Notes under the pieces: generated by a model | The model's input: only the letters and a program-made list of their open reading frames with translations | Databases searched by the model: none | What the model was told of the DNA's origin: nothing | In this document: positions 1 to 64,000 of the stretch, piece after piece | Numbering within the stretch: position 1 is the first letter of the stretch | Layout: every line of letters starts with the position of its first letter | Translations under genes and position numbers: made by a program | IMG/VR virus record: IMGVR_UViG_3300031227_009907 | Span: 17,577-81,576 of that record | Origin: a virus | Length of the DNA stretch: 64,000 bases | Direction: 5' to 3' (one strand)

Positions 1-1
1 C

Positions 2-205
2 GCTGACGATCATGGAGGGGAAGCACTCGGGCAGGACGTTGTTGAGCGCCTCGATGAACTCCACAAGCGTAAGATTGACCTGTGTGATTGGGTGATGGTG
101 CTTAATGTGGATGGTTATATTGGAGAAAGCACAAGTTCTGAGATTGAATACGCACGGAAACATGGGAAGCCTATTAAATACTTGTGTCCAGAATTTGTGA
201 AATAA
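2..205 (+). CDS. 3' part of nucleoside 2-deoxyribosyltransferase-like protein (truncated by window start)
   Basis: Frame 2 reads ...LDELHKRKIDLCDWVMVLNVDGYIGESTSSEIEYARKHGKPIKY*, typical of small phage NDT-like proteins. Confidence 0.7.
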   Translation, partial: ADDHGGEALGQDVVERLDELHKRKIDLCDWVMVLNVDGYIGESTSSEIEYARKHGKPIKYLCPEFVK

Positions 206-210
206 AATGT

Positions 211-297
211 GGGCCAGTGGCGGAACGGCAGACGCAAGGGACTTAAAATCCCTCGTTATTAAATAACATATGGGTTCGACTCCCATCTGGCCCACCA
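211..297 (+). tRNA. tRNA-Leu(UAA)
   Basis: GGGCCAG/CTGGCCC acceptor, AGGGA-CT-TAA-AA-TCCCT anticodon arm, long variable arm, GGTTCGA T-loop, encoded CCA. Confidence 0.95.
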
Positions 298-308
298 TTT
301 ATATATAA

Positions 309-384
309 GGGGATGTAACTCAATCGGCAGAGTAACGCCCTTTTAAGGCGTGAGTTCGGGGTTCGAGTCCCCGCGTCCCCACCA
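309..384 (+). tRNA. tRNA-Lys(UUU)
   Basis: GGGGATG/CGTCCCC acceptor, ACGCC-CT-TTT-AA-GGCGT anticodon arm, GTTCGAG T-loop, encoded CCA. Confidence 0.95.
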
Positions 385-389
385 TTTAT

Positions 390-479
390 GGGATCGTAGC
401 TCAGTTTGGACAGAGCATTCGCCTTATAAGCGAAAGGCCATTTTGGTTCACGTTGGTTCAAATCCAACCGGTCCCACCA
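390..479 (+). tRNA. tRNA with UAU anticodon (nominal Ile) and 17-nt variable arm
   Basis: GGGATCG/CGGTCCC acceptor, GCTC/GAGC D-stem, TTCGC-CT-TAT-AA-GCGAA, variable region AGGCCATTTTGGTTCAC, GTTGG-TTCAAAT-CCAAC, ACCA. Confidence 0.9.
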
Positions 480-501
480 ATATAGCTTGGGGAATATTTA
501 A

Positions 502-1560
502 GTGAGTATTTCTATTAAAATAGATGAAAAGTTTCTTAAGTGTAAAAGTGTAGATGTTCGTGATGTTCTTAGAAAGGTTAATGTTGATATTGCAAGTGAA
601 ACAGATAAGGATTATATAGTTCGTTGCATCAATTCAGCCCACAAAGATAGACATCCTTCCCTTCGCATATGTAAGGTATCTGGATTATTTCATTGTTATC
701 CCTGTGGGACAGGGGGGGACATTGTTAAATTTGTTTCTATTCTAATGGGGATAAATAGAGAAGAATCTTTTGAATATATTTTTGGCGAAAGTTATTCTAT
801 GGGAGAGATAGAAATGTTAAAATCAAGATTGAATTCTGTAAAGGAGGATTTAATTGAGGTGCCAAAATTACAAGAATATAAGATTCCTAAGGCTGCTGTT
901 TTAGCGGACACAAGAGGATATGGATACCACCACAATATAATGAAACTATTTTTTGCCTATTTGAAAGGGAGAGGTATATCGACTAAAACGATAACAGCTT
1001 TTAATGTTATGGGAGTTAAAGATATTAAGGGGGCTCTTTTTATTCTTTTTCCTGTAGTTGTTGGAGGAAAGTGTATAGGGACGGTTAAAAGGTCTATTAA
1101 AGGAAAAGTATTCCTGAACAGTAAAAGGTTTCCTATGAAATATGTTTTATATAATGTTGATAGAGTTAAAAGTGGGAAACCTGTTGTGTTGACAGAGAGC
1201 ATATTTAATGTTTTAAGGACATATCAGGCTGGCTATACTGCCGTAGGAATATTAGGATCAGTATGGAATGAGTATAAATGCTCATTGCTCATTAGAAGGA
1301 AGCCAAGTAGATTTATATTCTTTTATGATAGAGACTCTGCCGGTATCCAGCTATTTCATAAGGCCGCAAAAGATTTGTTGAGCTTTGGTTCAGTGAGTGT
1401 TGTTTCTTGGGACCATATGTCTAAGGTTAGGGCTAATGGTAAGAAGATTAATGATGCGGCTGATTTAACAGAGAAGGAAGTAAAGATGATGATATTAAAT
1501 GCGAAGACAGTTAATAGATATGAAGAGTGGGATAGTTTAAGAGAGAGGTTGGTGAGGTGA
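502..1560 (+). CDS. DNA primase (CHC2 zinc finger + TOPRIM)
   Basis: C..H.D..PS..CYPC zinc-binding domain; TESIFN and YDRDSAG TOPRIM motifs; ND.AD. Confidence 0.85.
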   Translation: MSISIKIDEKFLKCKSVDVRDVLRKVNVDIASETDKDYIVRCINSAHKDRHPSLRICKVSGLFHCYPCGTGGDIVKFVSILMGINREESFEYIFGESYSMGEIEMLKSRLNSVKEDLIEVPKLQEYKIPKAAVLADTRGYGYHHNIMKLFFAYLKGRGISTKTITAFNVMGVKDIKGALFILFPVVVGGKCIGTVKRSIKGKVFLNSKRFPMKYVLYNVDRVKSGKPVVLTESIFNVLRTYQAGYTAVGILGSVWNEYKCSLLIRRKPSRFIFFYDRDSAGIQLFHKAAKDLLSFGSVSVVSWDHMSKVRANGKKINDAADLTEKEVKMMILNAKTVNRYEEWDSLRERLVR

Positions 1561-1886
1561 AGAAAATAGTAAAGTTTGAATCTAATGAAGTCCCGTATGT
1601 GCCTCTTTATACGATGAGTGTATTTGATCGTGCAGGAAGGTTAGCTCGTTTGAATAGGCTTATGTTTGTTTTATTTGATAAACTTAGAATTCTTGGAGTG
1701 TGGCAATTTATTAAATATAAAATAATGCCTCGTTGGATTAGAAAGGAATTTATTGGAGTGCCTGGTTTATTTTTAGGGGATAGTCTTTTACTTGGGGTTG
1801 TGCAAGCTACAATAAAATACAATAATGCAATGACATATAATAGGAAATTTTTTACCGATATGGGGATTAGGGGGAACTATTCGTGA
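1557..1886 (+). CDS. hypothetical protein
   Basis: GTGA overlap with primase stop, GAGG SD. Confidence 0.6.
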   Translation: MKKIVKFESNEVPYVPLYTMSVFDRAGRLARLNRLMFVLFDKLRILGVWQFIKYKIMPRWIRKEFIGVPGLFLGDSLLLGVVQATIKYNNAMTYNRKFFTDMGIRGNYS

Positions 1887-1914
1887 ACAAATTAAAACAC
1901 GATAGAACGATATA

Positions 1915-1944
1915 GGGTGGTCTACCGTTAGGGGGGGCCATTTT
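1915..1944 (+). terminator. possible intrinsic terminator
   Basis: GGTGGTCT..GGGGCCATT stem with short T run, after a gene block and before an AT-rich spacer. Confidence 0.4.
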
Positions 1945-2102
1945 GAACTGCTAAAGAGATATATAATAATGATACCCGGTATGCGGTATCTTGGGCTCCT
2001 AGCAAGTTTTATTCCATTATATCAAAAATATAAAATAAAATGGTTTTATCTTTGGCATAAGATTTGCTCCCATTATATTCTTAATTATTCTTTGGAATTA
2101 CC

Positions 2103-2131
2103 TTGACTATGCTCTGTGCATATGGTATGCT
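2103..2131 (+). promoter_or_regulatory. sigma70-type early promoter
   Basis: TTGACT-17nt-TATGCT with TG extended -10 and AT-rich upstream DNA. Confidence 0.75.
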
Positions 2132-2174
2132 TTACATGTGGGTTTAGAGTCCATTGTCTAAGGGAATTTCAGAT

Positions 2175-2456
2175 ATGCAAACCTTGAGTCACGAAAATGG
2201 GAGTATCTCTGTCTATCGTGGACCTTGGCAAATCATGGTTGCCGTCAAACATTGTCTCTGTTCTGATGGGAGAAAAAGAAGAGTCAGGATTACTGCGGTC
2301 CCTGATACGTTTTTTACTGTGTCCGGTTCTGTCCAGGTCAAAGGGAAAACGGTATCTGGATTCGTCACTACCTCTGCCACATGGAGTGGCGCCAAAGAAG
2401 GTCTTATATTTGTATCAAAAAGATATGGGAAAAATGCGAGTCTATTGCCGGAATAG
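2175..2456 (+). CDS. hypothetical early protein
   Basis: ORF directly behind promoter; DTFFTV..V.VKGKTVSGFVT pattern. Confidence 0.7.
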   Translation: MQTLSHENGSISVYRGPWQIMVAVKHCLCSDGRKRRVRITAVPDTFFTVSGSVQVKGKTVSGFVTTSATWSGAKEGLIFVSKRYGKNASLLPE

Positions 2457-2475
2457 ATGCAGCCTGGGAAGAATT

Positions 2476-2822
2476 CAAGGCAAGCTTAGAGTCTTAGAGT
2501 ATGAAGGAGCTTGAAAATGAGATATTACTACGCTGCCCAGAGTCCGAAAGGGTCTCGTAATGAGGTAAACGTACATCGGTTCAACTTGCGCGCATCCCGT
2601 GACGCTTGGGTCTCGGAGCATCGGTCCGACGGTGGCGTCAACAGTGTCACGCGGGGTGCGTACGTCCTGACCGCTGTTTCTGCGTGTCGCAAGCTTGCGA
2701 CCGTAAGCATGAATGTAACTACCTCTCTCGTGGATCACGACGGGCTAGGAGAGCGTCCGATCTAAAGACCTAAATTATGGATGGGAAGCAAGGCAACCTT
2801 AGAGTCTTAGAGTATAAAGGAG
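2476..2822 (+). repeat. 34-bp direct repeat pair (2476-2509, 2789-2822) flanking ORF 2517-2765
   Basis: CAAGGCAA(G/C)CTTAGAGTCTTAGAGTAT(G/A)AAGGAG; related cores at ~3006, 3336, 4182. Confidence 0.9.
2517..2765 (+). CDS. hypothetical early protein (GC-rich)
   Basis: AAGGAG SD then ATG; GC-richer than flanks. Confidence 0.7.
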   Translation: MRYYYAAQSPKGSRNEVNVHRFNLRASRDAWVSEHRSDGGVNSVTRGAYVLTAVSACRKLATVSMNVTTSLVDHDGLGERPI

Positions 2823-2828
2823 TCCAGA

Positions 2829-3002
2829 GTGTACACAGTCAAAGATTGCGCCGGAAGTGTTTCTTGTCTAAATCGGAGGGAATTGCGGGCTGTCTTGAGA
2901 TATGAAGGTCTCACGCGCAAGGCCTTATTCTTTGTGCTGAAGGCACTAGACTTTTACCGTGTCGTCGTGAATGTTGGGGCGTTGTCTGTCTCTAGGGTTT
3001 AG
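2829..3002 (+). CDS. hypothetical 57-aa protein (not in ORF track)
   Basis: AAAGGAG SD, GTG start, (M)YTVKDCAGSVSCLNRRELRAVL...SRV*. Confidence 0.55.
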   Translation: MYTVKDCAGSVSCLNRRELRAVLRYEGLTRKALFFVLKALDFYRVVVNVGALSVSRV

Positions 3003-3031
3003 TTGAGAGTCCTAAAAGGGAGAGTCCGGTA

Positions 3032-3307
3032 ATGAAAAAACCGAAAGTGATCCATGTTAGTGGGCGTCGGTGGTTTGATAAGGCAAGCGGCAACACGTAC
3101 CATACGTGCAGAATTTGGGCAGATGTAGACTGCGTCTATGTCTCGGGTATCACATGTGGATGCGGTAGTCAATATAAGGCTACCGCCGAAAGCTGGTTAT
3201 ACGAGAATGGATATCTGGAGGATATAGGAAAGAAAGGCATTACATTTGTAAGCGACGTTTCTGATGTTGGACGGCTTAAAGACCTTTGGGGACAACAGCA
3301 GAATTGA
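3032..3307 (+). CDS. hypothetical early protein, paralog of 4206-4508
   Basis: KPKVIHVSGRRWF..GNTYHTCRIW shared with 4206-4508. Confidence 0.75.
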   Translation: MKKPKVIHVSGRRWFDKASGNTYHTCRIWADVDCVYVSGITCGCGSQYKATAESWLYENGYLEDIGKKGITFVSDVSDVGRLKDLWGQQQN

Positions 3308-4200
3308 GGAATCTTTGTGTTGGGCATTGGAAAGTTTAGAGTCTTAGGGAGAGTTTGCAATGGTATCTCAAGCAGACAACGTGCAAGGTATCGCCGATAA
3401 GTTTGTCGGCAATTGGAAAAAATTTGATTCGTTTAGTTGGTCGGGTATGCCCGATTGTGCCGATGAATGCGGCATATATTACGTGGGTACGCGCGATTCT
3501 GGTTTGCTAGAGGAAAGTAATTCTCAAGCGATTCAAGCGTCTCTAGAGCAGCACATGGGAGACATAGATGAAGGTGGCGATATACGAATTGAAACACATA
3601 GTCATTATGCGTTTGGGTGGATAGAGGGATTGACTATCCGCGTATATCGTTGTGGCGTTTTTACGAAAGGATTTTTAGCGTTTGTTGAATTGTTGACGGC
3701 GCTAGAATCCTATCCCATCCTAGATGAACAGGATTGGTCCAGGCGCGAATATGAAGCCACCCTTGAGAGCATATCAGAGGTAGGCGGGAGCTTTGTATCT
3801 GATGATGTGTCTGAGGGCTGGCAAGGGGCAGTTTTTTCAGCTTTGGACGATAGACAAGTTGAGTCTAGAGACGGCAACGGTGGATACCCTGAAGAATCCG
3901 CCGTCAGACAGGCGCTAGGGGGACTAGGCTACTTGGACAGGGGATATGTTATCGAAGATATTGAGTCAAGCCTTGATTTATTTGGTCTTTGGCTAGATAC
4001 ATTCCCTGACGATATTGCCGATATCGTGCTTGACAGGTTGACCAAGGGGAATAAAGAGGTTATCGGGCAAGGTAGGTTGCCGGGCATGGAAAGTGTTGAC
4101 CTGGCAGACTATGGCGTCTCTGACCTTTACCTTGGGGACAACAGCAGAATTGAAAAGTCTTTGTGTTGGGCATTGAAAGGTCTAAAGTCTTAGGGAGAGT
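3281..4200 (+). repeat. ~75-bp direct repeat pair (3281-3355, 4122-4200) flanking ORF 3360-4193
   Basis: TTGGGGACAACAGCAGAATTGA..TCTTTGTGTTGGGCATTG..AGTCTTAGGGAGAGT twice. Confidence 0.9.
3360..4193 (+). CDS. acidic hypothetical early protein
   Basis: 277 aa, GGGAG SD; DS..LE.SN, H.A.GW.E, YP.LDE motifs. Confidence 0.8.
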   Translation: MVSQADNVQGIADKFVGNWKKFDSFSWSGMPDCADECGIYYVGTRDSGLLEESNSQAIQASLEQHMGDIDEGGDIRIETHSHYAFGWIEGLTIRVYRCGVFTKGFLAFVELLTALESYPILDEQDWSRREYEATLESISEVGGSFVSDDVSEGWQGAVFSALDDRQVESRDGNGGYPEESAVRQALGGLGYLDRGYVIEDIESSLDLFGLWLDTFPDDIADIVLDRLTKGNKEVIGQGRLPGMESVDLADYGVSDLYLGDNSRIEKSLCWALKGLKS

Positions 4201-4205
4201 CTGTA

Positions 4206-4508
4206 ATGCGAAAACCGAAAGTGATCCACGTTAGTGGGCGTCGGTGGTTCGGGAAAACTAATGGCAACACGTACCATACGTGCAGAATTTGGGTAGACGG
4301 AAAATTGGTTTATGTTTCAGGTCTCACATACGGGTACAGAGACCAGTATGAGGCTACGGCTGAAAGGTGGCTATATGAAAATGGATACCTGAAGGGGATA
4401 GAATCATATTCTAACGGGGGCCGGGAATCCCTGTATTACTATTGCGAAAAGAAAGGCATCAAACTTGTGAGCGACGTCTCAGACGTTTGTCGGCGTAAAG
4501 ACCTGTAG
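4206..4508 (+). CDS. hypothetical early protein, paralog of 3032-3307
   Basis: High identity to 3032-3307. Confidence 0.8.
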   Translation: MRKPKVIHVSGRRWFGKTNGNTYHTCRIWVDGKLVYVSGLTYGYRDQYEATAERWLYENGYLKGIESYSNGGRESLYYYCEKKGIKLVSDVSDVCRRKDL

Positions 4509-4609
4509 GGGATATGCCAAGGTCTGTGTTTATTTAGAGGGTCCGCATCCGAATCGCGTTATCTGGGATGCGATAGGGATTGTTGAGGGTGGCGTCTTGG
4601 TAGAGATTT

Positions 4610-4858
4610 TTAGATAGTTTTCTTAAGGGGATAAGCCAGGATGAGAGTAAAAAAGCCTGTGTTGAAAAATCTTAGGATGAAACATAAAGAGATATTGGAA
4701 ATGGTTGAGCAGGCTAGATTCAATCTGAGACTTTGGATCGAATTTAGCGAAGATGCAATGTACGAAAAAGGGATAGGCTTTGATTGTTTGTTGGCTGTGG
4801 AAAATCTTCTCAATAAAGCTCTTAGATAGTTTTCTTAAGGAGATATGCCAGGATGAGA
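4610..4858 (+). repeat. 37-bp direct repeat pair (4610-4646, 4822-4858) containing SD + start codon
   Basis: TTAGATAGTTTTCTTAAGG(G/A)GATA(A/T)GCCAGGATGAGA twice. Confidence 0.9.
4641..4829 (+). CDS. hypothetical protein
   Basis: SD+ATG within repeat; 62 aa. Confidence 0.6.
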   Translation: MRVKKPVLKNLRMKHKEILEMVEQARFNLRLWIEFSEDAMYEKGIGFDCLLAVENLLNKALR

Positions 4859-5275
4859 AGAAACGAGCATTCAGTTAAATCAAGTGACCGGGTTGAGTTA
4901 GGAGAGTACATTTGCTCAATATATCCGCTTGTTGGCGTAACCGTTGACGGCAGAGTAATACGCGATTCAAGCAATGTTCCGAATGTCGATTCAATTGCTG
5001 CGTCTGTGCTCTATTATGACGTGCTCCCTGGACTTAGGGAAGTTCGCATGGTTGATTTTGAATTGACCGGGAAGCACTATTCTGTCAAGGGGAATAATCG
5101 GATTCGTGCGCTTCAAGGGGCGATTGCCGAAAGCAATGAGATTGCGCCGCTTATCGTTGTCGTTGATGAGGGGGGACCTTATATCCTGGAGGGGGCGACG
5201 CGGGCAGATGCGTTGTATAATCTTGGCGCGAAGTCGTTTCCGGCTCTGGTGGTAATAGACGTGGAAAGTCCTTGA
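4853..5275 (+). CDS. ParB/Srx N-terminal-like domain protein
   Basis: IAPLIVVVD..GPYILEGATRADAL resembles ParB P.IV..dG.HR motif (His replaced). Confidence 0.55.
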   Translation: MRRNEHSVKSSDRVELGEYICSIYPLVGVTVDGRVIRDSSNVPNVDSIAASVLYYDVLPGLREVRMVDFELTGKHYSVKGNNRIRALQGAIAESNEIAPLIVVVDEGGPYILEGATRADALYNLGAKSFPALVVIDVESP

Positions 5276-5285
5276 ATAATTTTCC

Positions 5286-5313
5286 TTGACTTCTCGTGGT
5301 TTTGTGATATGTT
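5286..5313 (+). promoter_or_regulatory. sigma70-type promoter
   Basis: TTGACT-16nt-TATGTT with TG extension; same CCTTGACT context as 2103. Confidence 0.55.
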
Positions 5314-5333
5314 TGTATAGTGAGGTCTTGAAA

Positions 5334-5606
5334 GTCTTTTTTCATGGAGCAGAAAAATGGAAGTGAAGTATCCGAATGTGAAGGTTTCATTGGTTGGGAA
5401 AAGCGGAGAGGCTTTTGCAATTCTTGGGGCTGTTGAAGAGGCAATGCGAAGGGCTGGTGTCAACAAAGCAGATAGAGACCGGTACATGGATGAGGCTACG
5501 GCTGGTGATTATGATGCGCTTTTGCAAACGACTATGAAGTGGGTTGAAGTCGAATAGTTTTCTAATGAATTTTTCTTGTCTTTTTTTTCATGGAGCAGAA
5601 AAATGG
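5334..5606 (+). repeat. direct repeat pair (5334-5360, 5578-5606) containing SD + ATG
   Basis: GTCT(n)CATGGAGCAGAAAAATGG twice, flanking ORF 5357-5557. Confidence 0.85.
5357..5557 (+). CDS. small conserved phage/MGE protein
   Basis: LVG..G.AFAILG.V..A.RRAG..A..GDYD.LL...M.WV pattern. Confidence 0.8.
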   Translation: MEVKYPNVKVSLVGKSGEAFAILGAVEEAMRRAGVNKADRDRYMDEATAGDYDALLQTTMKWVEVE

Positions 5607-6388
5607 CGTATCTAGAGAGAATCCCTGTTGGCGATTTTCCGGCAATCGTTAATATGTTAGGGGAAAAAGGGTCTAAAAAATTGGGCTACAACACGTATCT
5701 GGAGTGGAGGAAAGGAGCGCATTCAAAGGGCTGTATCGGGATTAGGTACAATAGCACTTTCGTTGTAACCTATTATCACGATGGGAAAATTGAGCTTAAT
5801 AGTGGCGGCTGGAAAACGCGAACAACTAAACAACGGATTGTTCATGGGTTGCCTGGAGGGTGGAGTTTGAGTCAGAGGGATTCTGTGTGGTATCTGTCTA
5901 ATGGTAGCGTTGATTGGCAGTTCGCAGACGGTATTATCATTGTGCCCGATGGGACCGTTGTAAGTGGCGCTAATCGTACGCTAAGAGAGATTTTTGCGCT
6001 AAAGAAGAAAATTTTAGAGTACTGCAAGGATTATATCGAAAAGCTTTTCAACGGGCATGTTCCGGCCCCTAGTCGTGCGGATTGTTGGTATTGTTTTTTG
6101 AGTACGCGAGAGGGTGTCCCGGTAGGAGAGGCTACCGGTAACATAGATCACCTTGAGAGTCACTTTGAAAGGAGATACTACGTTCCCAGTCTGCTGACTC
6201 GTGCCATTGCAGTAATCCCCGTGTCTAGGCTCGCAATGTCGGTTCTGGGGACATTCTGGGGGGGGAATTGGGCTGAGAGGCAAAAAAGGCAGGCTCTTAA
6301 TTCTGGGTGGAGCAAGGGGATTGCTAAGGAGCAGCTATGTAAAAGCCTCTACAGGTATCTAACGCGGCAATTCGGTTTTGCCAGCTAA
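5603..6388 (+). CDS. hypothetical early protein
   Basis: GGAG SD; NTYL..LNSGGW.T.TTK.R pattern. Confidence 0.8.
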   Translation: MAYLERIPVGDFPAIVNMLGEKGSKKLGYNTYLEWRKGAHSKGCIGIRYNSTFVVTYYHDGKIELNSGGWKTRTTKQRIVHGLPGGWSLSQRDSVWYLSNGSVDWQFADGIIIVPDGTVVSGANRTLREIFALKKKILEYCKDYIEKLFNGHVPAPSRADCWYCFLSTREGVPVGEATGNIDHLESHFERRYYVPSLLTRAIAVIPVSRLAMSVLGTFWGGNWAERQKRQALNSGWSKGIAKEQLCKSLYRYLTRQFGFAS

Positions 6389-6440
6389 GGGGCGGCTTTT
6401 TAATGGGGCTATAGAAAGATAAATCTAAAGGAGAAGTCTA

Positions 6441-7109
6441 ATGGGTTTCAAAGTATTCATTTGTTCGGTGTGTGGCAAAGAAGTTTCTAGAAAAAAATCA
6501 TATGCACTTCCCGATGGGACTCGGGCTTGTCGCGAGCACGAGGTTGCACAGTCGGGACGGCAAGAACTTCAAAAAAGGGAAATTGCCAAGAAGGCGGCTG
6601 AACAGACGAAACGAAGGAAAATAAAGGAACGCGGGGAATTTTTTGGTGAGCCTTTTTGGGGTATGAACCATTGTTGGACCTGTGGGGCTGAGGGAACTCC
6701 TCCGAACGAAATAAAAGACCGTATGATGATTGCGTGGGAGAAGGTGCGTCTGAAGGCAGAGTCGGACCCGTTCGCCGCTCCTATCAATTTTCTATCTCCC
6801 AATTTTTTTATTGCGCTGAGGAAAGAATCGGGGATAGAAAATCCTCTTATACAATTCGTAGTGTCTCCCGAGAGGATGGGAGAAATTCTCAATCGTACTA
6901 AGCACTCTCAGAGACAGGCAGTTGAATTTGTCGGGATTACGCAGATATGTCCGAAGTGCGCCAAGGAACTAGGAATGGAGCCACCCTCCATTCCCGAAAT
7001 AAACATAGAGAATTTGTCTACAATGAGCGCTATCTATGATGTAATGGTTAGGCCAGCGGTGGAAGATCGGGCACGGGCTGAAATTAGGGAAGAGGTCGCT
7101 AGAAACTGA
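6441..7109 (+). CDS. Zn-finger hypothetical protein
   Basis: CSVC..CREH, CWTC, CPKC. Confidence 0.75.
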   Translation: MGFKVFICSVCGKEVSRKKSYALPDGTRACREHEVAQSGRQELQKREIAKKAAEQTKRRKIKERGEFFGEPFWGMNHCWTCGAEGTPPNEIKDRMMIAWEKVRLKAESDPFAAPINFLSPNFFIALRKESGIENPLIQFVVSPERMGEILNRTKHSQRQAVEFVGITQICPKCAKELGMEPPSIPEINIENLSTMSAIYDVMVRPAVEDRARAEIREEVARN

Positions 7110-7162
7110 AATTAAGGGGATTGTTTACATATGTTTTATTTGTCTAAAAAGGAGTCTTTGAA

Positions 7163-7915
7163 ATGTTGAACGTGGAAGTATGCGGTAGAGAAAAGACGTT
7201 GGCTCAGTTGAAACTAATCCCTGTAGATCGTCCTGAGAGGGCGTCGGACCGGGGGCACGGTGTCTCACACCACGAACTAGCCACGGGGCTGCTAGGCGAG
7301 TTCCAGGACAGGGAAATTGACGTTGTGGGGCATAGGTGGGCGACCGATAAGACAAATCAGGTTTTAGTGGGGGCTATTGAGGTAAAATTTCCCGAAGAAT
7401 TCGACGTTCCTGAGATCGCTGGCATGGGATATTGTCTGGGCGTACGTCATTCAAATGATTTGAGGTATGCGCTCGTGGGGGCCGTTGGCGCAAGAGTTTT
7501 TGCTTGTTCTAATGGCGTTATCACGGGGCAATTCGTTATGTCTCGGAGGCATACGAAAAACATTGACCTTGATGAGCAGATTTATAACGGGATTACACGT
7601 TTCATCAGAGAGGCCAGAGGCGTTAGTTTCTTTGTGGATACTCTCCAGGAGAGAAAATTGTCTGATTCGGATAGTGATAGGATTCTCATGGAGGCAGGCC
7701 GGCAAAGGCTCATCCCGTGGAGTCGAATTGGGCGGATCGATAGAGAGTATCACAATCCGTCTTGTGAGGAGTTTGAGCCCGGGAATGCCTGGGGGCTGTA
7801 TAACGCTTTTACGCGATACGTCCAGCTATCCCCTCCACACGATCAGATGAGAGCGATTGCGGGATTTAGGCCGGTTATTCTTGGAGAGAAGCCAGAAACA
7901 TATCTTGGAAATTAA
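7163..7915 (+). CDS. DUF932-family protein
   Basis: LGVRHSND..GARVFACSNG..RRHT..WGLYNAFT signature. Confidence 0.75.
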   Translation: MLNVEVCGREKTLAQLKLIPVDRPERASDRGHGVSHHELATGLLGEFQDREIDVVGHRWATDKTNQVLVGAIEVKFPEEFDVPEIAGMGYCLGVRHSNDLRYALVGAVGARVFACSNGVITGQFVMSRRHTKNIDLDEQIYNGITRFIREARGVSFFVDTLQERKLSDSDSDRILMEAGRQRLIPWSRIGRIDREYHNPSCEEFEPGNAWGLYNAFTRYVQLSPPHDQMRAIAGFRPVILGEKPETYLGN

Positions 7916-7926
7916 GGGAGAAAGAA

Positions 7927-8109
7927 ATGAGTGGAACCGTAGAGAAATTGTCGGATGAAGACTTTGCAGAAAGGGTTAAACAAATGGTCTTAGACATTGA
8001 TCCTAATGAGATCAACCCAGAGGAATTGGATAGCTTTCTTGGGTCTTTATGGGTCACTTTTGGTCTTGATGTCTTTTTTGAAGATGGTTCCTGGCGTATC
8101 CATAAGTAG
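7927..8109 (+). CDS. small acidic hypothetical protein
   Basis: GGGAG SD, 60 aa. Confidence 0.6.
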   Translation: MSGTVEKLSDEDFAERVKQMVLDIDPNEINPEELDSFLGSLWVTFGLDVFFEDGSWRIHK

Positions 8110-8120
8110 GGAGAAATGAA

Positions 8121-8645
8121 ATGGAGCCTCGTTGTCCAGTAGTGAAGAATGGAGATGGGTTTTGTATGGGGAGTAGATGCCGATGGTGGATGAAAGAAGA
8201 AAAGGAGTGTGCTATTTCGTTGATAGCAAAGCGGGCTATTGATGCTGGGATCACGGCGGCGGTGGTGCAAGCGGAGAAAGGGGTGTGTACGCGTTGTTGG
8301 GGGACTGGATGGTTGCATGATTTGTCTAATAAGCCAACCAATGTGCGGTGTCCTAATGGATGTTCTAAGCCTGATCTTTCAGAAGAGAAGTGTGGGATTT
8401 GTGGACGTGGGTTAGTAGACGGTCAGTGTCCAGATGATACAGGATTTCCTGAGCCCCCAGAAGAATTAAAATCTTTTATTGTTGGAAAGGACTATGTCAA
8501 TACATCTTATGTTAGGGTGATGGCGAAAAATGAGGGGGAAGCAAAACAGAAAGCGGAGGGTGGCGGGCCTCTTGTGATTGGGATACAGGATCAATTTAAG
8601 TGTTGGTTGGATTGTGACCAGTGGAGCGTCCAAGAGGACAAATAA
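8121..8645 (+). CDS. Cys-rich hypothetical protein
   Basis: CP..C...C.WW..CAI; CTRCWGTG; CPNGC; CGICG. Confidence 0.7.
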   Translation: MEPRCPVVKNGDGFCMGSRCRWWMKEEKECAISLIAKRAIDAGITAAVVQAEKGVCTRCWGTGWLHDLSNKPTNVRCPNGCSKPDLSEEKCGICGRGLVDGQCPDDTGFPEPPEELKSFIVGKDYVNTSYVRVMAKNEGEAKQKAEGGGPLVIGIQDQFKCWLDCDQWSVQEDK

Positions 8646-8659
8646 GCAAGGAGAATGCT

Positions 8660-9052
8660 GTGAAAGTTGTCGTTAAACAGCCTGAAGGGGTTAAGTTGGT
8701 TAAGAACGTCTCGTGGCGCTATATTACTCCTGAGATTTTGTATGTCTCGATAAGCGTTACAGAGAAATGGCCTTCTTATGGTTGGGGTGGCGGTATCACC
8801 GATAAAGGGGAGTCCTATGGTGGTGTTTATCTTTATGCGGGGGGTGATGAAGCCATTAGGACTTTTACTGCTAAGACAGTTGAGGTAGGTTTTATCCCGG
8901 AGAATGATAGGGAGAAGACTATCCTTGGGGGGGTAAAAGCTACTCTTGAGCCGTATTATGGCGTTCATTATCTCATAATGACAAATGAATGCCTCTCAGC
9001 CGCTTTGAAGAAGCAGTCGGGGGGTTCCCTTAATCTTGAGGTCAATGAGTAG
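8660..9052 (+). CDS. hypothetical protein
   Basis: AAGGAG SD, GTG start. Confidence 0.65.
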   Translation: MKVVVKQPEGVKLVKNVSWRYITPEILYVSISVTEKWPSYGWGGGITDKGESYGGVYLYAGGDEAIRTFTAKTVEVGFIPENDREKTILGGVKATLEPYYGVHYLIMTNECLSAALKKQSGGSLNLEVNE

Positions 9053-9089
9053 GGGTATTATTTTTCCTATTTTAAGCGAGGAGAAAGAA

Positions 9090-9401
9090 ATGTCTGAATA
9101 TGAGTACCCTTACCCTATAACGTCAGATACTCCGATGGGGAAGCTTATTGATCGGATAGGTGATTCGCTTGCGAGCAAAGGCCAGCAACTGTGTTGGTTC
9201 CGCTCAGGCCGGAGCACTAACCGTGCGAATGTGACCGTGAATGCCGGGATTTTTCCATTGGGTATTAGAACGTCTGTACATGGGAAAGATTGCATTCATC
9301 ATCTTGTTTCGTGGGACTGGACTCCGCATGTTGGTAAAACGGAAAGGAGTGCTCAGTATAAAGACCTAAACTATGAATGGGGCAATTATATTAGTGAATA
9401 G
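9090..9401 (+). CDS. hypothetical protein
   Basis: GAGGAG SD before ATG 9090. Confidence 0.65.
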   Translation: MSEYEYPYPITSDTPMGKLIDRIGDSLASKGQQLCWFRSGRSTNRANVTVNAGIFPLGIRTSVHGKDCIHHLVSWDWTPHVGKTERSAQYKDLNYEWGNYISE

Positions 9402-9493
9402 GAATGAAATGTGTCTTAAGGCTACCCTGGGAACTAAGGAGAGTGCTGTGAAAGTTGTTGTTAAACAGCAGAACAGGGAAGGACGGTGACGGG

Positions 9494-9676
9494 ATGACTC
9501 ACCTGTACAAAACGACGTATCATCGGGATGGAAGCGTGACGCTGTGGAACGTCTACACACAGGATTGGGAGCGGACCTCGTCCCCATCGGATAGGGTCCT
9601 GTCCTCGCTCGATGCAGACGAGCGGCGTCGCGTGACACGACACACTGAGAGCTTGGTTCATAACACACCCGAATGA
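9494..9676 (+). CDS. hypothetical protein (GC-rich insert)
   Basis: MTHLYKTTYHRDGSVTLWNVY..W. Confidence 0.6.
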   Translation: MTHLYKTTYHRDGSVTLWNVYTQDWERTSSPSDRVLSSLDADERRRVTRHTESLVHNTPE

Positions 9677-9712
9677 CATTTAACGCCCGCGAGGGCAAAG
9701 GAGGATGACGCT

Positions 9713-9967
9713 GTGAGTGTCTGTGACGACATCTGCGAGCTGATAGACGATGGCGTGCCGCTCGATGATATCCTCGTTAATGACGGCGACGATACGCTGG
9801 GCGATGACTGCGCTATCACTCAGGCAGCGCTTGATGAACTTATCCGGGAGTGGGAATCGTCTGGTAGAGATTGCTCCGGCGTTGATCTCTCAAGCGCTCG
9901 GGCCTGGCTCACACGTCGAGGGCTTGATCCCGACAAACCAATGTCTTGGGCCGGTGAGGGAGGCTGA
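9713..9967 (+). CDS. acidic hypothetical protein (GC-rich insert)
   Basis: AAGGAGG SD, GTG start. Confidence 0.65.
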   Translation: MSVCDDICELIDDGVPLDDILVNDGDDTLGDDCAITQAALDELIREWESSGRDCSGVDLSSARAWLTRRGLDPDKPMSWAGEGG

Positions 9968-9986
9968 AGTAGTTTCATGGTAGTTG

Positions 9987-10025
9987 AACAATTCAGTGGA
10001 ACAATTCAGTGTAACAATTCAGTGG
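9987..10025 (+). repeat. 3 x 13-bp tandem repeat
   Basis: AACAATTCAGTG(G/T) x3 directly upstream of sigma-like gene. Confidence 0.9.
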
Positions 10026-10034
10026 AGCGATATA

Positions 10035-10523
10035 ATGACATTTGAACAAGTTTTAGCGGCAACGATGCCGACTATAAGAAAATGTAGCTTTGTTATGCCA
10101 GGGAACAGGGATGATAATGACGCTGATTTACAGGCGTTGTGCTGGGTTGCTTGGAAGAGGTGCCCAGTTAATGATGAATTTAAGAGGTATTTTTATAAAT
10201 GCGTAAGGTCTAAATTTAGTAGGTTCAAAAGATTTACTCTTCCAACGGTTGACCCCGCAGAATTTTGTGAGTGTGTTGGGAAAAGTCTTTTATCATATGA
10301 GCATTTTTTTGATAAGGTCCGGGAAATCCTGCCCCCACTTCCCTCTCCTATTACTCGATTATTTTCATTATATGAAAGTCCTCCGCATGAATTGGCCTGT
10401 GATCCTAAGTGGTCTTCGTGGAAGATCGCGCAGCACCTGGGGATTAGTGAACAGTATGTTAGGAGGTTAAAGGCAAGGCTTTATGACGTTGTTATTGCTT
10501 TAATAAAAAGGGAAATAGGATGA
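10035..10523 (+). CDS. sigma70/ECF-like factor
   Basis: Region-2-like D..DLQ..W..F..YFY and C-terminal HTH KIAQHLGISEQYVRRLKARL. Confidence 0.55.
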   Translation: MTFEQVLAATMPTIRKCSFVMPGNRDDNDADLQALCWVAWKRCPVNDEFKRYFYKCVRSKFSRFKRFTLPTVDPAEFCECVGKSLLSYEHFFDKVREILPPLPSPITRLFSLYESPPHELACDPKWSSWKIAQHLGISEQYVRRLKARLYDVVIALIKREIG

Positions 10524-10867
10524 AGTCTTCTAAAAAAACAAATTGGAGTCTTAAGGACTGGGTTAAGTTTGTTCTTGACAAGCCTATTAAGGTAAGACGA
10601 AAAAATATAGTCAGAGTGATTAGTATAGTAAGGCGGCTATACCTATATTCTGTGTGGAAGAAAGAATCTGTCCGGAAGGAGATATATGGATTTGTGTGTC
10701 TTGATCCTATGAGCCAGTCGTCTGGGGAGAAGAACCAATATCTGTTTGGTGCCCCCATTAAGGGGACGGTCCCAGAGCGGATAGCTCACCCTGGTTACGC
10801 TAGGGCTAAGTTGACTGTTTATCACGGAGGAATGGAGCCTGGGGCCTGGAAACTTAGAAAGGGGTAG
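10520..10867 (+). CDS. hypothetical protein
   Basis: ATGA coupling. Confidence 0.6.
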   Translation: MKSSKKTNWSLKDWVKFVLDKPIKVRRKNIVRVISIVRRLYLYSVWKKESVRKEIYGFVCLDPMSQSSGEKNQYLFGAPIKGTVPERIAHPGYARAKLTVYHGGMEPGAWKLRKG

Positions 10868-10872
10868 TTCCC

Positions 10873-11196
10873 ATGGGGCGTATTTCAATGTTGACACTTG
10901 ATGATGTAAGAAATAAAGATGGTGGCGGGTTTTATAAGTTCGTTAAAATGAATGAGGGATCGTTTCGTTTTTTCGATGTTACTAATTCTCCCCGGAGGAA
11001 TCATGCGTCTTTACTTTTAGAGGGTGAGACCAAAGATGATGTGTCGTCGGCGGGCTCCATATGCACGTATGGTTCTCCCACTAAAGGGTCATGGAGAATG
11101 AAGGATTTTGGGTCTTTGACATTAATGGTTGGGGGCTCTTACGGTGTCGAAGATGAATTGAGGGCATTGCTTTTGCCTAGAGCATGGAAAACTTAG
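10873..11196 (+). CDS. hypothetical protein
   Basis: ORF in operon. Confidence 0.6.
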   Translation: MGRISMLTLDDVRNKDGGGFYKFVKMNEGSFRFFDVTNSPRRNHASLLLEGETKDDVSSAGSICTYGSPTKGSWRMKDFGSLTLMVGGSYGVEDELRALLLPRAWKT

Positions 11197-11272
11197 AAAG
11201 GGGTAGCATTTATGTAATGTTGAGGCTTTAGTATGGTGTGTTGGGAAATACATTTGTAAAAGGAGATATCGG

Positions 11273-12229
11273 ATGGCGAAGGAAAATGAAATGGAAGAGG
11301 CTTTGAGTGGCCTGGAGGATTTGGATGACATTTTTGAGGAGGAGGATGGAGGCGAATCTGGAGATGAGCTTGTTGACGAGGAAGGGCTTGACGATTCTGA
11401 CCCTGATGAGGAGGGTGAAGAGGAGGTGGTTGATGAGGTAGATGAGGTAGAAGATACGGGTTCTGATGATATTGACAATCTTTTTGGGGCCGATGAGGAA
11501 GAGGAATCTGAAGGGGTATCTGACGAGGAATTGGGAGGTGATGTATTGTTTGAAGCTGAGGTTTCTGAGCCAGCGTCCAAAGAGGAGCCTGAGAAGGGCA
11601 CAGATAAAGCGGTTGAACCTAGGCGGGGTCGTGGTCGTCCGAAGGGAAGCAAAAATAAGGCCACTAAGGCTACCGAGACCGCTAAGAGTGCTAAGACTAC
11701 TGAGGCTGCTGAGACAACTAAGGCTGCTAAGGCTGCCGAGACCACTGAGGCCGTTGAGTCCGTTGAGGCCGCTAAGGCTACGGGTAAGGTGCAAAAGGGG
11801 TCTCAGGAGGCAAAGGACCGTATGGCTAAAGCCCGTGAAGCTCGAAAATCGCCTGGACGTACGGGTTACCCAAGGCTCGTTGTTGGTAGCGTAAGGACGG
11901 TTATCCCTGCTACATTTAAGGAACTTTATTCGCTTTGCGCGACTAAGATTCCTGGTGTTGAGATTCTTCACAAGAAAACCCGGTCTGTTATGCGCGTTAA
12001 TGGTCATCCATTCGCAACATTCGTTATGGATGGGATGGGGGTCGCAAATTGCACGGTCTACCTGAATAAGTCCGCGAACACCAAGTTTGATGATCCCAAT
12101 GGGCTCCTTGGGGATGCTGCTGACCTGAGTGTTGCCGGGGTCGGTTATAAGATTTCCGTTACAGTGCCGACTCAGATTGCAGCCCTGAAGCTGATCGCGC
12201 AGCATTTTAAGGTCGTTAGAGCTACGTAA
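11273..12229 (+). CDS. acidic / AT-hook / A-K-T-E repeat DNA-binding protein
   Basis: ~100 aa D/E-rich N-terminus, RRGRGRPKGSKNK AT-hook, 9-bp coding repeats ~11660-11780, globular C-terminus. Confidence 0.8.
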   Translation: MAKENEMEEALSGLEDLDDIFEEEDGGESGDELVDEEGLDDSDPDEEGEEEVVDEVDEVEDTGSDDIDNLFGADEEEESEGVSDEELGGDVLFEAEVSEPASKEEPEKGTDKAVEPRRGRGRPKGSKNKATKATETAKSAKTTEAAETTKAAKAAETTEAVESVEAAKATGKVQKGSQEAKDRMAKAREARKSPGRTGYPRLVVGSVRTVIPATFKELYSLCATKIPGVEILHKKTRSVMRVNGHPFATFVMDGMGVANCTVYLNKSANTKFDDPNGLLGDAADLSVAGVGYKISVTVPTQIAALKLIAQHFKVVRAT

Positions 12230-12252
12230 CGAGCTTTTCCATTGTGGTGTTT

Positions 12253-12263
12253 GTTCTTTGACA
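12253..12263 (+). promoter_or_regulatory. boxA-like element (copy 1)
   Basis: GTTCTTTGACA, identical at 12598 and 58052. Confidence 0.5.
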
Positions 12264-12268
12264 TTGTA

Positions 12269-12382
12269 GGCGACAGGGTAACTATAAAATGTTACTCGTT
12301 TACGGAGAACCGTATGGAGGATGGGGATGTATTGAGCATCCCTCCTCTCGTGGTTGAGGCTAAAAAACCCTTTCCTGTCGCT
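12269..12382 (+). ncRNA. putative structured RNA 1
   Basis: Closing stem GGCGACAGGG/TCCTGTCGCT; inner hairpins GGGTAAC/GTTACTC, TACGG/CCGTA, GGGATG/CATCCC. Confidence 0.55.
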
Positions 12383-12402
12383 CATTTTACTCCCCGGAGA
12401 TA

Positions 12403-12588
12403 ATGATGAGTAAAAAGAATTGTGAGGATGGAATTATTGTTAGTAGGGGAGAAGGAGTCCCATTGCCGTTGCTGGGAACGCGAGTAAGACTTTTTGGGCG
12501 AGTATTAGAGGTTTATAGGGCTGAAGCACCTGGCTATATTCCTCTAAGAAAACCCATTAAGACTCGTATCGTTTTGATTGAGAGATAA
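12403..12588 (+). CDS. hypothetical protein
   Basis: GGAG SD, 61 aa. Confidence 0.5.
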   Translation: MMSKKNCEDGIIVSRGEGVPLPLLGTRVRLFGRVLEVYRAEAPGYIPLRKPIKTRIVLIER

Positions 12589-12597
12589 GCTTCTTTT

Positions 12598-12608
12598 GTT
12601 CTTTGACA
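12598..12608 (+). promoter_or_regulatory. boxA-like element (copy 2)
   Basis: GTTCTTTGACA. Confidence 0.5.
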
Positions 12609-12624
12609 TTCCTTTGGCTGAAGC

Positions 12625-12800
12625 CGGTGTGGGACAGTGGAGAGCAGCAGGCTACTGCGGATAATCCACGGGAAACGGTTAATTATCGCTCGTCTCTAGG
12701 TTCCGGTTGAGTGTGTCTACCCCCAACACTATTCTACGTTGAGGGAATTCTACTCAAACCTTGCAACGAGGCTACCAGGTTAGAATCCTGGCCCACACTG
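12625..12800 (+). ncRNA. putative tRNA-like structured RNA 2 (~176 nt)
   Basis: CGGTGTGGG/CCCACACTG closing stem stacked on T-arm CCAGG-TTAGAAT-CCTGG; inner GTGGA/TCCAC, GCAG/CTGC, CTCGT/ACGAG, TTGAGT/ACTCAA helices; T-tract after. Confidence 0.7.
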
Positions 12801-12832
12801 TTTTTATTTTGATGATAATTAGGAGATGCGCA

Positions 12833-13177
12833 ATGTCTCGATTAGCACTGGAAATAGGACGGTATAAGACGCTGGTTTTTGGAAGCGTGTTGGAGCAGAG
12901 CGAGGATTTGCGCCGTGGGAAGACGCAGACGCACAAGGATATTTGGGATTCTCCAAGTTTTTCCATTAAGGCTTGTGGTTCTCCTGAACTCACCCTTAAT
13001 ATCCTTCACATTCGGGGTTCGCTGCTTGATCGTGACTCCGATATGTTTTTATGCAACTGTAATAGTGTTGGTGCTGCGGTTGCGCTTATCAATAACATTC
13101 AGATAGGTGTGCATGAGATTAACAAGGTGGGGTATCCTGATAAAGATCACGCCGTGGAAATGCGCACAATTGAATAG
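12833..13177 (+). CDS. hypothetical protein
   Basis: AGGAG SD; S.PEL..L.IRG..D pattern. Confidence 0.7.
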   Translation: MSRLALEIGRYKTLVFGSVLEQSEDLRRGKTQTHKDIWDSPSFSIKACGSPELTLNILHIRGSLLDRDSDMFLCNCNSVGAAVALINNIQIGVHEINKVGYPDKDHAVEMRTIE

Positions 13178-13184
13178 GAGGTGA

Positions 13185-13376
13185 GTGATGGAAGGTCCTC
13201 TCGTGTCGCTCGTGCTTTTATCGTGGCTGTCCGGAGTGGCAACTATGGCCATCGTCAAATCTGTTGAAAATAAGGACGCAGTAGTCTCCGTATATTTGAC
13301 GCTTGCTACTGTTGCGCTGCTTGTCTTTGCTGTCCTTATTGCCGTATTCATTGAGAAAAGAGTCCTCGGATGCTGA
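13185..13376 (+). CDS. small membrane protein (2 TM)
   Basis: AGGAGG SD, two hydrophobic segments. Confidence 0.6.
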   Translation: MMEGPLVSLVLLSWLSGVATMAIVKSVENKDAVVSVYLTLATVALLVFAVLIAVFIEKRVLGC

Positions 13377-13445
13377 CATGGATGCGTTTAGTTTGTAGCC
13401 TGGGATTAAACAGGAAATGCACATAGTTGAATAAAAGGTCTTATT

Positions 13446-16097
13446 ATGCCTTTTGTTTCTCTCCATAATCACACAGAGTATTCAATTTTAGACGGTATTG
13501 GGTCTCCCCTTGAATGGGCGGAAGGGGCTAAGGCCAAGGGGATGCCTGCAATTGCCATTACAGATCATGGGAATATGTCTGGTGTAATGAAATTCTATTT
13601 AGCTTGTAAGGATGTTGGCGTTAAGCCGATAATAGGTTGCGAAGTATATATCGTAAGGGATGTGGAGGAAAAGACGCGAACAAGGGGGCATTTAGTTCTT
13701 TTAGCTAAGAACTATAAGGGGTATTTAAACCTATTAAAGCTAGTTAGCGAAAGTTCTCTTCGTGGTTTTTACTATAAGCCACGAGTTGATTTTTCTATGT
13801 TATTAAAATACAGCAAGGGACTTATTGGTTTATCTGCCTGCGTCCAGGGGCAAATCCCATTAGCTATTGCGGCTGGGAGGTCGTCTCTTGCGGTTAAGTT
13901 AGCAAAAACATTTAAGCGCATATTCAATGGGGATTTCTACTTAGAGTTAATGCCCCATAATCTTAGTGGGTTGGAGCGCATTAATTTTGGTTTAGTGAAT
14001 ATATCTAAAGAATTAGATATCCCCGTGGTTGTTACAAATGATTGCCACTATATAAATCCTGAAGACGTAGAAATCCAAGATGTCCTTCTGGCTATAGGCT
14101 TACATAAACCAATAGAGGAGTCGAGGTTTGACGTAAGGGATTGCCATTTGCGCGGTGCAGACGCAATGATTAAGGCGTTTTGTGACCATCAACCAAAATT
14201 CTATAGTATGCACCCCTCTTTAATACTCAGGGGTTGCGCAAATACGTTGGAAATAGCGGATAAGTGCGATGTTGAAATTCCACATGGTAGTTTTGACTTT
14301 CCTATTGTGGATAAAGATAATCCTGAGCGGTTAATTAAGGAACTTTGCGCTAAGGGTTGGGTTAGAAAGTTCCCCGAAGAATATGAAAGGATTAGAGAAG
14401 GAAATTATAATACCGCATATTATAAGCGATATAGAGTTGAGATTGATACTATCGTTGAGATGGGTTACGCTAATTATTTCTTAATGATAGTTGACCTTGT
14501 GTCCTGGGCAAAAAAACAAGGGATATGGGTTGGGCCAGCGAGAGGAAGCGTAGCAGGATCACTTGTGGCCTATTTGTTGGGCATTACAGAGGTTGATCCG
14601 CTTAGGTGGGGGCTCATGTTTGAGAGGTTCCTAAGTCGATCAAGAAAAACAAAGATTCCAGATATTGACTTAGATTTCCAGGCTGATAGGCGCGGGGAAG
14701 CTATTGAATATCTTCAAAAAAAGTGGGGGGAAGATCGTGTAGCGGCTATCTGTACATACGGGCATATGGGGGCTAAGGGGGCTATCAAGGACGTTAGTAA
14801 GGCTTTTGATGTCCCTTTTCCCGTTGTAAACAGTATAACAACGCAAATGGGTTTTAATGTTAGCCTTTCTGATACTAAAACATTAAGGAAGGTTCCTGGT
14901 TTTGTGGAGTTTTGTCGTAGAAATCCAACAGTATTCAAGATAGCAAGAAGACTTGAGGGAAAGATTAAATATAAGGGAACGCACGCTGCGGGGGTTGTGA
15001 TAGCCCCGGAGCCCATTGATACCTATTTGCCCCTTAGAAGGGCTACAGGGCAGTCTAAGGGGGTTCTACCGGTAACACAGTGGGATATGGATGATGCCGC
15101 TGAAAGGGGACTTGTGAAGGTTGACATCCTTGGGCTAACAAATCTCCAGGTTATGCAGGAGGCTTCCGATTTAATAAGAGAGGAGAATTCTGGGTTTGAT
15201 ATACATAAATATGATTTTAACAATAAACAGGTCTGGAAGGCGTTCTCAACGGGTCTTGCGATGGGGATATTTCAGGCAGAGAGAGGACACTTCAGATATT
15301 TACTGAAAGAAATAAAGCCTCAAAACATAAATGAACTTGCGGTTGTAACCGCGTTAGTTCGTCCTGGAGCCAAAGAGGTTGGACAGGATGAATTGTATAT
15401 AATGAATAAGAGAAATCCTAGGAAAATTGTATATGACCACCCCTTATTTGAAGGTATCCTTAAAAATACATATGGTGTGTTGTGTTTCCAAGAACAAGTG
15501 ATGGCTATCTGTAATAAGGTTGGCGGGATTAGTCTTGACGATACAGACCTTATCAGAGACGTTCTTGCAAAGAAGAAGCCTAAAGAAACAAGGGAGTGGA
15601 GAGAAACCTTTTTGAAAGGGGCAGAGAAGAGGATAGGGCCTGAGTTAGCGAATAAATGGTGGAAAATGATTGAGGCACATGCAGGTTATTCATTTAATCT
15701 AAGTCATGCAGTTGCTTACTCAATTATTTCTTATCAGAATATGGTAATGAAGATTTTTTATCCATTACAGTATATGACCGCTTTGTTGCGCAATAACCTT
15801 AATAGCGACAATCTTGGTTTGTACATCGAAGAAGCCAATAAAATGAAGATACGAGTTAAAGAGCCCAATGTAGGATTAAGCGATATTAATTTTAAGATGA
15901 TTCTTGATAGGCCGGAGCATCCCATAAGGGCGAAACGTGGATATGTATTGGCAGGTTTTTTGTTTATTAAAGGAATTGGAGTGAAAAGCGCAAGTCGGCT
16001 TGTGAGGCTAAGGGATGAGCATGGTGTGGGTAAGTTCCTGAATTATGTGTCTAAGGGTATTCTTAAGAAGTTGGAAATCGCTGAGTTTAGAGTTTAA
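13446..16097 (+). CDS. dnaE: DNA polymerase III alpha subunit (family C), short form
   Basis: PHP HNHTEYSILDG, TDHG, NDCHY; RGSVAGS; PDIDLDF; KVDILGL; YSFNLSHAVAY; ends after HhH IKGIG. Confidence 0.95.
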   Translation: MPFVSLHNHTEYSILDGIGSPLEWAEGAKAKGMPAIAITDHGNMSGVMKFYLACKDVGVKPIIGCEVYIVRDVEEKTRTRGHLVLLAKNYKGYLNLLKLVSESSLRGFYYKPRVDFSMLLKYSKGLIGLSACVQGQIPLAIAAGRSSLAVKLAKTFKRIFNGDFYLELMPHNLSGLERINFGLVNISKELDIPVVVTNDCHYINPEDVEIQDVLLAIGLHKPIEESRFDVRDCHLRGADAMIKAFCDHQPKFYSMHPSLILRGCANTLEIADKCDVEIPHGSFDFPIVDKDNPERLIKELCAKGWVRKFPEEYERIREGNYNTAYYKRYRVEIDTIVEMGYANYFLMIVDLVSWAKKQGIWVGPARGSVAGSLVAYLLGITEVDPLRWGLMFERFLSRSRKTKIPDIDLDFQADRRGEAIEYLQKKWGEDRVAAICTYGHMGAKGAIKDVSKAFDVPFPVVNSITTQMGFNVSLSDTKTLRKVPGFVEFCRRNPTVFKIARRLEGKIKYKGTHAAGVVIAPEPIDTYLPLRRATGQSKGVLPVTQWDMDDAAERGLVKVDILGLTNLQVMQEASDLIREENSGFDIHKYDFNNKQVWKAFSTGLAMGIFQAERGHFRYLLKEIKPQNINELAVVTALVRPGAKEVGQDELYIMNKRNPRKIVYDHPLFEGILKNTYGVLCFQEQVMAICNKVGGISLDDTDLIRDVLAKKKPKETREWRETFLKGAEKRIGPELANKWWKMIEAHAGYSFNLSHAVAYSIISYQNMVMKIFYPLQYMTALLRNNLNSDNLGLYIEEANKMKIRVKEPNVGLSDINFKMILDRPEHPIRAKRGYVLAGFLFIKGIGVKSASRLVRLRDEHGVGKFLNYVSKGILKKLEIAEFRV

Positions 16098-16107
16098 GGG
16101 AGAAGAG

Positions 16108-16308
16108 ATGAAGAAGCTAATAGGTACTAGATTTGTAGTGCAGAGGATGGATGGTTCCTATAAGTGGACAATAATTATCTATGGGAGATTGAATTGTCCT
16201 GATTTTAGTGTTAATGGCGAATATAAGCATAAATCTGCGGATGGTGCGAGGAGAGGAAGTGGGCGATGGTTGAAGAAGTTTGGCATTGAACTACGCTGGA
16301 AGGACTAA
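16108..16308 (+). CDS. YegP/DUF1508-like miniprotein, array copy 1
   Basis: DGSYKWTI..YKHKSADGARRGSGRWLKKFGIEL. Confidence 0.75.
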   Translation: MKKLIGTRFVVQRMDGSYKWTIIIYGRLNCPDFSVNGEYKHKSADGARRGSGRWLKKFGIELRWKD

Positions 16309-16317
16309 GGGAAAGAA

Positions 16318-16518
16318 ATGAAGGGCTACAAAGCGGAAATAAAAGCTTGGGAGTTTTGTGGGGGAAGGTGGAATTGGACGATTGGATTTATGCTTAGGGG
16401 GCAAGCATATGGGGATGATGCTAGGCTTACTTCTGGTTGGTACAAAGGTTATAAAAGTGCCTCATTAGCTCGCAGGGCAGCGAAACGTTGGGCTAAGAAG
16501 TTAGGGATTGAACTGTAA
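16318..16518 (+). CDS. YegP/DUF1508-like miniprotein, copy 2
   Basis: GRWNWTI..YKSASLARRAAKRWAKKLGIEL. Confidence 0.8.
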   Translation: MKGYKAEIKAWEFCGGRWNWTIGFMLRGQAYGDDARLTSGWYKGYKSASLARRAAKRWAKKLGIEL

Positions 16519-16531
16519 GAAGGGAGAAGAG

Positions 16532-16732
16532 ATGAAGGGGTATGTAACGATCCGGGCTAACCCCCCTATTGATGGTGGGTGGAAGTGGACTATATTTGCG
16601 TATTATCCCAATAGTCCTATATTGCTTCGTATTGAGGCCGAATTTGCCTATAGTTCTGTTGATAGTGCGGATAGGGCGGCTAAACGTTGGGCGAAGAAGT
16701 TAGGTATTGATTTAGGAAAGGGAGAGAAATGA
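16532..16732 (+). CDS. YegP/DUF1508-like miniprotein, copy 3
   Basis: DGGWKWTI..YSSVDSADRAAKRWAKKLGIDL. Confidence 0.8.
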   Translation: MKGYVTIRANPPIDGGWKWTIFAYYPNSPILLRIEAEFAYSSVDSADRAAKRWAKKLGIDLGKGEK

Positions 16733-16905
16733 AGGGGTATGTAAGGAGGTACACTGTTGATGGTGAATGGAGGTGGACTATATTTGCGCGTCATCCCAAT
16801 AGTTCTATTCGGCTTCGTGTCGAGGGCGGATTTGACTATAGTTCTATTGATAGCGCAGATAGGGCGGCTAAACGGTGGGCGAAGAAGTTAGGTATTGAAT
16901 TGTAA
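16729..16905 (+). CDS. YegP/DUF1508-like miniprotein, copy 4 (not in ORF track)
   Basis: MKGYVRRYTVDGEWRWTIFARHPNSSIRLRVEGGFDYSSIDSADRAAKRWAKKLGIEL*; ATGA coupling. Confidence 0.8.
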   Translation: MKGYVRRYTVDGEWRWTIFARHPNSSIRLRVEGGFDYSSIDSADRAAKRWAKKLGIEL

Positions 16906-16907
16906 AA

Positions 16908-17108
16908 ATGGAGAAAGAAATGGAAGGGACCTATTCGGTTTATCCAGACAGTTATAATTCTTGGATTTGGAGTATTTATGTGGTAAGGAATGCTGGCGTT
17001 GGTTATGAGATAAAGCCTATTTATCATTATACTTCTCGTAAAAGTGCTATGAATGGAATGAGAAGGGCCGCTAAGAGATTTGGGATTACAGCACTTAGGA
17101 GGGAATAG
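16908..17108 (+). CDS. YegP/DUF1508-like miniprotein, copy 5
   Basis: WIWSI..YTSRKSAMNGMRRAAKRFGI. Confidence 0.75.
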   Translation: MEKEMEGTYSVYPDSYNSWIWSIYVVRNAGVGYEIKPIYHYTSRKSAMNGMRRAAKRFGITALRRE

Positions 17109-17111
17109 TCA

Positions 17112-17612
17112 ATGTCTTTAGCTTTTTTTAATAGACCAGATACTTATACTAATAAATTAGGTTCCAAGGAAATATGTGGTGTTGCATTAAAGACGTTTAA
17201 CTCTGAATTACTTGAAGTCCCCCTTGAGAAGCCCGATCTTCAAGAACATGTTCAAATGCAGGGCTCAGGGCTTTTGTATTTTAATATGTTGTTACAACGA
17301 GCTAAAAATACGGCAGATAAGGTAAATGCAGAATATGATGAATTGTTGGCATCAACAAAGTCGCAGGCCGTTACTGAGTTGAGAGAAGAGTCTGGGGCTA
17401 AAAGGCCCACTAATGATGAAATTAATGAGAGGTCAAAGACTATATTTGAGGATAAAAGGAGTGGTGCTAACGCATACTATGTTGGTTTAGAGAAGAAAAG
17501 AGATAGAGCAAATAAAATCCTCAGTATGCTTGAGATATGGGTTAGGTGTTGGACAGCAAAGAGTTTTGATATAGGTAGCCAGGCTAAACTTTTAGGTGGA
17601 GGAGACATGTAA
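17112..17612 (+). CDS. UvsY-like recombination mediator
   Basis: Helical protein with KRPT..I and KSF..L tail, directly before SSB and near RecA. Confidence 0.5.
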   Translation: MSLAFFNRPDTYTNKLGSKEICGVALKTFNSELLEVPLEKPDLQEHVQMQGSGLLYFNMLLQRAKNTADKVNAEYDELLASTKSQAVTELREESGAKRPTNDEINERSKTIFEDKRSGANAYYVGLEKKRDRANKILSMLEIWVRCWTAKSFDIGSQAKLLGGGDM

Positions 17613-18379
17613 TGGCTTATGATGCTTCTGAAATTGAAAAACGGATAAAGGACAGGCTTAAAGGTCGTGGGATGGGCGGTGGAAAGCTGTGGGTTGATTA
17701 TGATAGGAAAGTGACAAAGGTGCGATTGTATGGTGATTTTGTTGTGGTTCCTAAGCACTGGATTCCTGTGGGAGGGAATAAGCGGATTCCTGCTGTTTGC
17801 CCTGGGAAGGGGTGTAGAATTCATAAGCTTGTCGAGAAGTTGGGAGGATATAAAGACTATGAACAGACCGCGAAGAGCATGTGGGCAAGCGACAATTTTG
17901 TTTTTAATTGCTGGTGGTTGGATGAACCAAAAGATAAAAATGGGGATTTGATTTGGAAGGTTTGTGAACTGTCATGGTCTGCGATGTCTCAGGTGGTTGA
18001 TAAAGCGGCCGAAAAAGGAATTGATTATCTTGATCCCAAGAAAGGGCATATTCTCGGGATAGAAAAAATTAGTGTTAGAACAAAAGGAGGGAGGACTCGA
18101 AACCAGTATGCAATTCGTTTTTCTAAAGGGCCTAAGCCTATTCCGCGTGAGTTGCTTGATCTTGAGTTGAACGATATAGCGCCTCTATATCCTCCTTTTG
18201 GAGATGAAATTTGGCAGCAAGTAAGAAGCATATATCGTCCTAAATTGCTGAAACTTGAAGGAGATGTATCGACCAAAGAAGAGGGGGATAATTATGATGA
18301 AGATGAATATGGTGAAGATGAAGATGATACCGATGATGCCGGGGATGCTGTTATAGAGGATGATGATATTCCATTCTAA
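17612..18379 (+). CDS. gp32-like single-stranded DNA-binding protein
   Basis: HW..CP..C.I zinc motif, DP.KG..I.K..T.Y, acidic tail ending DDDIPF. Confidence 0.8.
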   Translation: MAYDASEIEKRIKDRLKGRGMGGGKLWVDYDRKVTKVRLYGDFVVVPKHWIPVGGNKRIPAVCPGKGCRIHKLVEKLGGYKDYEQTAKSMWASDNFVFNCWWLDEPKDKNGDLIWKVCELSWSAMSQVVDKAAEKGIDYLDPKKGHILGIEKISVRTKGGRTRNQYAIRFSKGPKPIPRELLDLELNDIAPLYPPFGDEIWQQVRSIYRPKLLKLEGDVSTKEEGDNYDEDEYGEDEDDTDDAGDAVIEDDDIPF

Positions 18380-18394
18380 ATAAAGGATAATGTA

Positions 18395-18649
18395 ATGGGG
18401 ATTAAAATTGAATCGGTACAAGATGAGTTTGACATTACAGTTTTAAAGCCCAAGGATACATTTGAATATGAGGGAAGGTATTATATGGTTGTGAATGTTG
18501 CCGCCATTATTAGTGGGGGAGAGGTTAAGGGGGATTTTTTCTGTGTTGATTTTGGCTCTGGGTTTGTTAATGTATTTTCTTCTAATCCAAAGAAATTAAG
18601 TCGTCCGTTTCGTAAGGTTGATTTTATTGCGCACGAAGAGAAAGTTTAA
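18395..18649 (+). CDS. hypothetical protein
   Basis: AAGGA SD. Confidence 0.6.
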   Translation: MGIKIESVQDEFDITVLKPKDTFEYEGRYYMVVNVAAIISGGEVKGDFFCVDFGSGFVNVFSSNPKKLSRPFRKVDFIAHEEKV

Positions 18650-18653
18650 CGAG

Positions 18654-19235
18654 ATGTCTTGGAAAGGAGTAAAAGATAAAGACGGTCTTTATAATTTTTG
18701 CACTCGCTGTTCTTTATGTGAGACAAGGCGGCAAATGGTCTTAGGGTACGGAGGGAATAAGGCTATCTTTGTGGGGGAGGCCCCAGGAGAGGAGGAGGAC
18801 TGGAAGGGGAGACCTTTTGTGGGGAAATCAGGGAGGCTTGCACGCAGGGGGCTAAACAATCTTGGTTTTTCCCATAAAAGTGGGTTTTTTATGAATACGG
18901 TTTTATGTCGTCCCCCTCGAAATAGGAACCCTACAGCAGATGAAATAAAAGCCTGTCGGTTTAGAGACCGTCTTTATCTTGCAGTTAAACTTAATGACTG
19001 TAATACCGTAATATGTTTAGGGAAAGTTGCCTTTAGTGCCGTTGTTAATGATCGTGATATGTTTGAGACATTATGGAGGATGGAAAAATGTAAATATAGG
19101 ATGAAACTCAGGGATATTACAGTTTTTGTTGGGAAAACTAAACATCCTGCTTATTATCTAAGGCAACCCGATTCGCAGAAAAGTTTTGAGAGTGATATGT
19201 ATAAAACCTTAAATTTTCTTGGCCTTTTACAGTAA
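18654..19235 (+). CDS. uracil-DNA glycosylase family 4
   Basis: C..C.LC Fe-S ligands, GEAPG, GRPFVG.SG, CRPP.NR.P, HPAY. Confidence 0.9.
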   Translation: MSWKGVKDKDGLYNFCTRCSLCETRRQMVLGYGGNKAIFVGEAPGEEEDWKGRPFVGKSGRLARRGLNNLGFSHKSGFFMNTVLCRPPRNRNPTADEIKACRFRDRLYLAVKLNDCNTVICLGKVAFSAVVNDRDMFETLWRMEKCKYRMKLRDITVFVGKTKHPAYYLRQPDSQKSFESDMYKTLNFLGLLQ

Positions 19236-19247
19236 AGGAAAATAATT

Positions 19248-19484
19248 TTGCATAAGTGTATTGAAAATTGGGCAAATGTAGTTGCTGGAAACGTAAGGAA
19301 TTATATTGCTAAGGTGAGAGAGGCCAGGGAGAATGATTTGGAGATAGAAGCGGCATTTAATGAAGGGACCGTTAATGGGCTGAGGATAGCTGTCGCTAAA
19401 ATGCTAATGTCTATGGCCATGGAAATGGAAGATACTAGCAATTCCTTACAGACTATAATTGACGAGTGTAAGAGGATAAATTAA
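19248..19484 (+). CDS. hypothetical protein
   Basis: TTG start after AAGGA. Confidence 0.5.
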   Translation: MHKCIENWANVVAGNVRNYIAKVREARENDLEIEAAFNEGTVNGLRIAVAKMLMSMAMEMEDTSNSLQTIIDECKRIN

Positions 19485-20501
19485 TTGAAAGGAAGAAGCT
19501 TTACAACGCTAAAGAATAAATTAGCTAAGGAATTTCCTGGCTTGATATTTACTCCTGACGAGATTAAGCCCTCCTTAATTATGTCGTCCGGTTGCATAGG
19601 GATTGACTGGATTACAAGGATCGGGGGGTATGAGGCAGGGAGAATATATGAAATATCTGGGCCTGAGCATTCGGGGAAGACAACACTTGCATTACTATTC
19701 ATTAAGCAATGTCAGAAAAAAAATATCCCATGTGTGTACATTGACGCAGAACATTCAATGGATAAAGATTATGCCAGGTTCCTTGGGGTTAATGTTGATG
19801 AACTTATCTACGCTCTTCCTGATACGATGGAAGAAGCTTTTGAAATAGTTGAGAAAATAGCAGAGCAATCTTCCATTGATAATTCTAAATGTGTTGTAAT
19901 TGATTCATTTGCTGCTTTAGCCCCAAAAAGAGAGATTGACGGGGGTGTTTCTAAAGACACAATAGGGATACAAGCTTCGGTTATGAGTCGCTCATTGCGC
20001 TTGTTGAAAAATAAATTGCGTAGAGGAGGGTGTTTTCTTTTAGGGACAAACCAGGTGAGGCAAAAGGTGGGAGGGTATTTGTCTGGCATAGAGATTACCC
20101 CATGTGGGCAGGCCCTTAAGCATTACGCTTCTGTGCGAATAAAGCTATCTAATTATTCTTGGGTTAGGAAAGGTGGAGTTAAAACCGGAAAGGCTGTAGC
20201 ACATAGGATACGTGCCAAGGTTATCAAAAATAGGATGGGATGTCCTTTTTATTCAACCGAGTTTAATTTAAGGTTTGAAGGAAAAATTGGGCTAGATCAA
20301 ACGCTTAGCATTATTGATACGGCTATAGCGGCTAAGGTCTTAAGGAAGGTCCAAAGGAACAAGAAGAAGGTTTTGGTCTTAGGAGATATGGAGTGGAAAA
20401 GTATGAAAGAATTTGGCGGTAGTGTCAATAAAGATGTTCTTAGAAAGATGGTTGTATTGATTAGGGAAAGAATTCAGGAAGATAGGAAAAGTTTGTCTTA
20501 A
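19485..20501 (+). CDS. recA: RecA recombinase
   Basis: GPEHSGKTT Walker A, YIDAEH, VIDS.AAL.PK.E, NQVR, KVIKN. Confidence 0.95.
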   Translation: MKGRSFTTLKNKLAKEFPGLIFTPDEIKPSLIMSSGCIGIDWITRIGGYEAGRIYEISGPEHSGKTTLALLFIKQCQKKNIPCVYIDAEHSMDKDYARFLGVNVDELIYALPDTMEEAFEIVEKIAEQSSIDNSKCVVIDSFAALAPKREIDGGVSKDTIGIQASVMSRSLRLLKNKLRRGGCFLLGTNQVRQKVGGYLSGIEITPCGQALKHYASVRIKLSNYSWVRKGGVKTGKAVAHRIRAKVIKNRMGCPFYSTEFNLRFEGKIGLDQTLSIIDTAIAAKVLRKVQRNKKKVLVLGDMEWKSMKEFGGSVNKDVLRKMVVLIRERIQEDRKSLS

Positions 20502-20545
20502 GGGGGTATGGTCTTAATTGAGATACTAATTATGCGGAGGTTGGA

Positions 20546-21664
20546 GTGAAGGTTTATCATATTGCCGATTTACACATAAGAAATGGTTTTACCTGTGGGG
20601 TAATGAGAAACGGGTTTGATTCTCGATTGTTTGACCTGAGAAAGCTTTTGATGTCCGTTGCTTTTGATGCGGCTAAATATAAAAAGAAGAGTAAGGGCGA
20701 ACAGGTAGTCCTTATAGTTTCGGGCGATGTATTTAATAGCCCAGACCCAGATACAATATCTCGCTGTGTCTTTGATGAATTTTTATTTTTTTGCCTTGAA
20801 AATTTTATTTATATAGTGATGATACCAGGTAATCACGAGGTAGAAGGGGCGTATACGTCTCTTGATAATTATGCAAGTATGAACCTTAATCCTTTAATGG
20901 TTAGCACCTGTAAGAGTAAATGTTTTGATGTATGGGAGAAGGGAAGGATTGGGGTTGTCCCTTGGCAGGAAGATATTGGAAAGATGATTGACGGGATTAA
21001 GAAGGTTAAGAGGGGAGGGGCTGCAATCCTAGTTACTCATGGGATAGTTGAAGGGTTTGCTCCGAATAATTGGGAAGAGAGAAATGAGTTAGACGGTAGA
21101 ATACCGGTTAAGCTACTTAGGGACTTTGAATATTGTGCATTAGGTCATTTACATTGCAATCATTTCTCTAAGAATATTGGATACCCTGGAGGAATTATAA
21201 GGGAGGGTTTTCACGAAGGAAATGTTGAAAAAGGAGTTATTGAACTCACATTTAAAGGGGGGAAGCTTACACATAAGGTTTGTAAGATTTTTACTGATAA
21301 GCTTTTTGCTATTTATACTTTTAGCAAATCGGGATGGAAAAAATATAATGCTGACTTAAGCAGTGGATGTATTAATTTTGTTAGATTTAATATCCCATCT
21401 TCTTTAATCCGTTATAAGCAAAAGTTGATTGACAAAGTTCGTAGAGATGGGATAGACTATGTAGAGGCGTGTCGCTTAAATGGGCCTATCAGCCAAGGAG
21501 GGGAAGGAAGGAAAATTGAGAAGGCTAATGTTGTAAAAGGAAAGGGATTAAAAGAGTTTATGGAAGAATGTATTGTAAGTGAAATAAGCCGTAAAGGATT
21601 TAAAATGGCCGATGAGATAAAATCTGTTTGTTGCAAGGCTTTAGATAAAGTATCTATAGAATAG
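20546..21664 (+). CDS. SbcD/Mre11-like nuclease
   Basis: ADLH, GDVF, GNHE, HG, GHLH motifs. Confidence 0.9.
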   Translation: MKVYHIADLHIRNGFTCGVMRNGFDSRLFDLRKLLMSVAFDAAKYKKKSKGEQVVLIVSGDVFNSPDPDTISRCVFDEFLFFCLENFIYIVMIPGNHEVEGAYTSLDNYASMNLNPLMVSTCKSKCFDVWEKGRIGVVPWQEDIGKMIDGIKKVKRGGAAILVTHGIVEGFAPNNWEERNELDGRIPVKLLRDFEYCALGHLHCNHFSKNIGYPGGIIREGFHEGNVEKGVIELTFKGGKLTHKVCKIFTDKLFAIYTFSKSGWKKYNADLSSGCINFVRFNIPSSLIRYKQKLIDKVRRDGIDYVEACRLNGPISQGGEGRKIEKANVVKGKGLKEFMEECIVSEISRKGFKMADEIKSVCCKALDKVSIE

Positions 21665-21674
21665 GAGAGAAAAG

Positions 21675-21893
21675 ATGGGTCTTTACTTAACAAGAGATGT
21701 AGAAGGGTATGGACTTTGGAATGGGATGCCACTTTATAGTAAAAGGGAAGGGGCGTTTGTTGTCAAGAACAACTTTATACTAAATTATTGGGGAAATAAG
21801 CGGCCTTGGATGGTAAAACTTAAAGTGGGGGAGATTATGAAAATAGACTATATAGACGGCAATATACGGCAAAGAAAAGTAAAAAAAACATAA
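21675..21893 (+). CDS. hypothetical protein
   Basis: AGGAG SD. Confidence 0.6.
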   Translation: MGLYLTRDVEGYGLWNGMPLYSKREGAFVVKNNFILNYWGNKRPWMVKLKVGEIMKIDYIDGNIRQRKVKKT

Positions 21894-21908
21894 AAGGTAT
21901 ACAGTGTT

Positions 21909-23624
21909 ATGCAATTGTTAAGCCTTAAATTACATAATATATTTTGTTACAAAGATGTAGAACTATCTTTTAATGATATGTCTTCAGGGACTGTGTTGGT
22001 GTGTGGGCAAAAAGACGGGGATATGAAAGCCTCTAATTATTCAGGGAAAACATCTTTATTCGAGGCTATTACGTGGGCGTTGTATGGACAGGTCTATAAG
22101 GCGAAAGGAGAGATAAGAAGCGGTACTACAAGGGCTCTTAAGGTGCTGAGGTCGGGGAGTAAGCAGGGTTGGGCCGTATTGTCGTTTATGATCGATAATC
22201 ATAAAGTGGTTGTTAAGCGTTCATGTTCCGGAACTGTTAAAATATCTGAAGGGGATAAAGAACATAGTTTCTCAAGGGTAACGAAAGCTAATGAATATAT
22301 CGAAAAAAATATTATTAGGATGAGCTTCGATGCTTGGATTAATAGTATTATGTTTAGTGGTGAGAGATTTGCTAATTTTCTTTCCCTTAGTTCATCTCAG
22401 AGGAAACAGGTATTGGAGGAGGCAATCCGTGTTGAAATACTAAGGAAGGCGGGAGATATTGTCGGGAAGAAATTGAAGTCAGAGGCTATTAAATTAGATG
22501 ATATTGACAAACGAAAGCAAAATATAAGCGGGAGAATAACAACCTATAAAAAGCTTATTGGTGAATATGGTGTAAAGGATTTTCAAGGAGAAAGAGAACG
22601 TATAATTAATGAAATTGCTAAATTAGAGTGCGACAGTAGGAAGAATAAGAAGGAATACAGGAGGGTCGAGAAGAAACTATACTCCCTTGACAATGAAAAG
22701 GCTTTGTTGGGGGCACATAGAAAAGGGGGGTATGCTGAGAAGAAAGTGAAAGAGGGTTTTGCAAGTCTTGTGTCTAAAAATCCAGCCATGTGTCCTATTT
22801 GTGGGCATGATGCCGGAAGAAAACTTCCTGATATGATATTGTCTTTTATGGATAGACTTTGCGCTTTATGCTTTGGTCCTAGCGATGTTGGTAAAATTGA
22901 GATTTTAAATAAGAAGCAGGAGGCTGTTGAGCGTGTTTTTACAAAATTAGAAGAGAATGAAAGAGCTTTTACTGATAAGATTTATTCCCTACATGAACGC
23001 TTAAAAGATTTTGATAAACTGTTATCTCTAATTAAGGCGAAGGATGACTACAAGAAAAACTTGAGGAGCCTTTCTATAGGTTATCGAAAACAAGCCATAC
23101 TCTGCGATGAGGTGCTTCGTCCGTCTGTGCGGGTGCTTGGAGTGGATGGGGCTGTCAATGTGGCCTTAGAGGCGATCTGTGGTAGTATTCTCAATACCCG
23201 TCCCAATGAATACCTTGCCCAGATTGATTGTCCTTTCCGTGTAAAGTTTGTGCTAGATAATAAACTTCACATATTTGTTGTCCGAGGGAAGGAAGAGGCT
23301 GACATAAGGAGTCTATCGACGAGCGAGAAAGTAATCTTGTCGATAGCAATTTCCCTGGCCCTTGGTGATATTTTTATTACCTATAGTAGGCCAGTGAATT
23401 TTATTGTTTATGATGAGCCGTTTATATGCGTAGACATTAAAAATAGTGAAAAGATAATGGATTTGTTCAAGGGAATAGCTAGAGAGTGGGGGATACTCGT
23501 ATTTATCATTTCTAATAGATTTGACATCATTAGTATACATAAAAATTCTCCTTGTGTTTTTGTGGACAATAACAACGGCATATCTGATGTTAGTTATTTA
23601 AATAGGGTCCCTGTAAATAATTAA
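21909..23624 (+). CDS. SbcC/Rad50-like SMC ATPase
   Basis: NYSGKTS Walker A, coiled coil, CPICG zinc hook, LSTSEK signature, YDEP Walker B. Confidence 0.9.
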   Translation: MQLLSLKLHNIFCYKDVELSFNDMSSGTVLVCGQKDGDMKASNYSGKTSLFEAITWALYGQVYKAKGEIRSGTTRALKVLRSGSKQGWAVLSFMIDNHKVVVKRSCSGTVKISEGDKEHSFSRVTKANEYIEKNIIRMSFDAWINSIMFSGERFANFLSLSSSQRKQVLEEAIRVEILRKAGDIVGKKLKSEAIKLDDIDKRKQNISGRITTYKKLIGEYGVKDFQGERERIINEIAKLECDSRKNKKEYRRVEKKLYSLDNEKALLGAHRKGGYAEKKVKEGFASLVSKNPAMCPICGHDAGRKLPDMILSFMDRLCALCFGPSDVGKIEILNKKQEAVERVFTKLEENERAFTDKIYSLHERLKDFDKLLSLIKAKDDYKKNLRSLSIGYRKQAILCDEVLRPSVRVLGVDGAVNVALEAICGSILNTRPNEYLAQIDCPFRVKFVLDNKLHIFVVRGKEEADIRSLSTSEKVILSIAISLALGDIFITYSRPVNFIVYDEPFICVDIKNSEKIMDLFKGIAREWGILVFIISNRFDIISIHKNSPCVFVDNNNGISDVSYLNRVPVNN

Positions 23625-23638
23625 TAAGGGAGAGGAAT

Positions 23639-23857
23639 GTGAGGAGGCACGTAGATGAAGATGACGAACTATCTTTTGGTGAATTGTTGGATGAGGATGA
23701 AGAACTGGTATGTGGGGAATATGACATTGAAGAGAGGTATAAAAGAAATGTTGATTTGGAGGGGAGTATTTTTGTTTGCGGTGTAGCTCTTGTGGGGCTT
23801 ATTGTTCTTGCTGTAATAGCTTTGGTTGTTAGAAAAAATAATAATGAAAAAGAATAA
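23639..23857 (+). CDS. small membrane protein
   Basis: Acidic N-terminus, C-terminal TM. Confidence 0.55.
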   Translation: MRRHVDEDDELSFGELLDEDEELVCGEYDIEERYKRNVDLEGSIFVCGVALVGLIVLAVIALVVRKNNNEKE

Positions 23858-24821
23858 TAGATATCTATTTGTTGATGGCAACTACCTGATGCACAGGTCT
23901 TTTCATTCCATCAGTGGCCTTGAGTCGTCAGATGGGATTGCCACCAATGCAATATATGGGTTTTTGAAGACATTTATGATGGTTTTAAGGAGGTTTTCTC
24001 CTGGGCGTATTCTTGTTGCATGGGATTGCATGAGAGAGGAAAATGCAAGAGTAATGTGGACCAAGAAATTGCTTAAGGAGGGGAAGATAAAGAAGTCTTA
24101 TAAGTCTTCTCGTGGTAAGGCGAATAAAGGAGATGACTTATATACTCAGTTTGATTACACGAAGAAGATATTAGGTTTGCTTGGTGTTAGCCAGCTTATG
24201 ATAAATCATTTTGAGGCAGATGATATAATCGCTGGGGCTGTGAGTGCCGTTAGTCTTACAAAATTAAAGGCACATGAGATTATTATTTTAACAGGAGATA
24301 AAGATTACGTTCAATTACTGTCATTCCCAAATGTTAGGCTGTGTTTTTATGATGTTTCTAAAAAAGAATGGGTAGTTTATGAAAGTGGGGATATTATTGA
24401 TGGGGTCAAACCTGAAGATTGGGTTTATTATGGTAGCTTAATGGGGGATGCGTCAGATGATATCCCTGGTGTCCCTGGTATAGGTCCTGCTAAGGCTAAA
24501 GTGCTCATGGAGCATGTTGCTTATGAGGATATTCTTAGGTATAATTCTTTAAGTGTTTTAGACAGGGCCTGTTTTAGGACAGGGCATTCTGAGAATGTGT
24601 TAAAGATTTTTGATGCGGTAATGAAGAATTATGAATTATTTATTACAAGTAGGGCATTAAAAGAGATGAAGGGGGATGTTTTACGTAAAAGTGAAAAATT
24701 AATAGGCTGTAATTTTAGGCTAAAAAAACCCTCTGTTAAAGCTCTTGGAGAAATTTTCAATGAATTAGATATGAATGAAATTACTCCGCTTCACCTTATT
24801 AGATGTACTGGGAGGCTGTAA
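23844..24821 (+). CDS. 5'-3' exonuclease / flap endonuclease (Pol I N-terminal type)
   Basis: VDGNY..R, EADDII, TGDKD..QL, GD.SD.IPGVPGIG. Confidence 0.95.
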   Translation: MKKNNRYLFVDGNYLMHRSFHSISGLESSDGIATNAIYGFLKTFMMVLRRFSPGRILVAWDCMREENARVMWTKKLLKEGKIKKSYKSSRGKANKGDDLYTQFDYTKKILGLLGVSQLMINHFEADDIIAGAVSAVSLTKLKAHEIIILTGDKDYVQLLSFPNVRLCFYDVSKKEWVVYESGDIIDGVKPEDWVYYGSLMGDASDDIPGVPGIGPAKAKVLMEHVAYEDILRYNSLSVLDRACFRTGHSENVLKIFDAVMKNYELFITSRALKEMKGDVLRKSEKLIGCNFRLKKPSVKALGEIFNELDMNEITPLHLIRCTGRL

Positions 24822-24823
24822 AA

Positions 24824-25369
24824 ATGAAGAAGTATCTAGGATTTGTTGGGTTTGATCCAGGGACAAAAGGGGGCGCTATTGCGTTGTTGGTTTCCCCAAG
24901 GAGAGAAAAGGAAAAGGTAAGTTTTGTTAAGTCTTTGGATTTTCACCTTGTTCCTACGTTGGGCGGAAGAAAAGATTGTGTGGATGTATATTGGTTGAAT
25001 GATGTTCTTCAGAAATGGAATGAGCACAAGAATATATCCATAGAAATGGTTGCTATTGAGGATGTTCACGCTTTCCCTAAGCAGGGGGTGGCGAGTGCTT
25101 TTTGGTTTGGGGATAGTTTTGGGGCGATCAAGAGTGCTGTAGCGGCCATTAGAGCCCCCTGTAAGCTTGTTACTCCTGCGAGATGGCAGAAGGCCACCAT
25201 TGGTAAAAGGGCTGGAGGAAACCATGAGTTAATACGTTCTGAGGCGATAAGGATGTTTCCCGATGTTGACTTGAGTAATAAAGGGGACCACAATAGAGCG
25301 TGTGCGCTAATGCTTGCGAAGTATGCTAAAATGGGTTATTATGGAGAAATTATAGATGGTAAAAAATAG
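24824..25369 (+). CDS. RuvC-like Holliday junction resolvase
   Basis: GFDPG..G.IA, IEDV, QGV.S.F.FG, P..WQK. Confidence 0.8.
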   Translation: MKKYLGFVGFDPGTKGGAIALLVSPRREKEKVSFVKSLDFHLVPTLGGRKDCVDVYWLNDVLQKWNEHKNISIEMVAIEDVHAFPKQGVASAFWFGDSFGAIKSAVAAIRAPCKLVTPARWQKATIGKRAGGNHELIRSEAIRMFPDVDLSNKGDHNRACALMLAKYAKMGYYGEIIDGKK

Positions 25370-25404
25370 AGTTAAAGCCGATAATCTATTTAAGGGGTGT
25401 TTGA

Positions 25405-25605
25405 ATGAACTCCTATGTAAGTATTGAAATTGCTAAGGGAGGATATTGTTGGTGTATTGATTTTGTATCAGAGGGTGTGTGTATTGACATGGATTGCGAT
25501 GAAATTTATACTACTAAAAAAGGAGCTATCAGGGGTTGTAAAAAATGGTTGAAGAAAATTGATCTGAAGGCGGTATGGGAACATAATGGTGAGGCTTTTA
25601 ATTAA
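25405..25605 (+). CDS. YegP/DUF1508-like miniprotein, dispersed copy 6
   Basis: GGYCWCI..YTTKKGAIRGCKKWLKKI. Confidence 0.65.
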   Translation: MNSYVSIEIAKGGYCWCIDFVSEGVCIDMDCDEIYTTKKGAIRGCKKWLKKIDLKAVWEHNGEAFN

Positions 25606-25617
25606 AAGGAGTTAGAG

Positions 25618-25887
25618 ATGGCGGATGGAAATAGGAACCAGTTTGTTATCTTTTTTAAGTCGGGATCATTTGTAAGGGTTATGTCCAGTATTGATCTTGT
25701 GCAAAAGTTTAGTGTAGCTAAAGCGGCTAAAGAGGACCAGTTCCTTGTAGCAACGACTAGCGGGGATGTTGTTGGCATGATTTCAACGGACATAGATGCG
25801 ATTGTAAATTCTAATGTTACTACATTTAATTATTCTAGGGCTGGTGGACACCCAATGCAGAGGCCGTATAACAGTGAGAGAACCTAA
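25618..25887 (+). CDS. hypothetical protein
   Basis: AAGGAG SD. Confidence 0.65.
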   Translation: MADGNRNQFVIFFKSGSFVRVMSSIDLVQKFSVAKAAKEDQFLVATTSGDVVGMISTDIDAIVNSNVTTFNYSRAGGHPMQRPYNSERT

Positions 25888-25901
25888 GAGGGAACAGTAA
25901 A

Positions 25902-26228
25902 ATGGGTATTATTGACATTAGCGTAGTTGGTGTAACATTTGGTGATCGTCCCAATAAGATTAAAAGAATTTCTGAGGCCGTTGATAAAGGAAAAACAATT
26001 GATGTATCCTTGAAACCAGTAAAAAATGAATATGACCCCATGGCTGTTGCTGTGTGCTACATGGAAAATGGGAAGAGTGTTCAGGTTGGATTTGTCCCGA
26101 AAGAGATAGCGGGCCTTATAAGGATGGCTTTACACGATAATATGGTTAAGAAAGTTGTATTGGATGATGTTGGATATGATGAGCAGAAGAAGATTCCTTG
26201 GATGCGTATAAAAGTAGGAATGGGATAA
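25902..26228 (+). CDS. HIRAN domain protein
   Basis: VVGVTF..R, NEYDP.AVAV, VGFVPKE. Confidence 0.85.
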   Translation: MGIIDISVVGVTFGDRPNKIKRISEAVDKGKTIDVSLKPVKNEYDPMAVAVCYMENGKSVQVGFVPKEIAGLIRMALHDNMVKKVVLDDVGYDEQKKIPWMRIKVGMG

Positions 26229-26440
26229 TGGAAATATATGTGGGAGATGGAGCTGTTAAGAAATTGAATGAGATGACACAAGACTGCGAAGAACGGCATG
26301 AAGCTGGATGGCCTATTAAGTGTGCTAATTGTGGAGCATATTATTCTCCTGATGAGGATTGGCAAGATCACACAGTTTGTTCGCTTGAATGTAGTGCGGA
26401 TTATGCTGCTTATTTAAATGGGGTTATCGCAGGATTTTAG
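26228..26440 (+). CDS. Zn-finger miniprotein
   Basis: CANC..CSLEC. Confidence 0.55.
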   Translation: MEIYVGDGAVKKLNEMTQDCEERHEAGWPIKCANCGAYYSPDEDWQDHTVCSLECSADYAAYLNGVIAGF

Positions 26441-26473
26441 TTGTATAATTAGTTTTTAGAATAGGATAATACG

Positions 26474-26758
26474 ATGAAAAACTGTCCGAAATGTGGGGCG
26501 TTAGCAGTTCTTTTCGCTGATTACGAAAAGAATGATCTCTCGGCTCTTGGGTTACGATGTTTAGATAGGTGTGGGTGGATGCGCACTATGGCGGATGTTG
26601 AAGCCGAGAATGTTAAGCTTAAATCTGAGATAAAAGATGTCTTTAAAGGATTAAAAGAAATTTTATCGCCCATGAGCCTTTGTTTAACAGGAGGCGTAGA
26701 ATGGAATAGTTTAAAAATACAACTAAATAATGTCTTGTGTAGAATCAATACCGAATAA
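26474..26758 (+). CDS. Zn-ribbon + coiled-coil protein
   Basis: CPKC..C...C. Confidence 0.6.
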   Translation: MKNCPKCGALAVLFADYEKNDLSALGLRCLDRCGWMRTMADVEAENVKLKSEIKDVFKGLKEILSPMSLCLTGGVEWNSLKIQLNNVLCRINTE

Positions 26759-26796
26759 ATAGGCGTAGGGTGCATTTAAAGGTGGAGATAGGATAG

Positions 26797-26925
26797 ATGC
26801 CTAAGATTATTTATGTAGAAAAAGCTTTTCGACCTGATAGTCTTTTAATGATTGACAAAGCTAAGGAAGGGGATGATCGTAAAAAATTAAAAGAAGTGTC
26901 TAAATTAGTTTTTAGGAGAGAATGA
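26797..26925 (+). pseudogene. 42-aa ORF, possibly an internally deleted gene remnant
   Basis: MPKIIYVEKAFRPDSLLMIDKA resembles, from memory, the N-terminus of longer phage TOPRIM-like proteins. Confidence 0.3.
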
Positions 26926-26968
26926 AAGGCTATAGGATGAAAGGACGGAGGTTACAGAAATGAACATG

Positions 26969-27087
26969 GGCGCGGGTGGCGCAATGCGCCGGATCGCAGA
27001 TGAGTCTTATGCTGACGACGGGATGGTCATATGCACCCGCCCGCTGGAGCCGGTTGGGGAAAGCCGGTGCCCGCGCCTTGTTTTTTT
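26969..27087 (+). ncRNA. putative GC-rich structured RNA 3
   Basis: GGCGCGGGT/GCCCGCGCC closing stem, GGCGC/GCGCC, CGGG/CCCG, CCGGTT/AGCCGG hairpins, T-tract; overlaps a 46-aa ORF. Confidence 0.45.
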
Positions 27088-27101
27088 AAAGGAGACGTAG
27101 A

Positions 27102-27356
27102 ATGAGCGTATTATCTAATGTTATGGAACTTGTGCAACAGCGAGCAGATACTGGCAAGCAGCAAATTAATGCGGCAGACGTGAGTCGTGTTTTGCGGTGT
27201 TTTTGGGATGTAGTGTTTAGCGATCAGATTACAGATGAAGAGTATGACCAGGTACAGGCAGATGCGCTTAGACTTTGGAAGAAACGACAAGCAAGGATGT
27301 TGTGGGAAGATGACTGTGAAGTGACACTCATTAAAATGGGGAAGCCCAAAACTTAA
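27102..27356 (+). CDS. small helical protein
   Basis: AAGGAG SD; V..RADT....IN.A...RVL.CF.DV. Confidence 0.7.
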   Translation: MSVLSNVMELVQQRADTGKQQINAADVSRVLRCFWDVVFSDQITDEEYDQVQADALRLWKKRQARMLWEDDCEVTLIKMGKPKT

Positions 27357-27383
27357 TAAATAAGCAGATAGAGGAGAATAGGG

Positions 27384-27815
27384 GTGGATGTCGTTCCTGA
27401 GGTTAAAAGACAGACTAAGACTTGTATAGTTTGCCGACAAACTAAACCTATTTCTGATTTTTATGCAAAATCACGTAAGTGTGGCGGCTTTTTTACCGAG
27501 TGCAAGGAGTGTTTCAAGGAACGAGTTAGAATAAATTATGCACATATACATAATTTTGGTTATACCCGTGGGACAGTTATAACTCAAGAGGTTATTGGGA
27601 AAAAACTAGGAATAACTCCGCAAGGAGTGTCTGTAATAGAACGGCGTGCTCTTAAAAAGTTGGCTAAAGCTTTTAGGATTTTAGAGGATGGGAGTGTTGA
27701 TGAACGGGAGAGCATGGTAATGAGGGTGGCATTAAGTATGGGGGAGAACTGGGAACGGCAACATAAGGACCGACTTATAATTAGCAAGGAGAATAAAATT
27801 GCCCAACAAACCTAA
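27384..27815 (+). CDS. Zn-finger + sigma region-4-like HTH protein
   Basis: CIVC..CKEC; TQEVIGKKLGITPQGVSVIERRALKKL. Confidence 0.75.
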   Translation: MDVVPEVKRQTKTCIVCRQTKPISDFYAKSRKCGGFFTECKECFKERVRINYAHIHNFGYTRGTVITQEVIGKKLGITPQGVSVIERRALKKLAKAFRILEDGSVDERESMVMRVALSMGENWERQHKDRLIISKENKIAQQT

Positions 27816-28734
27816 AGAATTGGATTATGTAGAATTACGAGATAAACTAGATAAAGATAGGTTTGTTCTTGTTAGACTTCAAAAAACTCCTGATCCAAAG
27901 GAAGGACAGATTGTTTTAGAAATTAAGAACAGGTCTCAGAAAGTATCTGAATCTTTAAAAACTATAAAGGATAAAGAAAAAGAGGAAGATAAAGACAATA
28001 GAGAACTAGATGAAATATTTGAATATGTGAAAGAGAACCTATCGAGGGCGGCTACGGTCTTGGTCCTTATGAAGGCCGACGCAAAGCGTTCCGGGCCTAG
28101 TTCGAGGGGGCAGGAGACCTATGTGGGGAGCGTAGTGCATCAACCTAGCGAGTCTATTACGGGAGAAGGCTCTAAGCCTAAACAAACAAAAGAGGAAAAT
28201 ATAGCGGCTGTATTGATAGAGGATGCAAAAAGAAAGGCTGCTATTTATAGAAATAAGCTTGATGCTTATGTAAAGACAATTCCAACATTAAGGGCCGATG
28301 AAGTAGTTCAGGTGGTAGGATACTTTAAAAATACAATTTTAGCTTTAAGTGAGATAAAAAAGCAACTCATTAAATATAAAGACGAGAAGGGGGCACAGGG
28401 AGCTATTGATGTTATTGATGAATTAATTAAGGACTGCAATAAGGGGATTGGGGGAACGGAAAGAAAAGGAGAACATGTAGTAAGCAAAACAATGAGGAAA
28501 GCATTAGATTGTACAGAGAAGTTAATTAGTTCCGTAGAGAATGACTATATGGGGCTTAATAGGGCGAACCTTGAATCACGAATAAGAGATTTTCGTCAAA
28601 TTATTGTAGTTTTTAGTAAGTTTAGGAGTCTTTCTCAAATGGGAGAAGAAAATAGAAAAAGGAGTGTGAATCTTGGAAGTCGCGTTGGAGTTCTTTTGAA
28701 GAGAATGCAAAGGCGTTTTGCAAAGTTAGGATAA
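27799..28734 (+). CDS. hypothetical helical protein
   Basis: 311 aa, AAGGAG + TTG. Confidence 0.7.
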   Translation: MPNKPKELDYVELRDKLDKDRFVLVRLQKTPDPKEGQIVLEIKNRSQKVSESLKTIKDKEKEEDKDNRELDEIFEYVKENLSRAATVLVLMKADAKRSGPSSRGQETYVGSVVHQPSESITGEGSKPKQTKEENIAAVLIEDAKRKAAIYRNKLDAYVKTIPTLRADEVVQVVGYFKNTILALSEIKKQLIKYKDEKGAQGAIDVIDELIKDCNKGIGGTERKGEHVVSKTMRKALDCTEKLISSVENDYMGLNRANLESRIRDFRQIIVVFSKFRSLSQMGEENRKRSVNLGSRVGVLLKRMQRRFAKLG

Positions 28735-28752
28735 AGTAATGGGACACAAGTA

Positions 28753-29034
28753 ATGAGTGAGCCGAACCCCTGGGAACTACCGGGCGAGGAACTGGACGAG
28801 GCGGTGGCGAAAGCGAAAGGGTGGGTGGAAGACCCCAGCTGGTATTGGGAGCTCGGCCGCCCCTGGCTGCTGTGGAGAGAGATCAGGGTACACATGTTGA
28901 TTCTCTACGCACAAGGAGCCCACAGAATAGCTCCATACCGGCACCCAACTCTAGATTTTGGACCGCTCTCCCCCGAGGCCGTCACCCGCGCCTGGCTGTG
29001 GTGGTGGTATCACCAGGAGGACAAAGAGAAATAA
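28753..29034 (+). CDS. NinX-like protein (GC-rich insert)
   Basis: L.GEELDEAVAKAKGW..P..A..RA.L. Confidence 0.55.
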   Translation: MSEPNPWELPGEELDEAVAKAKGWVEDPSWYWELGRPWLLWREIRVHMLILYAQGAHRIAPYRHPTLDFGPLSPEAVTRAWLWWWYHQEDKEK

Positions 29035-29908
29035 ATAAAAATTGTAGAATAATTTGTGGTGATTGTGAGAAGGTTATTTGCTGGTTTCCCAATGAAGTAA
29101 TAGACCTTGTTGTTACTTCCCCGCCATACAATGTAGGGCTTGGGGAAAATAAATATAATAAACGGGGGTATGATCTTTATAATGATAAAAAAGGGTTTAA
29201 GGATTATATTGAATGGCTAAAAAGCGTATTTTCTTTGCTGAAACCTAAAATGAGAAAAGGAGGGCGTATTTGCATCAATGTTGGAGATGGGAAGAATGGA
29301 AAGGTCCCAACGCATGTATTCATTTCTTCTTTTATGATGAGTATTGGATATTTGCCTATTTCTATAATTGTTTGGGATAAGAAAGAAACGAGCAATAGAG
29401 CTAGTTGGGGAAGTTGGTTGTCGCCTTCGTGCCCTAGTTTTCCCCGGCCATTTGAATATATTTTAATATTTGCCAATGAAACAAGAAAGCTTTGTGTAAA
29501 CGGGGAAACAGACCTTATTAAAGAAGAGTTTATAAAGTATTCTTATGGTTTATGGGAGTTTAGTGGAGAGAAAAAGGGAAGGGTTGGGCATCCCGCTCCT
29601 TTTCCAGAAGAGTTGCCATACAGGCTTATAAAGATGTTGTCATGGAAGAGGTCTGTTGTTTTTGATCCATTTTGTGGGAGTGGAACAACCTGTGTGGTGG
29701 CTAATAAACTGGGAAGGAAAACCGTTGGCATAGATATATCAGAAGAATATTGCAAGATAGCTAGGGATAGGATTGAGCAGTCTGAAAAGGAGAAATAAAA
29801 TTCCTATTACAAGGTTGTGGCAATTGGCAGGAGTATTAGTGGGGAGGGAAAAATGAGCACAGTAGAGAAACTGAATTGGCTGTGGTGGTGGTATCACCAG
29901 GAGGACAA
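28993..29908 (+). repeat. 32-bp perfect direct repeat (28993-29024, 29877-29908) flanking the MTase
   Basis: TGGCTGTGGTGGTGGTATCACCAGGAGGACAA twice. Confidence 0.95.
29031..29798 (+). CDS. N4-cytosine/N6-adenine DNA methyltransferase, beta class (start uncertain)
   Basis: ICGDC, VTSPPYN, HPAPFPEELP, DPFCGSGTT; no ATG at expected start. Confidence 0.9.
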   Translation: MNKNCRIICGDCEKVICWFPNEVIDLVVTSPPYNVGLGENKYNKRGYDLYNDKKGFKDYIEWLKSVFSLLKPKMRKGGRICINVGDGKNGKVPTHVFISSFMMSIGYLPISIIVWDKKETSNRASWGSWLSPSCPSFPRPFEYILIFANETRKLCVNGETDLIKEEFIKYSYGLWEFSGEKKGRVGHPAPFPEELPYRLIKMLSWKRSVVFDPFCGSGTTCVVANKLGRKTVGIDISEEYCKIARDRIEQSEKEK

Positions 29909-30037
29909 GCCGTGAAGCCGAAAACCGACATGGTCTACAAAATAGTACGACGCAAGGGCGGTGAGGAGTGTGTGAAATAGCCTGGAATAGAATTGAGCAA
30001 GCAGAAAAGGAGGTAGAAAATTCTTATTACTAAGGTT

Positions 30038-30292
30038 GTGAATGTAAGGGCAGGGGGATGCGACGTATATATCGGGCGTCCTTCGATATGGGGGAATCCA
30101 TTTATTGTTGGCAAACATGGAACACGGGAAGAGGTTATAAAGAAGCATGAGGCGTATTTACGGAAGAATCTTTACTTGATTGCTAATTTATATAAGCTTG
30201 CTGGGAAGCGGATAGGGTGCTATTGTGCCCCTAAGCCTTGTCATGGTGATAATTATATAAAGCTTATACATGAATTTGGATTGGATTTATAG
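30038..30292 (+). CDS. DUF4326-family protein (may start at ATT 30020)
   Basis: DVYIGRPS.WGNPF..LAGK.IGC.CAP.PCHGD. Confidence 0.85.
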   Translation: MNVRAGGCDVYIGRPSIWGNPFIVGKHGTREEVIKKHEAYLRKNLYLIANLYKLAGKRIGCYCAPKPCHGDNYIKLIHEFGLDL

Positions 30293-30293
30293 T

Positions 30294-30686
30294 ATGGTTA
30301 TAGAGAAACTGGACCTATCAACCGTGAAAGGCCCGTCGCCCGAACTAGCAGCGGCGGTGGCAATTGCACTGGGGTGGCGCAAAAAGGGTTGCGTCTGGCT
30401 GGAACCGAATGGCGACTCGCGATGTCTGATTTGGACGTCCGCTGATGGAGATGATCGCCACCGTTTCGTATGGCGTCCTGATCTGGACGACTCGCCCGCT
30501 ATCCAGCTACGGGAGACGGAGGTGGCGCTGACAGAGCCACAATGGGGCCGATATACAGAGGCGCTGGAAAAGCATGTATGCCATAAACATGGAACTTACG
30601 ATTACTGGATAATCCTACGGTTTCTACGTCAAGCCCCCGCTTGGCTCTGCTGTCGTGAACTGGTGCGAGCGGTGAGGAGTGCGTGA
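30294..30686 (+). CDS. NinX-like protein (GC-rich insert)
   Basis: ELAAAVAIALGW..W.PD..A. Confidence 0.5.
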   Translation: MVIEKLDLSTVKGPSPELAAAVAIALGWRKKGCVWLEPNGDSRCLIWTSADGDDRHRFVWRPDLDDSPAIQLRETEVALTEPQWGRYTEALEKHVCHKHGTYDYWIILRFLRQAPAWLCCRELVRAVRSA

Positions 30687-30703
30687 AATAGCCTGGAATA
30701 GAA

Positions 30704-31411
30704 TTGAGTAAGCAGAAAAGGAGGAATAAAATCGGAAGCCTTAAAAAACATCGTGAAAATGTAATTGAATTTAAGAAGAAGGTTTGCAATAAATATCCCG
30801 AATATAAACTTGGTATGTGTCTCGCTAAATTGAAAAATCCCTCAGGAGATGGGCATAGTTTTTGCAAAAGGTTGGCCATCAAAGGGACATTGCGTTGCAG
30901 GCGTCATGGAGGGCTTAGGGCTGGTCGTCCTGTGACTACGGGCCGCTACAGCAAGGATTTCACAGGAACGCTTGGAGAGCGGTATGAGGAGTTTCGTAAT
31001 GATCCTAAATTATTGGATTTAACGGATGAGTTGGCTTCTTTTCGTGCTCTTTTTTCCGAGTTTAAAGGGCGTGGAGACGAGCTAATGGATATTGGCGTAG
31101 ATGAAGATGGTAAACTTGTTATAAAAACTGTGATTATAAAAAATCTACAAGAATTATTGAAGAATATTAGCGTAACGGTAGAGAGAATACATAAAATACA
31201 GTCTGGATATTTTTCACCAGAAACATTGCCCATTATTATTAATCAAATTGTTAGTATCTCGGGAGGACTGTTGACTAGGTGCCCCCATTGTGGTAAAAGT
31301 CTTGCTGAAGTGGGGACTAGATTGTTTAATGCCTTACAAAAGATAAGAGTCCCTGGCGCAGAAAGTCTTAAGCTTCCTACGATGCCTTCTCAAAAAATAT
31401 TAAAAGGATAG
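30704..31411 (+). CDS. terminase small subunit-like protein
   Basis: C..C..CRRHGG, GRYS, L.DELA..RA; upstream of TerL. Confidence 0.7.
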   Translation: MSKQKRRNKIGSLKKHRENVIEFKKKVCNKYPEYKLGMCLAKLKNPSGDGHSFCKRLAIKGTLRCRRHGGLRAGRPVTTGRYSKDFTGTLGERYEEFRNDPKLLDLTDELASFRALFSEFKGRGDELMDIGVDEDGKLVIKTVIIKNLQELLKNISVTVERIHKIQSGYFSPETLPIIINQIVSISGGLLTRCPHCGKSLAEVGTRLFNALQKIRVPGAESLKLPTMPSQKILKG

Positions 31412-31505
31412 AAAGCTTACAGTCTTTTTACGTTTTACATTTTTATATTTATTTATGCAACATAAATAGGCTGTGCATCTCTCCTTTATAGATAAGGATT
31501 ATTAT

Positions 31506-32264
31506 ATGGGTAAGAGTGTAAAAGGGAAAGGAACGATTACTAGTGAAATTAGTGGGATATATGATAAATATAGCGGGGGTGAGATAAGCAAGGATGAGTT
31601 GGGCGAAAGGATTTTTCCTTATCTTGAGAATTTAGCGGCTTATTATTTTCAAAAAGCAATTAAAGATGGTTTTGGTGAAAATGATGGCGTTTTTTCTACC
31701 ATTATTACAAAAGAAGAGATTCTTTCTGATTTAGCTTACAATTTTGTGCGCTCTATAGATAGGTTTGATCCCTCTAAGAATGTTACATTTGGAACATTTT
31801 TTTTCAAGAGAGCTATATTTTCTATATTTAATGTGTATAGGGCCATATTAGGCAGAAGTAAAAATTGTCATGTTTTTAACGCAACGGACGAAAGAGAGGG
31901 GTGCCCTCGATCTTTTTCATTAGATAACCCTAAACCCCATATAACTTTTTTATTTGACAATATTGTTTCAAGAGATAGGACTACTTCATATGGGGCCTTT
32001 AAATTGGGAAAGGCTGTAGACGCAAGCATGGGGACTACGGTTGTTATTGCTACTGGAAATGTGTTAAGGCGGCTTAAGGATGGACATAAATTATGGGGGG
32101 GGTGGTTTATATTGCATTATTGTGGAGATGTTACATTGGCTGATATTGCGAGAAAGAATGGTGTAACATTAGCATATATACATCAGAAAGTTAAAAGCAT
32201 AAAAGAAAAAATAAAGATTGAATGTAAGAGATTGGATAGAGAGGGGTCTTTTATAAATGTTTAA
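31506..32264 (+). CDS. phage sigma70-family factor (late?)
   Basis: IDRFDPSKNVTFGTF region 2; TLADIARKNGVT region 4. Confidence 0.75.
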   Translation: MGKSVKGKGTITSEISGIYDKYSGGEISKDELGERIFPYLENLAAYYFQKAIKDGFGENDGVFSTIITKEEILSDLAYNFVRSIDRFDPSKNVTFGTFFFKRAIFSIFNVYRAILGRSKNCHVFNATDEREGCPRSFSLDNPKPHITFLFDNIVSRDRTTSYGAFKLGKAVDASMGTTVVIATGNVLRRLKDGHKLWGGWFILHYCGDVTLADIARKNGVTLAYIHQKVKSIKEKIKIECKRLDREGSFINV

Positions 32265-35196
32265 TCCCGGTATGAATGCGTTTGAAATGGCTAAAAAATG
32301 TTTGTGCGAAATAGGCAGACAGGGGGAAGAGTATTTTAGAAGGAAAATAAGCGATCCTCCTTCTCGTTCTTGTTTTAAAGAATATCCCGTTTCCACAAGA
32401 GAGTTTTTTAATAAATGGCTTGGAGAACCTTGTTATCCCTTACAGCAGAAAGGAATAGATAATCTTCTTGGAAGAAATCCCCTTAAGTGGAATATAAGAT
32501 ATAACGAGGGGATACTTTTTTGGGGAAAGGGAGGGGGAAAAGATAGAACGATTGCAAAACTTCTTGCTTATGTTATTTATTGGTGTATGTGTTTAAAAAA
32601 TCCACAGAAGTTTTTTGAGAAACAAGGAAAAGATAGTCAAATTGCTTTTGGTAATGTTTCTATCAATAGGGATCAGGCAGCACAAGTATTTTTTAGAGAA
32701 TTTAAAGCTATTCTTCGTAATATTGTTGACCCAAGAACAAAAAATAATTGGTTTGAAGATCATGGGGTGAATTTAAGTGAATCAAGGGGACACATTCATA
32801 AACGCGACATTGAATTTCCAGGAAATCTTGTTGCCTATTCTCTTGATTCTCGGGAATACACAGGAGAGGGGTATAATCTATTAGTTGTTATTTTTGACGA
32901 GATGGGGGGCTTTAGGCCCGAGGATGCCTTCCCTTTGTATGGTGCGTTAAAAGACACACAAACTTCTCGATTTCCATTAACACATAAGAGGGCTTTATTA
33001 TCATTTCAGCGGAGTCCTACTGATCCGATGAGTATTCGCTACGAGGAAGCTAAAACAGAGCCCAGGACATACAGAATGAGGGCTTCTACGTGGGAAGTCA
33101 ATGCGGCTAGAAAAAAAGAAGATTTTTCTGAAGAGTTCCTTAAAAATCCTGAGCAGGCAGAACGTGTTTTTATGTGTAAGGCAAGGGTAGGAGAAAGAGG
33201 ATTTTTTAGATACCCACAAGTTATTGCTGGGGGAATAAATAGGCAAAGGCCCAACCCTATTATAGCGGGGTCTTCTCGTATTTTTGATTTAATGAAATTG
33301 AAAATAGACGGGCTTAGACCCGATTTTATTGGTAATCCTAATCTTCAGTATTTTGGGCATTGTGATTTGGGCACTGGTTCTATAAAGAAAAAAAGAGGAG
33401 GGAAAGAGTCTTTTTCTCCTTCAAACGAAAGAGATTGTGCTGGATTTTGTTTAGGTCATATTGTAAAGACGAAGGTTAGGGCGTTTAGAAGCGTAGGGGG
33501 AGAAAGCAAGTCAATTATTGAAGGAGTTGACCTTTCTAGGTTTAATGGGAAAGAGATGTATGGTGTCTATATTGATATATTTTTTCAATTGACCGTAAAA
33601 GAAGGGGAAATATTTTTTCCATCTATTATTGATTTTATTGACTATCTACAGAGAATTCGTGGGTTTTATATTAAGAAATTCACGTACGATGGATGGCAAT
33701 GCGTTTTTTCAGATACATATATCCCCCTATTAAGTGGGAGGAAGATTAAAATAAAGGATTTGGTGGGAAACTATGAAGGAAAATATGTTTATTCTTATGA
33801 TATAAAAACGGGGAAGGTTGTTCCGGGAAGGGTAATTGGTGCAAAAAAAACAGGCAGAAAGAGAATTTTAAAGATAACATTAGATAATGGTAAATTTATT
33901 AAGTGTTCTTGTGGGCATCCTTTTTTAATGAGGAATGGTAGATATAAAAGGGCAAGAGATTTAAAGGTTGGAGATTCTTTAATGCCTTTATGTCGGCGTT
34001 TTTGGAAAGGTAAAATTAAAGGATACACGGAAGTATATCACCCTGAGAGTCGATATTATGAGATGGTTCATAGCATTGTTGCGAGAGAAGTTTTACAAGG
34101 AAGAAAGAAGAATGAAGTAGTCCATCATAAAAACTTTGTTAAGTGTAATAATAATCCTGATAACTTATGTGTGATGGATAGGAAAAGCCACATAGGGTTA
34201 CACGGTAAAAATGTTAGGAAGTTATGGAAGATTCCGTATTATAGAAGATTGTTTATGGACGGGATTAGGAAGGTCTCAAAATGGAGGAGCAATAATAGAG
34301 AATATAAGGATAAGGTAAGGGAGATAATTAAGAGGGTTTGGCAAGGAAGAAGTATAGAAGAAAGGAAGAAACTTTCTCAAAGAATTGCTAAGAGTGTAAA
34401 GAAATTGTGGGATGATCCCAATTATAGGGAAAAACAGCGAAAAGCCCATTTAGGGAATCCGGGTTTTTGGAAAGGTAAAAATAGATCGCCTGAAACTTGT
34501 GCAAAAATAAGTAAAACGAAAATGGGAGTTAAGCACGGGAAATATAAAAATCATAAAATTGTTTCTATTGAAATGGAGGGGATGGAAGATGTTTATGACA
34601 TTAAGGTAGAGAAATATAATAATTTTGCTTTATCTGCTGGTGTTTTTGTTCATAATTCAAAAAGTGATATTCAGCGTCTTAAGGCTATGGGGATTAATTC
34701 TGAGGTGTTGTCCGTAGATAGAGATGCCGTTGCGTATGATACAATGAAAGGACTAATGTACTTAGGCCTGTTGGATTATTATAATAATCTTATTTTTATA
34801 CGTGAATGTGAGGAATTGGAAAAAATAGAGAGGGGGAACAAATATATTGTTGACCATCCTGCGCGTAGTGTAACCAGGCGAGTTCAAGAGGGGCGTATAT
34901 CGGGGTCTAAGGATTTAACCGATTCTTGCGCAGCCACATGTTTTCACTGCATGGAAAGTGCTGGGGTTGAGTTTAGTTTTGGGATTCTTAATATGCAACC
35001 GTCTGAAACCGATAACCTTTTAAGGGATAGGGACCATAGAGGGGCTGAAAAGTATTATGAAATAGTAAGAGGAAGAGAAGTTCAAAAAGGGGTTGATACA
35101 TTGAAACAATTAAGACAAGTCCCATTGGTCCGGTATGGAGAGATTCCCGCACAGGAATTTCCTGAGGTTGATGATGTTCTTAATCTAGGGAGGTAG
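32257..35196 (+). CDS. terL: terminase large subunit with intein
   Basis: GKGGGKD Walker A, VIFDE Walker B, HCDLG and YDGWQ/S nuclease motifs, SKDLTD. Confidence 0.9.
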   Translation: MFNPGMNAFEMAKKCLCEIGRQGEEYFRRKISDPPSRSCFKEYPVSTREFFNKWLGEPCYPLQQKGIDNLLGRNPLKWNIRYNEGILFWGKGGGKDRTIAKLLAYVIYWCMCLKNPQKFFEKQGKDSQIAFGNVSINRDQAAQVFFREFKAILRNIVDPRTKNNWFEDHGVNLSESRGHIHKRDIEFPGNLVAYSLDSREYTGEGYNLLVVIFDEMGGFRPEDAFPLYGALKDTQTSRFPLTHKRALLSFQRSPTDPMSIRYEEAKTEPRTYRMRASTWEVNAARKKEDFSEEFLKNPEQAERVFMCKARVGERGFFRYPQVIAGGINRQRPNPIIAGSSRIFDLMKLKIDGLRPDFIGNPNLQYFGHCDLGTGSIKKKRGGKESFSPSNERDCAGFCLGHIVKTKVRAFRSVGGESKSIIEGVDLSRFNGKEMYGVYIDIFFQLTVKEGEIFFPSIIDFIDYLQRIRGFYIKKFTYDGWQCVFSDTYIPLLSGRKIKIKDLVGNYEGKYVYSYDIKTGKVVPGRVIGAKKTGRKRILKITLDNGKFIKCSCGHPFLMRNGRYKRARDLKVGDSLMPLCRRFWKGKIKGYTEVYHPESRYYEMVHSIVAREVLQGRKKNEVVHHKNFVKCNNNPDNLCVMDRKSHIGLHGKNVRKLWKIPYYRRLFMDGIRKVSKWRSNNREYKDKVREIIKRVWQGRSIEERKKLSQRIAKSVKKLWDDPNYREKQRKAHLGNPGFWKGKNRSPETCAKISKTKMGVKHGKYKNHKIVSIEMEGMEDVYDIKVEKYNNFALSAGVFVHNSKSDIQRLKAMGINSEVLSVDRDAVAYDTMKGLMYLGLLDYYNNLIFIRECEELEKIERGNKYIVDHPARSVTRRVQEGRISGSKDLTDSCAATCFHCMESAGVEFSFGILNMQPSETDNLLRDRDHRGAEKYYEIVRGREVQKGVDTLKQLRQVPLVRYGEIPAQEFPEVDDVLNLGR
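33700..34656 (+). mobile_element. intein (319 aa) with HNH homing endonuclease and NUMOD3-like motifs
   Basis: Q|CVFSDT N-junction, GHPFL block B, VHHKN..NN.PDNL HNH, VYDI.V..NFAL..VFVHN|S C-junction. Confidence 0.95.
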
Positions 35197-35200
35197 ATTA

Positions 35201-35410
35201 TTGGATATTGTAAATCTTGTAGATAACAATAAAAAGCCAGCTCATTTGAAAAAGCGGATTACTTTAACCATATTTGATGATGATCTTGCAAAACTTATTT
35301 GTGATATATCTGAAGCGGTTGAAATAGTAGGAAATAATAACAACGAAGTAGGGATGTCATTGGAGGAATGGAGGGTATGGTTTTCAGATCATTTAACAAA
35401 GGGAGAATAA
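35201..35410 (+). CDS. hypothetical protein
   Basis: GGAGG + TTG. Confidence 0.55.
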   Translation: MDIVNLVDNNKKPAHLKKRITLTIFDDDLAKLICDISEAVEIVGNNNNEVGMSLEEWRVWFSDHLTKGE

Positions 35411-35605
35411 ATTGGGCATTTTAACAGGATTATTTATTACATTTAAAATGTCTTGTTTAATTTATGGTGTATTCGCGTTGGCTAATATGTTTTATAGGAT
35501 ATATTGGGGGGAAGTATCTACGAGAGGCACCTACAATCTATTAGAGTTAATTATTTATTCAATACTCATAGGAATTGGGATAACATAAGAAGCAGAGGAG
35601 GTTAG

Positions 35606-36007
35606 ATGGATAATAATGAAATAAAAAAAATAAGGAACGCGATAGGTGAGGTGGATGAGCTTAACAAGGCCCTGGGGGTTGCGATTGGGGCCTTGGCAGT
35701 CAAGTATGGTCCTAAGCTGCTTGCGGGGGCTAAGAAGGCATGGAAGGGGGTTAAGTGGGCTGCTGGGAAGAAGGGGAAACGGGCGCTAAGAAGGAAGTTG
35801 GTACAGAATCCTGTAACGGGTAAATTAATAGCACGTAAGAGACGTTTTAAAAGGAGACATCCTCGTGCATATAGGATTGGAAGCGGCATTGTTGATTATG
35901 CGGCTCTTCATGCTGGGTTTAATGTCGCTGGGAAGGTGGGAAGGAAGATTAAAGGTAGGCGTGAACGAGAACAGGTATATAGACAATTAGGCCGAAGAAA
36001 CAGATAG
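35606..36007 (+). CDS. basic putative head-cargo protein
   Basis: GAGGAGG SD; LNK-A then amphipathic cationic sequence. Confidence 0.75.
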   Translation: MDNNEIKKIRNAIGEVDELNKALGVAIGALAVKYGPKLLAGAKKAWKGVKWAAGKKGKRALRRKLVQNPVTGKLIARKRRFKRRHPRAYRIGSGIVDYAALHAGFNVAGKVGRKIKGRREREQVYRQLGRRNR

Positions 36008-36026
36008 TTAGAATAAGGAGAAAGAA

Positions 36027-36728
36027 ATGAGTGAGGTGAGGAATATTCTTGGTGAGATTAGAAGTGCCGTTAAGACCATGAATGGGGAGATTCAAAAAGT
36101 ATCTCCTCGTGTTTTAGGGTTGATGGCAAGGGGAACTAAGCGCAGAAAGCAGATTACAGGGGTTTTAAGGGGGGTGGGCTCTGCTGCGTTGAATGTTAAA
36201 AGAAATGAGGCTGCTGCAAAGACCTATAGAGGCATGGCAAGTGCCGCCAAGACTTCTTCTAAAAGAAGGAAATTTTTAGCTTTAGCTCGTAAAGCCGAAA
36301 AGACGGTGCGAACCGGTAGGAAGGCTAGGATTGGTTCGGCTGCTGCCGGAGTTGGTGCTGTTGCTTATGGTGCTGGTAGGCGCAGGGGAAGACGGCAGGG
36401 AGACGAGTATGAAGGAGAGGAAGAGTATGCTCGTGGAGAAGGGCGGGGGGTTGGTGGTCCTCGTCAGGGCTTAGGTCCTGTTGCGTACTGTACTTGCCCT
36501 AAGTGTGATTATAAAGTGAAGCATACCCCTAATAAACCTTGTCTTGATATGACTTGTCCTAAATGTGGGGCAAAGCTGGTTGGTACAGAGAAGAAACCTA
36601 AAGAGGCGGCTAAAGAAGAGTTTAGCAACCATATTTCTGAGCCTTTAAGAAATGCCAAGTTTGCCGCTGAAGTATTTCAAGATAGAGCAAAAAGGGTAGA
36701 GAAAATACTTAAGACGATTGAGTCGTAG
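36027..36728 (+). CDS. basic putative head-cargo protein with C-terminal Cys-rich domain
   Basis: IQK-V, Gly/Ala zipper, EEEY, CTCPKC..H..PC..CPKCG. Confidence 0.8.
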   Translation: MSEVRNILGEIRSAVKTMNGEIQKVSPRVLGLMARGTKRRKQITGVLRGVGSAALNVKRNEAAAKTYRGMASAAKTSSKRRKFLALARKAEKTVRTGRKARIGSAAAGVGAVAYGAGRRRGRRQGDEYEGEEEYARGEGRGVGGPRQGLGPVAYCTCPKCDYKVKHTPNKPCLDMTCPKCGAKLVGTEKKPKEAAKEEFSNHISEPLRNAKFAAEVFQDRAKRVEKILKTIES

Positions 36729-36731
36729 CAC

Positions 36732-64000: not shown

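Follow-up and report, generated by a model that had tools for sequence, protein, structure and literature searches.

By textbook, the bacterial tRNAs with long variable arms are those for Leu, Ser, Tyr and Sec, and we know of no cellular tRNA-Ile with a class-II-like architecture. The known exceptions have either switched identity (the nev-tRNAs) or are suspected missense or nonsense suppressors (the allo-tRNAs). The stretch of viral DNA analyzed here, called the window, is 64,000 nucleotides long and runs to the end of an IMG/VR virus contig of 81.6 kb, the estimated completeness of which is 78%. At 390–479, on the + strand, it encodes a tRNA with the anticodon UAU and an extra arm in the variable region. 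Does such a tRNA still insert isoleucine at AUA, or does the arm go with a different amino acid? The initial annotation had left two alternatives: an AUA decoder that needs no lysidine and has an unusual arm, or a tRNA charged with something other than isoleucine. The first fits all of the evidence presented below, and the second is not supported.

The DNA of this phage is unchanged across many salt-lake metagenome runs from 2017 to 2019. In the contigs of four salt-lake runs, no variants were found in the tRNA-Ile gene, and the stretches derived from the phage match without differences. A megablast search of window positions 1–8000 against GenBank phages gave no match. With the adjacent primase as the query, nothing was found in viral contigs, and among 5.8 billion proteins only the primase itself was returned; an identical primase is present in ten contigs. 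Nearly all of the window genes are on the + strand. Among them are genes for a DnaB-type helicase, a DnaG-type primase, DnaE, RecA, SbcCD-like proteins, a portal, an SU10-type capsid protein, an intein-bearing protein of 979 residues and many glycosyl- and methyltransferases. The 979-residue frame (32257–35196), in the structural-gene part, contains an intein splicing domain and an HNH endonuclease; its location makes it a candidate for the large terminase, but the Pfam search gave no terminase match for it. A cytidine/dCMP deaminase-family protein is encoded at 43349–43861, and a B12-binding radical SAM protein, cut by the contig end, at 63043–63999. No tie to tRNA metabolism could be made for either. 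A Pfam scan of about 60 ORFs of the phage found neither a synthetase nor a tRNA-modifying enzyme, which suggests that charging and modification are left to host enzymes.

The gene belongs to a cluster of three tRNA genes located between the gene 3' of the DnaB-type helicase gene and the primase gene. Its two companions, both on the + strand and both detected by ARAGORN and Rfam, are a tRNA-Leu(UAA) at 211–297 and an ordinary class I tRNA-Lys(UUU) at 309–384. The tRNA-Leu is a true class II tRNA with a D arm (GGCGGAA..GACGC) that does not resemble the one in the Ile gene. The phage makes considerable use of the three A-ending codons concerned: TTA is 31% of Leu codons, AAA is 53% of Lys codons and ATA is 37% of Ile codons. 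The phage had been called ATA-rich in the initial annotation, and the counts agree, with about 25 ATA per 1000 codons throughout the genome. The major capsid gene (58048–59115) has ATA in 2 of its 21 Ile codons versus 37% genome-wide, so AUA may still be decoded slowly.

The tRNA itself is well formed. ARAGORN calls it tRNA-Ile(tat) with boundaries at exactly 390 and 479, 90 nucleotides including an encoded CCA. The Rfam tRNA model RF00005 matches 390–479 with 64.7 bits (E 1.7e-13), above its gathering score of 29, and accommodates the arm as inserted residues. The cloverleaf with the extra hairpin is also the minimum-free-energy fold (-29.8 kcal/mol, z -3.3), and none of 200 shuffled sequences folded as well. 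The acceptor stem (390–396 with 469–475) has 7 bp, one of them U-G, the D stem (GCUC/GAGC) has 4 bp and encloses a 10-nt loop with the GG, and the anticodon stem (418–422 with 430–434) has 5 bp. The sequence, ARAGORN and Rfam all place the anticodon TAT, which as UAU reads AUA, at 425–427 (+ strand) in the loop CUUAUAA (423–429). The T arm (452–468) has a 5-bp stem, which makes the acceptor/T branch 7/5, and the discriminator base A73 is at 476, just ahead of the CCA at 477–479. The variable region occupies 435–451 of the + strand with 17 nt, consisting of AGG, an inserted hairpin and UUCAC, and its last base, C451, pairs with G15 (404). The hairpin, predicted by the fold, is GGCCA-UUU-UGGUU at 436–448 (+ strand); its stem (436–440 with 444–448) has two G-U, two C-G and one A-U pair, closed by a UUU loop. 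Here, the initial annotation was exact throughout: the cloverleaf, the TAT anticodon, the 4-bp D stem, A73 and a 17-nt variable region that folds are all borne out by the sequence, ARAGORN, Rfam and the fold.

Two other candidate features of this region were discarded. A terminator-like match at 421–438 falls inside the tRNA and is no terminator; it arises from an alternative GCCUU/AAGGC pairing of the anticodon stem and loop with the start of the arm. That pairing would compete with the cloverleaf and differs from the minimum-free-energy fold. The tRNA genes also account for several sub-threshold Rfam matches, among them YrlA, at 29 bits versus a required 69.

Transfer RNAs of phages that counteract tRNA-targeting host defenses have been reported, and they lend some appeal to the idea that the gene has no translational use, being a decoy, a regulatory tRNA-like RNA or a gene in decay. 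However, all of the universal features of a tRNA are intact in it (U8, A14, G18G19, U33, the TTC of the T loop, A73 and the encoded CCA), the stems are perfect, and AUA is a frequent codon in this phage. By its RF00005 cloverleaf, its stems and its invariant bases, the gene encodes an elongator tRNA. We consider a role outside of translation very improbable.

If it is an elongator, then which amino acid does it carry? The length of the variable region (17 nt with a 5-bp hairpin) is that of a class II tRNA. The D arm and the isotype marks are not: the D stem has 4 bp, the core pair is G15-C48, the discriminator is A73 and the anticodon is UAU. Bacterial tRNA-Leu typically has A15-U48, and among the class II isotypes, Ser is marked by G73 and Tyr by the anticodon GUA. 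The D arm, UAGCUCAG..AGAGC, is of the class-I type and does not resemble the D arms that Leu and Ser tRNAs have in this phage or in the related phage contigs L001 and L005. The anticodon loop has what an isoleucine tRNA has, an NAU anticodon with A35 and U36, followed by A37 and A38. The determinants of E. coli tRNA-Ile are A73, U12-A23, C29-G41, C4-G69 and the D-loop residues G16, D20 and D21 (PMC9976931). Of that set (PMC9976931), the window tRNA has A73, U12-A23, C29-G41, A37 and A38, and it differs in having A4-U69 instead of C4-G69 and U16/A20 instead of G16/D20 in the D loop, bearing in mind that the sets vary by taxon. As far as the sequence tells, the body is class-I and Ile-like, not Leu- or Ser-like. 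Derivation from a Leu or Ser tRNA was considered and dropped on the D arm, G15-C48 and A73.

Both known classes of exception were compared with it. The nematode nev-tRNA-Ile(UAU) likewise joins UAU to a long variable arm (PMC3333845, PMC4300185). The nev-tRNAs, however, are derived from tRNA-Leu and charged with Leu, whereas the window gene has an Ile class-I body, relatives with the anticodon GAU and, as described below, ATA codons that align with Ile. A nev-tRNA was rejected because the body is Ile-type and because ATA fits Ile better than Leu. The allo-tRNAs share with the window gene a long variable arm and an anticodon other than those of Leu, Ser and Tyr; UAU is a predominant anticodon among them, and some are found in phages (Mukai et al. 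2017, PMC5389517). Their branch is 8/4 or 9/3, their D stem is long and capped by a tetraloop, and their discriminator base is G73 or U73 (PMC5389517). The 7/5 branch, the 4-bp D stem with its 10-nt loop and A73 rule out an allo-tRNA here.

These two classes are nevertheless the best precedents for recoding or mis-acylation, in which the arm and A73 would let LeuRS (or SerRS or ValRS) charge the tRNA and AUA would be wholly or partly translated as something other than Ile. An arm together with A73 does superficially resemble a class II tRNA-Leu, nev-tRNA-Ile(UAU) takes only Leu in vitro (PMC3333845) and allo-tRNAs with many anticodons are charged by SerRS (PMC5389517). Against it stand the class-I D arm, G15-C48 and the want of the Ser G73, and also the occurrence of the same arm on tRNAs with the canonical Ile anticodon GAU. 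The codons of the phage provide another line of evidence. We aligned its DnaE with 120 and its RecA with 149 homologs (269 in total, cellular and mostly about 40% identical) and recorded the residues opposite each codon and their mean BLOSUM62 fit. The 33 ATA columns fit Ile best (2.65, versus 2.21 for Val and 1.82 for Leu), and the 16 ATC columns give the same order (Ile 2.58, Val 2.21, Leu 1.54). Controls behave as they should, with Leu on top for each of the Leu codons TTA, TTG and CTT (86 columns) and Met for ATG (27 columns). Where one residue makes up at least 70% of a column, ATA stands opposite Ile in 10 of 17 and TTA plus CTT opposite Leu in 27 of 34. Nor is ATA avoided at critical Ile sites: it occupies the near-invariant Ile columns 62, 217, 270, 360, 519, 652 and 802 of DnaE. 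No sign of reassignment appears in these DnaE and RecA alignments. ATA is still isoleucine in the evolutionary sense that such a codon comparison reports, which is the meaning of the codon and not which tRNA reads it. Comparison of ATA positions with homologs had been proposed in the initial annotation as a check on recoding; Ile fits best, not Leu, Val or Ser, and recoding gains no support. Charging with another amino acid, which had been its second alternative, fails on three counts: ATA faces Ile in DnaE and RecA just as ATC does, the body is not a class II Leu or Ser body, and the closest relative is a tRNA-Ile(GAU) with the same arm. We regard recoding as highly improbable.

To place the gene among its relatives, IMG/VR was scanned for long-armed UAU tRNAs with a pattern constrained at the ends of the D stem, in the UAU loop, by a long gap and in the T loop, and nowhere else. 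It matched 83 stretches, and restrictive patterns matched at least 120 ordinary short-loop UAU stretches. UAU anticodons had been described as rare, which holds for bacteria and does not hold for phage contigs. Pooling the matches and removing archaeal intron cases left 66 distinct, parseable long-armed UAU tRNAs. The branch is 7/5 and the discriminator A73 in all of the 66. Bases 15 and 48 still pair in 60 of them, compared with a mean of 32 after shuffling and with 60 reached in 0 of 5000 shuffles, and so the long arms are seated in a normal tRNA core. A search of phage genomes for just such tRNAs had been suggested in advance, and it produced about 66 further cases in viral contigs. Their arms are of three kinds: GAU-containing loops on covarying stems (L070 and L036 are examples; L numbers are our labels for loci), a large group with AGGCC/AGACC-CUNACAA-GG, and plain hairpins, which is the window's kind. 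A decoy arm displaying GAU was rejected for the window gene, since GGCCA-UUU-UGGUU has neither a GAU nor a 7-nt anticodon-like loop.

The CUNACAA-arm group (e.g., L019:2423–2510, L044 and L059) has features of its own. The third pair of the arm is G-U in 20 cases and A-C in 8, which are isosteric wobble geometries; the fourth arm position is mostly G opposite A; and the 7-nt CUNACAA loop resembles a Val-type (NAC) anticodon loop, not GAU. Three tRNA-Ile(UAU), L041, L066 and L068, have a near-identical 20-nt arm, AGACCUGAACAAGGCAAUG(U/C), on wholly different acceptor, anticodon and T stems, so that at the sequence level their arm is more strongly conserved than the tRNA body.

The nearest kin of the window tRNA have a different anticodon. 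A version of the scan for GAU anticodons found 8 loci. An arm AGGCCA..UGGU..AC, in essence that of the window tRNA, is present in two distinct tRNAs from these loci, L214 and L217/L219 (L217/L219 being on phage contigs of 395 kb and 149 kb). In a set of about 1000 distinct phage tRNAs, the closest to the window gene is the L217 tRNA-Ile(GAU) of a jumbo phage, which is identical at 74 of 89 positions (83%) and has the same arm. It is still the closest after the anticodon region is masked and the hairpin removed. When any NAU anticodon was allowed in front of this arm, the scan also recovered L222 (GAU, with the arm GGCCA-UUA-UGGUU) and, from metagenomes, L221/L223, and the UAU tRNAs of L002/L003 and L021 have arms AGGCC-GAAA-GG. 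Together, these make a group of seven distinct tRNAs (the window, L214, L217/L219, L221, L222, L002/L003 and L021), recognized by an Ile-type class-I body, A73, a variable region of the form AGG-CC-loop-GG-U..(C/U) and a 15-48 pair, all of which the window tRNA has. Counted on parsed stems, the group alignment being too mis-registered for column counts, the pairs kept across the seven number 49 of 49 in the acceptor stem, 35 of 35 in the T stem and 33 of 35 in the anticodon stem, by way of compensatory changes. Such changes point to selection on the cloverleaf. The genes are well diverged in their stems, and the hairpin is intact in every one. Its invariance in L002, L021, L221 and L222 is partly imposed by the search patterns; L214 and L217 were found with no constraint on the arm. 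It had been noted that absence from relatives would make the arm a private insertion. Since the GAU tRNAs of L217, L214 and L222 retain it, it is not one.

In GenBank phage records, blastn with the window tRNA and the L217 tRNA matched only short-loop tRNAs, with a gap opposite the arm, and the best full-length matches of the L217 tRNA are annotated as bacterial-type tRNA-Ile. One CUNACAA-arm tRNA, searched by blastn against cultured phages, had no match. In prokaryotic genome contigs, a narrow pattern found only archaeal intron-bearing tRNA-Ile(UAU) and one defective copy in Peribacteria; with a pattern that narrow, the absence of long-armed UAU tRNAs from bacteria is unproven. The archaeal cases (L007 and L009–L013, from DPANN and other archaea) are encoded UAU tRNA-Ile with an intron just 3' of the anticodon loop, and ARAGORN mostly labels them "undetermined". 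Some long-armed Ile-type tRNAs (L023:780–869, L027, L031 and L221:8903–8990) are labeled by ARAGORN as tRNA-Stop(tta) or Tyr(ata). The mislabeling arises where a weak anticodon stem lets the loop slip out of register, so automatic annotation of long-armed Ile-type tRNAs is unreliable. A literature search turned up the nev-tRNAs, the allo-tRNAs and bacterial UAU tRNAs, and no description of a phage tRNA-Ile with an extra arm.

Putting this together, the gene most probably encodes a working AUA decoder charged by the host's IleRS and belonging to a small lineage of long-armed phage tRNA-Ile, in which the arm leaves amino-acid identity as it was. We observe the fold and the family, see that ATA stands for Ile and find the relationship to long-armed GAU tRNAs; that IleRS charges the tRNA, what state U34 is in and what the arm may do, we infer. 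The lineage would consist of tRNA-Ile with class-I bodies in which a short CC-loop-GG hairpin sits within the loop AGGUC, most of the known members having GAU, and the window gene would have come from such a GAU tRNA by a change of G34 to U. Host isoleucyl-tRNA synthetase would charge the product with isoleucine, and its U34 would read AUA, supplementing the scarce AUA decoder of the host for a phage in which ATA is 37% of Ile codons. With the tRNA-Leu(UAA) and tRNA-Lys(UUU), it would complete a three-gene set for A-ending codons. The arm would project from the core, leaving G15-C48 undisturbed.

There are precedents for the decoding part. In Bacillus subtilis lacking TilS, the change of G34 to U alone yields a functional AUA decoder with an unmodified U34 (PMC3919564), and the tRNA-Ile2 of Mycoplasma mobile is a TilS-independent UAU tRNA to which its IleRS (through Arg865) and its ribosome are adapted (PMC3575796). 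The window gene is like M. mobile tRNA-Ile2 (PMC3575796) and the B. subtilis G34U suppressor that derives from tRNA-Ile1 (PMC3919564) in having an encoded UAU that would read AUA without lysidine, an Ile class-I body and A73, and, like the suppressor, it could plausibly have arisen from a GAU tRNA-Ile through a single base substitution. It differs in that those tRNAs have a normal short variable loop and it has 17 nt with a hairpin. A UAU tRNA was poorly charged by E. coli IleRS, and on E. coli ribosomes an unmodified one misread AUG in addition to reading AUA (PMC3575796). These hurdles count against the proposed decoder, whose function in its host is assumed.

The origin of the arm can be made out better than its role. 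The most frequent variable loop among ordinary phage UAU tRNAs is AGGTC (22 of 105), and the window's variable region, AGG-[CCAUUUUGG]-UUCAC, reads as a GC-clamped hairpin inserted into the Ile loop AGGUC with G15-C48 kept. Such an insertion explains much of the conserved AGG..U..C. GAU tRNAs have the arm too, so in the window's lineage it is no adaptation to U34. We give about even odds that the arm is kept by selection for a reason other than decoding, as a shield against a host enzyme that attacks or alters tRNA-Ile or as a source of extra stability, the alternative being that it is merely a tolerated insertion.

Evidence exists on both sides. The arm could be a functional module, a handle for host IleRS, or a shield or tag directed at a nuclease, a modification enzyme or a phage factor, and we hold this tentatively as one possibility. 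It would account for the retention of the arm in seven tRNAs despite divergence at most positions of their acceptor, anticodon and T stems, for the identical 19–20-nt arm on entirely different stems in L041, L066 and L068 of the CUNACAA-loop group, for the alternation of G-U and A-C at the third arm pair of that group and for the covarying arm stems of the GAU-loop group; and the poor charging of UAU tRNA by E. coli IleRS (PMC3575796) makes a compensating contact through the arm conceivable. However, the window's type of arm is also found on GAU tRNAs, which IleRS already recognizes, and hence it is no repair for U34. The arm loop varies within the window's group (UUU, UUA, CU, UG, AA, GAAA), and arm sequences differ so widely among the groups that no single partner is evident. 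The conservation of AGG..U..C is partly ancestral, from the Ile variable loop, and partly imposed by the search patterns.

The free loop sequence of the window's group is also what is expected if the insertion is neutral. A tRNA accepts extra nucleotides solely in its variable region, and fast-evolving phage genes would gain hairpins there. In accord with this, extra arms occur at a few percent in by-stander class-I tRNAs of phages (Lys, Asn, Thr, Cys, Gln, Trp, Met and Arg), and armed and unarmed tRNA-Ile(GAU) stand side by side in L217. Ordinary short-loop UAU tRNAs, at least 120 of them, outnumber the long-armed ones in phages, which favors neutrality and weakens the module. On the other hand, a neutral insertion of 13 nt should decay or vanish over the stem divergence observed, and the hairpin is intact in all of the members. 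Neutrality is a serious candidate, though short of probable. That the phage tRNA-Ile lineages, GAU and UAU together, have a selected arm serving as a tag or shield against a host tRNA defense or a modifier of U34/C34, or as an aid to IleRS, seems to us rather unlikely.

In the 395-kb contig L217, the tRNA-Ile(GAU) at 5785–5875 is long-armed (91 nt) and the one at 8028–8105 is ordinary (78 nt). In the jumbo-phage contig L213, the arms of Arg(ACG) and Ile(GAU) tRNAs (1450–1536 and 4756–4842) share UACGUAACAGU. In another jumbo-phage contig, L216 (1911–1997, 3804–3890 and 4597–4684), the Thr and Asn arms share GGCGAAAGCC and the Ile(GAU) arm has the shorter GUGAAAGCC. The arm cores shared across isotypes in L213 and L216 raise the possibility that arms serve as phage-specific tags, or that the tRNA genes have undergone gene conversion with one another.

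The finding is one of an unusual tRNA shape and not of a change in the genetic code. The window tRNA has an extra arm and yet is an isoleucine tRNA by every available test; the arm recurs across divergent uncultured phages, and the window gene ties the long-armed UAU tRNAs of phages to tRNAs with the anticodon GAU. For annotation, a long arm with an odd anticodon is no ground for inferring recoding. If the arm is functional, it would point to an unrecognized layer of phage–host interaction around AUA decoding or tRNA-targeting defense, and it would offer a natural scaffold for tagging tRNAs. If it is neutral, it would mean that phage tRNA genes freely explore the variable region.
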